A stretch of DNA of 64,000 nt from contig NC_082710.1 of NCBI RefSeq assembly GCF_030144855.1, forward strand, positions 173,786,001 to 173,850,000, written 5' to 3'. A program made the position numbers and the translations under genes. This document shows positions 1 through 64,000 of the stretch, one piece after another. Within the stretch, counting starts at the first letter, position 1. Every line of letters starts with the position of its first letter. The notes under the pieces were generated by a model, which had not been told where the DNA came from, ran no database searches, and saw only the letters and a program-made list of their open reading frames with translations. The stretch comes from Hypanus sabinus (lineage: Eukaryota).

Positions 1-810
1 ATTTATTTCTGCCCTTATATGTATATGTGAAGAACAGTTTTCTCTAACACCCCCGCCCTGATTGTTTTTCGTATTTCCACACTAAAGTTGCCTTGATTGT
101 ATCCTAAGATGCGCACCCCCTCCTTTCCCTTATTAAATTTACCTTTTCTCTGGGGAGAAAGGTTTATTAGATACACATCCAAACGTTATCCTTTTGATAG
201 AACAGAGAGGTGGGGAATTGAACCTCCTTTTGTCTAGTGTCACCCTTGATACTCTCCGTGCCAGCCTGCATGGCTTAGTAGAAGTTGCCGAGAAAGAGGC
301 TGGTTGTTAGGTTCATTTTGGCTGATGCAAAATTTACACCATTATTTCCAGCAACTTAATAGATCTGTAGATTGTGTTTACCTTCAGAAACGAAACGTCT
401 CTTGGGAAAAATACAAGAATTTTGTAAATCTACAATATTAAAAATTTAACCTGAAGTCCTCACCATGGCCATTGATCACTGCTGGCAGTAATGTCACGCT
501 GAGTATTATTTCAGGAAGTTTTGCGCCACGTAACAACAGAATGGACGGTCCCTCATCTCCAATGGTAGAATATTGACGCCGCATTTGAGCTGTCCGTGCA
601 TTGTTTCAAAACAGTGACCAAATTGAAAGCATTAAATTATTCTGGAGGCACGCAGGCCTCCAAACCACGACAAGGTTGATAGGCATACTGTGATGATAAG
701 CTTTACTTTGATTTTCACTTTGGATTTGCACACTTTGCCGTTCTAATCATGTAAGCCATTGATTTTTTTGTTGAAATGTAAAATTACTGTTTAATCCAGG
801 TTGTACTATG

Positions 811-895
811 CAAACTCCACACGGACAGCACTGGAGGTCGGGATCGAACCGGGGCAGGGTTTCCGGCCCTAAGGCAGCGGCTCCACCCGCAGCGT
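811..895 (-). mobile_element. tRNA-derived SINE 5' fragment
   Basis: Minus strand has a B-box-like GGTTCGATCC followed by GTGCTGTCCGTGTGGAGTTTG, resembling SINE heads elsewhere in the window. Confidence 0.5.
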
Positions 896-1149
896 TGCTG
901 TCCCCAGGTCCTCCAGTACTCATGAATTAATCGCTTCTCTGCTTTAGGGGCAATTACAAATGAACGATAAATGCTGGCATTTCTTGCGAAGTCCACGTCC
1001 ACTCTCCAATAAAAACGGTGAAATTTATATTGTAAAAAAGAGATAAGATGTAAGATTCTAAATAATTTTAAAGGTCATTCGGTAGAACATAGGTAGGAAG
1101 TCTGGACAACTAAAATAATTTCTTTGCATGGTCAAATTAAAATAAGGGA

Positions 1150-1545
1150 GACGTGGCCAGCGAACCACCTGTACAAAACAGATTCTTCTCCAGGTACAAC
1201 AGAAATCGCCACCCTCATTTTAACAGTGTCTGGATTTCCCATGTGCTTTCAGCCGGAACATCAAGACTTTGTGAAGTGTGGTTCTCTCTAAACCAATCGA
1301 TGCGAAGGAAATGAGAAAATGAGAGGTCGCGGGGAGCCTTAAATGAGGAACATAACTGAGCATTGCAGCTCAGATACAGCTCATTTATGCCAATGATCAC
1401 GAAATGCCGAAAAACTTCCGTTCGAAGATCAGAGTTGTGCCTCTGTAAAAGAACACTATGGATCATCTCTTGTACATGCATGGACGTATCTCCTTCATTT
1501 TTGCATTGAGGTTTTGTTTCTTCATTGAATTTTTTCTGCATCTCT
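1150..1545 (-). pseudogene. Possible highly decayed H2B relic
   Basis: Minus strand shows, in H2B order, AAGGAGA-TAC (KE.Y, ~1495), WEIQT (1227-1241) and CGA TTT CTG TTG ta CCT GGA GAA = RFLL-PGE (1186-1208). Spacing needs insertions; no stem-loop found. Confidence 0.35.
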
Positions 1546-1714
1546 CGCTCGTTTCACATGCCTCATATAATTTATGTTTAAGTTCGTTTAATTGTCGTTC
1601 AACCATACATGAATGCAGTCAAACGAAACAGCGTTACTCCAGGGCCAAGGTGCAAAACACGGTCATACCCGGCACAAGGCAGATTTTCAACAACGATCAC
1701 ATATAAGATATCAG

Positions 1715-2465
1715 TGTCACGCCCTGGTCAATATTCTTACCGCTATGCTGTAGATATTTCGTTTTAATAGTTCTGTACGGGCAGTCTGTACTGCTTTTAG
1801 CATGTTTGGGGTTTGAGCTAAAGATAAGGGCTATGTTGTTCAATTTAGGAATGTTGTATCAGCCAATCGGGATGGTGGAATTGGGAGAGGGTTATAGAGA
1901 AAGCGGGCCAGAGAAGTTTTTGTGACGGACACCGGTGAGGCTCGAGGTATTTTAGGCGGGAGCTGGGGGAAGACAGAAGGGAAGATGGGTGAAAGGCTGT
2001 CCCTTTTGCACAAGATGCTTTGCGCTGATGAATGGCTTCAAGGAGGAAGGAGCAATACTCCCGTGGGGGAGCCCGTTTGTTCGAAATGGATTTCCATCGA
2101 TATTCGGAAAGTGGTGTGTGCTTTCACGCAGACAGTGGGTCCAGCGCATGAGTTAAAGACAACTTCAAGATGAGTTTCAACTTATGTGCACATTTGACTG
2201 TTTAATTATGATGGGGTCCTGTTGCTTTTCTTCCTTTTAATTTATAACTCTTTGTTAAATATACTTTCTTTATAATTATATGCAGTGTACGATCTATTAT
2301 TTATTGCTGACCGAAGATTGCCTGGGGCAGTACAGCACACAACATTGACACAAACCGGAGTTTGGGTGGTCGAGACATCCCAACCTCACGGGCTCGGCGG
2401 GACTCAAGTCATATCTACGCTAGATGTATGGAGTCTATGATTTTCTCAGCGCGGTGGCTGTTTCA
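1715..2465 (+). mobile_element. Solo LTR (Gypsy-like)
   Basis: TG...CA termini (TGTCACG at 1715, TTTCA ending 2465) flanked by a 4-bp duplication TCAG (1711-1714, 2466-2469). Internal CCAAT at ~1863; homologous to 17565-17982. Confidence 0.75.
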
Positions 2466-2912
2466 TCAGTAAAATACAGACAACACAAAAATAGTCCAAG
2501 ACCATGCTCGGCGGGGGACGACGCATGTCTGCCGGGTAGCTGTAAACAGGCTTGAGGCTTAGTCCTCGCTTCAACCAAAGCCGCGCAGTTTCCTCTCCGT
2601 CCGCCAATAAATCACTGAATTAGACTTGCGGCATTCAACAACCAACAGGATCTTGCGATCACAAGAGAGCGACTGAGTCTGCATGCCTCCTTCTCGCATT
2701 GGCTCCTCCGACGCCTCACTGATAAAAGGGGCAGGTGCGAGCAGTGGATTGGTCAGAATTACAGGGAAGGGCGGGTCCTAGTGGAGTGCCGTAGCAGAGG
2801 ATTGGATAGGCTCCGAGCAGGTTTGCTCTACGACGTCCACTTTCTCCTATTATGTGCGAGGATTCCTCTGCTCGCCCACCCAGGTGGGGCGTCGTGGACC
2901 AGGAAGGTTCTG

Positions 2913-3509
2913 ATGGCCGAGGTCGTTCCCGCCAAGGCTGATATTCCCGTCGTTCTTCCTCCTGACACTTCTGCCGGTTCCGACCTCGCCGCCCCTTCGG
3001 CCACGATCGGTACTGCGGCTAAGAAGAAGGCGCTTCATCGGTCTCAAAAGGCCACAGCGGCCATGGTGGTTGAGCAGATCGCGGAGGTGGTAGCCGCCAC
3101 TAAAGAGCGACAGGCCTCTAAGCTGGGCGGTGTGAAGAAAACCATCTCGGCCGCTGGCTACGATGCGGACAAGGCCGTCGCCCGCTCCAACCTGCCAGCC
3201 GACACCTTGCCTAACAAGGGTTCCACCGTGGAAGGCACTGTCGCCGGCAGCTCCGCTTCCGCTCTTCGCCCGGATCAGGAAGCGGAGGGCGAGCGGGGAG
3301 AGTCCGAGGACCAGAGGAAAGGAGGGACAAAGAAGAAAGCAGCGACCAGAAAACCGCCTCCGAAAAGATCGGCGGCAGCCAAGTCCGCTGCCCGGAATCG
3401 TGCCAAGAGTCCCAGCAAGCGCATAACGGCCAAGGCCAAAAAAGCGCCGAAGCGTCCCGCTGCTTCCCGGGCTGCTGGGCGTGGCCGCCGGGCTGCCAAA
3501 CGGAAATAG
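2913..3509 (+). CDS. H1-derived basic protein A (198 aa) with degenerate globular domain
   Basis: Intronless ORF from ATG 2913. VAATKER..KLGGVKKTISAAGYD..NKGS aligns to the H1 winged helix; K/A/P/R-rich tail with SPSK; canonical stem-loop 22 nt after the stop. Confidence 0.85.
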   Translation: MAEVVPAKADIPVVLPPDTSAGSDLAAPSATIGTAAKKKALHRSQKATAAMVVEQIAEVVAATKERQASKLGGVKKTISAAGYDADKAVARSNLPADTLPNKGSTVEGTVAGSSASALRPDQEAEGERGESEDQRKGGTKKKAATRKPPPKRSAAAKSAARNRAKSPSKRITAKAKKAPKRPAASRAAGRGRRAAKRK

Positions 3510-3531
3510 AGGTTAAGCATCTGAAACCAAA

Positions 3532-3547
3532 GGCTCTTTTCAGAGCC
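3532..3547 (+). terminator. Histone 3' stem-loop
   Basis: GGCTCTTTTCAGAGCC preceded by CCAAA; purine-rich AAAGGGGAG about 15 nt downstream (HDE-like). Confidence 0.95.
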
Positions 3548-5319
3548 GCGCAAACATCTTCAAAGGGGAGGGCTACACAGTAACATCCAGGACTGGTACT
3601 AAGTCCACAGCTTAAGTATACAGACACCACATACTGACCCGAGATACACTTACTTACAGCCATTCTCAGTACAACCAAGAAATACAGTAAGTGGAAAAAA
3701 CAAAATACAAAAGAAAAGCAAATAATACTGAGAACATGAGTTAGTCCATAGGTTGTGAAATCAGCTCGGAGCTGAAGTGAGTGAAGGTATTTCCCCTGGT
3801 CCAGCTTCTTGAAGCTGCTGGTGTGGGACCTAAGCTCCCCGTACCTCCTGTCCAATGGTAGGAGCGAGTGGAGGGCGTGGACTGGATGGTGGTGAAGGAT
3901 TCTGCTTTTTGTGGCATTCGCGGGCACGTCTATCCAAGAATCATTAACGTCAGGAATCCAGTTTCCTGATTATTTGATGTATATATATCTATTACCTTAA
4001 GAATTAATTATTCGAGAAATACAGTTCTCCTGAGCAGAGATTTAAAAAAACACCACCCTCCCTGTTAAGTCACTTCAGGTTATAAATTAGCAATGGCAAT
4101 TTATTATTCTGAATTTTTGATATTTACACCCAGACTTCTCATCGGAAGCATCCGAGAACACCCCTAATTTCTTTTTTTTCCTATTCTAAGCTACAGAAAA
4201 TAGAGATGTTTTCTCAGCCTCTCCTGTAGTGAAACAAACTAACTGTCCCAGCGGCATTAAACAGTCCACTGGAGGAACGGGAAGAGGATTGTTGACGTTT
4301 ATGGCTAGGGTTTCATTGAAACCCACGTATTAAGCCCTGATTCAAGGTTTTAAACTGAATGTTACTGAAGTTCTGCGATTTGTGGATTGGATTGGCACTC
4401 AGTTTGACATTTTTAAAAAATATTCTGTGTTTTTGCCCGTTCTTTCTGGTTGCTATTTGCCGCAATTTGTGCGAGGATGGGGAGGGGGGTGGGGTACAGT
4501 TGAAGTGTCTCTGTGAATGACCTGCATGGTTCTTCTTTGTTTCGGGGCTATCTGGAGAAGAACAGACTCAGAGCTGTATACTGCATACTTACTTTGATAA
4601 TAAATGAACCTTTAAATCCGTTCATGGAAACGTGGAGAATTCCTTCCCCAAACACCAGCCCCTCGCTCCCTGGAGATTCTCTTCTACCAGATGATTTCCT
4701 CCAGCAGATTGTTTCTTGCTTCAGTCTTTCATGTCAACCAATGACGAAACTGTGCTGCACACCTCTTTTGGTGAAGTACGCCTCTGTTTAAAAGTGACAC
4801 AAGCTAAGCTAACTACAATAACCTGGATATCTCTCCATTGTGATTTGCTCCTTCAGATAAATTCTCTGATAATTAACATGGGCCAATGTTGGCTTCAGCG
4901 ACTTGTGTAAGAATAAATCATTGACCTTTTTAAATATCAGATTCAGAATCATTTATTTATCACATGTATATTGAAACATACAGTGAAATGTGTTGTTTGT
5001 GTTAATGACCAACACAACATAAGGATGCAGGACACCTTCATTTCGGGAAATAAGATGGTTCTTTGGTCAGCAAGAGCTGTGCTTTCGTGCACCATCAGGA
5101 AGACTAAATGTGATTATTAGCAGAGAATATACAGCATTTCAGGGATGCCAGAGACACTTGGTGCATCTAGCAGGGCACTCAAACCATTATGGATTTCACT
5201 CTTCCCATCAATGACAATGAGCTAGGCCGAGTGTCTTTTATACACAATTTGATGCATGGAATGATGTGTCCGTGAGGAAGCCCCCCCCCCCCCACAAAGT
5301 GCAGGCACTCTGCCTGGCA

Positions 5320-6815
5320 GCTGATATGAGGAAGCCCCTGGCCAGGGTCAACCATTGTGGGGCCTGATGACATCTCTACTTGAGTGCTGAGGGGCTGTAC
5401 AACCCAGTTAACAGAGCTCCTAACAGACATCTTCAACATCTTTTTGAAGACTCCACTATCCCTCAGAATTCAAGGCAGTCACCAGCATCCCAGTGTCTAA
5501 GGGGGTGCCGGTAGCCTGCTTCATCGACTACTGTCCAGTGGCTCTGGCCTCAACAATAACGGAGTGCTTTGAGCAGATGGTATGGATCACATTAGATTCC
5601 ATCTTACTGCTACACAGGGCTCTTTCCAGTTCACTCATCGCTCAAAAGGGTCCACTGACGTTGCCATAGCATCCTGTCCCACCTGGAAAATGGAGCCTCA
5701 TATGCCAGAACGCTGTTCATCAGCTTCAGTTTGGTGTTTAATATAATCATCCCTTAGACAATGGTGGGTAAACGCTCCTTGTTGGGTCTCAGCACTTCTC
5801 TCTGTAACTGAATCTTGGACTTGTTGACAAGAAGGCCACATGTTGGCAGACACATCTCCAGCTCCACCACAATGAGCACCGGTGCTCCCCCAGGGCTGTT
5901 CACCATGCTGATGCATAACTGCACTGCTAGGTTCAGATCAAAACCAAATCACCATGCTTTTGATACCTTGGCCTTTATAAATCAAAGTATTGAGTACAAG
6001 AGTTGGAATGTTATGGCGAGGCCGAATTTGGAGTACTCTGTGCAGTTTTGGTCATCAAATTACTGGAAGGATATAATAAGTTTGAAAGAGTTCAGAGAAG
6101 GTTTACAAGGGTGTTGCTGGGACTTGAGAAACTGATTTACAGGGAAAGGTTGACTAGGTTAGGACTTTATTCCCTGGAGTGTAAAAGAATGAGGGGAGAC
6201 TTGATAGAGGTATATAAAATTATGATGGGTATAGATAGAGTGAATGCAAGCAGGCTTTTTCTACTGAGGCCAGGGGAGAAAAAAAACCAGAGGACATGGT
6301 TTAAGGGTGAAGGGTGAAAAGTTTAAAGGGAACATGGAGGTGGGGGGGGGGCTTCTTCACACAGTGAGTGGTGGGAGTGTGGAATGAGCTGCCAGATTAA
6401 CTGGTGAATGCAGGCTCACTTTTGACATTTAAGAAAAACTTGGACAGGTACATGGATGAGAGGTGTATGGAGGGATATGGTCCAGGTGCAGGTCAGAGGG
6501 ACTAGGCAGAAAAATGATTCGGCACAGCCAAGAAGAGCCAAAAGGCCTGTTTTTGTGCTGGAATGTTCGATGGTTCTAAGTTCACTGATGACATTACAGT
6601 TGTTGGCCTCATCAACAACGATGCCGAGCTGGCATACAGGGATGAGGTGAGGCAGCTGATAGAATGGTGCCAACACAACCTGAGTCTCAAGGTGGACAAG
6701 TTTAAAGAGATGAGTGTGGACTTTAGGAAGGTGCAGGCTGGCCAATCCGTGGAGAGAGATAGGAGCACCAAGTTTCTGGGAGTGCACATAATGGATGATC
6801 TCTGGTCTCTCAGCA
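5320..6815 (+). mobile_element. Decayed Rex1/Babar-like LINE RT region, split by a CR1 insertion
   Basis: GPDDI..VLRGCTTQLTELLTDIFNI and STGAPQG before ~5945; KFTDDITVVGLINNDAELAYRDEV resumes at ~6578. Confidence 0.7.
5955..6570 (+). mobile_element. CR1 LINE 3' fragment nested in the Rex1-like element
   Basis: LEYSVQFW and ERVQRRFTR..RLGLYSLE..RMRGDLIEVYKIM motifs plus a CR1-type 3' UTR. Confidence 0.85.
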
Positions 6816-6971
6816 GTGAGGAGAGTGAGGTGAGCTTTTACACTTTTACCTTAATGCTCAATGTGTTTGGTTTGTGTAAACGGTACGTAAGATAAGCTAT
6901 TCACTGTATCTTGGTACACTTGACAATGTGTCAATGGCAATTCCACACAGACAACATGCAGGGTCATGATT

Positions 6972-8050
6972 CAAGTCAAGTCAAGTCAACTTTTATTGTC
7001 ATTTCGACCACAACTGCTGGTACAGTGCATAGTAAAAATGAGACAACGTTTTTCAGGACCATGGTTTACATGACACAGTACAAAAAATTAGACTGAATTA
7101 CGTATTAAAAAAAACAGAGAAAGCTACACTAGACTACAGACCTACACTGGACTGTGTAAAGTGCACAAAAACAGTGCAGTCATTACAATAGATAATAAAC
7201 AGGGCAATAGGGCAAGGTGTCAGTCCAGGCTTCGGGTATTGAGGAGTCTGATAGCTTGGGGGAAGAAACTGTTACATAGTCTGGTCATGAAAGCCGGAAT
7301 GCTTCAGAGCCTTTTCCCAGATGGCAGGAAGGAAGAAGAGATTATATGAGGGGTGCATGGGGTCCTTCTTAATGCTGTTTCCTTTGCGGATGCAGCGTGT
7401 AGTGTAAATGTCCGTGATGGTGGGATGAGAGACCCCGATGATCTTCTCAGCTGACCTCACTATCCGCTACAGGGTCTTGCGATCCGAGATGGTGCAATTT
7501 CCGAACCCGGCACTGATACAGTTGTTCAGGATGCTCTCAATACAACCCCTATAGAATGTGATGAGGATGGGGTGGGGGGGGGGGGGGAACGTGGACTTTC
7601 CTCAGCCTTCGCAGAAAGTAGAGACGCTGCTGGGCTTTCTTTGCTATGGAGCTGGTGTTGAGGGACCAGGTGAGATTCTCCGTCAGGTGTACACCAAGAA
7701 ATTTGGTGCTCTTTACGGTCTCTACCGAGGAGCCATCGATGTTCAGCGGGGAGTGGTCACTCCGTGCCCTCCTGAAGTCTACAACCATCTCTTTTGTTTT
7801 GTTCACATTCAGAGACAGGTTGTTGGCTCTGCACCTCCTCTCTGTAAGCTGACTCGTCGTTCTTGCTGATGAGACCCATCACGGTCCTGTCATCGGCAAA
7901 CTTGATGATATGGTTGTGGGTCAGCAGAGTGAACAGCAGTGGACTGAGCACACAACCCTGGGGAGCCCCCGTGCTCAGAGTGACAGGTTGTTGGCTCTGC
8001 ACCTCCTCTCTGTAAGCTGGCTCATCGTTCTTGCTGATGAGACCCACCAC
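6972..8050 (-). mobile_element. Rex1/Babar-like LINE 3' part with internal duplication
   Basis: STGAPQGCVLSPLLF, KFADD, KTKEMVVDFRR, KKAQQRLYFLRRL; (TTGAC)n tail at 6972-6990; ~65-bp segment repeated at ~7815 and ~7983. Confidence 0.85.
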
Positions 8051-8871
8051 GCCAACAAGGCTTGGACTCCAAGTGTGGCCTGAAAAGTGTAAGTAACATT
8101 TACATAGTCCAAGTGTGGAAAATTTACAAACTACAATGCAATTATTTACTTGGCTATTCTGAACGCACCTCCCAAATCTATGACTTCAACCAAGAATGAC
8201 GTGACATAGGGATACCATCAAATACAGTTTTCCTTCCAAATTGTGTGCTGTATGTAATGAAAATATTTTAAAAATTTGTTTTCTGATTCAGCAGTGAGAG
8301 ATATCCGTAAAGGAGGTACTGTACATGTGTTAAAGGTATTAATTTATTAGAATTAAATAAATAAAACACTGAGAGAAAATGAGTATTAAAGTTAAAGACA
8401 AAATAAGTCCAATCACTGACCCATTGGTGCCCAACAGCTTTTCCAGTCTCTTTCAAACTTAGAACTAGTCAGGATCCAGCCTAAGAGAAGGTTCCCCACA
8501 AATCAATAGCTTTTTTTATATCCTTCCAAGATCTTTTCTAAAAAGCTAGCATAACTTTTACCTTGGCAGCTTCCTTACACCATCCCGAGTTGGTAATATA
8601 TTGCTGACTGCCAGTCATCCCTGTGGATAACTTTACTCACTGCAACACTGAAACGATCACTTAAACACAATCTATGGATTCACTTTCCACAACGCTAAAA
8701 TCTCATGTTCAACCTAAAATAAAGCTAATACTAAACCAATTGATACAGTACATAAAAGGATATAGTAACCAGAAATGTTTTAGAAGAACGATGCTTACAG
8801 GACGTATATTTTCATAGCATTTCCACCTGCTGTTCAAAACAGGAGTTAATGTTCTTTTAGAATGATTTGGT

Positions 8872-8887
8872 GGTTCTTAAAAGAACC
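8872..8887 (-). terminator. Histone 3' stem-loop
   Basis: Minus strand GGTTCTTTTAAGAACC followed by ACCAA. Confidence 0.92.
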
Positions 8888-8920
8888 TTTGGTTTTCGAA
8901 ACAGTTGCCCGATTTAGTTT

Positions 8921-9346
<426 letters not shown>

Positions 9347-10897
9347 TTATCACGTGACACTCCTCCGCCGCTCGCCCCTACTCTCTCTTTCGCGACATAA
9401 CGTAAAATCTAATAAAGGTACTTCCACTCGTCGGAAATAAATAAATGCATGTTTCTGTATTTTCTTGCAAATTAACATTCTCAGTAAAACAGAAAACAGC
9501 ATTTTTGTTAGACAATCAGAGAAAATGTTAAAACCTTGTAATTTAATTGGAGGAAAATAAGTAATGCTAGGGAACTAGACGCATTTCTCGGCGATAGTCT
9601 TAATGCCTAAATGTAAATGTTGTTTTTAGTTTCACTAGGGCCAAATTTATCGCAGGGGGAAAAAAAGATCTTGACGATAAACCACTAATTTTGCACTATC
9701 GGTTTATTTATTTTACTATTTGTTCCCTTTTATTTACTTGCACAGTTCGTCTTTTTTGCTTATTGATTTGTGTGTAGATTTTCACTGATCCCGTTGCCTT
9801 TCTTTTATCTGCTGTGAATGACTGCAAGAAAATGAAACTTAGGGTTGTATATTGTATGTGTACTTTGATAATAAATTTACTTTTAAGTTTGAACTTAAAC
9901 TACGATTGCTCCAAGGAGCCTAATTCTTCATTAAGTTCTTTATTAGCAATTAGCAAGCATGCAAGCTTAAGCTAAGTGCAATTGAATGTTATTCAGTGAT
10001 GTTGAGTGATCTGCAAAAGATATGACATCCAGCAGCCCCAAGCAACAACTGTAAAGAGCAAAGCACGAATACGTGATTTATTCCGTTCACTTTTGCCAAG
10101 CCACTATTTCTATAATAAACACAGAATACAGTGCAGATAGAGAACAGCATGTTTACATTGTAAATACATGCTGTTATTTATATATTGATGTACATTTTAT
10201 CCATCTGCATACTTTAACCTCAAAGTCTATGTTATACAGTATAACCTTTTATTCTTTATAATTGCTGAATGTTGTTTTGTGCTGCATGTTACTCTCCGAT
10301 CAACTCACCACTGCAAACTCCTAAATGTGTATGGGGAATAAAGTTGATCCTTGATATTAATTCCCAGAACAGATTAAAGGAAGCTTCCTGCTGAGAGAGA
10401 AATTAGGCTAACATGCGATATTGAAGGTCAGAGTGACAAGGTGTAACTTGCTGTCATAGGGAGTGGTTGAGGAGAATAGATGGACAAGGGAACTGGATAA
10501 ATACATGAAGGAGGAAGGAAAAGAGGGACATGCAGCTGGGCAGAGGACGAAAGGTAGGAAGAGGTTTCTGCAGAGTGAGATTAACAGTATTAAAAATGGA
10601 GAGCATGATTAGGGTAAGGGCAAGAGGTTTAGAGGAGAACAGAAGTAAGATTATTTTCCATTCAAGGTTGGTTGGACTTTAGAACACACTGCCCGAGGAG
10701 GCAGTGGATTTAATCACCAAGGTGTAGAAGGCTACAGGCCAAGCGCTGCTAAATGGGGTTTGTTTAGAGATTAGCTTAGTGTTTCCCATCTATAGTGAAA
10801 CATTCAAACATGCAGCAAATTGCATCTTTTGTGTCAATGACCAACAGTCTGAAATGTGCTGGGAGCAGCCTGTAAGAGCCATCATGCTTCCAGTGCC

Positions 10898-11110
10898 AAC
10901 CTTACTAATCCTACCCTGCATGTCTTTGGACTGTGGGAGGGAACCCACGCAGTCGCGGGGAGAATGTACTACCCTAACCCTAACCTTACTAATCCTACCC
11001 TGCATGTCTTTGGACTGTGGGAGGAAACCCACGCAGTCGCGGGGAGAATGTACTATCTCTGGTGCGGTGAAAATTGAGCCCTGTTCTCTGGCACTGTGAT
11101 AGCTTTATGC
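10898..11110 (-). mobile_element. V-SINE (HE1-like) fragment with internal tandem duplication (84-bp period)
   Basis: CTCCCACAGTCCAAAGACATG core present twice; units start at ~10898 and ~10982. Confidence 0.65.
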
Positions 11111-11849
11111 TACTCAATGATCTGCATCGACATTGTGGGCCGAAGGGCCGGTAGGTCCCTGGCTCCATTATTGAGCCTATCTTTCATGTTGTGACGAAAG
11201 TTCCGACAAATCACACACGTGATGGACAAGTTCCTCATGCTACTGAGAGTGGCGTTCGGAGAAAGCTCGTGTATGTTTCTGGTCGCTACAACACAAGGAA
11301 CGTGGTGGAGACAGTGAGCCCGAGACAATGCGAGTTAAATTAGAATCAAAGAAGACAAGTTGATGTGATCTGGACTACATGAAAGGGGTGGTAGAATGGT
11401 ATTACCTTTTAGAACTGGGATATTTGCAGTTTTATGTGGAATAGACGGGATAAATTCGATAGATATTTCAAAGAGCCAGCAAAGGAGAAACTGGTAGAAT
11501 AGCCTCCTTCATTGCTGTCTGTAACAAAGGAGCATTGAGAATCCCATCAGTGTTTACACAGGGAAAATATTTGGCGCCTAAATAATGTTGATTAAGTCTT
11601 TATTGTTGTTCCAATATCTTAAAAGCAAATACTACAAAGATATCAGTACCGCGGCCCGCACCGATGCACTTCTCACCTACACCAGTCTTCGTATCCGAGT
11701 GAAAACTTGTACTGGAATATCAAAATGGTTTGTCAGGGAAAGACTAACATTACACAGACGCTGTGGCACAATAGAAGTGACACAACAATCAATAACCAGA
11801 GCGAGTCTGTTTGGTGAACTGGAACTTCAATCGTTAGGGTTCACAGATA

Positions 11850-12530
11850 TTAGACCTTACAGGCAGCCACAAAACAAAGAAACCCAATAGAACCTATTAA
11901 AAAACCCGTCAAAAACCCAGTGTGCTGAAAAACATCGTGCAAATAGGAGCAAACAAGTAACATTCAGAACTGACGTTTAGGAAAGTGAGTCCGCAGTCAC
12001 GAAGCTAGTTATCATTGCGGCCGATCCAGGAGCCTGCTAGTTGCAGTCCGTAGTCTTGCTTGTGCGCAGAAACAAGCTGAACATTGGCCCGTACCTCGCC
12101 TCCGGCCCTGACAACCTAACCTTTCCAACCTGACCCGGCACTTAAATCAGCAAACCTTTGGTCATTCCACGCTCTCAGAAGCGGACCGAGGCCCTCCGTC
12201 TCGCTTCGGTTCTGCCGCATCGAATCAGCTCCAAGTCCGCACCGGCAACGGGCAAACATTAGCTCATTCCGTAGTCTTGGGCCCTGGCCCCGCCACCTCG
12301 TTTCGGCCCATACCCACTACATTGAAACTGTCCTGTACCTTCGAGACTTCAGTTCAAACTGCAAAAATGACAGGTCACACACTCAGCTGAAAAGCTCAAC
12401 TCCGAAAGGAAAGTTACATGTTATTGATTACGATGATCGTATCCGAGAAAAAGTATGATTAATACAGAGCTAAGGTTGTTTTGTTCGCTACCAGCAAGTT
12501 GTCGCTGTGCTTCACCAGCGTCATATAAAC
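11850..12530. repeat. Unclassified ~0.7-kb interspersed repeat, copy 1
   Basis: Shares CCTTACAGGCAGCCACAAA..AAACCCAATAGAACC and CCTTCGAGACTTCAGTTC..CTGCAAAAATG with 35700-36450. Confidence 0.65.
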
Positions 12531-13669
12531 CGGGACGGTTGAAACGATTGTATTTAAGTATCTCATTTTTATTTTTGTTACACAGGTGAGTGAATATCCT
12601 TTACTAAACATCTTTGTCCAAATGCAAAAGCTAACAACGTCGCCGTTATTGGGTGAAAGGCTACGTTCTCATTTGTTCACCCGCCTTTACATCACTTCTG
12701 CTTTCTGGGTACTCAAAATGATGTGGAATGCAATTACAAGTTTTGATTGGTGGTTCTTGAAATAATCTCATTGGTTAAAATGACACGCATTGATTGGTCA
12801 CCTTTGAATCCATGCTGTATGCAAACTACGTTTCTTAGTACACAATCGCTACTTGGTAACCAGAATAATATTTGAATTTTCAAATGTACTATACAATATT
12901 TAATTGGTGGCAGTTTTTTTTTAAAAAAGAACCACACCGTTAGAGTTCAATGCTATCAAAATGTGTCCCCCCCCCCCCAATGAAAGCATTTGTCATCAAC
13001 AAACTTTTTTTTGCCTTAACTTTTAAGGTACCTGTTAACCAGTATCCAATATGGGATTTTCCTTGCTTTTTTGAGTTCATTTAGGAGATACATCCCGCTA
13101 ATTATCTGTTAAATAACTTACAAGGTGAAAAGCCCCTTCCAGATTCATGTTATTTTAAGACGTGAATTAAATTAATTTTATAATTAGCATGAAGGCAAGT
13201 TTAATTTCAATATTTGTTGGGTGGATCGATAAACTTAGGGCAGGAAACTGCCCTTCTGCATGCACAAGGTTCGTCATGGAGTTATTTTTCTTTCGAAACT
13301 GATTGGAACAACCCTCCTCGCTTTCCTAAGGTTTCCCTTTTTGTATTATCCGCTAATGGATGTTAATTCTAATGCCGCACAGATCAACTCAAACGGAAGT
13401 TTCTGCGAAAACTCAAGTCATGATTTAAACCCTCTCCTCCACCCCTCCCCCCGACAGACACACTTAGGTGATTGAAGTAACAGTTTTTAATTGCAACAAA
13501 TCTATTGCATTAATTTAATAAATTAAAGATAGTCAAACACAAATCCAAAATTAACTACGCGCAGAATATTTGCACACATTTCCAGCCTTCGCCTTACATG
13601 AATCCTTGTAACTGAGGCTCTTTATAAATAAGACTGGTGAGTTTGTTATATACCAGTCTGAATGTTTGC

Positions 13670-14059
13670 TTAATCGTCGATGTATATTTTGCTGGGTTGA
13701 CACATTTTCTTGTGCAGCAGCACAGCCAGAAGGCTGGGCAGTTCCCCACGCTGGGTGATGGCGACACCACACAACAGTTTGTTGAGCTCTTCGTCGATGC
13801 GGACAGCGAGCTTTAGGTGGCGGGAAATGATCCTCATCTTTTTGTCGTCCCGGGCCGCGTGACCCGCCAGTCCCAAGATCTCGGCCGTAAGGTACTCGAG
13901 AAATACGGCCAGATAAACCAGAGCTCCTGCCCCACTCGTTCAGCAAAATTCCCTCTGCGAAAAAGGCGAGGGATACGATCTACACTGCAATCCAGCACGA
14001 CATGATCGAGTCTTGGCTTTAGTACCACTAATCCCAACAATTTCACCTTCTCCCAACAT
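13670..14059 (-). pseudogene. Histone H2A pseudogene
   Basis: KAKTRSCRAGLQ / [17 protein letters not shown] / [54 protein letters not shown] 5-nt and a 1-nt deletion restore the frame, but TGA at 13940-13942 lies between them. Many missense changes; stem-loop degenerate (~13616-13635); CCAAT boxes upstream (14137-14207). Confidence 0.92.
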
Positions 14060-15164
14060 TCTATTTCTTAACAAGCAACACGAAGCATAGCCTGTCTTGA
14101 TACACCTATTAATCCGACTGAAATATTTCAATTTTCATTGGTCATTCCTTCATTTGCTCTGATTGGTCTGAATGATAGGCGGGAATAAAATTCTCTATTC
14201 AGCCAATGGCATAAAAAAACGGAGTATCCGTTTTAGCGAATTGAAATCGCTGCTTTCTCCTTTGAGAACACGCCGCGTTTCACTGTTTCGACGTTTTGAT
14301 GTACATGTGGCAAAAATAAAGTTAACTTCTTTAATCTTTCTCACTTCTTGTTATTGAGGCTCTTTGGTTTCAACGAAAGTGTTGAAATATTTAACTGATT
14401 TTATTAAAAGATGAAGTGACAATGGCTGTATTGCAGTATCCTGATCTTTGTCTCTTTCAAAATGTTTTGCAGCCTCTGACTTGCCCTCTGCATAAGCGTT
14501 ATGGATGATCGGTGAAATAAGACAGCTCTTGGATATTAACTGTACCGCAGAATAGCTTTTACAATCACAATCCATGCTGTGGCCCTGAGTTTAAGCCCAG
14601 TTCTATGGAAACTGTTTGCCAACAAAATGATGCTTGGTATTGTATTTATTTTATTTCTTACATCCAAGGGAGTAAAAATCTTTATGTTGCTTCTCCAATA
14701 AAGAGGGGAAATTTGGGAGGATATTGCCCAAGCACTAATATTGTACACATAATTGTTTAATATGCATATCTGTACAGTCAGACATGCAATCAGGTCAATG
14801 TGTATTTATAAATCTAATGGCCTGGTGAAAGAAGCTGGTCCTGACAATGCTGCTCTAGCATTTGCCATACGGACCAGCTGAAACAGTTGGTGGTTGGGTT
14901 AGCTGGAGTCCCTGGTGATCCTCTGGGCCCCCTTTACACACCTGTAGCTGTAAGCATCCTGAATAGAGGAAAGTTCGCATCCACAGGTGTGCTGGGCTGT
15001 CCGCACCACTCTCTGCAGTACCCTGCGACTGAGGGTAGTACAGTTCCAGGACCAGGTGATGACACAGCCAGTCAGAATAAGGAAGCAGATAAAACATTAA
15101 AAACTCAAATGGAAGTTTATTCAGGATTTTTAAAAAAGGTGCAAAATGTAGTGGGGAGGAGACT

Positions 15165-16130
15165 TTGAAATAACTACTCAAAGGAACAGTACTTGGAAGA
15201 GGGGACTGTGTGTAGCGTAGCAAAATTTGCTGATGTCATTAAACTGAGTGGAAAAGCAAATTGTACAGAGGATGTGGAGAGTCTGTAGAGGGATATAGAT
15301 AGGTAAAGTGAGTGGACCAAGGTCTGGCAGATGGAATACAACGTTGGTAAATGTGAGATCATCCACTTTGGAAGGAATAATAGAAGAACAGATTATTATT
15401 TAAATGGTGGAAGATTGCAGCATGCTGTTGTGCAGAGGGACTTGGGAGTGCTTGTTCATGAATCACAAAAACTTGGCTTGCAGGTACAACAGGTTATTAA
15501 GAAGGCAAATGAAATGTTGGCATTCATTGGTAGAGGGATTGAATTCAAGAGCAGGGAGGTCATACTGCAACTATACAGGGTACTGGTGAGGCCACACCTG
15601 GAGTACTGTGTGCAGTTCTGTTCTCCATACTTGAGGAAGGATATACTGGCTTTAGAGGCAGTGCAGAGGAGGTTCACCAGGTTGATTCCAGAGATGAAGG
15701 GGTTAACCTATGAGGAGAGATTGAGTCGCTGGGACTATACTCTCTGGAGTTCAGAAGAATGAGAAGGGATCTTATAGAAAAATACAAAATTAGAAGGGAT
15801 AGATAAGATAGAAGTAGTGTGAGACTAGAACTGGGGGACATTGCCTCAAGATTCAGGGGAGAAGATTTAGGATGGAAATGAGGAGAAACTGTTTTTCCCA
15901 GAGTGTGGTTTTTCCCAGAGTCTGCCCAGGGAAGCAGTTGAGGCTTCTTCACTAAATATATTTAAGATTCAATTAGATAGATTTTTACATAGCAGGGGTA
16001 TTGAGGGTTATGGGGAAAAGGCAGGTAGACGGAGCTGAGTTTACGGACAGATCAACCATGATCTTATTGAATGTCGGGGCAGGCTCGATGGGCCGGATGG
16101 CCGACTCCTGCTCCTGTTTCTTATGTTCTT
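15165..16130 (+). mobile_element. CR1 LINE 3' fragment
   Basis: ORF 15331-15762 (RDLGVLVH..RPHLEYCVQF..EAVQRRFTRLIP) plus 3' UTR. Confidence 0.9.
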
Positions 16131-16497
16131 ATGCAGGACAGGAAGAGACTTAGAGAAAGATGCAGCGAAGAAACTGACCCTCATCCCACCAGATCATGGC
16201 AGTCATCAACCACACAACTACACTAACCTTCCCTTGATCTATTCCATTCTCCCTACATTCCTATCAACTCCTCAGATTCTACAACTCACCCACAAACTAG
16301 GGGCTTTAGCAGCCGCCATTTAATATACTCATCTGCATGTCTTAGGGATGTTGAGGTCACCTGATGGCTCAGTGGAAGCCCACACGGCCACAGACAGAAC
16401 TTACAAACCCTGTACAAATTTCACCAGAGGTCAGGATCAAACCCAGGGCTTTGGTGCTTTGAGTCAGCAGTGTTCAGTGTCAAACCGGAATCTCTCA

Positions 16498-16968
16498 GCA
16501 GGTTGATTCCTGGGATGGCAGGACTTTCATATGAAGAAAGACTGGATCGACTAGGCTTATACTCACTGAAATTTAGAGGATTGAGGGGGGATCTTATTGA
16601 AACGTATAAAATTCTAAAGGGATTGGACAGGCTAGATGCAGGAAGATTGTTTCCGATGTTGGGGGAGCCCAGAATGAGGGGTCACAGTTTAAGGATAAAG
16701 GGGAAGCCTTTTAGAACCGAGATGAGGAAAAACCTCTTCACACAGAGAGTGGTGAATCTGTGGAATTCTCTGCCACAGGAAACAGTTGAGGCTGGTTCAT
16801 TGGATATATTTAAGAGGAAGTTAGATATGGCCCTTGTGGCTAAAGGGATCAGGGGTATGGAGAGAAAGCAGGTACAGGGTTCTGAGTTGGATGATCAGCC
16901 ATGATCATACTGAATGGCGGTGCAGGCTCGAAGGGCCGAAGGGCCTACTCCTGCACCTATTTTCTATG
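16498..16968 (+). mobile_element. CR1 LINE 3' end
   Basis: LSYEERLDRLGLYSL..RGHSLRI..FTQRVVNLWNSLP and 3' UTR. Confidence 0.9.
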
Positions 16969-17564
16969 TTGCACTAATGTCTGGTTTATTTTACTTACAC
17001 AGGGCAGTGGGTATTAGGAATGAACTACCAGAGGAGGTTGTAAAAACAGGTAAAATTTCAATGCTTAAAAGACTTCTAGACAGGTACATGGATAGGAGAG
17101 GTTTAAAGTAGTTTGGGCCAAACACACGATGGGACTAGCTCAGCTCGGGCTGATACCCCCGCTGTGTAGTGCTATGACTCGACATAAATCCACTTATAAT
17201 AAAGAGAGTTAACGAAGATTAGACAGATCCGTTGCTTGGGTGGCAGGTTTGCTTTAACAGAGATTGAGCAGACTGATTCTTTATTCTCGGGAGCTTAGTG
17301 GTCTCATTGAAAAAGATGTAGAGCTAGACGAGGTAGAGACGGTGGGAGTGTTCCACCTGGTTGAGGTCTTCATCCAATAAAAGGGTTGAGTGGCACAGGA
17401 GTGTCGCGCCAACAGTGCCAGCTCGTTCCCACTGCGGTCGGTAACATATTTGCTCATTCTTCCCCGTGAGAACGTGGTGCCCAGCTTCCACGCACATTTT
17501 AAAGACATGTGGACCAGGGCTGCTATGTTCTGGTCATGCTGTACTGGTGCCAGACACATGGTCC

Positions 17565-17982
17565 ATTTAAGTTGGAGCTCACCTTGCGGTTGTCTAACAC
17601 ACGCACTGGACCCTCAGTCTGCGTGAAAGCACACAGAAGAGTCGCTGGAAGTCCATCGCGAACAAACAGGGCTCCCACGGTCTTTGCCCCTTGAAGCCAT
17701 CCGTTTGCACAAAGCACCTTGTGCAACAGGGACAGCACCCTCAGTGACCTTCCCTTCTGCCTTCTCCCAGTTTCCAAACAAGAAACTTCAGCCCAGTGTT
17801 CTCCAGAACTTTCTCTCAATTCCACCATTCTGATTGGCTGACAGTACAATCCTACGTTAGGCAACAAGCCTCTTATCTCAGCTGAAACCTAAATAGGCCG
17901 AAGGCAGAACAGGCTGTCTTACAGAGCTGCTAAAATGAAATACCTACATCTTAGCAGTAAAAATCTTAACCAGGACGTTACA
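17565..17982 (-). mobile_element. Truncated LTR, same family as 1715-2465
   Basis: Minus strand starts TGTAACGTCCTGG and is colinear with 1715-2185 (shared AGCCAATC..ATGGTGGAATTG and TGTGTGCTTTCACGCAGAC). Confidence 0.7.
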
Positions 17983-18347
17983 TGTGTATTACTGTGCTTT
18001 ACACCCTAGTTTGGAGAAGTGTCTCATGTATATACTGTACTTATATGTATATACATTGTCAAGTAGTTTCAGGTTTCAGAGTTTGGAAATGTCACATGTT
18101 AAAGGCAAGTCAGGGGAACAAAGCAAATGCTAATCAACCATGGAACAAGTTAACAATATCTATCATGAAGTGGTGATATAATTCTCAGATAAAAGTGATC
18201 CAAGAATGAAGGTGAATTTATAAAGGGTACAAACTACCCAAGCTGACCATGTAGGAGTTATATGTGAATACTCTAAGTGAAGTTCCTGACAAGATGGTCT
18301 AGAATTCTCTTCCCAAACTCTGTTAAAGCTGAAGTTCATCTGGATAG

Positions 18348-19289
18348 TGTGGTGCAAATATTTTACCTCATAGGGGCAGGTGTATATATCCTGCCTTTCA
18401 TTTGCAGTGGTTTAGAATATCCAGTATGATTTGTCTCCTCTCCGGTTCGCTTATTGTGTTATCAGTGATGGACAATGGGTGCAGAGTTACCTACTCCCCC
18501 CACCCCTGAGAACCATGAACCATTACTGTTGCTATGCTGCTCATGAGAGAGATGGAAAATATACAAGAACATCTGCCGCAGATAAGAGGGGGGAGAGAGA
18601 CTGTTGATTTACTGTATTATGACTTCTGCGAGGGTTATTTATCTTCTACTATTTTGCTCATTAACATTCCTCAGTGGACAGCCGGAGTGGGCTGGTTTGA
18701 TGGACTCAGTCATTCAAAATTGATAGCTGAGACCCCATTAGTTGGGATAAAAGACAGGTCTGGAGAGACACCCTTCAGACACACCAGTGGACCCTGCCTG
18801 AGGGTTGTGAACCCACAAGGAAGGTGGGGGCATCGGAGACCGAACCAGGGGATCGGTCAGTTATAGCAGGGCTGGTGGGAACTTGTGCGTGTGTCCACTC
18901 ATGCCAGAGAGACGAGTCCACCTGAATGACAGAGGGGTCATAACTGAATGGCCACAATGACACAATGGATTAAGAAAGGAGTAAAAGGTTTGCCTGCCCA
19001 ACAGATGCTGTTACATCTCTCTCCAACGATTACATCTAAATAAGCATAACTACCTCAGCGCTCATGAACTGAACTGAACTTTATGTTCTGACAATTCATT
19101 TACCCCTAGACATCAACAGAGCTTATTATTCCTACCTTTAGGTTTATTACTGCTACCTTATATGTACATTTGCATTATTGATATGGTTTTGCTATCTTTA
19201 TTAACAAAACACCTTCAAATATAGTACCACCAGACTCCAACGGATACTTCTTTCTGCTGGTCAGACACCCAATTAAAGGGTACATAACA
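18348..19289 (+). mobile_element. Possible solo LTR of a second family
   Basis: LTR-like layout (GATAAAAG, (GAACT)n, AT-rich tail, ends CATAACA); flanks ATAG/ATCG form only an imperfect duplication. Confidence 0.3.
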
Positions 19290-19498
19290 ATCGGCTCTCC
19301 CTACTAAAGCCCCAAGGCCCAATCCACAATCAGTCCTCTGGGGTAAACAATTCATTCACCAACTTGACAAGTTCTTCCAGTCCTAAACTGTTTGGAAACC
19401 TCTAGTACCTACCACGTTACACCTCCAAAATTATTGTATTTTAAATATGGAACTAAAACGAAATGTTGTGATCAAGCACTTTAAAAATTGATTGGTTG

Positions 19499-19514
19499 GG
19501 CTCTTAAAAGAGCC
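19499..19514 (-). terminator. Histone 3' stem-loop
   Basis: Minus strand GGCTCTTTTAAGAGCC; AAAGTGCT downstream. Confidence 0.95.
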
Positions 19515-19541
19515 GTTTTTTTAATCTTGCCTTCCTTGTGT

Positions 19542-19937
<396 letters not shown>

Positions 19938-19989
19938 TCAGCTGCTTGGCCCTCAAAAGGAGAATGATGGAGAAACCCCGCGGTGTCTC

Positions 19990-20060
19990 CTTTTATAGCA
20001 ATTTGGGCTCAAAATACGATTTCTGATTGGATAGTCAAGTATTTAGAATTGGACCAATGA
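19990..20060 (-). promoter_or_regulatory. H2A promoter: TATA and CCAAT boxes
   Basis: TATAAAA at 19991-19997 (minus); ATTGG/CCAAT at 20026-20030 and 20048-20058. Confidence 0.75.
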
Positions 20061-20759
20061 GAAGACAAATCAGAAACAGGCGAAAATCTGCAGATGCTGT
20101 AAATCCGAATAACACACACACACAATGCTGGAGGAACTCAGCAGGCCAGACAGAATTTATAGAAGATAAAAAAATACTTTCAGGATTAGGTACTTTTTTT
20201 TCCATAGATGCTGTCCCGTCTGCTAAATTCTCCAGCATTTTGTGTAAGAAGACGAATCAGCTCCGTTTTCTAGATCACTTGTTTCTAAGTAGATTAACCC
20301 AGCAGGGTATATCCACAAAACATAATTTTTATTCATTTTATTTTATAGCCTTTAACGTTATAAATATTCCAGAGATTGGAATAAATTATTTGTGTATTGA
20401 ATATACAGTATATTTGCTATGAACCATTGACGTAAGGTCTAAAAGGTCAACATGATATATATTGAATAATTAATTTTATTTCAGTAAAAGTTATCAAAAG
20501 TCATGAAGTGTTGCAAAACTTCCCATCAAGCTTATTTTCGATACAGATCCCGTTTTATACTATTAGTCCAGACAGGAAACGCATAAAAAGGATGATGAAT
20601 TTGCCTGTCAGCATGTGTGCGATACAATAAAAAGTGTTAATAATATCTCCGGCATTTGTTGACTGCATCAAAATTTATATGAATAATTGGAAGAATCGAA
20701 AAAGACGGAAAAGCTTGTTTGTGTCGTAATGTATAGCCGTTCGATTGAAACGTGTGCAT

Positions 20760-20775
20760 GGCTCTGAAAAGAGCC
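20760..20775 (-). terminator. Histone 3' stem-loop
   Basis: Minus strand GGCTCTTTTCAGAGCC preceded by AAAA. Confidence 0.95.
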
Positions 20776-20802
20776 TTTTATGTTCAGATAGTTGGCTTCC
20801 TT

Positions 20803-21591
20803 CTATCTCCGTTTGACTGCCTGGTCCCGCCGCCTGGCTGCCCGGGAAACAGCGGGCCGCTTGGGCCCTTTTTTGGCCATGGCCGTCGTGCACCTGCGGG
20901 GGCTTTTGGCCGCCTGCTTTCGGGCGGTGGGCTCAGCTGCTACGGCTCTTTTCCGGGCGGTGGGCTTGGCTGTTGCGGCTCTTTTCCGGGCGGTGGGCTT
21001 GGCTGCTCCGGCTCTTTTCCGGGCGGTGGGCTTGGCTGTTGCGGCTCTTTTCCGGGCGGTGGGCTTGGCTGTTGCGGCTCTTTTCCGGGCGGTGGGCTCC
21101 GCTGCTACGGCTCTTTTCCGGGCGGTGGGCTTGGCTGCTCCGGCTCTTTTCCGGGCGGTGGGCTTGGCTGCTCCGGCTCTTTTCCGGGCGGTGGGCTTGG
21201 CTGCAACAGCTCTCTTCCGAACCTTTCTCCTGATCTCCTCTTTACTCTGCTTCTCGACCGCCGCCTCCTGATTCGAACGGAGAGCAGAAGCGGAGCTGCC
21301 AGCGGCAGCACCTCCCACAGCGGAACCTTTGTTGGGTAAGGTGTCGGCCGACTGCCTGGGGCGGGAGCTAGCCTCGTAGGCGGCGGCCGAGGTGGTTTTC
21401 TTCACGGCGCCGAGCTTGGTCGCCTGGCGCTCCTTGGTGGCGGTCACTGCTTCCAGGATGTGCTCGGCCATTGCGCCTTTCTGCGACCTATAACCTGCCT
21501 TCTTCTTGGCAGCCGACAACAGGCCAGTGGCGGCAGGAAAGGGACAGTTGGGAGCCGCACCATCGTCTTTAGTAGAAACGGTGTCAGCCAT
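20803..21591 (-). CDS. H1-derived basic protein B (262 aa) with degenerate globular domain and 11-aa repeats
   Basis: Intronless ORF from ATG 21591; paralog of 2913-3509 (ATKERQA.KLG.VKKT.SAA.Y, DTLPNKGS, AGSSASALR); canonical stem-loop. Confidence 0.88.
   Translation of the reverse strand: MADTVSTKDDGAAPNCPFPAATGLLSAAKKKAGYRSQKGAMAEHILEAVTATKERQATKLGAVKKTTSAAAYEASSRPRQSADTLPNKGSAVGGAAAGSSASALRSNQEAAVEKQSKEEIRRKVRKRAVAAKPTARKRAGAAKPTARKRAGAAKPTARKRAVAAEPTARKRAATAKPTARKRAATAKPTARKRAGAAKPTARKRAATAKPTARKRAVAAEPTARKQAAKSPRRCTTAMAKKGPKRPAVSRAARRRDQAVKRR
20923..21219 (-). repeat. Coding minisatellite, 9 x 33 bp
   Basis: Encodes RKRA(VA/GA/AT)A(K/E)PTA nine times. Confidence 0.95.
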
Positions 21592-21690
21592 TCCACGCAA
21601 TCGCCTCAAGACGCGGCGGATCGGCGGCGGCTCCCGTTTAAAGGCGAGAAGCGGACGAGGTAGAACTAACCAACCTCCTCTTTCTTATGT

Positions 21691-22146
21691 AACAACACAC
21701 ACAAAATGCTGGTGGAACACAGCAGGCCAGGCAGCATCTATAGGGAGAAGCACTGTCGACGTTTGGGGCCGAGACCCTTCGTCAGGACTAACTGAAAGGA
21801 AAGATAGTAAGAGATTTGAAAGTAGTGGGGGGAGGGGGAAATGTGAAATGATAGGAGAAGACTGGAGGGGGTGGGATGAAGCTAAGAGCTGGAAAGGTGA
21901 TTGGCGAAAGTGATACAGAGCTGGAGAAGGGAAAGGATCATGGGACGGGAGGCCTCAGGAGAAAGAAAGGGAGATGGAGAACAGATAGTGAGAGGGGCAG
22001 AGAGAAATCAATGTCATCAGGTTGGAGGCTACCCAGACGGAATATAAGGCATTGTTCCTCCAACCTGAGTGTGGTTTCATCTTGACAGTAGAGGAGGCCA
22101 TGGATAGACATATCAGAATGGGAATGGGACGTGGAATTAAAATGTG
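21691..22146 (-). mobile_element. Penelope-like element 3' end (GIY-YIG C-terminus plus terminal repeat)
   Basis: Minus strand HFNSTSHSHSDMSIHGLLYCQDETTLRLEEQCLIFRLGSLQP, then a pyrimidine tract and a hammerhead-like motif at 21753-21790. Confidence 0.75.
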
Positions 22147-22385
22147 TAGTAGTTAGAGCAATGCTATTACAGCGTGAGGCACTCTCGAGTTCAGAGTTGA
22201 GTTCTGGCGCTGGCCCTGTAAAGAGTCTGTGTGTTCTCCCCAGGTGCTCTGGTTTTCTCCCACGGTCCAGACATAGGGAGCAGGTTAATTGTTCTGTGAT
22301 TCGGTTAGGGTTAATCGGGGTTGCTGGGGGCGGTATGGCTGAAAGTCCAGCTCCGCGCTATATGGCTGGCTAAATAAATAAATAA
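22147..22385 (+). mobile_element. V-SINE (HE1-like)
   Basis: tRNA-like head, GCTCTGGTTTTCTCCCACGGTCCA core, (TAAA)n tail. Confidence 0.6.
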
Positions 22386-22399
22386 AGGCCTTATCTATC

Positions 22400-22980
22400 T
22401 ACCGGCGTGCAATCGAGAGCATCTGAATACACAACATCACTGCAATCTGGCAGATGGGAAATCTCAACAATGGGTAATCAAAACTGTCCAATGCATCAGC
22501 TGCACTAGCCTACTGCACACCCCACCACCGCAGTAGGGATATATACACAAGGAGATGCCAGAAAAAGGCCAGCAATATCATGAGAGATCCCACCCAGCCT
22601 GCTCATGGACTGTTTGTCCCACTCCCATCAGGGAGGAGGCTGCACAGCAGCCACACCAGGACCACCAGACTCAAAATCTTACTTTTCTCAAGGCTGACAA
22701 ACAGCTGCACCCAACAACCCACCACTCCACACCCCCAACCACCACTACTTTATCATTTTCTTATGTGTAGATACACCTGTGCCTTGTGTCACTTTATGGA
22801 CATACAATCCATCTATGTATATAAGCTACCTTATGTATTTATATTTATTGTGTTTTTATTATTGTATTTTGTGTGTTAATGTGTTTCCTTTCATAACAAA
22901 TTGGTTCTGGAGTGGCAATTATTTCATTCTACTTTGCATTTGTGTACTGGAAATTACGTTAAAGAATCTTGAATCTTCAT
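22400..22980 (+). mobile_element. Rex1/Babar-like LINE 3' end
   Basis: DPTQPAHGLFVPLPSGRRL..RTTRLK motif; (GAATCTT)n tail. Confidence 0.7.
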
Positions 22981-24964
22981 AGAGTCTTTGCATTTTCAAA
23001 ACTGCTTTATGCATTCTGAAATCAAAAATACTATCAAATTTCCCCAACAGAATACAAGTGTATTACACTAACATTAACGATTTCAGTGAGTCTTACTATC
23101 TTGTTTTTACATTCAGCTGCAGGTAGCTTGGAGGCCCAGAGTGACCTGCCTTGAAGGTGAGGACCTGTCTGTGTGTGTGAGAGGGAAGGAAAAAGCTTGT
23201 TTTGCTGTTGTTGCTGCTTGTGTTGCTCTGCTGATTAGCTGATTCTCGAGCTGGAGAACTCAAAATAAAATGCAACATTTCCAACTGACGGTAACATCAA
23301 ATTAAAGACTGTTGTCTCCCCTGTTGCTGAGGAAGGAGAGATATCTATCTCTCTTGTTGGTGAGAGATAGAGAGAGGGAGAGAGCCTATGGGGTGTTGAA
23401 AATGTTGGAGTGAACAGCTAGCTTCTGATGGTTGTAGACCACGGTCTCTCTTTGGGGGCTTTGCTGTTGCTGTCATGGTGGGTGGTGGGTGTGCCGATGC
23501 TTTTTGCCAAGGGGAAGGGGGAGAGGGTTGATGCTGCTTGTGCATGGGAGAGGGGCAAGAGGCTTTGGGGTTTTTTGCTGTTATCCATTTTTTGGGTTTA
23601 TTTTCTCTTGCGAGGATGTGTGTGGAGGGTAAGAATTGCAGGTTGTGTACCGTATACTTTCCCTGATATTAAATGGAAGCAGTGAACTGCTGACCATGAC
23701 GGACAGGCTATGTTGGTGCTGGAATGTGTGGCAATACATGTGGTGGTCTGCAGCACATTAGCAGGTTGTTAACACAAACGACTCTTTTCACTGTATGCTT
23801 TGATGTCAATCTGATAAATAAATGAATCTGAATCTGTAATGTCATTGAATATTTCTGCTTCCAAAATGTATTAAAAGTGGCCTCATTGCAAATACTATCC
23901 ATTTATTTAATATGCTTTTATAAATATACATTTTGGAACAGTTAATTCAAAGGGAGTTTTCACATGTTCCTAAAAGTTTTACGGTACAGAAAGACATCTG
24001 TTAATCCACCACAAACTGTGCAGCCTGTAAGAATAATCCAATTTATCTCTTTCTTGGTGCTACAAAAAGTAGTGGATATGGTCCAGTCCATCATGGGTAA
24101 ATCCCTTCACACCACTGAGCACATCTACATGGAACGTGCTGCCAGGGATGGTGGTAGTTACGTCGGGGACATCTAAAGGATTCTCAGCTATACCTCAGTT
24201 CATGTGACTTCTGGTTTAATATGGTGCTGGTGATGCACAGCGATGAGTTCCGGGTCGGAAACAAAACGAAATTACTGTACTAATCACACTTTTTCTCTGA
24301 ACCAATCACTGCCGTCACTGGCCTGTGACCTCCCTTTTGGAGCTGAGCTGTTGAACTGCCGGTACAAGCTGGCGTTTGGGCGGAGTGAAATGAAATCTCT
24401 AAGGTGCAGGCTGGATGCGGCGCGGTGGGTACAGGCCGAATAAGGGCAGTGAATAAACCAATGTTTGGTCACTGCAGGAGCAGATGTGAGGGTATGATGA
24501 GGCAGGGCACAGGCCCAAGAGTGGACCATGAACCATTGTTTGGACGATTGAAGTGCTGAGCCACAGTGAAGGGTCAAATCAAGGCAGCGGGCCCCAGGCC
24601 CGAGAATGTATTGAACCAGCAGGGTCCAGGTCTGACAGTGAGGAATGACTCACTGTTTGGCCGATGTATCTGCTGGGCCAGATTGTAAAGATCAGGCTGC
24701 TCCACGAACTTTACTTGTCTTTGTGCTGATGACTGGCTTCACGATTCTGGACTCACTTTCGTGAACTACAGTTCTGAATATAATTTGCTTATTTCCATGG
24801 TTTCATTTCTATCTGCACACTGGGTGTTTGACGATCTTTGTTTTAATGGGTTCTACTGGGTTTCTTTGCTGTGAGGCTGCCTGTAAGGAGACGAATCTCA
24901 TAATAATAAATGTACTTTGAACCTTGAACAATATAAACCAATTCTAATTCCAAATGATTCCAGT

Positions 24965-25655
24965 GAATCTTTGCAGAGGAGATTTACAAGGATATTGCCT
25001 GGATTGGAAAGCATATCTTGTGAGAATAGGTTGAGTGAACTTGGCCTTTACTCCTTGGAGTGACGGAGGATGAGAGGTGACCTGATAGAGGTGTATAAGA
25101 TGATGAGAGGCATTGATCATGTGGATAGTCAGAGGCTTTTTCCCAGGGCTGAAATGGCTAGCACAATGGGGGTATAGTGTTAAGGTGCTTGGAAGTAGGT
25201 ACGATGGTGTCAGAGGTAAGTTTTTCATACAGTGTGGCATTGGTCCTTCCAGCCTTTCTGCCATTCTGCCCCCAGAAACCCTGATTAACCCTAACCTAAT
25301 CACAGGACAATTCACAATGAACAATTAACCTACTCCTGACGTCCGGCTTTTTTCCCAGGGTTGAAATGAGGCCAACACGAGGGGGCATAGTTTTAGGATG
25401 CTTGGAAGTAGGTACAAGGGGACTGTCAGAGGCAAGTTTTTCCACACAGAGAGGGGTGTGTGTGTGTGTGGAATGCACCGCCAGTGACGGTGATAGAAGG
25501 GGATACAATAGGATTTTTTAAGAGACTCTTAGATAGGTACATGGAGCTTAGAAAAATAGAGGGTTATGCATTAGGGAAGTTCTAGGCAGTTTCTAGAGAA
25601 GGTTACATGGTCAACACAACATTGTGGGCCTGTAATGTGCTGCAGATTTCTGTGT
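24965..25655 (+). mobile_element. CR1 3' fragments
   Basis: RMRGDLIEVYKMMRGIDHVDSQRLFP; segment repeated after a SINE piece. Confidence 0.75.
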
Positions 25656-27097
25656 TCTATCTGATTGGCAGAATTTGTCCACACGGTGACTCAGTAATCT
25701 GCAGATGATTGACATTGCCGTCCTGATTTAGTAACTTTGCTTTCAGGTACAAAGCCCTGTACAAAGGGCAGCATGAACCACCACTTTCAGAAATGTGTGC
25801 ACTTTTAACGCTGATGTTTCTTAGGAATGTAAAAACTTTAGGAACAACTTCTCCTCCATCACCAGATATCCGAATAGTCCATGAACCAAGTAACACTACT
25901 TCATTATCTTTGCAACAAATTTCACAACACACCTCAGTGACAATAAAACTGCTTTTGATTGTGTCCTGATATCTGTAATTGCCTCTTTATCCTCATTACT
26001 GGCTATCGCAATGTGCACTAGCAACGTCAGAACCCAAGCGCAGGGAAAATGGCGACTAGGGTTTTCTTTATAAAAATTCCAACAGAACATTGGTGGTTTT
26101 GTCCGAACGACATCGCAAAACTAGGACCCTCGCGATTAGCACTAATCAGGTGTCTGCTTAAATAATACAACCAACATGGAAACCCCAAACATATCAAAGT
26201 AAATTAAAAGCAAGCTCAAACAGAAATCACCAGCAGACCAAATTACAACGGGTGATTCACTCGAGAGGAAAAACAACACAAGAAACTCTAAATGACTATT
26301 GACTCTTGTTAAACAACGACGAACCAACATTCTGTGGCTCAAGTCCAAAGAACTCATTACAGCTGGGTACTGTTTTGAAAATCTGTGTGTTAAAATTCAC
26401 TTGCCACATGCCCACCAGTTCGCCTGGATCTATCGTAATTTATTCTCTCTTCTCCTCACAGTCATCCACACTATTCAAAATTGCCATCCGCATGCACAAG
26501 TCAACGTCATTAATGTACACCAGGGACACTCTTACCCATTCCTGAGGAATTCTAACACTATCTCCATTCCAGTGTGGGCAGCATCTTGTCCCTGAGCCAG
26601 TTACCCAACTCGTACTGCCACCAGAATTTTTAAAAAATTCAGTCCTCTTCAGTTTTCCTGAAATGTTTTCTGAATGACTTATGGCAGTCCATCATAAAAT
26701 ATTGACAATTTCCCTTATTGAAAGGAACTCAGTTTCATTAGTTGAAAATGATATTTCCACAATAACTATAGTTTGCTTTCATGAATTTACTCTTCTCCAA
26801 GTCACAATTAGTGAAACGTGAAATGCTTAAGGGGAACCTTCACACAGAGGGTGGTTTGAGTGTGGAAAGAGCTGCCAGCAGAAGGGGTGGATTAAGTTTC
26901 TACATTTAAGAGAAATTTGAATAGGTACATGGATGGGAAGGGTACAGAGTGCTGTGGTCCAGTTGCAGGTTGATGGGACAAGCAAGTTAATGGTTTGGCA
27001 TTGACTAAATGGGCCAAAGGTCCTGTTTCTGTGGTGTAGTATTCTATGACCCTTATTTTGTTCCAAATTTTTGTTTCTAGCTGTTGTGATTTGGACA

Positions 27098-27350
27098 CCA
27101 CAGTAGCACAGAGGTTAGCACAGCTGTTACAGCTTGGAATCAGAGTTCAGAGTTCAATTCCAATGTCCTCAGTAAGAAAGTTTTCCCCATGTGTGCGTGA
27201 TTTTCCTCCAGGAGCTCTGGTTTCCTCTCACAGTCCAAAGACATACTGGTTGGTAGGTTAATTGATCATTGTAAATTGTCTTGTGATTAGACTATGGTTA
27301 AATCGGTGGTTAGCTGAGTGGCACAACTCAGTGGGCTGGGAAGGCCTAGT
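27098..27350 (+). mobile_element. V-SINE (HE1-like)
   Basis: A/B-box-like head and GCTCTGGTTTCCTCTCACAGTCCAAAGACAT core. Confidence 0.65.
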
Positions 27351-29309
27351 CCACATAAATTAATATATAAAATATATAATAGCAAGTTTTATCCTGAGAA
27401 AACTGACCAAAGTCTTTACTTAATACCATTGCCATGAACTGTGCCTGTCGACCAGAGTTCTGATAGTCAGTTATCCATTCTGTGAAATGAACTTTAAAGT
27501 TACTGGAGAGATGAGCTCTTGCTGTTTTGTGATACTCTATGCACATCTTCCAGCATCTTACATCTCTCTATGTATTCAGTCTAATAATTATATTTTAGAG
27601 TTGTGTGAGAAGAGATATAGTCAAGATATTGTGTAGGCAGAGGAGATTAGTTTAATTAGCCATTTGATCACTAGTTTAATTGACTGGCCACAACATTATG
27701 GTGCTAAGAGCCTGAGCCTGTACTGTCCTGTTCTCTGTTCTGTGTCCTAACAGAAATTGCAGAAGATAATTTGTTTTTAATTGTTTTCGAGAAACATGCA
27801 TTCTCTTATGGGACAAGTGTATCAAAAAGAAACGTCGTCTTAAGATTTAAATTGTTTGGCCTTTAATAACACTTGCATCTTCCATTCTTGATTGCATTCA
27901 CAAAAGCTTTGAATGACAAAGTAGCTACCTTTCAGATTTTGCACGTTAAAGGTATAAACCAGACCAGTTTCTCTTAACATTTTGCATATTTCAACATTCC
28001 AAGAAATTAACAGAGCGCCTTAACACATGTGTCAATTGTTGGTAAAACAGAATAGAAGAACGCTGACATGGTCAGGTAATATATGTTTATACTCGTGTTG
28101 TTGCTGAATTATCTGAAAAAATATTGCACAACACCTCGTTTACTGCACATTTTACCATTTAGGAACAACCTAACCTCCTCCCCAACCCCTCAGTTTAATC
28201 ACGTTGCTGCTAAAGTCAAATAAGCGATTCCACAATTAAAGAGGAACATTTTGTTGACTTTAAATAAGAATAAAATCAGACGGGGATGATTAACTGCGCA
28301 TCACTTCTCAGAGTTCCCTCTGTAGGAATACGTTAAAATTCTCCTCCACAGTACACGGGCGAATGGACTACACTAGATTAAATACTTCGAAGTTGTAATG
28401 CTGGATGTGCGGAAACCGGGAAAACAGACAGAAACCCGTTCAAATCAGCTGGCTTTTATAATAAGGATAACTGAAGTAATCCATGTTATCGCGGTTTCTC
28501 GATTATAGTAATACAGATTAAACTAAAATAATAACAAAAGAACTTATCTGGCCAAATGAAATAATCACGGCCGTTGAACATGCTTGACAAACCCTGACTA
28601 CACGATTTTCGCTGCAGACGAAGGGAAAATGCATTTGTGAGTTCCATGTGTACACAAACGTTTCCACTACAGTACTGAAAATAAGCAAGACAGAAATCTG
28701 TTTTAAAATAACTTACAATGATCTACTTATTAGTAGATTAGTGTAAATGTTATAATGGTAAAAGAGTCAAATCATTCAGCTAAGCCATGCTCCATCGTAT
28801 TTAGAAAGACTGTTCGAAACGACATAATGATTTAGAATATCTTTATTACTTTTTTCCGAAAAGCAGTAACCAGTAATTTTTAAAAATATCGCTTTAAAAA
28901 ATACTGCGGACATTTATCGCGCTAAGAGATCTCATTGGCTTAATCTCATCGGATTTAAGCATTCCAATTGGTGTACAACCTGTGCTACCGTAGTCACATT
29001 CTCGAAAGAATTCAAGCGAAATACAAACTGTAAACTGAGATTTCTTTTCTGGAAATTTTACCTTCAGCTGACCGGCGTCAGAGGAATCCCTTCATCCCCG
29101 AGAAGCCGGTAAAGTTCCGGCCATTTTCAACAGGAGTAGGAGAGGAATGCAGGTTTTTCATCGTCCGCCTGAAATGCGCTTCGATCGGGGGACAGCCGGT
29201 GCAGAAAATGATCGGCATCGGAGAAACTGCAGCTGGCGGATCAGGAATTGATGGTTTTGGGGAGCAGGGGCGTGCGGATTTGACCGGAATTGGTGAAGTT
29301 AGCATTATA

Positions 29310-29385
29310 GAAAAGCACAAGATTATCAAGTTTGGGAGGGAGGACCCGGGTTCGCTCTTCCCCGTCCGCCTCCGCCTTATAAATA
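29310..29385 (+). promoter_or_regulatory. Promoter of Arg-rich H1
   Basis: TATAAATA at 29378-29385, two CCGCC GC boxes just upstream, AAAGCACA (imperfect H1 AC box) at ~29312; no proximal CCAAT. Confidence 0.65.
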
Positions 29386-29446
29386 CGACAGTCGGCGCCC
29401 GGTCTCTCCGAGAGAGAAGGCACAACCGTTTCTGGTGCGCTCCGGT

Positions 29447-30205
29447 ATGTCCGAGAACCAGAAGGCGGCAGATGGCAGCGATTCCGGTGAAAAGGGAGGC
29501 GGTGGAGGCGCCGGCGGCACCACTCCGCCTCAAGGTCGGACGGCGCCGGACAAGGATGGGGCGGTGAAGAAAAAGAAAAAGCAACAACAACCGTCGCAGC
29601 AACAGGTTCAGTCAAAGGCGCCTCAGCAGTCCAAGAAGCCGCAGAATGGCCCCACCATCACCGACCACGTCCTCTCTTTGGCGGCAGCCACCAAGGAGAG
29701 GCGTGGCATCTCGCTGGCAGCCCTGAAGAAAGCGCTGACGGCCAAGGGTTACGATGTGAACCGCAACAACGCTCGCGTCAACCTGACGGTACGCCAGCTA
29801 GTGCAGAAGGGCTCGCTGGTGAAGACGAGCGGCCACGGCGCCGCCGGCTCCTTCAAGCTGAACCGGCTGGCGGCTCCCAAGCAAGGAAAGAAAGAGGCAA
29901 CCCGCAAGAAGGTGGCTTGGCGCACTCCTACCCCTTCCAAGAGGACGCGGAACAGGAAGAGGAGTCCAAGGCGCCAGACTAAGCCACGGAAGACCACCGC
30001 ACGCCCCCTCAAGCGCCGGCCCAAAACGGGTGCCCGGCCCCGCGCCAGAGCCAAGGCTCGTTCCCGCCTCAAGCGTAAAGTAGGCAGGGCTCGGACGGCA
30101 CGGGTCTATCGCCGGTACAAATCGGCTAAAGGCAAGAGAGCGAATCGCGGACGGACCCGGCAGCCAGTGGGGCGCCAACGGCAACTCGGACCCCGGCGCT
30201 ACTAG
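29447..30205 (+). CDS. Histone H1 variant / protamine-like protein (252 aa) with intact winged helix and Arg-rich C-tail
   Basis: GPTITDHV..ATKERRGISLAALKKALTAKGYDV..LVQKGSLVKTSGHGAAGSFKLN is a good H1 globular domain. The last 88 aa have 29 Arg and 12 Lys. TATA and stem-loop present. Confidence 0.93.
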   Translation: MSENQKAADGSDSGEKGGGGGAGGTTPPQGRTAPDKDGAVKKKKKQQQPSQQQVQSKAPQQSKKPQNGPTITDHVLSLAAATKERRGISLAALKKALTAKGYDVNRNNARVNLTVRQLVQKGSLVKTSGHGAAGSFKLNRLAAPKQGKKEATRKKVAWRTPTPSKRTRNRKRSPRRQTKPRKTTARPLKRRPKTGARPRARAKARSRLKRKVGRARTARVYRRYKSAKGKRANRGRTRQPVGRQRQLGPRRY

Positions 30206-30259
30206 AGGTAGCCGCAGACAGTCACCTCGAAGGGCAAGAAATGGCTCTTTACATTAAAC

Positions 30260-30275
30260 GGCTCTTTTCAGAGCC
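30260..30275 (+). terminator. Histone 3' stem-loop
   Basis: GGCTCTTTTCAGAGCC followed by ACCAA. Confidence 0.95.
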
Positions 30276-31869
30276 ACCAAACATGAGCAAAAACAGCAAA
30301 ACCGCGCCACGATAGGGAGAGAATGGAAATATCTCCATCCTGTTCGGTCTCAAATCCCCAGTAAACTTCCCAGTGCATATACATATTAACTATGAAGCTC
30401 CAACATTTAGATTAGATACGTTAGAAGTAATTCGTCTAATTTACTAATTAATTTGCAATATCGTTATAAAGATTAATTTTGCCTCCTGTTTTATCTGCGG
30501 AATTTTAGCTTTAGGGAGAGATCCAACTATCCTAAACACGAGATCTGATGAACCGCTGCTGTGTCTCATGGTGTTGAGTTGGATCCGGGATCAGCCATAA
30601 AACGGCGGAGCCGAATCGTTGACCCAATCCTGCTCCTATGTCTAATTAGCCCCAACTGGTCTATAGACCCAGCCACTTTATAATGCTTTTCACATTATAT
30701 TTTTGTATTCGTGCATATTTTATTCCATGTCATCATTTTAACACTCAGAAAATGCTGGAGGAACTCAGCAGGCCAGGCAACATCTTTTGAAGGGGATAAA
30801 CGGCCCAGAACATCGACTCTCCATCGATGCCTCAATAGAGGCACTGATGTGCCGAATTTACAATGACGCTTATGCGATGGTCGCTGAACAGAAGCTCCAA
30901 ATCAGCGAAAGAACTGAAAGGGATCAAACGATGGTTTTTAAGCATAAGTTTTTAAGAGGTTCAGTGTATCATTGGCAAGATAATATCATGCCTATAGCAA
31001 GATATGTAAGTGATGAATTTGATAGTTGCTGCCACAAAGACCCCCACTAGGTTATGACATATACTGGGAGGACGTGCAACAGAAGCACAACAGGTGTCAT
31101 CAAAGCATCTCAAATAGATGTGCCATCAGCCTTTCTAATGGTCGAAGGTTCAGGGTGTCCAGCCTTGTATTTATTTTATAAACATTTTCATAGACAAAAC
31201 AAAGGAATATTCTCAGAAACTAGTTATACAGATGTAGATCAATTTCCTTAACATTGCACATTAATATTTGGTCACCCTGGGTTTGGGGAATGGAATTCCG
31301 TAGGACTTTTATGTGTAAATCGTATCCTAACATTGTTGAACAAATTTCATTGCAATTGGGAACACAGAAGTGGTGTGTCCGAGATCACACCTTGTGATTA
31401 TTATTGACTTTTGTTAAAACTGTGAATTGATATTGGAGTCAAACATAATTTGATATTGGTTATTAGAAATAAATTGAGACTTGGAGATGGGATCATACTA
31501 TTTCCTTTTGAACGTCCACTAATAAAATTAATTTGGATGGTTCCTTCTATATTCTAAACTCGTGGAATTCAAATAGATTCCGAGTACAGAATGTAAATGG
31601 AGCATCTCCAGTTAACGTCAAGGCATGGCTACACCTTTCCTTTGAATGCTTGAAATAGGACAAAATTTATTTTCTATAGGTTATTTTGATACCACAAACT
31701 GAGATGGTCTTCGAACTGAAAGGTTTACTGTCTGACTAGTGTTTCCAGTAATGTTTAAGAATTGTAGACTGTTATTTTTTTCGTTTTCATTATATCCAAT
31801 GCACCTCTAATTCGACGCCTACGTGTATAGTGCTCATCAGTTACGATCTCATTTCAACTTTGATTAGAT

Positions 31870-31885
31870 GGCTCTCAGAAGAGCC
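31870..31885 (-). terminator. Histone 3' stem-loop (loop TCTG)
   Basis: Minus strand GGCTCT-TCTG-AGAGCC preceded by CCAAAC. Confidence 0.88.
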
Positions 31886-31916
31886 GTTTGGTGGTTTAAT
31901 AGTTTTCGGGGAGAAT

Positions 31917-32324
31917 CTACTTGGAGCTCGAGTATTTGGTGACCGTTTTTGTTCCTTCCGAGACGGCGTGTTTAGCCAGTTCCCCGGGCAGCAGGAAGCG
32001 GACGGCGCTCTGGATCTCCCGGGAGGAGATGGTCTGGCGGCGGGTGTAATGCACCAGGCGGGAAGCCTCGGACGCGATGCGCTCGAAGATGTCGCTGACG
32101 AACGAGTTGAGGATACTTATCGCCTTGGACGAAATGCTCGTGTCCGGGTGGACCTGCTTCAGCACTTTATAGATATAGATGCTGTAGCTCTCCTTCCTGC
32201 TCTTCTTGTGTTTCCTGGTTTTCCTGTTCACCTTCTTGGCGTTTTTCTTGGAGCCCTTCTTTGACACGGTGCTCGTGGAACTCTCAGCCGTGCCATTTGT
32301 GGAAACAGCATCAGCGGTCAGCAT
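31917..32324 (-). CDS. H2B: Divergent histone H2B variant (135 aa)
   Basis: Complete histone fold ([33 protein letters not shown]), novel N-tail, octamer promoter, stem-loop. Confidence 0.96.
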
Positions 32325-32449
32325 TGTAAATACTAATTCCTCCTCAGGCTCGCCTGACTCAAAACCTCGAAAACCCGAAAGGAATTAACCTCTTCGATCT
32401 GGCCAAAGTATCTACGGTTATTCCAATATTAAATATTCGTCATCTGTCT

Positions 32450-32503
32450 GATATACACCGAGTTATGCAAATGAAGGGTGTTATGTTCACAATTCCAATT
32501 GGC
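32450..32503 (-). promoter_or_regulatory. H2B promoter: octamer and CCAAT
   Basis: ATTTGCAT (minus) at 32465-32472, CCAATTGG at ~32495-32502; only a weak TATA-like GTATATC at ~32451. Confidence 0.75.
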
Positions 32504-34104
32504 TAATCCGTGCTCGGATGCACAAATAGCAGCGGGACTTGTGTTTCTATTTGTAACCGTAACGAGAACAGCGAGAACTTTAAAATGTCGAAGAACGCCG
32601 TTATTTAATAACCAAACTAGATTTTAAACCTCGCCTCTAGAAACAATCATGCTCAAGTAAATTAATTTGTGTTGCAAAACATAAAGAAATTTGACTCATC
32701 TTCAAAGGCTAAGAAGAAAATCGAAACCTGAGGTCTTGTGCAACAACAGCAAAATGCGTTTAATGTAGGAATATTCGAGGTGTGCATATAATACAGCATC
32801 GCAGCACATGTGAAAGTTTTCCATATTTATTGGCGATTTGTTTCAACCAGTCTCCACATTTACAGTGACATTTTGAGCCTATGGCGACTCCTAAGGTGTT
32901 AGTGCAGGACCCAATCTAATCTCGTTTATTACCTGTCAGTTTGTACTCCTCCTCTCCTACCCCCCTTCTTATTTTTGTGGCTTCTGTCCCCTTCCTTTCC
33001 AGTCCTGATATGGAATCATCTTGAAGACTGACTGTTTATTCTTCTCCATAGATGCTGTCGGATCTGATGAGTTCCTCCAGCATTTTGAGTACCTTAGTGG
33101 AGGTTTCCAGCATCTGCAGAAACTATTATTTCAGTATGTCTATGTTAGAGGCATTCTAACTATTCTGAATATACTAAGGGTCCTGAATATTTTTACTGAA
33201 TTGTTCAGAGGTAACAGTGATGCTGCTGAAAGTAAGTTTTTCACTGCACCTGTGCATATGAAAATAGACCTGAGTTTGACCTTAACTCGGCCAAGGCTCT
33301 TGGAGAGTCCAAAGCACCACATCATCTGGTACACATTTCTGCTAGACACACCCTGAAAAATTAGCTTTCCTTTTCCATTCACTCTGCCCAAGCTTGTCAT
33401 TATTTCCTCTCTGCCTCTTATCACTTCCTTAGTAACAGCATTTCCCTCCCATTGATCACAGGGTAACTGGTCCATGTTTCCTCAGGTTATCGTAGCCGGG
33501 GGTGGAAGTAGGGATAAGCTCCCACTACCTATAAACTGCTCCAAATGGCTTGTGACTCTAACAGCCTCTGACAACCAAGTCCAACTCTTGACCTTCATGT
33601 GTGGCTTAGCTACTAGGCCCAGTGGAACTGTTTCTACTGATGAGAGAAGGGGCAAAGGCGGACCACTGGTGCCTCAAAACCAAACGCTTCAAGCAGGCGG
33701 GACTCATCAGCCTTGGATGGCAGCCCACCTGGGAGAAGGAAAACTGTTATTTTAAACCCCCGCTGCCTTGTGGCCAAAGCCACCCATGGGAGAGGCTTCG
33801 GGAGTAAACCCTGAGGAAGGAATCCACAACTGGGTCCCTAAGCCAGTTTGATGTTGTTTAAAACTTCACTCTGGCAACCTCTACGACCACACTGGTGCCA
33901 AACTGTATCGGTGTTTGCCACATCAGTGACTTAGAGAGGGGGAGCCCACTGCATGGGCACAGCCGGTTCTTCAAATCTTCCCACCCAGGCTTGCACCCTG
34001 GAAAGGACACGGTCCACCAGAGGCACAAACCCATGATCCTCTGTGATCGGCGGCTGCCTGCTAATAGAACTCACTTTATAACCATTTAACAATCACAGCA
34101 TGGA

Positions 34105-35575
34105 AACTCCTAGTCCGTGGCAAACTCTTAATCTCACCTGGTCCCACCTACCCGCATTCAGCCCATAACCCTCCACTCCTTTCCTGTCCATATACCTATC
34201 CAATTTTACCTTAAATGACACAACTGAACTGGCCTCTACTACTTCTACAGGAAGCTCATTCCACACAGCTATCACTCTCTGAGTAAAGAAATACCCCCTC
34301 GTGTTTCCCTTAAACTTCTGCCCCCTAACTCTCAAATCATGTCCTCTCGTTTGAATCTCCCCTACTCTCAATGGAAACAGCCTATTCACGTCAACTCTAT
34401 CTATCCCTCTCAAAATTTTAAATACCTCGATCAAATCCCCCCTCAACCTTCTACGCTCCAATGAATAGAGACCTAACTTGTTCAACCTTTCTCTGTAACT
34501 TAAGTGCTGAAACCCAGGTAACATCCTAGTAAATCGTCTCTGCACTCTCTCTAATTTATTGATATTTTTCCTATAATTTGGTGACCAGAATTGTACATGA
34601 TATTCCACTGCCTTACCCTCGTCAACATTCCTCGTAACTTCTTCAAAAAATTCAATAAGGTTTGTCAAACATGACCTTCCACGCACAAATCCATGCTGGC
34701 TACTCCTAATCAGATCCTGTCTATCCAGATAATTATTAATACTATCTCTAAGAATACTTTCCATTAATTTACCCACCACTGATGTCAAACTGACAGGTCT
34801 ATAATTGCTAGGCTTACTTCTATAAACCTTTTTAAACAATGGAACCACATGAGCAATACGCCAATCCTCCGGCACAATCCCCGTTTCTAATGACATCTTA
34901 AAGATCTCCGTCAGAGCTCCTGCTATCTCTACACAAACTTCCCTCAGGACCTGGAGATTTATCCACTTTTAAATTTCTTAAAAGCGCCAGTACTTCCACC
35001 TCTTTAATTGTCATAGGTTCCATAACTTCCTTACTTGTTTCCCACACCTTACACAATTCAATATCCTTCTCCTTAGTGAATACCGAAGAGAAGAAATCAT
35101 TCAAAATCTCTCCCATCTCCCTCGGCTCCACACATAGCTGTCCACACTGATTCTCTAAGGGGCCAATTTTATCCCTCACTATCCTCTTGCTTTTAATATA
35201 ACTGTAGAAACCTTTCGGATTTACTTTCACCTTATTTGCCAAACCAACCTCATATCTTCTTTTAGCTTTTCTAATCTCTTTCTTAAGATTCCTTTTACAT
35301 TCTTTATATTCCTCGAGCAATTCCTTTACTCCATGCTGCCTATATCTATTGTAGACATCCCTCTTTTTCCGAACCAAATTTCTAATATCCCTTGAAAACC
35401 ATGGTGCTTTCAAATCTTTAACCTTTCCTTTCAACCTAACAGGAACATAAAGATTCTGTACCCTCATAATTTCACCCTTAAATGACCTCCATTTCTCTAT
35501 TACATCCTTCCCATAAAACAACTTGACCCAATCCACTCTCTCTAAATCCCTTCGCATCTCCTCAAAGTTAGCCTT
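34105..35575 (-). mobile_element. CR1 LINE with two internal deletions and still-open ORF2 segments
   Basis: ORFs 34898-35659 and 34093-34896 are CR1 ORF2 (VDKSPGP, NYRPVSLTSVVGK, QHGFVRGRSCLTNL) joined directly to the C-terminal EYHVQFW; RT core missing. Confidence 0.92.
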
Positions 35576-35699
35576 TCTTTTCTCCTTTTTCTTAAACAGA
35601 GTTATACAATGCAGAAATGGATCCCTCTCCTGAGCCTCTTCACATAGTTCAAAGTACATTTATTATCAGAGAATGTATACCCTATACAACCTTGAAATT

Positions 35700-36450
35700 C
35701 AACTCCTTACAGGCAGCCACAAAGAAACCCAATAGAACCCACTTTTAACAAGACTGTCAATTACCCAACATGCGGGTGGGGGGGGGGGGGACACAAAACA
35801 TGGGAAACAATAAAAGTAAGCAAAGAACACTCAGGACTGAAGTTTTACGGAAATGAGTCCATGCACGTGAAGCCATGCGTCACTGCAGCTGAAGCAGGCC
35901 ACGGCCTCGGGTCAGTGTACAGCCAAGTAAACGTCGCGGAGCACAGAGCAGAACCAGCCCATCCCTCACCTCCAGTCCCAACACCCCAACCTGTTTCTAT
36001 CTGGTCCAGTCAGCCAAACCTTGGTTCGTTCCTCACTCTTGGACCCTTCTGCTTCAGTATGCTCTCAGGCTGGTGCCCCACCGTCTCAACTTGGCCCAGC
36101 GCTTAAATCAATCAAATCTCGGTTCTTTCCCTGTGCTCAGGACTGGGCTCTGCCTCACTTCTGGTCTCCTCACCTTGGTTTTGCCACACTGGATCTCCCC
36201 CAAACATTGGCTCTTTCCTCTCTTTCCAGCCCCACTGCCGTCCTGCACCTTCGAGACTTCAGTTCCCACTGCAAAAATGCCAGGCTTACATTCAGCTCAA
36301 ACACTCAACTCAACTTTGAAAAAGAAGTTATTGGCTATTGTTCGCAATGAACGTTTACCAGGAAAAGCATTGTTAAGAAAGTACTGACTTGTTGTCTTTG
36401 TTTCGCTTGACACCGATAAGTAGTCTCTGATGTTCACCATCTTAAACTGG
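35700..36450. repeat. Unclassified interspersed repeat, copy 2
   Basis: Colinear with 11850-12530. Confidence 0.65.
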
Positions 36451-37001
36451 AATAACATAGTAGAACACAAAGGGCTTTCTGGTGCCTGCGATCATGGTTC
36501 AACTCCTGCTACTGTCTATAAGGAGCCTGTTTACACCTGGAATCCTCTGGGTGCTCCGGTTTCCACCCACATTCCAAAAATACATGCTGGTTAGGGTTAA
36601 TAAGCTCTGGGCATGCTATTTTGGTGCTGGTTCAGGAGTCTGATGGCTGTAGCATGATGATTGTTCCTGAACCTGGTGGTGTGGGACCGAAGGCTTCTGT
36701 ACCTGCTACCCGATGGCCGTAGCAAGATGTTAGGGTCTTTGACGATGGATGCTTCTTTCTTGTGGCACCTCTCCATATAACCATGTGTTCAATTCTTTAT
36801 TGATTTAATGGTAGTATGTCTGTGGCTCAGGTACCAATCAATAGATTATTGCCTTGGTTTCAGACTTGCACCCTAGATGCATGTTCCTTCAGCAGAGCTG
36901 CCTTTTCTTTGTCTAATAGGTTCACACGTGGCCAGTGACAACTAGATCCTTCTCCTCCCATTCCAGTCCTGAGGAACCCTCTTTAACCCTAAACTGGTAG
37001 C

Positions 37002-37270
37002 CCAGTGTTTGGGAGTTGCTTGCAGTTATAGAGAGTGGTATCTGTCCAGTGTTTGGGAGTTGTTTGCAGTTATAGAGAGTGGTATCTGTCCAGTGTTTGG
37101 GAGTTGTTTGCAGTTATAGAGAGTGGTATCTGTCCAGTGTTTGGGAGTTGTTTGCAGTTATAGAGAGTGGTATCTGTCCAGTGTTTGGGAGTTGTTTGCA
37201 GTTATAGAGAGTGGTATCTGTCCAGTGTTTGGGAGTTGTGTATGCAATTATAAAGCGTGGTATCTGTCCA
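37002..37270. repeat. Minisatellite, ~6 x 44 bp
   Basis: Unit CCAGTGTTTGGGAGTTGTTTGCAGTTATAGAGAGTGGTATCTGT starting at 37002, 37046, 37090, 37134, 37178, 37222. Confidence 0.95.
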
Positions 37271-38822
37271 GCCACTCTACGTATCCCCTATTATCATTCA
37301 GTTTTTTTTACTCAGTCTCTCCACTTGAGTGCCCATCTATGCTCTGGCACTGCGACCAGCTTGATCCTTCAATCTCCAGCCTTTGTTGACATCCATAACG
37401 TACTTGTTGAACAAAATGTCTGGTATTGACAAGGAAGAGGCGATCTTACAGAGGTACATAAAGTCATGGGGCAGTGATGATAAATCTGATTCAGATTCAG
37501 ACCAGTGCGGTAGCATAATAATTATAATACTGAATTATCAAATCAGTTAATGACTGAGAGGCAAAGTGGTGTGGTTACAGTCTTTATCACAGGGTAGGCA
37601 GTCAAAAACTAGAGTGCATAGAGTGAGGTGAGAGGAGAAACATTTAAAAAGATCCTGAGGGGAATCTTTTTCATTCAGGGCTGGTAGGTACAAGAAATGA
37701 ACAACTCTGGGAATCTGTAGATGCAGGTATAATGTTTAAAATACACTTGGACATGGACAGGAATGAATTAGAAAGATTTGGCCCAAAAGCAGGTAATTAG
37801 GATTAGCATAGCTAGTCATCTCGGTCAGTGTGGGTGACTTGGGCCGAGAGCCCAGTCCCTGTGCTCTATAACTCCTTGGCTCTCTACAGCTCTATAAACT
37901 AATGAAGAGTGCTTGAGAAGGCTTCAATATTTAGAAAGATGTCCTAAAGTTGTTTAATGCCAGTTGTTTGAGAAGAGAGTCAAAATAGCCCCTTTAGAAT
38001 GTAAGAAATTTGAAGCAGAATGGATTATTTATCATTTTCCTCCATCATTTAAATTTCATCAAATATATCAATAAGGGTGTATTAAATGCTGAAGGAACTC
38101 AGCAGGCCAGGCCCCTGCTCTTCCTCCTGAACTGCACTGATGCATGGCCACACAGTAACTGAGATGCTCCCTCTCACAAGCCTTTGTTGCTATGCAGCAG
38201 GAAATTTCTCTTATATACAACAATAGCATTGCCTCAAAAAGTATCACAGCAATATTGTGATTTCAAATTTGTCATTCCTGAAAAAGTTAAGACTGGTCAG
38301 ATAAGATGACCATGTTGAACTACATGCTTAGAAATAAAGAATTTGAAGAACTGTCAATTCTTGTTGACAAGGTTGGAACATTTCAAATTTCTAGTGCTGA
38401 CAGTGTAGTAGATTCAGTCTTAAGAATTCAATCAAATGTAAATACAAAAACGGACTGGAAGTGGGACATTTAAATGATCCAATGAGGATTAAGACTTATC
38501 TTTCATTGGGATGTGAAATTCATCTGGACAGTGTTTATAGACAATGGATTTGTAATAAAGAGACAAGAAAAGGTTAGGGAAACGTGAAAGATTTTCTTTG
38601 TCGTACCGTATTTCATCATACCCTTCAATTAATAAATAAAAACAGAAGTATTTGACTTTTTAATTTTTGTTCTAAATATTTATAGTATGGATTTTATTTA
38701 TAAAAGATCTGAAGTGATTCTTCACAAGGTTTCCTCTAATTTTTTACAGCCGCGTAAAAATTTCTTGCTAGCTGATAAAGAAAAGGGAACTTTGCGAGGC
38801 AGCATCTATGGAGGGGAATAAA

Positions 38823-38860
38823 CAGTCGACGTTTCGGGCTGGGACCCTTCATCAGGACTG
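38823..38860 (-). ncRNA. Minimal type I hammerhead ribozyme motif in a Penelope-like terminal fragment
   Basis: Minus strand CAGUC-CUGAUGA-A-GGGU(CCCA)GCCC-GAAAC-GUC-GACUG: stem I, core boxes, stem II and GUC cleavage triplet; stem III vestigial. Confidence 0.65.
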
Positions 38861-38970
38861 GAAAGAGACAGCGCCAGGATAAAAAGTTGAAGGGTGGGGT
38901 TACCCTCCACTTTTTTAACCTATCAACTCCTGAAACCATATGACGCGCGATGTTGCCCGTTCCATCTTGA

Positions 38971-39021
38971 CTCCGCCCACTGCGTCGGTTCCCCACCAGG
39001 TCCGCCTGCCGGCTACGAAAG
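38971..39021 (+). promoter_or_regulatory. H4 promoter with GC box, site II core and mutated TATA
   Basis: CTCCGCCC at 38971, CCAGGTCCGC at 38996-39005, TACGAAAG at 39014-39021 where the other H4 has TATAAAAG. Confidence 0.7.
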
Positions 39022-39069
39022 TCATTTCCAGCCAGTGATTACCCGTTCATTTCTCTTGTTGCTGGCTAG

Positions 39070-39402
<333 letters not shown>

Positions 39403-39432
39403 ATCTTAAAGCAGGTATTCTGACAGTTAAAA

Positions 39433-39448
39433 GGCTCTTCTAAGAGCC
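39433..39448 (+). terminator. Histone 3' stem-loop
   Basis: GGCTCT-TCTA-AGAGCC; AAAAGGGC downstream. Confidence 0.92.
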
Positions 39449-40374
39449 ATACACTTAATTAACAAAAGGGCAAAGTACGAAAGCAAAACATCAAAGCAAG
39501 GGTTAAGATCAAAAATTGTTTGAAATAAAAATACTGGAACAACTTCTGAAGAAATTGTTTAGATGTGAGTTTGAAGGTGAACTGGGCAGGGCAAGATCGG
39601 TTGCATGAAAGGCAAATGTTTGTCGGATCTTTACCACATAGCTGCGTCGTTAAAAAGACTGATAAATTTAAAAATATCAGATATAATCATTGAGGACCGT
39701 CATCCAGGACATGCTGCCGTAGTAGGGGTTACAGGAGCCTGAAAACCCACACTCAACGATTCTGCAACAGCTTCTTCCCATTAACTATCAAGAACCACGA
39801 ACACTACCTCATTTTATGTTTTCTATTTGCACTATTTATTTTTTATATTTATTGTGATTTAAGGTCATTTTTATGGAGTGCATTGTATTGCTGCGGCAAA
39901 ACAGATTTCACCACCTATGCCAATGATGATAAACTGATTCTGATTCTGACCAATGCTGTAGCAGTAATTGTATTATTGAATTATCAAGCCTGTTAAAGCC
40001 TGACAGGCAAAGATCACGTCTGAAGCTCTGGAAATTTACAGTACATACATTTTATTAAATAATCTGGACGCTCTCTGCTTAAGATTGTAGCAGGGCCAGG
40101 TTGTTGTAAAATCTCACCCAACATTGTTTTGGGACTGCCTCCAGACTCATAGCCATGCCCATGAATGTCACAAGGACAGAACACACAGTGCTTTAGCGCA
40201 AGATCCATATTTTGGTTAAATTATAATCCGCGTGCCTATCGATTTGTCATTGTCATGCATCGTTGAACAGGGTTTACGGTCCGCCAACTCCGTGCAGACA
40301 ATCAAATATCCACTTATATATACTATATCCCCACTCCCATCAATACTTCCTACATGAAGAGAGAACACATTCAG

Positions 40375-41775
40375 TGGCAGCGATCTTTCAAGAATCGCTT
40401 AACTCTAGCATGGTTCCAGAGGACTGGAAAATTGCAAACGTGACTCCATTCCTTAAGAAGGGAGGGAGAGAAAAGAAAGGAAATTATAAGCCAATTAGCC
40501 TAACCTCGGTGGTAGGGAAAGAGTTGGAATCCAAGTCAGGATGGTTTCTGTGAAGGGATGTCTTGCCTGACCAATCTGTTGGAGTTCCTCGAGGAAATAA
40601 CAAGCAGAGTGGATTTTCAAAATGCTTTTGATAAGGTGCCACACATGAGGCTGCTTAACAAGATAAACCCTGTGGTGTTACAGGAAAGACACAGGCATGG
40701 ATAGAGGAATGGCTGACAGGAAGGGGGCAGCAAGTGGGAATAAAAACAGCCATTTCTGGTTGGCTGCCAGTGACTAGTGGTATTCCTCAGGGATCAGTAT
40801 TGGGACTGCCACTTTTCACATTGTTTGTCAATGATTTGGATAATTGAATTGATGGCTTTGTGACAAAGTCTGAGGATGATACGAAGATAGGTGGAGGGGT
40901 AGGTAGTGCTGGGGAAGCAAAACAATTGCAGCAGGACAGAGACAACTTTGAAGAATGGGCAAAAAAGTGGCAGATGGATTACAGATTTGGGGAATGTATG
41001 ATAATGCATTTGGGTAAAAGGGACAATAGTGGGGACTATTATCTAAACGGGGAGAAGATCCAAACACCAGAGGTGCAGAGTCCTTGTGCAAGACTCCCAG
41101 ACGGTCGAGTCTGTGGTAAAGAAGTCACATGCAATGTTGGCATTTATTTCAAGTAAATAGAATATAAAAAGCAAAGAGATAATGCTGAGCGTTTATAAGA
41201 CACTAGTCAGGCCACACTTGGAGAATTGTCAACAACTCTGCTCCCATAGATCAGAAAGGATGTGTTGTCATTGGAGAGCGTCCAGAGGAGGTTCGTGAGG
41301 ATGATTCCAGGAACGAAGAGGTTAACATATGAGGAGCGTTTGGCAGCTTTGTACCTGTACTCACTGGAATTTAGCAGAGTGCCGGCGATCTCATTGAAAC
41401 CTACCGAATATTGAAAGGACTCGATAGGGTGGGTGTGGAGGGGACGCTTTTTATGGTGGGAATCTCCAGAATTAGATGGCACAGCCTCAGAAATGTGGGG
41501 CGACTTTTAAGAACCCAGTTAAGGAGCAATATTTTTTAGCTAGTGGCTAGTAAATCTGAGGAATGCTCCGTCACAGACTGTGGTGGAGGCCAAGTCTGTG
41601 GGTACATTTAAGGCACAAGTTGATAGTGTCCTGATCAGTCAGGGCATCAAAGGATATGGCGAGAAGGCAGGTGTATGGGGTGGAATGGGGTCCAGAATCG
41701 GCCGTGACGGAATGGCGGAGCAGGCGCTATGTGCTGGATGTCCCAATTCTGCTCCTATGTCTTATGGTCTTATTT
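40375..41775 (+). mobile_element. Decayed CR1 LINE (RT to 3' end)
   Basis: [41 protein letters not shown] and 3' UTR; many frameshifts. Confidence 0.9.
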
Positions 41776-42129
41776 TCGCACTCACCGACACACCAGGGAC
41801 AATTTACCGCTACCAACACACAGAAGGAAACCAAGGAGAACGTAGGCAGGATGAAACCAGGGTTTCTGGCGCTGCGAGACAGTAATTTTACTTGAACAGA
41901 CAGTGGCACCGACTGAGAACATGCTAGTAATCATATTTTTTAAAATAAAAACGTTTTGGAATGAAACATTAAGATTATCTAGATACAAAATTTAGAGGCG
42001 TATACTTGTTTAGGTGTGCTGAAACACAGGACATTTACTGTGACACTGTCTGACGCCTTCATTTGCAAATATTATTCGTCCTGTCACACTGCTGTCAGAA
42101 TCAAGCTGATATTCTGTGTTTGAGCAATT

Positions 42130-42285
42130 CAGATCTCACCATCAAGCAGCGCACCAGGGTCTAGGGTGAATCTGCGACATTATCAGTGTCTGAAGTCGAC
42201 AGAAATCAAGATACAAAATCCTACAATCGGCAGTCGAAGCTGCATCCAAGAAAAGAAAAACTTCATAACAGATTTAGGGCTACAT
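42130..42285 (+). pseudogene. Possible decayed H3 relic
   Basis: Frame from 42181 reads YQCLKSTEIKIQNPTIGSRSCIQEKKNFITDLGL versus H3 [31 protein letters not shown]. Confidence 0.25.
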
Positions 42286-42756
42286 CGAGTCCGCGCCGAC
42301 CTTCGGATTAATCCAATTCCTCACTAATTTCGCTGCGACGCATTTTGTTACTCATGCCTATCAAACCGGTTCTTCTATCGGCGCACACTAGAGTTTGTTA
42401 GCAACCGATTAACTTCCCAGGTGTGGGAGGAAACCCACAGGGAAAACTGGCAAATTTCACAGTCAGCACCTGCGGTCGGGATCAAACTCAGCCTCAGAAA
42501 GTGTGAAGAAGCAGCACTACATAGGCAACTTTTCCTCTCATTTATTTAATTTGCTAAGAAATATACTGTCGAAACAAGAACTGCAATTTAGGATCTGAGG
42601 TTAGATGATTCGTTGCAGATACAGAACGTGATGAGCGTTTCTGACTATAATGTGTCCGCTGAGTAACCTTGCCTTAGGCGCACATTGTTACTGTCAGTTT
42701 TTGCCTGAAGGAGAAAAAACATCCCGTTCCGATGTAATGTATCGAAAACAAAGTGG

Positions 42757-42930
42757 CCAATAGAAACTGACCAGTTCCTATCCCTAATTTGCATACATTC
42801 ACGATGAAGTTTCACCGCCGGGTCGGGTTCGCAGCTTTGCCATCCCAAACTAAAAAGTGGGTGAAAGAAAGTGGCAAAAGGTGAGAGCAGCAAGAAAGCG
42901 ATGAAGCTTACGAAACAAGTCCACCATGTT
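42757..42930 (+). pseudogene. H2B-type promoter with truncated H2B-like relic
   Basis: CCAAT (42757-42761) and perfect octamer ATTTGCAT (42787-42794), then Lys-rich codons and KLTKQVHH (cf. KVLKQVHP); no histone fold after that. Confidence 0.4.
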
Positions 42931-43649
42931 CAACAACCTCTTACTTATCCCCAAATATTATCAACTCTTGTCCATTGTCCACCGACCCGCCTCAGACCAC
43001 AAGAGTGGCAACAATCCTATTGGTTTATAGGAATTAATGCTTATGAATGTAAGGAATTAAAAGGGATTGCACGTCTTGTTCTTGTAAATCATATGTATAG
43101 AGTTTATTTTGTTTGAAAACAAAACTCGATAACTGGGTCCCCGGGATAGGAGACTGCAGCTGGAGCAACAGCCTGCTGGAGAAACTCAGCAACGTCAGTG
43201 GGACGGAAGGAATGGACGTTTCGGGTCGACAACCAGCATCCTCCAGCAGGCTGTCCATTGCCACATCTCCCTGCGCATCACTTCAGAGGTTTCCCGTGTG
43301 ATCCGTTACATAAAAAGTCATGCCATTTCACCTCGAGGGATTCAGAATGCAGTCTGCTTCCCCCAGCTTTGGGAACTGGCCGAACAAGCCGCCTTGGAAG
43401 GGACGGAAGCGATCAGCAAGAACAACATCTGCGAGTGAGATTAATGAACACCATTAAAAATACAAGCAGGGTCTCTGCTCATACTCGAGAATATTTGTAC
43501 CCCCACTAATCATGATAATGGGTGGCCGGGCTTCAGATATTAAGTCACTGAACAGACGGTTTAAGTTACCTCGGTGTTTCAACGTATTCGCAGTCCAAGC
43601 CAAATCGATTTTATTGTCGTGTGCAAACGTGCACTGAAGTACAGCTGCA

Positions 43650-46600
43650 TTAGGAACACAGAAAACCTACAGCACAATACAGGCCCTTCGGCCCACAAAG
43701 CTGTGCCGAACATGTCCCTACCTTAGAAATTACCTAGGGTTACTCATAGCCCTCTATTTTTCTGAGCTCCATGTACCTGTCCAGGAATCTCTTAAACAAC
43801 CCTACCGGATCCACGTCCACCACCGTCGCCGGCAGCCCATTCCACGCTCTCACCTCTGAGTAAAAATAACCTATCCGTGACATCTCCTCTGTACCTACTT
43901 CCAAGCACCTTAAAACTGTGCACTCTTGTGCTAGCCATTTCAGCCCAGGGAAAAAGCCTCTGACTGTCCACAACGATCAATACCTCTCATCACCTATTCA
44001 CCTCTATCAGGTCTCCTCTCATCCTCTTTCGCTCCAAGGAGAAAAGGCCGAGTACACTCAACCTATTCTCATAAGGTATGTCCCCAATCCAGGCAACATC
44101 CTTGTAAATCTCCTCTGCCCCCTTTCTATGGTTTCCACTTCCTTCCTGCAGTGAGGCAAACAGAACAGAGCACAGTACTCCAAATGGTGCAACATTACCT
44201 CTCAGCTCCTAAATCAAACCCTTGGATCATGAAGGCCAATGCACTGTATGCCATCTTAACCACAGAGCCAAACTGTGCAGCAGCTTTGAGTGTCCTATGG
44301 ACTTGGACCCCCTCTGATTCTCCACACACCCAAGATTCTTACCATTAATACTATGTTCTGCCATCATATTTGACCTACCAAAATGGACCACTTCACACTT
44401 ATCTGGGTTGAACTCCATCTGCCACTTCTCAGCCCAGTTTTGCATCCTGTCAATGTCCCATTGTAACCTCTGACAGCCCTCCACACTATCCACAACACCT
44501 CCAACCTCTGTGTCATCAGCAAATTTACTAACCCATCCCTCCACTTCCTCATCCAGGTCATTTACAAAAATCATGAAGGGTTAGGGGTCCCAGAACAGAT
44601 CCCTGAGGCACACCACTGGTCACCGACCTCCATGCAGAACATGACCCGTCTACAACCACTCTTTGCCTTCTGTGGGCAAGCCAGTTCTGGATCCACAAAG
44701 CAATGTCCCCTTGGATCCCATGCCTCCTTACTTTCTCAATAAGTCCTGCAAGGGGTATCTTGTCAAATGCCTTGCTGAAATCCATATACACTACATCTAT
44801 GGCTCTACCTTCATCAATGTGTACAGTCACATACTCAAAAAATTCAATCAGGCCCAGAAGGCACAACCTGCCTTTGACAAAGCCATGCTGACTATTCCTA
44901 ATTATGTTATGCCTCTCCAAATGTTCATAATCCTGCCTCTCAGGATCTTCTCCATCAACTTAACTGCCACTGAGGTAAGACTCACTAGACTAGTCTATAA
45001 TTTCCTGGGCTATCTCTACTCCCTTTCTTGAATAAGGGAACAACATCCGCAACCCTCCAAACCTCTGGAGCCTCTCCAGCCCTCATTGATGATGCTAGGA
45101 TCACCGCCAGAGGCTCAGCAATCTCCTCCCTCACCTCCCATGATAGCCTGAGGTACATCTCGTTCAGTCCTGAGACTTATCCAACTTGATGCTTTCCAAA
45201 AGCTCCAGCACATCCTCTTTCACAATATCTACATGCTCAAGCTTTTCAGTCTGTTGCAAGTCATCACTACAATCACCAAGATCCTTTTCCATAGTGAATA
45301 CAACATTCATTAAGTAGCTCTGCTATCACCTCCATTTCCATACACACTTTTCCACTGTCATGCTTGATTGGTCCTATCCTCTCTTATCTTATCCTCTTGC
45401 TCTTCACATACTTGGGGTTCTGTTTCCAATCTGTTTTCTATCTGTTTCCAGTTTATGCTTCCAATTTCCTGCCTGATAGCCTCATATTTCCACTTATTCC
45501 AATTAAACACTTTCCTAACTTGTCTGTTCCTAACCCTCTTCAATGCTCTGTTAAAGGAGATAGAATTGTGATCACTATCTCCAAAATGCTCTCCCACTGA
45601 GAGATCTGACACCTGACCAGGTTCATTTCCCAATACCAGATCAAGTACAGTCACTCCTCTTGTAGGCATATCTACATACTGTGTCAAGAAACCTTCCTGA
45701 ACACACCTAACAAACTCCACCCCATCTAAACCCCTCACTCTAGGGAGATACCAATCGATATTTGGAAAATTAAAACTCCCACCACAACAACCCTGTTATA
45801 TTACACCTTTCCAAAATCTGTCTTCCTATTTGCTCCTCGATGTCCCTGTTACTATTGGGTGGTCTATAATAAAACACCCAGTAGAGTTATTGATCCCTTC
45901 CTGTTCTTAATTTACACCCACAGAGACTCGGTAGACAATCGCTCCACAACTTCCTCCTTTTTTGCAGCTGTGACACTATCTCTGATGAACAAGGCCACAC
46001 CCCCATCTCTTTTGCCTCCCCCCCCCCATCCCTTCTGAAACATCTAAAGCCTGGCACTTTAAGTAACCATTCCAGCCCCTGAGCCATCCAAGTCTCTGTA
46101 ATGGCCACAACATCATAGCTTCAAGTACTGATCCACACTCATCCACTTTGTTCATCATACTCCTTGTATTGGAATATATATATCTCAAACCATTGGTCTG
46201 AGTGCATCCCTTCTCTATCACCTACCTATCCTCCCTCTCACACTGTCTCCGAGCTTTCTCTGTTTGTGAACCAACCTCCTCTTCCTCCATCCCTTCAGTT
46301 CAGTTCCCACCCCGCAGCAATTCTGGTTTGAATTCTCCCCAATCCTCCCCGCCAAGGTATTGGTCCCCTGGGATTTAAGTGCAATCTGTCCTTTTTGTAC
46401 AGGTCACACCTGCCCCAAAAGAGGTCCCAATGATCCAGAAACCTAAATCCCTGTCCCCTGCTCCAATCCCTCAGCCTCGCATTTATCCTCCACCTCATTC
46501 TATTCCTATACTCACTGTATCTCGAGATTACTACCTTTGAAGTCCTGCTTCTCAGCTTCCTTCCTAACTCCCCGTAGTCTGTTTTCAGGATCTCGTTCCT

Positions 46601-46940
46601 TTTCCTGCCTATGTCATTGGTACCAATATGTGCCACAACCTCTGGCTGTTCTCCTTCCCACTTCAGAATATCTTGGACCTGATCAGAAACATCCTGGACT
46701 CTGGCACTTGGGAGGTGTTTGTTTCCTGTATCCACAGAATTGCCTGTCTGACCCCCTGACTATAGAGTCCCCTTTCACTGCTGCCTTCTTCCTCCTTTCC
46801 CTACCCTTCTGAGCCACAGGAGCAAACTCTGTGCCAGAGGCATGACCACTGTTGCTTCCCCCAGGTAGACCATCTTCCCCACAACAGTACTCAAGTAGGT
46901 GTACTTATTGTTAAGTGGGACAGCCACAGGGTTACTCTCA
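43650..46940 (-). mobile_element. Near full-length decayed CR1 LINE
   Basis: ORF1 esterase-like (HIGTNDIGRK, FLDHWDLFW; 46295-46735), APE (AITETW, LDLVL, GDSDHN), RT (DFSKAFDK, SGVPQGSVLGP, KFADD) and 3' end in the correct order. Confidence 0.93.
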
Positions 46941-47109
46941 ATGAAAAACTTGTTTACCTCTGCATCACAGACACCACATAGAACATAAATTATACATACG
47001 TTTTAGAAAAATAATTTGGATGAGTTAAAAGAGTACAAAGGATTTAGTCTAGACCAGGATGAAATCATAAGCCATAGGCCAGACCACACTTGATTGAGCA
47101 TTGAGAGCA

Positions 47110-47480
47110 GTTTTGTGAAGAAAGGTTGTGCCGGCATTGGAGAGGGGGTTTCCAAGAATGGCCCTGGGATTGAAAGGGTTAACGCATGAGCAGTGCTTGA
47201 TGGCTCTGGGTTTGTACTCACTGGAGTTTGGAAGAATGGGAGGGGTTCTTATTGAAATCTATCAAATATTGAAAGACCAGATAGAGTGGATGTGGAGATG
47301 ACATTTCCTATAGTGTGTGAGTCTAGGATCAGAGGGCACAGCTACAGAATAGAAGGACGTCCTTTTAGAACAGAGGTGAGGAGGAATTTCGGTGGAATTC
47401 ATTGCCACAGGCAGCCGTTGAGGCCAACTCATTGACTGTATTTAAAGTGGAAGTTGATAAGTTTCTGATTATTCAGTGCA
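47110..47480 (+). mobile_element. CR1 3' fragment
   Basis: ALGLYSLEFGRM..LIEIYQILK motifs. Confidence 0.7.
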
Positions 47481-47567
47481 TCAGAAGTGCAGGTACACCC
47501 AGATACTCCCTAACTACATGTGTATGTACACATGTGCCTAAGACTTTCGCACAGTACTGCACATATA

Positions 47568-47570
<3 letters not shown>

Positions 47571-47638
<68 letters not shown>
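47571..47638. repeat. (TG)n microsatellite, ~34 units
   Basis: Perfect dinucleotide run. Confidence 0.98.
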
Positions 47639-47639
<1 letters not shown>

Positions 47640-49899
47640 TTAAGACGTCTGTACAGTACTGTACGGAAGAAGATATGGTCGTATGGCTCATAGTTAGCAG
47701 TGAAAGCCAATTTGAGCCTGGGTTGTAACACACTCTGGCCACCAGGTGGCAATGTCGTACTGCCTATTGATGTGGCCAGCGACAATGTCGTACTGCCTAT
47801 TGATGTGGCCCGTGATGCGGGTCGAACCTCCAGCTGTACCCAGTGTCCTGACAGCTATTGAAGACTCATAGTCATATAGCAGGTTACAGGCCCTTCAGCC
47901 TAACTCATCCATCCTGACTGTGCTGCTCAGTGAGCCAGTCCCATCACGCCTGTTAACCTCTCCTATCCACGTACTTATCTAGGGAGCTTTTAAATGTTAC
48001 TAATGCGCCCGCCTCAACCACGCTGTCTGCCAGCTCATTTCAAATTCCCTTTGTGCGAGGAAGCTGCCCTGATGTCCCATTTAAAGGTATTACCTCTAAT
48101 CTTAAACCTATAGGCTCTTGTTTTCAATATTCTCCATGCGAAAAAAAACCATGTGCTTTAATCCTGTCTGTGCCCCTCATAATCCTTCTACCTCAATCAG
48201 GTCTCCCCTCAATCCCCTATCTTCCAGGGAATGAAGTCCTGTCTGTGCAAACTCTCCTTGTCACCAAGTCCAGGCACCATCCTGGTGATTTTTCTCTGTA
48301 TTATTTCTAATTTAATAACATCTTTCCTTGTTACAGGAGACCAAAACTTTGCAGAGTAGTCCCTCTTCACATTTTTTATGGAACTGTGTCATTATGCCCA
48401 ACTCCAGCAGTCCGTCCGTGTGCTCACTGAGTCATTCATTTCAGCTGACAAGGCATACAGGAGAAAATTCAGGTCCTATTTCTCATCCACTTCCTTGGCA
48501 GTTCATCCTTCCTCATGTTATTTCATTTCAGTTGGTGAGACAGTGAGTCCACAAGCAGCAAATAATGTAAATGAAAATCAAAACAGATGATGGAAATCTG
48601 AAATAAGACAAAACTTTGCAAGCGCGCTGCAGGTTGGGCAGCATCGGCAGAGAGAAATATCTCAGGTTAGCCGTTCATCAGAACTGAAAAAGAGAGAAAA
48701 CAAGTGGGTTTATTAGTACATTATTGTGTTTTGTTTTCTCTCTTTCCCAATTCTGATGGAAAGGCTTTGACCTGAAGTATTAACTGTTTTTCTGTCCCTA
48801 CAGATGCTGCCTGACCTGCTGACTGTTTCCAGCCTTTTATGTGCAGACAGACACATGCACATAGATGCAAGCACGCACATGTGGTCACACACACACGCAC
48901 GATTTACAGTATAAGATGGACAGTCAGTATTTAATCGTGGGCTTGTCAAGTTCCCACCCATTAGCCGCAAGCATACACATAGAGTGGGTGAATCAGTAAC
49001 CACCACCTGAAGTTGAGAACTTGGGTAAATGTGGAGCCTTTAATCGCTTTCATTCAGCAAAACTGTTTGAGTTCTATTCTTTCTATTTCCTTGTGATACG
49101 TGTGAGAGGGTGGGATGAGCAGAATGCATGTCAATTAAACTTGAAGTGGTGGATACAGGTTTGGTTACTACATTTAAGAAAAATTTAAATTAGTACATGT
49201 ATGGAGGGCTATGGTGCAGGTGCAGGTTGATGGGATGAGGTAGAACAAATTTTTGGCATAGACTAGATGGATTTTTGTGCTGTGTGGTTGTATGACTATC
49301 AATTATTAGGAAACTTCAAGTTTGCATCTTAAAGCTGGTTGTTAAATATGCAAAGAGGCTTTATCCCTCTCTGTCTCTATCACCTCCTCTTGCCCAGAGG
49401 CTTCTCTGTTCTGAGTCCATTCTGCCTTGTTCTTTGTCCTCTGTTTGTTGATTGTGTCAGCACAGACTGAGGTTGCACTCTCGGGAGTTGCTTCTGTTGC
49501 CTCTCTCCCTCCACACCTTCCGCCACTCCTGAAAGTCTTGATAGTGCCTTCAGGAACTCTAATAACAGCCTTTGTATCTCAGTGTCAGCTTCTACTGCTG
49601 TGGGAAAGGTAAGGAGATTATAGCTTAATTATATAGGAATGCTGATTAAATCAGAGCTGCAGTTCTGTGTTGAATATTGGTGTCTTATTTAAAGTTCATG
49701 TGCTTGGAGCAGTTCAGGAAGAAGTTATGGAAGAGGTGGCTGACATAGGAAGTTTCTCTCATGAGTAAGGGTTAGGCAGGCTGGGTTTGTCAGAGAAATG
49801 AAACGGAATTTGATTGAACATAGAAATGTACAGGAGAGGAACGCATCATTCGGACCAGTGTATCTGCATCAAACGTGGTGCTACAATGAATCTCCTGCC

Positions 49900-50295
49900 C
49901 TCACATGAAAAGCAAGGATGTAATGCTGCAGCTTTAGAAGATATTTGCCAGATCGCACTTGGAGTATTGTGAGCAGTCATGGGCCCGTGACCAAGAAAGG
50001 ATGTGCTAGCATTGAAAAGAATCCAGAAGAGATTCACATGAATGGTCCCAGGAATGAAGGAGTTAATGTATGTGGAGTCTTTGCTAGCTCTGGGCCTGAC
50101 TTACTGGAGTTTAGAAGAATAGGGGGCGGGGGGGGGGGGGTGATCTCATTGAAACCTATCAAATACTAAAAGGCCTAGATAGACTGGATGTGGAGAGGAA
50201 GTTTCCAAAATTGGGTGAGTCAAGGACCGGAGGGCACAGCCTTAGAACTGAGGGATGTCCCTGTAGAAAAGAGATAAGGAAGTACTTCTTTAGTC
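49900..50295 (+). mobile_element. CR1 3' fragment
   Basis: KDVLALKRIQKRFT and GESRTGGHSLR motifs. Confidence 0.7.
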
Positions 50296-50519
50296 ACAGC
50301 CAAAGTCAAAGTGAAATTTATTATCAGAGTACATACATGTCCCCACATACAACCCTGAGATTCCTTTCTGCAGACAGACTAATCAAATCTATCAAACAGC
50401 AATTGTAAACAGGATCAATCAAAGAAACTGTGGAAGTGCAAATATAAACAAATAACAAGAAATAATGAGCATGAGATCACAAGATAAAAGAGTCCTTAAA
50501 TGAGTATAGTTATCCCCTG

Positions 50520-51325
50520 TTGTTCAAGAGCCTGATGATTGAGGGGCAATAACTGTTCCTGAACCTGGTGGTGTGAGTCCTGAGGCACTTGTACCTTCTA
50601 CCTGATGGCAGCAGCGAGGAAAGAGCATGGCCTGGGTGGTGAGAATCTTTGATAACGGATGCTGATTTCCTACAGCAACTTTCATGTAGATGTGCTCAAT
50701 GATAGGGAGGGCGTTACCCATGGTGTACTGGGCCAAACCTACTCAAAAGGCATTGGTGTTCCCATACCAGACTGTAATGCAGCCAGTCTGCGCACTTACA
50801 TCCACAGATCGGTGGAAGTCTGCCGATGTTTCTGATGACACGCTGAGTCTCTGCAGATTCCTGAGGAAGTAGAGGAGCTGTCGTGCTTCCTTCACAATTA
50901 TATTTATATGGTGGTTCCAGGGCAGGCCCTCTGAGATAGTCACACCCAGGAATTTAAAGTTACCGATTGTCTCCACCTCTGATCCTCCGATGATTACTGG
51001 GTCTTGGACCTTTGGTTTCCCTCTGCTGAAGTGAGGAAATCCAGAATCCATTTGCACAAGGGGGTCATGAGGCCCAGATCTTACTGATTAGTTTTGAAGA
51101 GATAGTGGTATTCAATGCTGAGCTGTAATCGATAAAGAGCGTCCTGATGTTGCATCTTTGCTCTCTGGATGTTTCAGGGTTGTTTGAAGAGCCAATGAGA
51201 TTGCATCTGCTGTAGACCTGTTGCTACGGTAGGCAAATTGGAGTGGACCCAAGTCACTGTTTAGACAGGAGCTGATGTGCTTCAACACCAGTCTCTCAAA
51301 CCACTCCTTCACTGAAGATGCAAGT
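50520..51325 (-). mobile_element. Decayed Rex1/Babar-like LINE
   Basis: FERLVLKHI..PLQFAYRSNRSTADAISLAL, FKFLGVTISEGLPW, TGCITVWYGN. Confidence 0.82.
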
Positions 51326-52269
51326 CTCTCTGACAGCCGCTATCATATCTGCTTCACGTTCCAGGCACCTCCCACTGTAACAAGTTTGTTTGACCATTTG
51401 GAGCTGTTAGCCCTGAGCTGGAGGACCGGTGGACCACTCTGGCATGGGTGACCCAACCGAGAGCCAAAGCATAAAGTCCTGACTCCAGCTCTGCGGGTCT
51501 CTGAGGCACGCAAGCCTCCAAACCACGACAAGACTGGGGACCTCTTCGAGGTCATAGGTTTTGTGGTCACACCTAAGATACCTAGGACATGTTTCTTAAG
51601 GTGTGGCTTAAAATTAAGTTGCATCTTTGCAGTTGTTGGTATCTCGGGTCTCTCGTTCTGATGCTCTATTCCAGATGATAAACAGGAGGCTTTACATGAA
51701 GCAGAACAGGAATCTGTTTGTTGTTTGAAGATGAGGCTCCAGGTCATGCTTAACCTCACTGTCTTTTTTCTCCATGACTAATTGTGAACCATTGATTTTG
51801 CAAGTGGCCGACACATTTGGCTGGCTTGCTGAGTAAATATTGAACACACCAGTCAGTTCAGACATCACACAGCTGGCATTAGTGCACATAACCCAGGGGA
51901 GAATGTGTATTTGACTCTGTCCCATTTTCTTTTGGGACTGGGTGGGGGAGAAGTCACACACTGTCCTCTCCCTCTCGGACACCATGTCACACACTGTCCT
52001 CTCCCTCTCTGTGACTGGAGACAAGCCAGGTAGAGATTCAACGCATTCGCAGTATCAGTGGAATCCTTTCTATCTATCTACGTAGAAATCATGTCGGGTA
52101 CTGGTGTTTCCAACAGTACAACACTCTCTCAATAAGGGCCCTGGAGGTGTTGTCCCAGATATTTCTCCTGAAGATGCTGATTAGCTTCTCATAGAGCCAC
52201 ACAGCACAGAGACAGTGTAGAGCCCCATATACTCCACAGGCCCTTAGTCTGTGGGTTTCTAAGGCTCTG

Positions 52270-52495
52270 CCTGTTAAGCTGCTGGTGTTTAGGGCAGCAA
52301 TGAAGGTCCTCCATCTCTGTCTGTCCTTGGCCATTTTCTCTATTGTGCCCCAGGTGTGGTTCATCTCTGCCTCTACAGTACCAGCTCTTTGGCCTCCCCT
52401 GTTTCCTCCACCCTTCAAGGGCCCAAGGAAGTGCTGTCTTGACGATGGAGTTGGCCTGTCTTCTCATCACATGCCCAATCCACCTCCAACAATTC
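52270..52495 (-). mobile_element. RTE-clade LINE 3' end
   Basis: WRWIGHVMRR..KTALPW..GRPK and MAKDRQRWRTFIAAL, typical of an RTE ORF C-terminus. Confidence 0.7.
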
Positions 52496-54199
52496 TGTGG
52501 GTCTCTACGTGTCGGTGTGATGCAAATTCCCACCCAGATATTTCTTAAATGCTATGAGAGTCTCTGCATCCACTGTCCCTCAGGCAGTGTTTTCAAAATT
52601 CCAACCATCCTCTGTGTGAAGGCATTGTTCCCTAGACTCCACACACCCAAATATACATTTAGAACATACAGTGCTGTGCAAAAGTCTTGGGCACATATAT
52701 ACAGTATAGCTAGGGTGCCTAATATTCTTGCATTGTACTGTAAGCTGGTCTTTGTATCATTTACTTTGACTTAATTCTGATTTGATTTGATGCACACGTT
52801 GGAAATACATCTATCTCCAACCTTTCCGTATTCGACCTTGAAACAGCAGTATTTGTGAATCTTAACTTTGTGTACTATTGGTAAACGTTACAACATACTG
52901 GGCAAAATTCTTGGGCCCCTAGCTATTAAATAATATTATCTAAAAATATAAATGTCCCTCAGACTTGTGCACAGTACTGTAGAACATAGAGCAGTACAGC
53001 ACAGTACAGCTCTTTGGCTGTATTGCTGATCTTTTACCTTGCCTCAAGATTAATCTAACCCTTCCCTCCCATGTAACTCTCCAGTTTTTCTTTCCTCCAT
53101 GTGCCTATCTAAGAGTTTCTTAAATGTGTGTGTGTGTTTGTGTGTGTGTATGTGTGTTTGGGGGGGGGGTGGAGGATCTACGTCTGACGTTCCTCCTATA
53201 CTCTCCTCTCATCACCTTAGAATTCTGCCCTCCTGTATTATTTCCACCTTGGGAAAATGCACTGGCTCTCCGCGCTGCCTATGCTTCCTATCAACACCTT
53301 CATCAAGTTGTCTCTCATCCTCCTTCTCTCCAAAGAGAAAAGCTCTAGCTGGCTCAACCTTTCCTCTCAAGACATGCTCTTTAATCCAGGCAGCATCCGC
53401 CCGAAGGATCACTGGGTCCTGAATCACCTCGACCTAAACTGTTCAGCTGCTACCATCTGGGAAACGGTACCACAGCATAAAAGCCAGGACCAACAGGCTC
53501 TGGGACAGCTTCTTCCATCAGGCCATCAGACTGTATTTCTATGTTATATTGACTATCCTGTTGTACATACTATTTAATATAAATTACTATAAATCGCACA
53601 TTTGGACAGAGACGTAATGTAAAGATTTTTACTCCTCATGTATTTGAAGGATGCAAGTAATAAGTCAATTCAATTCAATGAAGTTTCCACATTCTTCCTA
53701 TAATAAGGCAGCTATGACTGAACTCAAAATTCTAAGTGTGGTCTGACATTACCTCTCGACTCTTGAACTTAATTCCAAGACCTCATACCTCTTACCCTAA
53801 ATCCATGCCCCCTAGCTTTAGATACCTCCACGATGGAGAAATGTTTTCTGCTATTGCTGCCAAGTCTCAAGTTCCACTCCTCTGAGTCCAAAGGTCTAAG
53901 ATTGTCCCATGTGCATCCAAACATAGAAACAAACAGTGAAATGTGCCATTTACATCAAAAGCCAGTGTAGTCTGACCATTAGCTGATGGCAGCCCAGAAG
54001 TGTTTCTGTCCTTCAAAACAGCATGTCCACAACTTGTTAACCCTTGTGTCTGGAATGTGTATCAAACTGAATCACCCTGAGAAAACCCAAGCGGTCGTGG
54101 GGAGAACATGCAAACAGCGACAGGAATTCAAACCCGACTGCAGATTGCTGGCACCGAAAGGCATTGTACTGAGCACTTTGCTACTGTGCTGCCGCTATC

Positions 54200-54530
54200 A
54201 GTTCCTTTGGTAGGTGAGACTAGAACTAGGGGACATGGATTCAAGATTCAGGGGAGTAGATTTAGGATGAAGATGAGGAGGAACTGCTTTTCCCAGAGGG
54301 TGGTGAATCTGTGGAATTCTCTGCCCAGTGAAGCAGTGGAGGCTACCTCAGTAAATATATTTAAGACAAGGTTGGATAGATGTTTGCATAGCTGGGGAAT
54401 TAAAGGTTATGGGGAAAAGGCCAGTAGGTGGGGATGAGTCCATGGTCAGATCAGGCACGATCTTATTGAATGGTGGGGGCAGGCTCGACGGGCCAGATGG
54501 CCGACACCTGCCCCTATTTCTTATGTTCTT
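54200..54530 (+). mobile_element. CR1 3' end
   Basis: GETRTRGHGFKIQG..FSQRVVNLWNSLP; same subfamily as 15165-16130. Confidence 0.88.
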
Positions 54531-54779
54531 GTATAATCTTATTAATTTTATGTCTGCACAAGCACACTGCCATAAAAAGAGTTTTTGAACAAATGCATGA
54601 TGTTGAAGTTCTTCTCATGGCACAAATCCACTGCCCCCGAGAGAAGTAATGACTGAAAGATGAATACATTAACATTCTGTTAATCCACATCCTCATAGTT
54701 GTGATTGGATCAATTTGGCCAGTTTCTGGGGTTATTCCTTATAGGTACCTCCAACTCGTTTATTGTGTACAGTTTTGGT

Positions 54780-55545
54780 TAAAGGCTGGTGAAGGGGCAG
54801 GCAGTGCTGACGAAGCAGGGAGCCTGCAGAATGACTTGGACTGATTAGGAGAATGGGCAATGTAGGGAGGTGTATGGTCATGCACTTCGGTAGAAGGAAT
54901 AAAGGTGTAGACTATTTTCTATGTACAGAGTGGATTCAGAAATCTGAGCTGCAAAGGGACATAGTGCAGGATTTCCTGAAGGTTAACTTGCAGGCTGAGT
55001 CAGCTGTAAGGAAGGCAAATGCAATGCTAGCACTCATTTTGTGAGGACCAGAATATGTAAGCAATTATAGTAGATATACTGTAATAGAATATAAACGCAA
55101 GGATGTAATGTCGAGGATTTATTAGGCATTGGTCAGATCAAGTTTGTATTGTGAGCGGTTCTGGGCTCCATATTTACAAAAGGATGTGCTCGCATCGGAG
55201 AGAGTCCTAGTCTCTCGGAGAGAGTCCAGGTGTCTCGGAGAGAGAGGGTCCCGGTGTCTCGGAGAGAGAGAGAGTCCCGGTGTCTCGGAGAGAGAGAGAG
55301 CGGATAGGGTTAACCTACAGGGAACGTTTGATGTCTCTGCGCCTGTTCTGCTGGAGTTTAGAAGAATGGGGGGGGGGTAGTCTCAGTGAAACTTGTCAAA
55401 TATTGAAAGGCCTATCTCGAGGAGAGTGATGTTTCCTGTAACTGGGGAGTCACGGACCAGAGGGCATTGTACTGTATCAGAACAGAAGGGCATCCATTTA
55501 GAAGTCAGGAAGGATTTCTTCAGCCACAGCGTGGTGAAACTGTGC
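54780..55545 (+). mobile_element. Decayed CR1 with internal (TCTCGGAGAGAG..) tandem expansion
   Basis: MHFGRRNK and KDVLASERV motifs; ~5 repeat units at 55195-55300. Confidence 0.72.
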
Positions 55546-55953
55546 TTTCCCTGTAGCTGTTAAACTTATTTCTGCATTATGTTATTGTTTTACCTTGTTC
55601 TCCCTCAGTGCAATGTGCAATACAGTAATGCAAGACAAGCTTTTCACTGTACACGTTACAATAATAAACCAATTCAATTCAATTTCATCTGAGCCGGATG
55701 CCGAATCATTGGGGTTTTAGAATAGCCGGATAATGTATTAAGTTTCTCTCTAACTCTCAGTGGAGGCCGAGGGTTGCTCCGTTTGAATGAAATTGACCTC
55801 TTGCAGCGGCGGCAGTGGGTGGGACAGAGTGAATCGGGCTGCAGTTCGCGTTGATGAGTCTCTGCTTTAATGAGCCCCGAAGCTTGGCAGAACACACAGT
55901 TCGACTGTCTCTCACCGGGGCCCATCTCGGGATTATGCGCTGGCCGAGACCGG

Positions 55954-56395
55954 ATGGCATCTCCAGAGCTGAGCCGACTGGTGGAGCATCTTCCCCGGGA
56001 TAAGAGGCAGCAGCAGCCCCGGTCTCCGCCTCGGACTTTCCTCTTCAATCTGCGGACTCTATTCGACATTTTGGAGCAACAGAGCGGGGGTACGGTCGAA
56101 CTGCGCGACATCGAGAGGGGCTGGCCGGACGACAGTAGCCGGGAGCCAGCTCTCCCGCCCGGTCTCATTCCCTGCCTGCGCCGGGTAGCCGATCCCGGGG
56201 GTCGCCTCACTTTTCCCCGCTTGCTGGCCGGAATCAGGACGGCGCTGGAGCAGGATACCGAGCCGGAAGGGGCAACACCTACTAGAGAGCAGCAATACCG
56301 AGCAAAACCCTCCCCTCCGACCGGCTTCGTGCTCCGAGAACCCGGGGCACAGGGGAGTAATGCCCCGGTAAGAGACAGCGGGAACCGCGCACAGG
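55954..56395 (+). CDS. SAPCD2: First coding exon of a suppressor APC domain-containing (SAPCD2-like) gene; SAPCD1 vs SAPCD2 unresolved
   Basis: PRTFLFNLRTLFDILEQQSGGTVELRDIERGW..LPPGLIPCLRRVADPGGRLTFPRLLAGIRTAL matches the recalled SAPCD2 N-terminus (PRAFLQSLRTLFDILD..VHLREIESRW..LTFERFVAGLRTSL). CpG-rich; donor G|GTAAGT at 56395/56396; alternative ATG at 55870. Confidence 0.75.
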
Positions 56396-58709
56396 GTAAG
56401 TGCCAGGGTTTTACTTTTTCAAAATAAAAGAACAGTCCCTGAGACCGCAGCTGTGCACAGCGTGGGTGAGCGTCAGCTTGTTAATAGGATTTATCAGCAG
56501 CCCCGAGACGGTGGGCAGTGTGTGTGTGAGATTATTAATACATTTTCTTAATAACCAGTGGCGAGCCAGCCGGCGCGGGGCGAGCAACGATTAAATGGAC
56601 AGGTCAGAAAATCATCAGCCAGCACAGAGAGCGTGTACGCGTTAGCCTTTTATTAAAATCCCTCTTTAATAAGAGCTACTAGAGAGCAAGAACTTCACCG
56701 GGGCCTGTGACTCTCTGGTTATTAACGGTGTTAATAGATCTAATTAAAATAAGATTGATATCGTTTTTGTTAAGTTGCAGTCCAATCAAATCGGAGGACC
56801 AACAACCCGCAATGAATGTTTGTCTTGTAATTTTATTAAAACCGCTTGAGGTTCGTCACAAGACGAACCAGTCCGTGGATAGAATTAAACGGCAAAATTA
56901 TAACCAATATTTTGGCAGGAGGGACACGGTGCGTAAATGCTAGATTATTAACAATAAAACACAGCGGGAGAAATCAGGCCAGTCAGCCCATCGATTCTAT
57001 CACGGCTGATATATTTTCCCTCTCAACCCCACTCTCCTGCCTTTTCCCGTAAATTTTGACGCTGACTAATCAATAATTCCACATCTCAGTCTGAGATGTA
57101 ACTGAATATAAATTTTCAGGCGGCAAGCACCAATTTATCAATAGTACATTTTATTTTATATAAATAATATTTTATTATGTAATTTTATTTTATGTAGGCG
57201 ACAGAAACTGGGGCCGTAGGGCAGAATGAATACGATGATCAATTATATTCTAGTGCCAGCCATGGCCTGTTCCCAAGGGATTTTGTTAGGTCATTTTTAT
57301 TTTCATTTTACACATAATAGGTAATTTGTTTTTGTCAAAATAACTGAAGTAACTTTACAGAAATAAGCGCGTCATCATTTTCATAACATCCACCAGTTCA
57401 CCCTTGAGCCCATTATTTCTTTTCGAAACTTAGCCTATCGCTCTGTTTATCTCTCTGTTCTCTCTTTGTGTCTGTCCCTTTTTTCCGTCCTGTCTCTATC
57501 TCTCGGTCGGAGGCCTCTTTCCTGATTGCGGCTGACTGACTGCCGAGACACAACCCTCCGTCGCCGAGTCGCCAAATGTCAACCGTTCTCAATCAGCGAC
57601 CCAGGAAAAAGTTGACGTGCTTTGTTCGAGCGCGTACACGCACACAGCGGCAGGCGAGAACGTGTTGGAAACGGTCCAGTTCTTATAAAGAGCAGCTGTG
57701 TTGTATTCTGCGGAGCGAGAGGGTGGGAGCTAGGGGATTGGGGGGTGTCTGTACATGAGATGCAATTCGCCAGAGCAAGTCAGAACACGTGTCGGTGTTG
57801 TTTACTGGCGGCGCTGGAATCGTGAAGCTCAGAGAGCCAGGCGCTCTAAAGCTGGCGAGCACTCCTGACTACAGATGCTGGAATCTGGGGCAACTCAGCG
57901 GGTCAGGCAGTATCAGGTTTCGTGTTTATTGCTCTCATAGGCATGTGTGCACTGGCTGACAAACGCTGTGAAACTCTTGTTTTTGCAGCAGTACAGAACA
58001 TTAGACTCTGAATGGGATTTATTACAGAACCGCTGATTTATAAGGTGTGAAACGTGTTGCTTTTCCGCGGCAGTCCAAAGACGCGGCATAAAAAGACACT
58101 GCAGCCATGACAAACATAAACTAAACTAACATAAATGTTCACGTAAACTTATTAATGTATTGTAATTCTAGTCCCATTTGCCCGTGCTTGACCCGCATCT
58201 GAATCGGAATGAGGCTTGTATGTGTCGTGAAGTTTGTTACATAAAAATATAATAAATTACAATAAAAATATATGTTATAACTAGTGCAAAAAGGGCAAAA
58301 CAATGAGATACTGTTCATGGGTTCATGGACAGTTCAGAAATCCGATCTCTCGAAAGCTTTCCATGTACTTATCCAAGTGACTTTTAAACGTTCTTATAGT
58401 TCTTGCTTAACCACTTCTCTGGCAGCTCAAAGTAATTTCATTTTCAAATTACATGTATGTCAGCATATACAACCCTGAGGTTCATCGCCTTGTGGGCATA
58501 ATCAATAAATCATATTAGAATCAGTGAAAGACCACACCAGCCTGGGCGTTCAGCCGCAGTACAAAAGACAACAAGCTGCAAATACAAAAAGAGAAAAAAA
58601 TAATAAATAAATTAAATAAACAGGCAATAAATGTGGGTAAATTAGATGAAGAGCCATTGAAAGTGAGTCAGGAAACCATCAAATTCTGCCATAAATATAC
58701 ACACTGACT

Positions 58710-59005
58710 TTGCCTCCACCACAGTCTGTGGCAGAGCATTTCACAGATTTTCTGTTCTCTGGCTGAAAATTCCTCCTTACCTCTGTCCTAATGGGTCGCC
58801 CCTCAAAGTTTGAGGCTGCTCCTTCTAGCCCGCGATTTACCCCCCCCCCCCCATAGGGACCACCTTCTCCACATCCACCCTATCTAATGCTTTCAACATT
58901 TGGTAAATTTCAATGAGATCACCCCACATTCTTCTAAATTCCAGTGAGTACAGGCCCAAAGCTGCCAAATGCTCCTCGTATGTTAACCCCTTCATTTGGG
59001 GAATC
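58710..59005 (-). mobile_element. CR1 3' fragment
   Basis: MKGLTYEEHLAALGLYSLEFRRMWGDLIEIYQML. Confidence 0.8.
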
Positions 59006-61789
59006 ACGGAGAACAGCAAAGTGCTTTGGGCAACACACACACACACAGGTTGCTGGAGAAACTCAGCAATTCGGGCAGCATCTATGGAGGGGAATAAACG
59101 GGTGAAATTTCAGGCTTGGGCTCGTCATCAGGACTGGAAAGGAAAAGGGCAAAAGACAGGGTAAGGAGGTGCGTGAGGAAGAGAGTTAAAAGCAGGCAAG
59201 TGATAGACATCAACGTGATTGGCATAAGGCTAATACAGTGGCAGTGAACTGGATTCGGTTCCCACTGCTATTGGTAAGGCGTTTGTAATTTTTCCCTGTG
59301 ATTGTGTGTTTCCTCCCAGTGCTCCAGTTTCCTCCCACATTCCAAAGAGGTACAGGTTAGTAGATTAATTGGTCACACGGGTGTAATGGCCCAATTTTTC
59401 CTGCCCTATGGCTGACATGGGGGAGTTGCAGAAACGTTAATGATGAGGAATTTTCAGCTGTAGGGACACTATTATTAGACGTTACTGACAGCAGGGAAGA
59501 GTAGCAGTTACAGAAACTGTCTTGTAGCTCCAGGGATCAGCATTCGATTCCTGCCGCCATCCATAAGGAGTTTGTGCATTCTCCCATTGACTGCACCGTT
59601 TCCTCCGACTGCTCCAGTTGTTGCCCGTATTCCAAAGTCATAGGATTGGGGCTAAATAAGCTGCAGGCACGATGTGTTTTTACCAGAAGTGTGGCAATGC
59701 TTGTGGACTGCTCCCAGTGCAATACTTGATTTGGTTGAATGCAAACGACACATTGCATTGTATGAGTCAAAGTAGATTTGGCAACTAAAGTGAATCGTTA
59801 TCTTTGTTGATGCAGACTAAAGGACTTGCACAAAGCTGATCATCCTGAACTGGGCAGGAAAGGGAAGGCTTAGCCCAGTCCTATCTGATCTGACCCCCTT
59901 CTGCTAGCTTGTCTCCAACTGGTACATTGTAAAAAGAAACACCAGCATGTTTGCCCAATACAAATGATTCAATACACCCAAAGCTCTTTTACAGCCATTC
60001 CACACTTTGCAGTGCGTTCTCCGTTGTGGATTTGGTAGTCAATCCGTGGACAGTGAATTGCCCCGAGGTGTAGTGATGTTATTAATTTCCAGATACCTTA
60101 CTTTAACTGAGTTGTTTAGGATGCAGAAAAAGAACTTAAGCCAGTAACATAGAAACATTTACAGCACAGTACAGACCCTTCAGCCCACAATCTTGTGCTG
60201 ATCCTTTAACAATTGCTTTAAGTTACAATAAGACCATAAGAGATAGGAGCAGAATTAGGCCATTCAGCTCATCCTATCTGCTTCTACATAAGTAGTGCAA
60301 AAAGAGAGCATATTTATGAGGTAGTGTTCATGGACCACTCAGAAATATGATGGCAGAGAGGAACAGACTGTCCTAAATTGTTGCGTCTGTGTTGTTAGGC
60401 TGCTGTTCCTCCTGAGAGTAGTAATGAGATGTGTGGTGAAGGTCTTTAATGATGGATGCCTGCCTTCTGAAGATGTCCTCGAAGCTTGGAAGACTCATGC
60501 GTCTGATGGAACCGGCTGCAACCCTCTGCAGCTTTTTCCAATCCCATGCATTGGCCCCTCTGTACCATCTCCACGGTCCATCTGTAGAAACTTGCTAGCA
60601 TCTTTGGTGGCGTATCAAATCTCCTCAAACTCCTAATTAAGTACAGCTTCATAATATGTTGAGTCCAGAATAGATTCCCCCAAGATGCTGATCCCCCAAG
60701 AAGCTGCTCAAACCTTGAAGTTGAAAATAAATTTTTCAAAGTATGTATATGTCACCTTGAGGTTCATTATCTTGCAGGTATTTACAGGAAAATAATTTCT
60801 AAAAAAAACAACAGAATTCATGTAAAACTCTAAATAACGAAGACTGACAAAGAAAACATTGTTCAATGTGCTCACCCTTTCCATGGCTGAGTGTTAACGG
60901 AGCAGCGGAAATCCAAGTTACAAGTGATGAGAGACTCCAGAAGGATTTGACGAGTTAAGCCTGGCGTCATCACTAATCCGACGTATCTCATACAGGAATA
61001 ACATAAGTTAATTGCTGGATTGTAGGCACAGGGTTCTAATCCAGCCATTGTAAATTGGGTATTGCTGCAGATTCTCCATGACCTGGAATACTGATATGTG
61101 GTGGGGGATTACTGGGGATCTGTCAGAGCTGATTGTAATGGGTGCTGATGGTGGTGCAGCAGGATTTGTAGCAGTAATCTTGTGATTTAAGAGGTCACAT
61201 TGAGACATTAACGCAGGGAAGCAGGCGAGACTCGCCTGACTGATTTAAAAGAAAACACACAACATCAGAAATGGGTTGGGATGGTGGTGAGCATTTTGCA
61301 CGTTGGACTATACAAGCTGCTTTATTCCTGATGCTACATCCAAAACGGCAAAGGTAGCTCTTCTTAAAATACAGTCAGTGCCAGATAATGTAGAGGCAGC
61401 TCTGAAGCAGCCAGAAAGTATTGTGAGCAGCTTTGTGGCAGAATGCAGATACGTCTCGACCAAAGGAGATATAAAGCACTCATTTCTTCTGCTAGCCTGC
61501 AGGTCCCCTTTGGGAAAGGTGTAGCACCTGTTGAGCCCCCACTCCCCCCAGTCAGAGTCTCGTGAAGCAGTGGTAGTGTGTAGTGGATGGTCGTCTGAGC
61601 AGCTGCTGCATATCACCCGTCCCGGTGATGTGACCACTGACGCTAGGCAGGCAATCTCTGAAGAGCATTGAGAATGGCTGCAGTCACCCATCTTGTAAAG
61701 ACACCGCCCAGAAGGCAATGGCAAACCACTTCAGTAGAAACATTTGCCAAGAACAATCATGATCGCCTGCATCACACGACACAGCATGA

Positions 61790-63370
61790 ATCTGGGAAAG
61801 GATGTGCTGGCATTGGAGAAATTCCAGAGGTGATTTACAAGAATGATCCCAGGAATGAAAGACCTGCTGAGTTTGTATGCGAGAAGAGTTTGATGGCTCT
61901 GGGCCTGTACTCACTGAAGCCTGGAAGAATGAGGGGGTAAATCTCACTGTAGCCTACCGAATACTGAAAAGCCTAAATAGAGTCAACAAGGAGAGGATGT
62001 TTCCAATATTCGGGGGAGTCTCAGACCGGAGGGCACTGCTTCAGAATAGAAGGATGTCCCTTAGGAACTGAGATGCGGAGGAATTTCTTTAGCCAGAGGT
62101 GGTGAATCTGTGGAATTAATTGCCACAGGTGGCGATGGAGGTCAAGTCATTGGGTGTATTTACAGCGGAGGTTGATAGTTACCTAACTAAAGTATCAAAG
62201 GTTATGTGAAGAAGGCAGGAGAATGGAGTTAAGAGGAATAATAATTCAGCCATAATCAGTTGGCAGAGCAGATTCGATAGGCTGAATGGCTTAATTTTGC
62301 TCATATGTCTTATGGTCTGAAACAGTATTGAGATAATGACAAAGTGATAATGATATTGTGCACAGTTTTGGTCACCACATTATAGGAAAGATGTCATTAA
62401 GCTGGAAACAGACCACAGAAGATTTAGACAAATATTTCCAGGACTTGAGGGCCCTGAGTTATAGGGAACGGTTGGGCAGGGGAGGGCTTGATCCTTAGAA
62501 GTTAGCGGACAGTAGGGTGATCTTATAGAGGTGTCTAAAATTGTAGATGGGGTGTTTAGGAAGAGGGATAGTGTGTTATCTTTCATTAGGCAGGGGATTA
62601 ATCAGCCTTGGTAATGTAACCATAAAGCTCTGGTTACATCACACTTGGAATATTGTGTTCAGTTCCGATGAGGAATCCTTAGAGAGGGTGCATAGGAGAT
62701 TTATCAGTATGGTGCCCGGACTAGAGGACATCTCTTGTGAAGACAGGTTGAGTGAGCTAATGCTTTTCCCTTTGGAGTAGAGAAGGTTGAATGTGACAAT
62801 GTACAAGATGATAAGAGTCCTAGTAGAGTGGAAAGAAATGGCTAAGGTAAGGAGGTAAATTTTTGAGGTGATTGGAGGAAGGATTGGGAGGGTGACTATC
62901 GGAGCTAAGTCCTTTACACAGAGAATGGTGGGAGTGTGGAACGCCCAGCCAGGAGTGACAGGAGTAGATGAAAGGTCAGCATAACACCGTGGGCTGAAGG
63001 TACTGTACTGTTCTTGTGTTTCAAAATTATAAGGAGCATGGATAGGGTGAGTGTACAGTTTTTCTCTCCAGAGATGGGGAACCAAATCTCGAGGGCTTAG
63101 GCTAAAGGTGAGAGGGGAAGGATTAAAAAAACCTGAGAGGCAACTGCTTTGTACAGAGAGTGGTGTGCATATGGAACGATGTGCCAGAGGAAGTGGTTGT
63201 GGCAGATACAATGACAATTGAAAGGCCCTTGGTTAAGTACAAGAATGGGAATGGTTGAGTGGGATATGAGCTTAACACAGGCAATTGGAACTAACTTGGG
63301 TGGGCACAAAGGTCAGTATGGATGAGTGGGGCTGAAGGGCCTGATTCCTACTGTATTGTCGTACGACTCT
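61790..63370 (+). mobile_element. Stacked CR1 3' fragments
   Basis: Repeated ALGLYSL, LERVHRRF and FTQRMVGVWN motifs with CR1 3' UTRs. Confidence 0.72.
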
Positions 63371-63453
63371 ATGGTAACCCAATGTGTTTCTTTTGCACAA
63401 GAGATTCGGAAGAAGCTGGAAAGCTGGCTCGTACTCCTTCCTCACTCACCCAC

Positions 63454-63772
63454 CTTCCCGTTCACCTGATTTCCCCCATCACCTGCCAATTCGTTCTCCT
63501 TCCCCTTCACCTGATTTCCCCATCACCTGCCAATTCATACTCCTTCCCCTTCACCTGATTTCCCCCATCACCTGCCAATTCATACTCCTTCCCCTTCACC
63601 TGATTTCCCCCATCACCTGCCAATTCGTACTCCTTCCGCTTCACCTGATTTCCCCCATCACCTGCCAATTCATACTCCTTCCCCTTCACCTGATTTCCCC
63701 CATCATCTGCCAATTCATACTCCTTCCCCTTCACCTGATTTCCCCCATCACCTGCCAGTTCATACTCCTTCC
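63454..63772. repeat. Minisatellite, ~7 x 45 bp, within a Penelope-like terminal region
   Basis: Unit CTTCCCCTTCACCTGATTTCCCCCATCACCTGCCAATTCATACTC; followed by a degenerate hammerhead CTGATGAAGGGTCTCAGCCGAAA at ~63821. Confidence 0.9.
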
Positions 63773-64000
63773 ACTCCCCTCAATTCCTTGTTCTAACTTC
63801 TCCCTTCTTCTTTTCCGGTTCTGATGAAGGGTCTCAGCCGAAAACAGCAACTTTTTATTCCTCTTTGTATTTGCTGCCTCATCAGCTGCACTTCTGCAGC
63901 AGTGTGTGTGACTGTGCGTGCGTGATTGTGTGTGTGTGTGTGTGTGCACACGCGTTGCTAGCATCTGCACTCTTTTGCTTATGAAATTTCTTAGATAACT

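Follow-up and report, generated by a model that had tools for sequence, protein, structure and literature searches.

The winged helix is the defining feature of linker histones, and vertebrate H1 variants, including the odd germline ones, are to our knowledge thought to keep it. The mammalian proteins H1T2 (H1-7) and HILS1 (H1-9) and the Drosophila protein Mst77F are germline relatives of H1 that take part in the histone-to-protamine transition. In dogfish, the spermatid-specific proteins S1/S2, the protamines Z1-Z3 and S4 are basic nuclear proteins of a staged replacement of histones. These spermatid proteins and protamines are reportedly the subject of work by Chauviere, Gusse and Chevaillier. 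H1-derived protamine-like (PL) sperm proteins and their precursors have been described in invertebrates (bivalve PL-I/II/IV; precursors of spider and tunicate), and some of the precursors have truncated winged helices (PMC11607694); for protein transitions, the same paper refers to the work of Gusse and Chevaillier (1978/1981).

The stretch analyzed here, called the window, comprises 64,000 nucleotides of the stingray Hypanus sabinus and is part of a cartilaginous-fish histone cluster with interspersed retrotransposon fragments. An earlier sequence-only reading had proposed that one gene of this window, gene A, encodes an H1-derived protein in which the winged helix is apparently broken while the gene is intact. 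Its 198-codon frame is indeed open, running from an ATG at 2913 to a TAG stop at 3507-3509 with no intron, and the predicted product has 198 aa (Table 1). The peptides quoted in that reading were all located in the translation: ARSNLPADTLPNKG, for the recognition helix, occupies residues 90-103, with prolines at 95 and 100; STVEGTVAGSSASALR, for the wing, residues 104-119; and DQEAEGERGESED, for the acidic patch, residues 121-133. Lys and Arg make up 43 of the 198 residues (22%; 26 K, 17 R) and 41% of the tail, which has a charge of +26 over 63 residues, no acidic residue and one SPxK motif. The C-terminal end of the tail, PKRPAASR..GR.RRA.KR(K/R), is conserved across the family to which gene A belongs. 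The acidic patch has retained its acidic composition in most family members, with an exact sequence that evolves nearly neutrally. The part of gene A under the strongest constraint is the segment of residues 35-83, in which T63, K64, R66 and Q67 are invariant in the family.

Table 1. Features of the window, with codon-model omega for the gene A family and, for scale, for C-type H1
Feature	Position	Strand	Family omega	C-type H1 omega	Remarks
Family-specific core promoter element CTCTACGACGTCCAC (promoter block site)	2826..2840	+			directly 5' of TATA-like box; putative function
TATA-like box TATTATGT	2847..2854	+			putative; ~60 nt before ATG; aligns with ortholog TTATATA / TATAAA
Gene A CDS	2913..3509	+	0.46 (2dlnL 73.5, p=1e-17 vs omega=1)	0.37	198 codons plus stop; intron-less
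Residues 1-34, N-terminal arm	2913..3014	+	0.52		Pro/Ala-rich, slightly acidic (MAExVPAKAD...); motif kept family-wide
Residues 35-83, KKK block and H1 helices 1-2 remnant	3015..3161	+	0.30 (p=8e-9)	0.22	VEQIAEVVAATKERQASKLGGVKKTISAAGY
Residues 84-120, ex-helix 3 and beta-wing	3162..3272	+	0.455 (p=0.0012)	0.27	now Pro/Ser/Gly-rich; net charge 0
Residues 121-135, acidic patch	3273..3317	+	0.79 (not significant)	not applicable	7 D/E; net -5
Residues 136-198, basic tail	3318..3506	+	0.42 (p=2e-8)	0.42	26 K/R of 63
Histone 3' processing signal	3527..3571	+			CCAAA flank, stem-loop 3532-3547, candidate purine-rich downstream element AAAGGGGAGGGCT
H4 gene	8921-9232	-
H2A gene	19542-19937	-
Paralog B	20803..21591	-			262 aa; same broken domain; own stem-loop 20760-20775
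Promoter block site	21651-21665	-
Promoter block site	29355-29369	+
Gene C	29447..30205	+			Arg-rich H1 with intact winged helix; positive control
Divergent H2B gene	31917-32324	-
H4 gene	39070-39402	+
Promoter block sites in relatives	L001-L003 ~9907-9923; L004, L005 upstream of 10001

A profile built from the gene A family matched human H1.4 chains (E 1.3e-11) and, over profile positions 43-107, the isolated globular domain GH1 (1ghc; E 4e-11). Alignment of the family to seven intact H1s with hhalign gave a probability of 98.9% and an E of 2e-17 and extended from the N-terminus through the wing. Helices 1-2, which had been described as still alignable to H1, are so at the sequence level, and the alignment in fact spans the whole domain. 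These matches indicate that gene A is an H1 descendant across its whole globular domain. In keeping with common descent, gene A has the layout of H1/H5 (PF00538), of the variant H1s of the cluster and of the Callorhinchus 'H1.3-like' protein V9L8L1, with an N-arm, a central domain and a basic tail, and it has in common with H1/H5 the helix-1 motif ATKER, the LKK..GY within helix 2, the intron-less gene, the 3' stem-loop and the position in a histone cluster. In contrast to H1/H5, helix 3 and the wing of gene A lack the hydrophobic core and most of the basic contacts and have gained prolines, the protein has neither a Pfam match nor a predicted fold, and an acidic patch has been inserted before the tail.

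Scoring against the Pfam linker-histone HMM had been suggested as a check on the broken domain. A Pfam scan of gene A and paralog B returned no family, even at E<=10, and none of the 18 family members reached the PF00538 Linker_histone gathering score of 22.4 bits, with three weak matches, the best at E 0.017. The intact relatives, namely gene C (57.8 bits), two Callorhinchus H1s and the variants P0017, P0023 and P0028, scored 27-68 bits against the same model. In every family member, prolines sit inside the former helix 3; the segment of helix 3 plus wing contains 2-6 prolines, versus 0 in intact H1s, and 2-8 bulky hydrophobic residues, versus 10-11. The hydrophobic pattern is retained in the helix-1/2 segment. 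Charged residues in the helix 3/wing segment number 4 K/R and 4 D/E in gene A, compared to 6-7 K/R in intact H1. The loss of basic residues that had been noted is confirmed by the net charge of the globular-equivalent segment, which is about +2 in gene A versus about +8/+9 in intact H1, with R91, K102-G103-S104 and the helix-2 pair K75-K76 retained.

We then compared structure predictions for gene A and gene C. AlphaFold2 run on gene A with a 13-sequence family alignment gave a mean pLDDT of 50.9, values of <50 over most of residues 84-120, and one low-confidence helix at residues 45-63. With so shallow an alignment, the prediction could miss a domain that folds only when bound or that has a compact fold of a new kind. 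With 7 sequences, the control gene C yielded a full winged helix with pLDDT of 83-93 (helices 75-85, 94-103 and 112-125; strands 128-130 and 139-142). Since gene C folds with fewer sequences, alignment depth alone does not account for the negative prediction for gene A. The winged helix thus appears to be broken as proposed, being unrecognizable to Pfam and predicted without a fold by AlphaFold2 while the intact H1 control folds. The structural half of the earlier interpretation is thus supported; its functional half, a DNA-condensing or transition-type protein, is a candidate role. The crude charge-hydropathy (Uversky) test does not place the ex-globular segment of gene A on the disordered side. 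Real H1 domains also land on the folded side of this plot, which is for that reason non-discriminating. Gene A is an H1 by descent, yet it fails the HMM match, the predicted fold and the DNA-contact residues of the family.

Selection on the gene was estimated with a Goldman-Yang codon model fitted to seven genes (A, B and those of Pristis, Leucoraja, Heptranchias [two copies] and Chiloscyllium), with C-type H1 for scale; gene conversion within histone clusters and shark-ray saturation may affect the resulting omega values (Table 1). The pairwise Nei-Gojobori omega was 0.33-0.46 for all pairs, with bootstrap upper bounds of at most 0.65 (five pairs). The comparison of dN/dS against orthologs, which had been put forward as a check, gave purifying selection over the whole gene and upholds the claim of an intact gene. 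The broken region, too, is under constraint as it now stands, if a little less tightly than a real winged helix.

The alternative that keeps most of its force is that gene A is still a working linker histone, whose central region folds on nucleosomal DNA or whose winged helix was missed by AlphaFold2. It would be consistent with the homology through the whole domain, with the kept residues R91, K102-G103-S104 and K75-K76, with the constraint on the broken region and with a hydropathy on the folded side. We nevertheless consider it unlikely, given the prolines in the former helix 3 of every member, the depleted bulky residues, the fall in net charge of the segment, the missing Pfam match and the failure of AlphaFold2 on gene A where the control succeeded with fewer sequences.

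We searched for family members by word-indexed and exhaustive profile searches. The nearest public proteins to gene A were those of the ray Mobula hypostoma, with 86% identity. Batoid members were found in Mobula (three paralogs), Pristis, Leucoraja and Rhinoraja, galeomorph shark members in Heterodontus, Chiloscyllium, Carcharodon and two Scyliorhinus species, and squalomorph shark members in Heptranchias (two copies) and Pristiophorus (three copies). In the public records, the genes are named 'histone H1-like', 'H1.4-like', 'H1.10-like' or 'uncharacterized', and our search of the literature on elasmobranch/dogfish spermatid proteins and linker histones found no paper on the family. The nine strongest members scored at least 158 bits against the family profile, followed by scores of about 100 bits or less; the divergent members P0015, P0016 and P0018 had 75-102 bits, and ordinary H1s ranked beneath them. 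The best matches in a chimaera (Callorhinchus) have intact domains, with 66-68 bits versus PF00538; one of the Callorhinchus proteins, V9L8L1, has the N-terminal motif in common with the family, and its wing is followed by an acidic stretch.

We built a maximum-likelihood tree from 39 sequences, in which all 18 proteins with a broken domain grouped in one clade with a support of 100/100; the support was still 98/99 when the broken columns were removed. The clade comprises two subclades, each with sharks and rays, the second supported at 77/90 only; the tree is built from short, compositionally biased sequences and leaves the sister of the clade among the intact variant H1s unplaced. As there is one clade and both subclades contain sharks and rays, the winged helix was most likely broken once, before the shark-ray split. 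The date usually given for this split is about 270-300 million years ago. A whole vertebrate class would thus keep an H1-derived family in which half of the domain was lost once and the broken form was conserved, a natural experiment on H1 function without dyad recognition.

The 3' end of gene A was examined next to those of its relatives. The stem-loop GGCTCTTTTCAGAGCC had been called perfect, and it shows 0 mismatches; it starts 22 bases past the stop codon. Six such sites occur in the window, compared to 0.06 expected by chance. With its flanks, the gene A element scored 23.7 bits against Rfam Histone3, whose gathering score is 34, because its 3' flank is GCGCA and not ACCCA. A stem-loop follows shortly after the stop codon in all seven family genes with DNA read: five are exact 16-mers, that of Leucoraja is a one-base loop variant and that of Chiloscyllium has a stem mismatch. 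A recognizable purine-rich element ending in GCT comes after most of these stem-loops. In Chiloscyllium punctatum (L004, subclade 2), the stem-loop lies ~25 nt past the stop at 10690 and reads GGCTCTTCTCAGAACC, in which the stem contains one C·A mismatch and the loop is changed; it is followed by a good purine-rich downstream element, AAAAGAAGCT. Gene A has the layout of a replication-dependent-type histone gene, that is, intron-less, within a cluster and with a 3' stem-loop plus candidate purine-rich element.

Upstream of the family genes, the TATA box is preceded, at a distance of 8-10 nt, by a promoter block, CTCTAC..CGTCC(G/A)C. Taken over all sites, it reads CTCT(A/T)C..CGTCC(G/A)C, and both sharks and rays have conserved it. 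The form CTCTAC..CGTCC.C is exact in gene A, Pristis and both Heptranchias genes and occurs once per locus at zero mismatches. Paralog B has one mismatch (TTCTAC), the block is present in Chiloscyllium, Leucoraja carries the variant form CTCTCCCCTGTCCGC, and a shorter version, CGTCCGCC with a TATA box, is found in the C-type genes both in the window and in Heptranchias. At the window's variant genes for core histones, a search that allowed two mismatches did not find the block. We know of no named element that it matches. We rejected a reading as a CRE, since ACGTC occurs only in gene A and Pristis and the invariant core is CGTCC. A promoter-like match at 17324-17338 (-) was taken as a chance occurrence, having no gene downstream.

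The neighborhood of the family genes also shows conservation. An opposite-strand variant H4 gene lies 4-5 kb downstream of a family gene in the window, in Mobula and in Leucoraja. The H4 gene beside gene A, at 8921-9232 (-), encodes EEV for EET and RDS for RDA, and the one beside the Leucoraja ortholog (L005:14632-14943, -) carries the identical two changes, EEV and RDS. As these changes are common to the window and Leucoraja, they mark a conserved variant H4 in conserved synteny and not a private mutation. Divergent H2Bs with unusual N-terminal tails are located beside family genes in the window, at 31917-32324 (-), in Chiloscyllium (L004:11871-12257) and in Leucoraja (L005:3519-3935), which suggests that these H2Bs form, together with the family genes, a conserved specialized histone set.

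With moderate confidence, we favor the interpretation that gene A belongs to a functional elasmobranch-wide family that arose from a variant H1 by a single loss and binds chromatin through its tail, most likely in a germ-cell setting. In the shark-ray common ancestor, helix 3 and the beta-wing would have lost their hydrophobic core, most of the DNA-contact Lys/Arg and a helix-compatible sequence. This loss would have occurred once and been retained since, leaving a conserved helix-1/2 remnant followed by an ex-wing rich in Ser, Pro and Gly and then by the acidic patch and the +26 tail. The protein would no longer use a globular domain to dock on the nucleosome dyad: lacking helix 3, the wing and their charges, it is not expected to show GH1/GH5-like dyad docking, so that DNA binding would have to rest on the tail, as it does for the disordered C-terminal domains of H1 and for protamine-like proteins. 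Binding to DNA or chromatin would probably occur mainly via this disordered basic tail, and the acidic patch might temper or chaperone the tail charge. In H1, the helix-1 segment faces the protein core and not DNA; its conserved counterpart in gene A is a candidate partner-binding or self-association motif.

The setting would be germ-cell, probably spermatogenic, chromatin remodeling, together with the Arg-rich H1 and the divergent H2B/H4 of the cluster. A germ-cell role is suggested by the company of the gene, which includes variant H4s, a divergent H2B and an Arg-rich H1 whose promoter core is related, and is as such a guess from neighboring genes. Gene A may instead have a role in the oocyte or the early embryo. 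Genes with a histone stem-loop are typically expressed in S phase or meiosis rather than after meiosis, which counts against this interpretation. The findings as a whole point to a conserved variant-histone cluster in cartilaginous fishes, with an Arg-rich H1, a divergent H2B and a variant H4, that probably serves germ-cell chromatin.

Among the described systems, gene A would seem to work most like an H1-derived protamine-like or transition protein. Like the protamine-like proteins, gene A combines descent from H1 with a winged helix that is reduced or lost, and both have a basic disordered tail, with DNA binding presumed for gene A. In contrast, the PL proteins are invertebrate, usually Arg-richer and shown in sperm, whereas gene A is a vertebrate gene, has more Lys than Arg and is known from sequence alone; it has lost helix 3 as well as the hairpin and, with 22% Lys+Arg, is Lys-rich and less basic than typical protamine-like proteins. 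In ESM Atlas features, the chordate clusters nearest to gene A are auto-named 'protamine-like protein' (score 0.93), which we treat as a lead only. The gene A family may represent, in vertebrates, a stage on the way from histones to protamine-like proteins and would in that case be a vertebrate counterpart to the invertebrate H1-derived PL proteins. Strongly divergent globular domains are common to the family and to H1T2, HILS1 and Mst77F. The genes of the latter are polyadenylated, solitary and located outside histone clusters, whereas the elasmobranch family keeps the stem-loop; we found no sequence relationship with them beyond H1 ancestry.

We propose, tentatively, a more far-reaching version, in which elasmobranchs have kept, from a time before the shark-ray split, a true H1-to-protamine intermediate: a stem-loop histone gene whose product has lost dyad recognition and acts in spermiogenesis as a disordered, tail-driven chromatin condenser or as its cleavable precursor, with its helix-1 remnant repurposed for self-association or for binding a partner. 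If true, it would be the first such case in a vertebrate, and the hypothesis of an H1 origin of sperm basic proteins could be tested in a vertebrate.

A pro-protein, in which the H1 remnant and the acidic patch form a leader that neutralizes and escorts the basic tail and the tail is cleaved off in spermiogenesis as a small protamine-like peptide, is rather improbable. The acidic patch does directly precede the +26 tail, the tail ends in a highly conserved sequence, and cleavage-processed H1-derived protamine-like precursors without the C-terminal hairpin have been described (PMC11607694). On the other hand, the strongest constraint falls on the helix-1/2 block (omega 0.30), which is unusual for a disposable leader. 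Moreover, no protein of 44-140 aa matched the last 80 residues of the dogfish ortholog (Scyliorhinus canicula, P0009:125-204) at E<=0.01 in a 5.8-billion-sequence collection, in which the presence of S1/S2 and the dogfish protamines is unconfirmed. Within this scope, the search gave no sign that the family encodes the sequenced dogfish spermatid proteins, a result that also tells against the germ-cell setting. S1/S2 and the protamines of dogfish come from the same animals that host the gene A family. Their sizes, which we take to be about 80-87 aa, do not fit the family tail of 52-63 aa.

It is quite unlikely that gene A is a regulator, that is, an H1 decoy or chaperone-like factor that would use its acidic patch and conserved helix-1/2 motif to engage either the partners of H1 or the H1 tails. 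Such a function would agree with the strongest constraint lying on a segment without DNA contact in H1 and with the presence of the acidic patch, but the basic tail is clearly under purifying selection and dominates the charge, the sequence of the patch is nearly unconstrained, and nothing in the analysis points to a partner.

That gene A is a decaying H1 pseudogene with a frame open by chance is scarcely credible and, for the family as a whole, refuted: the domain looks broken and the family copies P0025 and P0010 appear decayed, but the codon likelihood-ratio tests rejected neutrality, the promoter element and 3' stem-loop are conserved, and the ortholog check for disabling mutations found open frames in at least 12 elasmobranch species, from both shark superorders and batoids, with decay apparent in some copies.

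P0025 (119 aa), in which the family core is degraded but still recognizable (…AAIKECQAPKLGPAMKTLSVTGYGIDKAGARPNQSVSVIANK…) and the C-terminus is non-basic, has probably decayed. In paralog B, about eleven tandem 9-residue units (AKPTARKRA and variants) lengthen the tail; the Mobula ortholog of B (P0010) carries the same repeat array, lacks helix 1 and the C-terminal end, and may be decaying or mis-modelled. Decayed-looking copies such as P0025 and the Mobula ortholog of B would fit a birth-and-death turnover within a maintained family.

Reverse-transcriptase/LINE-like ORF fragments are located between the histone genes of the window, at 15331-16904 (+), 34093-35659 (-) and 44227-46735 (-). In Pristis pectinata, an H1 variant (L001:454-1008) has its beta-wing replaced by a polyQ/Arg-rich stretch; it matches PF00538 with 31 bits over profile positions 2-62 only and is orthologous to Heptranchias L003:6974-7459. 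The winged helix has thus been eroded a second time within this cluster, independently of the gene A family.

Follow-up and report, generated by a model that had tools for sequence, protein, structure and literature searches.

We found that protein B, one of two related proteins (A and B) encoded in the window, i.e., the whole 64-kb stretch of stingray DNA that was analyzed, is probably the product of a protein-coding gene maintained by selection: a fast-evolving paralog in an elasmobranch-only family that originated from a linker histone H1 variant. The gene has kept the format of a histone gene, being intronless, located in a histone cluster, and equipped with a TATA-type promoter common to shark orthologs and with a 3' stem-loop. 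What survives of its globular domain appears to be a string of short conserved motifs within a protein that is predicted to be disordered.

The coding sequence of B (20803–21591, minus strand) is an intact intronless ORF of 262 codons plus stop, with the ATG start codon at 21591–21589 and the TAG stop codon at 20805–20803, and codes for a product of 262 aa. Its N-terminal segment (aa 1–26, 21514–21591; MADTVSTKDDGAAPNCPFPAATGLLS) contains Cys16, which is kept in the Mobula ortholog (Mobula B), and is followed by the relic of the H1 globular domain (aa 27–110, 21262–21513), in which the motif blocks named by the first-pass annotation are located. The remainder consists of a mixed-charge linker (aa 111–123, 21223–21261; AVEKQSKEEIRRK), nine tandem 11-aa units of the form [AV]RKRAxxA[KE]PT, 33 bp each (20926–21222), and a C-terminal block (aa 223–262, 20806–20925; ARKQAAKSPRRCTTAMAKKGPKRPAVSRAARRRDQAVKRR) that is conserved in the family and includes an SPRR site and Cys234; all of these parts are on the minus strand. 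The array, detected by TRF as a 33-bp unit in 9.1 copies at 20921–21219, is the source of the extra length of B. Plus-strand ORFs over 20752–21339 were rejected as genes, as they are by-products of this array. The whole protein has 35 K and 35 R, a net charge of +55 and a pI of 11.9. As in linker histones, there is a long basic C-terminal tail (aa 124–262), in which the K:R ratio is 1:1 and R/(K+R) is 0.50, compared with 0.13 in a canonical H1. The exact B protein was not found in the public protein collection in which the neighboring H2B variant was found, and B is therefore probably left without a gene call in the annotation of the stingray genome.

Signals of a histone gene were found on both sides of the ORF. 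The 3' stem-loop of B (GGCTCTTTTCAGAGCC; 20760–20775, minus strand) is exact over 16 nt and lies within a match to Rfam RF00032 at 20735–20780; position 20760, the left limit of the feature in the first-pass annotation, is its final base. It scored 27.3 bits, under the gathering score of 34, as did that of the adjoining H2A gene (28.1 bits); three of the stem-loops in the cluster reached the gathering score and the rest scored 23.7–30.1 bits. The stem-loop was invariant across the family genes compared, and together with the lack of an intron it gives B the format of a replication-dependent-type histone gene. The purine-rich sequence that follows, a putative downstream element for U7 snRNP, reads CAATCGAACGGCTA in B and CAAAGGGGAGGGCTA in A, and appears weaker in B than in A, Pristis and Heptranchias. 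On the 5' side, the proximal promoter (21637–21665, minus strand) consists of the family-conserved TTCTACCTCGTCCGCTTCTCGCC and then TTTAAA, located 46–51 nt upstream of the ATG, and is near-identical in Heptranchias. An element of ~23 nt just upstream of the TATA box (21643–21665; TCTACCTCGTCCGCTT.T.GCC) was nearly the same in Heptranchias (L002, about 9915–9940) and was also recognizable in A and Pristis; it may be a promoter element specific to the family. Where A and Pristis have an ATTGG box, B has GTTGG, and a high-copy SINE-like interspersed repeat (21691–22147, unstranded) occupies that place, directly upstream of the promoter. This repeat was delimited by contig word depth, which jumped from ~10 to millions (about 10^5-fold) at 21691 in all four sequencing runs described below, and its start at ~21691 is about 100 nt upstream of the B ATG.

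The window is a stingray histone cluster, and every gene listed here is followed by a histone 3' stem-loop. Besides B, it contains paralog A, which codes for 198 aa (ORF 2913–3509; 2913–3571 with its own stem-loop; plus strand) and served as comparison partner, an H4 gene (8921–9232, minus strand), an H2A gene directly downstream of B on the same strand (19542–19937, minus strand), an Arg-rich H1 gene (29447–30205, plus strand), an H2B variant (31917–32324, minus strand) and a second H4 gene (39070–39402, plus strand). A tblastn search of the 64-kb window found no third family member besides A and B. The H2B variant shares a 90%-identity cluster with a protein from Hemitrygon akajei, a dasyatid, and both the start and the C-terminal end of the H2A adjoining B are unusual. 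Also, positions 2102–2149, about 760 nt upstream of the A ATG, showed an 87.5% match to residues 8–23 of the Mobula A gene model, in which they belong to an upstream 5' exon; A may thus have an additional upstream exon or an alternative promoter. An Arg-rich H1 gene was found next to a family member in Heptranchias and Pristis as well, at a distance of 5–9 kb (L002:4853–5656, minus strand; L001:454–1008, plus strand). Of the winged helix, both proteins keep helices 1 and 2 at least, and the Heptranchias protein has a polyQ run and resembles an ortholog of the window H1 at 29447–30205. The linkage between a family member and an Arg-rich H1 appears to be conserved over sharks and rays. Elsewhere in the window, an ORF at 63384–63824 is made of a tandem 15-aa unit (ITCQFILLPLHLISP), i.e., a ~45-bp minisatellite, and minus-strand ORFs at 34093–35659 and 44227–46735 resemble, as judged by eye, reverse-transcriptase or other retrotransposon fragments.

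Word and profile searches identified family members in Mobula, Pristis, Heterodontus, Heptranchias, Pristiophorus, Scyliorhinus and Chiloscyllium, and further members in Leucoraja, Rhinoraja and Carcharodon came to light in an exhaustive HMMER search. The family is thus represented in sharks, skates, rays and sawfish, with intact homologs in at least 12 elasmobranch species, including an ortholog of B in Mobula. All derived features of the family, namely AVAATKERQA.KLG..KKT.SA, the altered helix 3 and wing, and the C-terminal KSP…PKRPA, are present in B. Next in rank among the HMMER matches came H1 variants of chondrichthyans in which the winged helix is intact, two of them from the chimaera Callorhinchus, and the derived motifs were absent from the examined matches that ranked below these folded H1 variants. 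In the phylogenetic analysis, the family split from the folded H1 variants at 100/100, and B fell inside the family clade; it paired with Mobula B at 100/100 in both trees, within a batoid clade supported at 97/96. A and B each had their own Mobula ortholog with 100% support, and skates were sister to the group formed by the A pair, Pristis and the B pair (96/92), which places the A/B duplication before the stingray–manta split and after the split of skates. Pristis grouped with B at 91/86, a placement that is not decisive since alternatives had an AU p of 0.09. An older 'type 2' subfamily (PATLATMKKTISA or related) was observed in sharks and Mobula (P0014, P0011, P0013 and P0021), with no copy in this window. 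Relatives carry automatic NCBI names such as 'histone H1-like', 'H1.4-like' and 'H1.10-like'. No paper describing the family turned up in literature searches, and the main text of a paper on the catshark semen proteome does not mention histones.

Mobula B (P0010) is encoded by a single 693-nt exon, and ~1 kb downstream, on the same strand, is an H2A gene, an order also seen in the window. Outside the repeats, seven indels separate B from Mobula B, all of them in frame (by chance about (1/3)^7 if indel lengths are unbiased), and A and Mobula A differ by none. Helix 1 is deleted in Mobula B, as are portions of helix 2 and of the wing region, with the frame kept, which suggests that the core is dispensable at least in this protein. 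In contrast to these segments, the blocks ATKERQATKLGAVK, SRPRQ..DTL..KGS and AGSSASALRSNQE are identical in B and Mobula B. Indels that spare the motif blocks fit short linear motifs in a disordered chain rather than a folded domain. The repeat array has nine units in B and eight in Mobula B; unit variants differ between stingray and Mobula and are near-identical within each, which suggests that the array is still being homogenized while its size is kept. Two cysteines (NCPFP and RRCTT) occur in both B orthologs and none in A. The protein path to the Mobula ortholog was 0.34–0.35 for B and 0.15 for A; judged by these path lengths, B evolves faster than A.

Alignments of A and B confirmed the motif comparison made in the first-pass annotation. 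All blocks named there are present in both proteins: ATKERQA[ST]KLG[GA]VKKT[IT]SAA[GA]Y, ADTLPNKGS[TA]V and AGSSASALR..QEA, plus a C-terminal block, for which the spacing had to be corrected to AKSP....T..AKK.PKRPA.SRAA, with four residues instead of two between AKSP and T. N-termini and tail lengths differ as described, the longer tail of B being due to the tandem array. This likeness is not a chance one, as BLASTP gave E = 2e-30 with 54% identity over 120 aa. By the Nei-Gojobori method, dS was 0.73 and dN 0.19 in the core (dN/dS 0.26), and dS was 0.83 and dN 0.29 overall. Identity in the core was 81–85% at codon positions 1 and 2 and 62% at position 3. The 5' flanks were 50% identical and the 3' flanks past the stem-loop matched at 21 of 47 bases; the exceptions to this divergence were functional signals, i.e., the promoter element with TTTAAA, and the stem-loop. 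Aligned codon by codon and region by region, the motifs were thus kept beyond both synonymous sites and flanks, and on this evidence A and B are old duplicates rather than a recent duplicate pair. When the Pristis gene (L001) served as the third taxon, with 2000 bootstraps, dN/dS on the B branch was 0.37 (bootstrap 0.23–0.60), with dN ≥ dS in 0 of 2000 replicates; for the core alone it was 0.26 (0.09–0.81). The earlier proposal that the two proteins form a selected subfamily rather than decaying copies is supported by the old duplication, the dN/dS values, the diverged flanks and the intact homologs. For B itself, selection is supported as a long-term average and unproven for the present-day stingray copy.

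Recent changes in B were analyzed over 21225–22300 using Logan contigs of 458–559 nt from four other sequencing runs; these runs are labeled with different organisms, and their sequences diverge from the window by about 1.4–2%. These contigs looked DNA-like because they crossed the TATA box into the SINE and broke at repeats. In B codons 1–118, there were six nonsynonymous changes and one synonymous change; by a binomial estimate, this ratio had p ~0.03 against an omega of 0.27, ~0.07 against 0.37, and 0.4 against neutrality. Also, the reference-only residues T50, S81 and G93 replace residues kept by the other samples and by the rest of the family, and reference-specific differences were as frequent in B coding sequence (4 in 354 nt) as in the 5' flank (1 in 85 nt). 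There are hints here of recent relaxed or positive selection on B. The former globular region is only loosely constrained in the B lineage, given the in-frame deletions of Mobula and the 6:1 ratio.

We consider it unlikely, although deserving of attention, that B was functional for a long time and is now drifting to a pseudogene in the stingray lineage, its frame being open merely for lack of time. The three derived residues at conserved positions, the flank-like coding rate and the excess of nonsynonymous changes would fit such drift; however, the 6:1 ratio comprises seven changes only (p ~0.07 against 0.37), three of which are in the variable N-terminus, and the 262-codon frame is intact in the window, with codons 1–118 open in the contigs of all four other runs and a 3-nt, in-frame deletion in one run as the sole indel. 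Similarly, the SINE abuts the promoter, the CCAAT-type box is altered and the downstream processing element is weaker, but the TATA box is intact, and so are the stem-loop and the promoter element conserved in the family. Drift would also be consistent with the search for RNA, in which no listed sequencing run containing the B sequence was recorded as RNA and B words were absent from nine candidate RNA runs labeled as related species, and with the absence of the exact protein from the public collection. The RNA result represents weak negative evidence because histone-type mRNAs that end in a stem-loop are not polyadenylated and escape poly(A)-selected libraries.

The H1 descent of the family, claimed in the first-pass annotation, was confirmed by profile comparison: a profile of 13 family members aligned with true H1 globular domains over their whole length (hhalign, 97.4% probability, E = 1.1e-11, 90 columns). 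By this comparison, the family, including B, shares ancestry with H1 globular domains. The signature of the fold was not found with it. B had no Pfam match at E ≤ 1 and did not reach the gathering score of Linker_histone (PF00538), which at E ≤ 10 matched 2 of the 13 family members, the best at 0.017. AF2 with the 13-sequence family alignment gave B a mean pLDDT of 50 and a pTM of 0.13, with helices predicted at 42–49 and 118–124 only; the core thus has the first of these alone, and neither a winged helix nor its beta hairpin was predicted. The control H1 from the same window (29447–30202), with an alignment of two sequences, was predicted as helix-helix-helix-strand-strand at pLDDT 80–90. On these grounds, loss of the winged-helix fold in B is predicted with good support. 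In its first half (AEHILEAVTATKERQATKLGAVKKTTSAAAY), the domain still resembles H1 helices 1–2, and the second half has SRPRQSADTLPNKGSAVGGAAAGSSASAL at the positions of the recognition helix and hairpin of H1.

It is very doubtful that B is still a conventional linker histone, whose divergent winged helix binds the nucleosome dyad and merely defeats the prediction tools. The domain is alignable to H1 over its whole length, but in helix 3 and the hairpin, prolines and polar residues have taken over positions that were hydrophobic (SRPRQSADTLPNKGS; SSASAL for GSFKL). Helix 1 (AEHILEAV) is still predicted and core dN/dS is 0.26; against this, the Mobula ortholog has dispensed with this very helix and with parts of helix 2 and the wing while keeping its frame, and pLDDT was low for B although the control H1 folded with only two sequences. 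Finally, that A and B resemble each other because a dead H1 pseudogene was recently duplicated or gene-converted, rather than through selection, an idea favored by their location in one 64-kb cluster, is refuted by a dS of 0.73–0.83, flanks that are 45–50% identical and a tree in which each copy has its own fully supported Mobula ortholog, with the family spanning sharks, skates and rays, and we give it almost no credence.

If B is a selected gene, as we favor, it would be made from a histone-type mRNA and enter the nucleus, where its repeat tail would bind DNA and neutralize it electrostatically, like the C-terminal domain of H1 or a protamine-like protein, and, unlike a folded H1, would do so without docking on the nucleosome dyad. 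The conserved motifs may serve as linear sites for binding or modification, and the two cysteines of the B clade could allow disulfide cross-links. The one pointer to a possible germline or early-embryo role is the surrounding cluster, which is composed entirely of histone variants; the company of B there includes the Arg-rich H1 neighbor that also stands beside family members in Heptranchias and Pristis. We tentatively suggest that B may represent a folded linker histone in the course of turning into a disordered, cysteine-bearing, repeat-tailed DNA condenser of germline or early-embryo chromatin in stingrays and mantas. With similar caution, its winged helix might be seen as reduced to a few linear motifs, in a vertebrate parallel of the invertebrate path from H1 to protamine-like proteins.

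The winged-helix domain is what defines a linker histone, and vertebrate H1 variants are not known to lack it. In this family, and most clearly in B, an H1 domain seems to be breaking up into short conserved motifs in a gene that remains open and selected, and the basic tail appears to have been rebuilt by tandem amplification alongside the loss of the domain. To the family, B adds an independent proof of selection and a distinct lineage that is repeat-tailed, cysteine-bearing and faster-evolving. A, B and the Mobula ortholog that lacks helix 1 form a natural series for asking which parts of H1 are needed without nucleosome docking, and the H1 origin of protamine-like proteins becomes testable in a vertebrate, although practical value is limited until expression of B and its protein are shown.

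Compared with known systems, B is closest to paralog A and the rest of the elasmobranch family, with which it shares the motif blocks, the C-terminal KSP..PKRPA, the promoter element, the stem-loop and the lack of a Pfam match. It differs from A in net charge (+55 versus +25), pI (11.9 versus 10.8), two cysteines versus none, the tail of nine 11-aa repeats and a 3-aa deletion after helix 2. In the exhaustive search, the nearest relatives outside the family were folded Arg-rich chondrichthyan H1 variants (P0020 of Leucoraja, P0022 of Heterodontus, P0023 of Narcine and P0029 of Callorhinchus), which share with the B family the N-terminal part KKK..YR..K.G..AEQI..AVAATKER; their helix 3 and hairpin (…NTRVNRAVRTLVSKGSLVQTTGSGASGS…) are of the ordinary kind, whereas the B family has replaced both. 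With canonical H1/H5 (PF00538), B has in common its descent, the histone cluster, the stem-loop 3' end, and the layout of a short N-terminus, a central region and a basic tail; unlike B, these proteins have the winged-helix signature and predicted fold, and their tail is Lys-dominated. Protamine-like (PL) sperm proteins of invertebrates are H1-derived, strongly basic and Arg-enriched, with simple repetitive tails and rapid evolution, and B resembles them in all these respects. However, PL-I proteins retain the winged helix, and the K+R content of whole B, 27%, is lower than is usual for PL proteins. Kinetoplastid and Tetrahymena H1 are basic proteins without a globular domain, essentially the tail alone. 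B is similar to them as a basic protein of the linker-histone type without a winged helix, but it is of vertebrate origin and still has a recognizable, conserved remnant of the domain, unlike these protist proteins.

Follow-up and report, generated by a model that had tools for sequence, protein, structure and literature searches.

The gene at positions 29447-30205 of the window, by which we mean the whole analysed stretch of 64,000 nucleotides from the Atlantic stingray Hypanus sabinus (NC_082710.1:173786001-173850000), is, to judge from its sequence and from that of its relatives, a functional single-exon gene that encodes a lineage-specific variant of the linker histone H1 and belongs to a family distributed across the elasmobranchs. 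The comparative evidence indicates that it is conserved and selectively maintained. As for its role, we tentatively propose that the product would act at full length as a specialised, tightly binding linker histone, with male germ cells as the most likely site of action.

The open reading frame lies on the plus strand, consists of uninterrupted codons, and specifies a protein of 252 amino acids with a calculated mass of 27.75 kDa, a pI of 12.0 and a net charge of +63. Over the shared part, this product is 100% identical to the protein annotated by NCBI as "histone H1-like" in Hypanus sabinus (Myliobatiformes). In the NCBI model (P0001, 221 aa), the first 56 residues are swapped for those of an upstream exon, joined at an AG acceptor at 29611 inside the open reading frame, and this upstream exon was not found within the window. 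The skate orthologs start with MAENQK and align with the stingray MSENQK along the entire N-terminus; therefore, it is the intronless reading frame, and not the spliced model, that corresponds to the conserved product. Some transcription may enter the locus from upstream, given the NCBI exon and a contig of a related species that runs from beyond the promoter through the gene. No record of the exact 252-residue product was found in public assemblies. The features of the gene and of its neighbouring partner are collected in Table 1.

Table 1. Features of the Arg-rich H1 gene and of the adjacent H2B gene, in window coordinates.
Feature	Position	Strand	Description and basis
GC-rich core promoter block	29346..29376	+	abuts the TATA box on its upstream side; alignment A2
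TATA box TATAAATA	29378-29385	+	62 nt 5' of the ATG; read directly
N-terminal domain, aa 1-67	29447..29647	+	Gly run, TPPQGR motif, then Lys and Gln run
Globular winged-helix domain, aa 68-140	29648..29866	+	Pfam PF00538, AlphaFold2, Foldseek
Arg-rich C-terminal tail, aa 141-252	29867..30202	+	composition; predicted disordered
Stop codon TAG	30203..30205	+	
Histone 3' stem-loop and purine-rich downstream element	30255..30300	+	Rfam RF00032, 37 bits, E 3.7e-7
Divergent H2B with its own stem-loop	31868..32324	-	convergent with the H1 gene; syntenic partner, separate gene

The features of the replication-dependent class of histone genes are present, namely an intronless coding region and, as a 3' end of the SLBP/U7 type, a stem-loop followed by a purine-rich element. 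The stem-loop GGCTCTTTTCAGAGCC occupies positions 30260-30275 and starts 55 nt 3' of the stop codon, and the covariance model thus bears out the stem-loop that had been noted from the sequence. In the three skate orthologs the stem-loop is identical, is located 26-68 nt 3' of the stop codon, and is likewise followed by the conserved purine-rich element. Some 10 nt upstream of the real stem-loop, at window 30239-30249, there is a partial copy of its 5' arm and loop, GGCTCTTTACA, which is seen in the stingray only. Further downstream, a short and very high-copy repeat at window 30740-30805 reaches contig depths of tens of thousands in all four of the sequencing runs described below, with many loose ends on both sides.

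The promoter, in turn, is not of the type associated with S-phase H1 genes. Within 400 bp upstream, neither an H1 box (AAACACA) nor a positionally conserved CCAAT box was found in any of four species (the stingray and three skates), leaving just the TATA box and, as a separate element, a conserved block rich in GC. This block is almost unchanged across the stingray and the three skates, which also carry a TATA-like element at the aligned position. The idea that it might be a promoter motif common to the other variant genes of the window was rejected, as the block is unique, with no second copy in the window.

At the protein level, the tripartite layout of linker histones was found, in which a winged helix lies between two basic terminal regions that are predicted to be disordered. 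Pfam Linker_histone (PF00538) matches amino acids 69-139 with an E-value of 1.3e-15, and AlphaFold2, run on the family alignment, places three helices and a beta hairpin between amino acids 71 and 138, with a pLDDT of 73-91 per 10-residue block. The intact winged helix noted earlier is thereby corroborated by both approaches. Outside amino acids 68-140, pLDDT falls below 55 in nearly all 10-residue blocks, and both ends are accordingly predicted to be disordered. The N-terminal region had been called Gly/Gln-rich, and indeed 12 Gly and 12 Gln occur in the first 68 residues; its layout matches that of the skates and of a horn shark relative (Heterodontus P0006). The tail, comprising amino acids 141-252 (112 residues), contains 31 Arg, 17 Lys and a single acidic residue, i.e., a net charge of +47 and 28% Arg. 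The counts given in the sequence-only reading for the last 88 residues (29 Arg and 12 Lys) were reproduced exactly, as were the motifs TPSK (position 162), SPRR (173), YRRY (221) and the terminal PRRY (249-252).

Regarding the type of H1 from which this protein derives, the globular domain is, on the basis of sequence and predicted fold, of the somatic, replication-dependent H1.1-H1.5 type. In phmmer searches against solved structures, E-values of 1e-22 to 1e-18 were obtained for H1.1-H1.4 and chicken GH1 (H1.1 itself reaching 1e-22), as opposed to just 1e-7 for H1.0/H5 and 3e-4 for H1x. Foldseek gave TM scores of 0.85-0.88 and 54-58% identity to the globular domains of human H1.1, H1.2 and H1.4, compared with 29-35% identity to H1.0/H5 and 26% to H1.8, and the best 30 Swiss-Prot structural models were all somatic-type H1s, apart from pig H1t. 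A kinship of the globular domain with H5/H1.0 was therefore rejected, by the phmmer searches, the Foldseek identities and the Swiss-Prot matches alike. Where H1.0/H5 would combine an H1.0-type globular domain with a polyadenylated mRNA, the stingray gene has a somatic-type domain and a stem-loop end. Because this H1.1-H1.5-type domain goes together with an intronless body and a stem-loop, descent from a replication-dependent H1, as had been proposed at the outset, is the origin that we retain.

Two lysines of the canonical globular domain are replaced throughout the clade to which the stingray protein belongs: that of R-I-K-L by Asn (R-V-N), and that of Q-T-K-G by Ser or Ala. The stingray protein has Asn and Ser at these positions, which we take to be the counterparts of H5 residues K69 and K85, both belonging to the primary DNA-binding site. 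In the tail, the motif R-S-P-R-R-Q-T-K-P-R is common to the stingray and the skates. Most family members end with RPVGRPRK; the counterpart in the stingray gene is degenerate (QPVGRQRQ), and the motif is intact in skates and sharks. The Pfam AT_hook model gave no match in the family alignment, this model being so short that HMMER filters drop weak hits.

The arginine content of the tail is a property shared with the orthologs. The ratio R/(R+K) of the tail is 0.65 in the stingray, 0.52-0.67 in the skates and 0.62 in Heterodontus P0006; it is 0.37-0.57 in a second form of the family described below and about 0.5-0.6 in one further H1 family of chondrichthyans, compared with 0-0.04 for the H1 of turtle and mouse. 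Furthermore, 19 of 28 aligned tail arginines of the stingray are also Arg in Rhinoraja. Because of this sharing and of the ortholog ratios of 0.52-0.67, the Arg-richness of the tail cannot be taken as noise. A frameshift origin of the tail was considered and rejected: the Arg codons of the whole coding sequence are mostly CGN (30, with 8 AGR), and the other frames are not Lys-rich. The same two facts argue against a recent sweep of AAG to AGG.

Full-length relatives with 47-54% identity exist in the skates Rhinoraja (three copies), Amblyraja and Leucoraja, and the horn shark Heterodontus has one as well. Another form, the second of the family, with a short N-terminus and an Ala-rich spacer preceding the Arg-rich module, is present in Carcharodon, Chiloscyllium, Mustelus, Heptranchias and Heterodontus; Hypanus, too, has a gene of this form in addition to the one described here. 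When 1.8 billion representatives were searched with a profile, 22 matches below 1e-30 were obtained; among those that are named or were inspected, the family-like ones are all chondrichthyan, and the rest are ordinary-looking H1s, mostly tandem fusions, with no family member outside Chondrichthyes among the inspected matches below that threshold. No paper dealing with the family turned up in a search of the literature, and the gene is annotated solely as "histone H1-like".

A phylogeny of the globular domain places the gene inside a clade of 16 elasmobranch sequences, the MA(D/E)N-QK H1 variants, with support of 100/98. Within this clade there is a batoid subclade (96/90), and batoid and shark sequences group by taxon; the tree is built on 76 columns, and it gives no deeper order among the several chondrichthyan H1 families and bony-vertebrate H1. 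The two forms of Heterodontus have near-identical globular domains, a likeness that would fit either gene conversion or repeated duplication. The gene is no singular case: the elasmobranch family to which it belongs is old, has several copies, and is one whose members as a rule carry Arg-rich tails.

In the Leucoraja ortholog (P0007, L003 10001-11032), the tail contains about five tandem copies of the 13-residue unit K-R-E-K-K-A-G-A-A-R-R-K-V. The same sequence reads about 40 codons in a frame other than that of the remaining species before the frame returns; either the frame shifted twice in nature or the assembly is in error.

The genomic context is that of a histone cluster of an unusual kind. 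Seven histone genes are found in the window (two H1-derived genes, two H4, one H2A, the divergent H2B and the Arg-rich H1), and the last of these sits in a cluster composed exclusively of variant histone genes. All seven have a stem-loop with at most 3 mismatches to the consensus (window 3532, 8870, 19497, 20758, 30260, 31868 and 39433), just three of them reaching the Rfam gathering score. The divergent H2B has a long Ser/Thr/Lys-rich N-terminus, and its tail-to-tail pairing with the H1 gene is common to the three skates. The Rhinoraja H2B (L001 12026-12409, minus strand) appears intact over 95 amino acids, with 73% identity, and those of Amblyraja (L002 11247-11631) and Leucoraja (L003 12052-12168) are decayed, being split over several frames or surviving as a mere fragment. 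The synteny with the skates thus supports orthology across Batoidea, and the stem-loop and the promoter block are shared as well. An H2A-like reading frame with 58% identity to the H2A of the window is also seen 2.6 kb upstream of the Rhinoraja H1 ortholog (L001 7027-7368, minus strand), which suggests that the skate cluster includes further divergent core-histone variants.

Estimates of dN/dS by the Nei-Gojobori method are 0.42-0.48 for the whole gene; broken down by domain, they amount to 0.20-0.33 (N-terminus), 0.21-0.43 (globular domain) and 0.43-0.64 (tail), and for the tail a value of 0.56 has a 95% confidence interval below 1. Whenever Hypanus is compared with a skate, the bootstrap intervals of all domains stay below 1; an interval extending up to 1.08 was obtained only for the tail between Rhinoraja and Amblyraja. 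The globular domain is 70-75% identical to that of the relatives, against 77% between bichir and mouse H1, a canonical baseline that is thus drawn from species other than the stingray. A search for a canonical chondrichthyan H1 with bichir H1 as query gave, as its best 120 matches, bony-fish H1s and one bird entry. A dN/dS of about 0.45, taken together with 70-75% versus 77% identity, indicates that the gene is constrained and is evolving faster than canonical H1. In the skates, copy-number change and repeat expansions in the tail are observed in addition.

A search of sequencing runs found no run recorded as RNA that contains this stretch, and the expression data consist of contigs from four probable RNA runs, which carry no tissue labels. 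In one related species, a 2.3 kb contig at a depth of 91 begins 390 nt before the ATG and continues for 500 nt beyond the stem-loop, which shows the presence of the sequence, not a clean histone mRNA. In a second relative, a 588-nt contig lies within the coding sequence and is accompanied by contigs of the neighbouring H2B variant that are likewise restricted to its coding sequence; these coding-only contigs look like mRNA. In sum, the contigs of two related species cover the coding sequence, with gap totals divisible by three where they are listed. The remaining two runs bear the species label of most of the DNA runs holding the stretch, taken here as H. sabinus, and contain neither contigs of the gene nor contigs on the conserved part of H2B, a part on which the runs of the two relatives have very high depth, presumably due to canonical H2B. 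The runs labelled as H. sabinus therefore probably miss stem-loop mRNAs, and their silence on the H1 gene is uninformative.

From these data a mechanism can be proposed. The normally folded winged helix would allow nucleosome binding, and Asn and Ser at the classical DNA-contact lysines would give the globular domain an altered surface, with consequences that can only be conjectured from the H5 positions. A disordered tail of 112 residues, with arginine at about 2:1 over lysine and a charge of +47, may neutralise linker DNA more tightly than a Lys-rich tail does, and tighter binding would lead to stronger chromatin compaction than that exerted by a Lys-rich H1, presumably in a specialised cell type. 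The TPSK and SPRR sites might in turn place this binding under control by phosphorylation. By analogy with mammalian H1t, to which the Arg enrichment of H5 or PL-I would be added, the protein could participate in the compaction of germ-cell chromatin, with a greater likelihood for the male than for the female germline, and as a full-length H1 rather than as the precursor of a protamine. H1t and TH2B are expressed from stem-loop mRNAs in the mammalian testis. Male germ cells are favoured because of this precedent, of the fast evolution of the gene, of its copy-number turnover, and of its position in an all-variant cluster.

Other roles deserve to be weighed against a germ-cell linker histone. 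A somatic H1 subtype, either expressed widely wherever cells divide or concentrated in terminally differentiated cells, for instance nucleated erythrocytes, where it would be a functional analogue of H5, appears rather unlikely, and still it has much in common with the gene: the stem-loop end and the somatic-type globular domain both agree with it, raised Arg in H5 serves heterochromatinisation in somatic cells (PMC4584325), and several chondrichthyan H1 families are Arg-rich, in such a way that arginine may be a habit of the lineage and not a mark of the germline. This reading would nevertheless have to accommodate a promoter devoid of the H1 box and of a conserved CCAAT box, elements of S-phase H1 genes, an all-variant cluster in place of the canonical histone unit, and a dN/dS of about 0.45 with copy-number change, both unusual for a somatic H1; a close parallel with H5 is, moreover, at odds with a globular domain that is not of the H1.0/H5 type. 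The alternative closest to the original proposal, namely a true PL-I-type sperm nuclear basic protein that replaces the histones of spermatids, persists in sperm and is possibly cleaved into a protamine-like tail, seems to us improbable. The winged helix between Arg/Lys-rich tails fits the description of PL-I (PMC4584325), and a tail with 28% Arg, a pI of 12.0 and fast evolution are in line with it. In a language-model search of the Atlas, the top clusters (0.92) were auto-named "spermatid-specific linker histone H1 family" and "protamine-like protein"; these names are a compositional lead only and do not test function. Against this stand a core of H1.1-H1.5 type, when that of clam PL-I is described as H5-like (PMC11607694), and the behaviour of the tail in searches: submitted alone to the Atlas it scored below 0.8 and met H1 fragments only, and a profile of 12 family tails, a query of low complexity, returned full-length H1 family members and no short sperm protein or protamine among the 8000 candidates listed. 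The release of a protamine-like peptide by cleavage, which the sequence-only reading had suggested, is consequently unsupported. In addition, chondrichthyan sperm is said to contain true protamines. The main text of a catshark sperm proteome paper makes no mention of histones or protamines.

Storage in the oocyte is a further option, in which a stem-loop mRNA for a maternal or early-embryonic linker histone would serve the cleavage divisions. We regard it as decidedly improbable: stage-specific histone sets do come to mind where variant H1, H2A, H2B and H4 genes form a set of their own, each gene having a stem-loop, and a non-canonical promoter is compatible with them, but linker histones of oocytes and cleavage stages (H1.8/B4, H1M, BigH1) are less basic or acidic and are encoded by polyadenylated mRNAs, and the stingray protein, with a net charge of +63, has a model only 26% identical to H1.8. 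Finally, the gene could be a decaying or neutrally drifting histone copy devoid of present function, a reading to which the longest globular-domain branch of the clade (0.26), the degenerate C-terminal motif and the absence of the exact protein from the assemblies lend some appearance. It is hardly credible, however, for a locus that has an intact reading frame, promoter block and stem-loop, all conserved from the stingray to the skates, that shows a dN/dS below 1 for each domain whenever Hypanus is compared with a skate, and whose coding sequence is covered by contigs of two related species with listed gap totals divisible by three.

Among known systems, mammalian H1t (H1.6) offers a close parallel to the specialised linker histone that we favour, as it also derives from a replication-dependent H1, is intronless, is located in a histone cluster, ends its mRNA with a stem-loop, and possesses a globular domain of somatic type. 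H1t has a Lys-rich tail and a weaker binding to DNA, and its promoter keeps the H1 box and the CCAAT box together with testis elements, whereas the stingray tail is Arg-rich and its promoter is devoid of the H1 box and of a conserved CCAAT box; the likeness does not imply orthology. With H5 and H1.0, the stingray protein shares a raised Arg content, thought to stabilise condensed chromatin in a linker histone (PMC4584325). It departs from them in its globular domain (29-35% identical), in its stem-loop end, and in a tail whose 28% Arg is well above that of H5. The mRNAs of H1.0 and H5 are polyadenylated.

PL-I proteins, which are found in bivalves, tunicates and the fish Mullus surmuletus, are defined by a winged helix flanked by Arg- and Lys-rich regions (PMC4584325), and the stingray protein has this same tripartite design, with its winged helix between disordered Arg/Lys-rich regions. 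The PL-I architecture that had been proposed for it can therefore be kept as a description; membership in the PL-I lineage is unsupported, since the core of clam PL-I has been described as H5-like (PMC11607694) and that of the stingray protein is H1.1-H1.5-like, a distinction in which PL-I is set apart by its description and not by its sequence. PL-I proteins are, besides, characterised as major basic proteins of sperm nuclei that take the place of histones. If the stingray protein turned out to be sperm-specific, its origin would be independent of, and convergent with, that of PL-I. Concerning the protamines, such as the scylliorhinines of the dogfish, the likeness is limited to a high Arg content and to a binding of DNA by charge neutralisation, which is predicted for the stingray protein; the latter has 252 amino acids and a globular domain, with a tail of 28% Arg compared with more than half in protamines. 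The claim that it does not resemble the dogfish proteins holds insofar as no sequence relation was found, and the choice of the dogfish for comparison is moot, as the species is a stingray.

Arg-rich proteins related to H1 have been proposed as a bridge between histones and protamines. To our knowledge, only one such sperm protein has been characterised in vertebrates, that of the red mullet, and the title of the corresponding paper calls it "unique". An Arg-rich H1 that is conserved in sharks and rays, descends from the replication-dependent type and lies among variant histone genes would constitute a second and independent vertebrate system, which could show how the remodelling of the tail from Lys to Arg, the loss of globular contacts and changes in the promoter accompany the specialisation of linker histones. 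If the protein is instead somatic, Arg-rich linker histones would be a normal part of the chromatin of cartilaginous fishes. A bolder possibility, which we consider improbable, is that a graded series from H1 to protamine-like proteins is laid out in one vertebrate histone cluster, starting with the full-length member described here and proceeding to its H1-derived neighbours, in which the helix is degraded, with expression of all of them in elasmobranch spermatids. Such a series would be an independent replay, starting from a replication-dependent H1, of the path from H1 through PL to protamine, which, as far as we know, has been documented so far mainly in invertebrates and in one teleost.

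A further likeness is with other Arg-rich H1 families of chondrichthyans, also annotated as "histone H1-like", whose H1 globular domain carries the RVN and QT(A/S/T)G substitutions; their tails are likewise Arg-rich, and many include a VGRP(R/K)(R/K) motif. The stingray gene differs from them by belonging to the clade with the MA(D/E)N-QK N-terminus and, within that clade, is distinguished by the Gly run and TPPQGR insertion, by a compact tail without the Ala-rich spacer, and by its degenerate VGRP. The motif VGRP(R/K)(R/K), AT-hook-like by eye, occurs near the C-terminus in at least three chondrichthyan H1 families (P0002, P0008-P0014, P0045, P0047, P0057). Outside the cartilaginous fishes, the R-V-N substitution is also carried by H1-like proteins of Chanos (the milkfish, P0115) and Acipenser (P0090), with Q-T-A-G in Chanos as well; the tails of both are unrelated to those of the chondrichthyan families.
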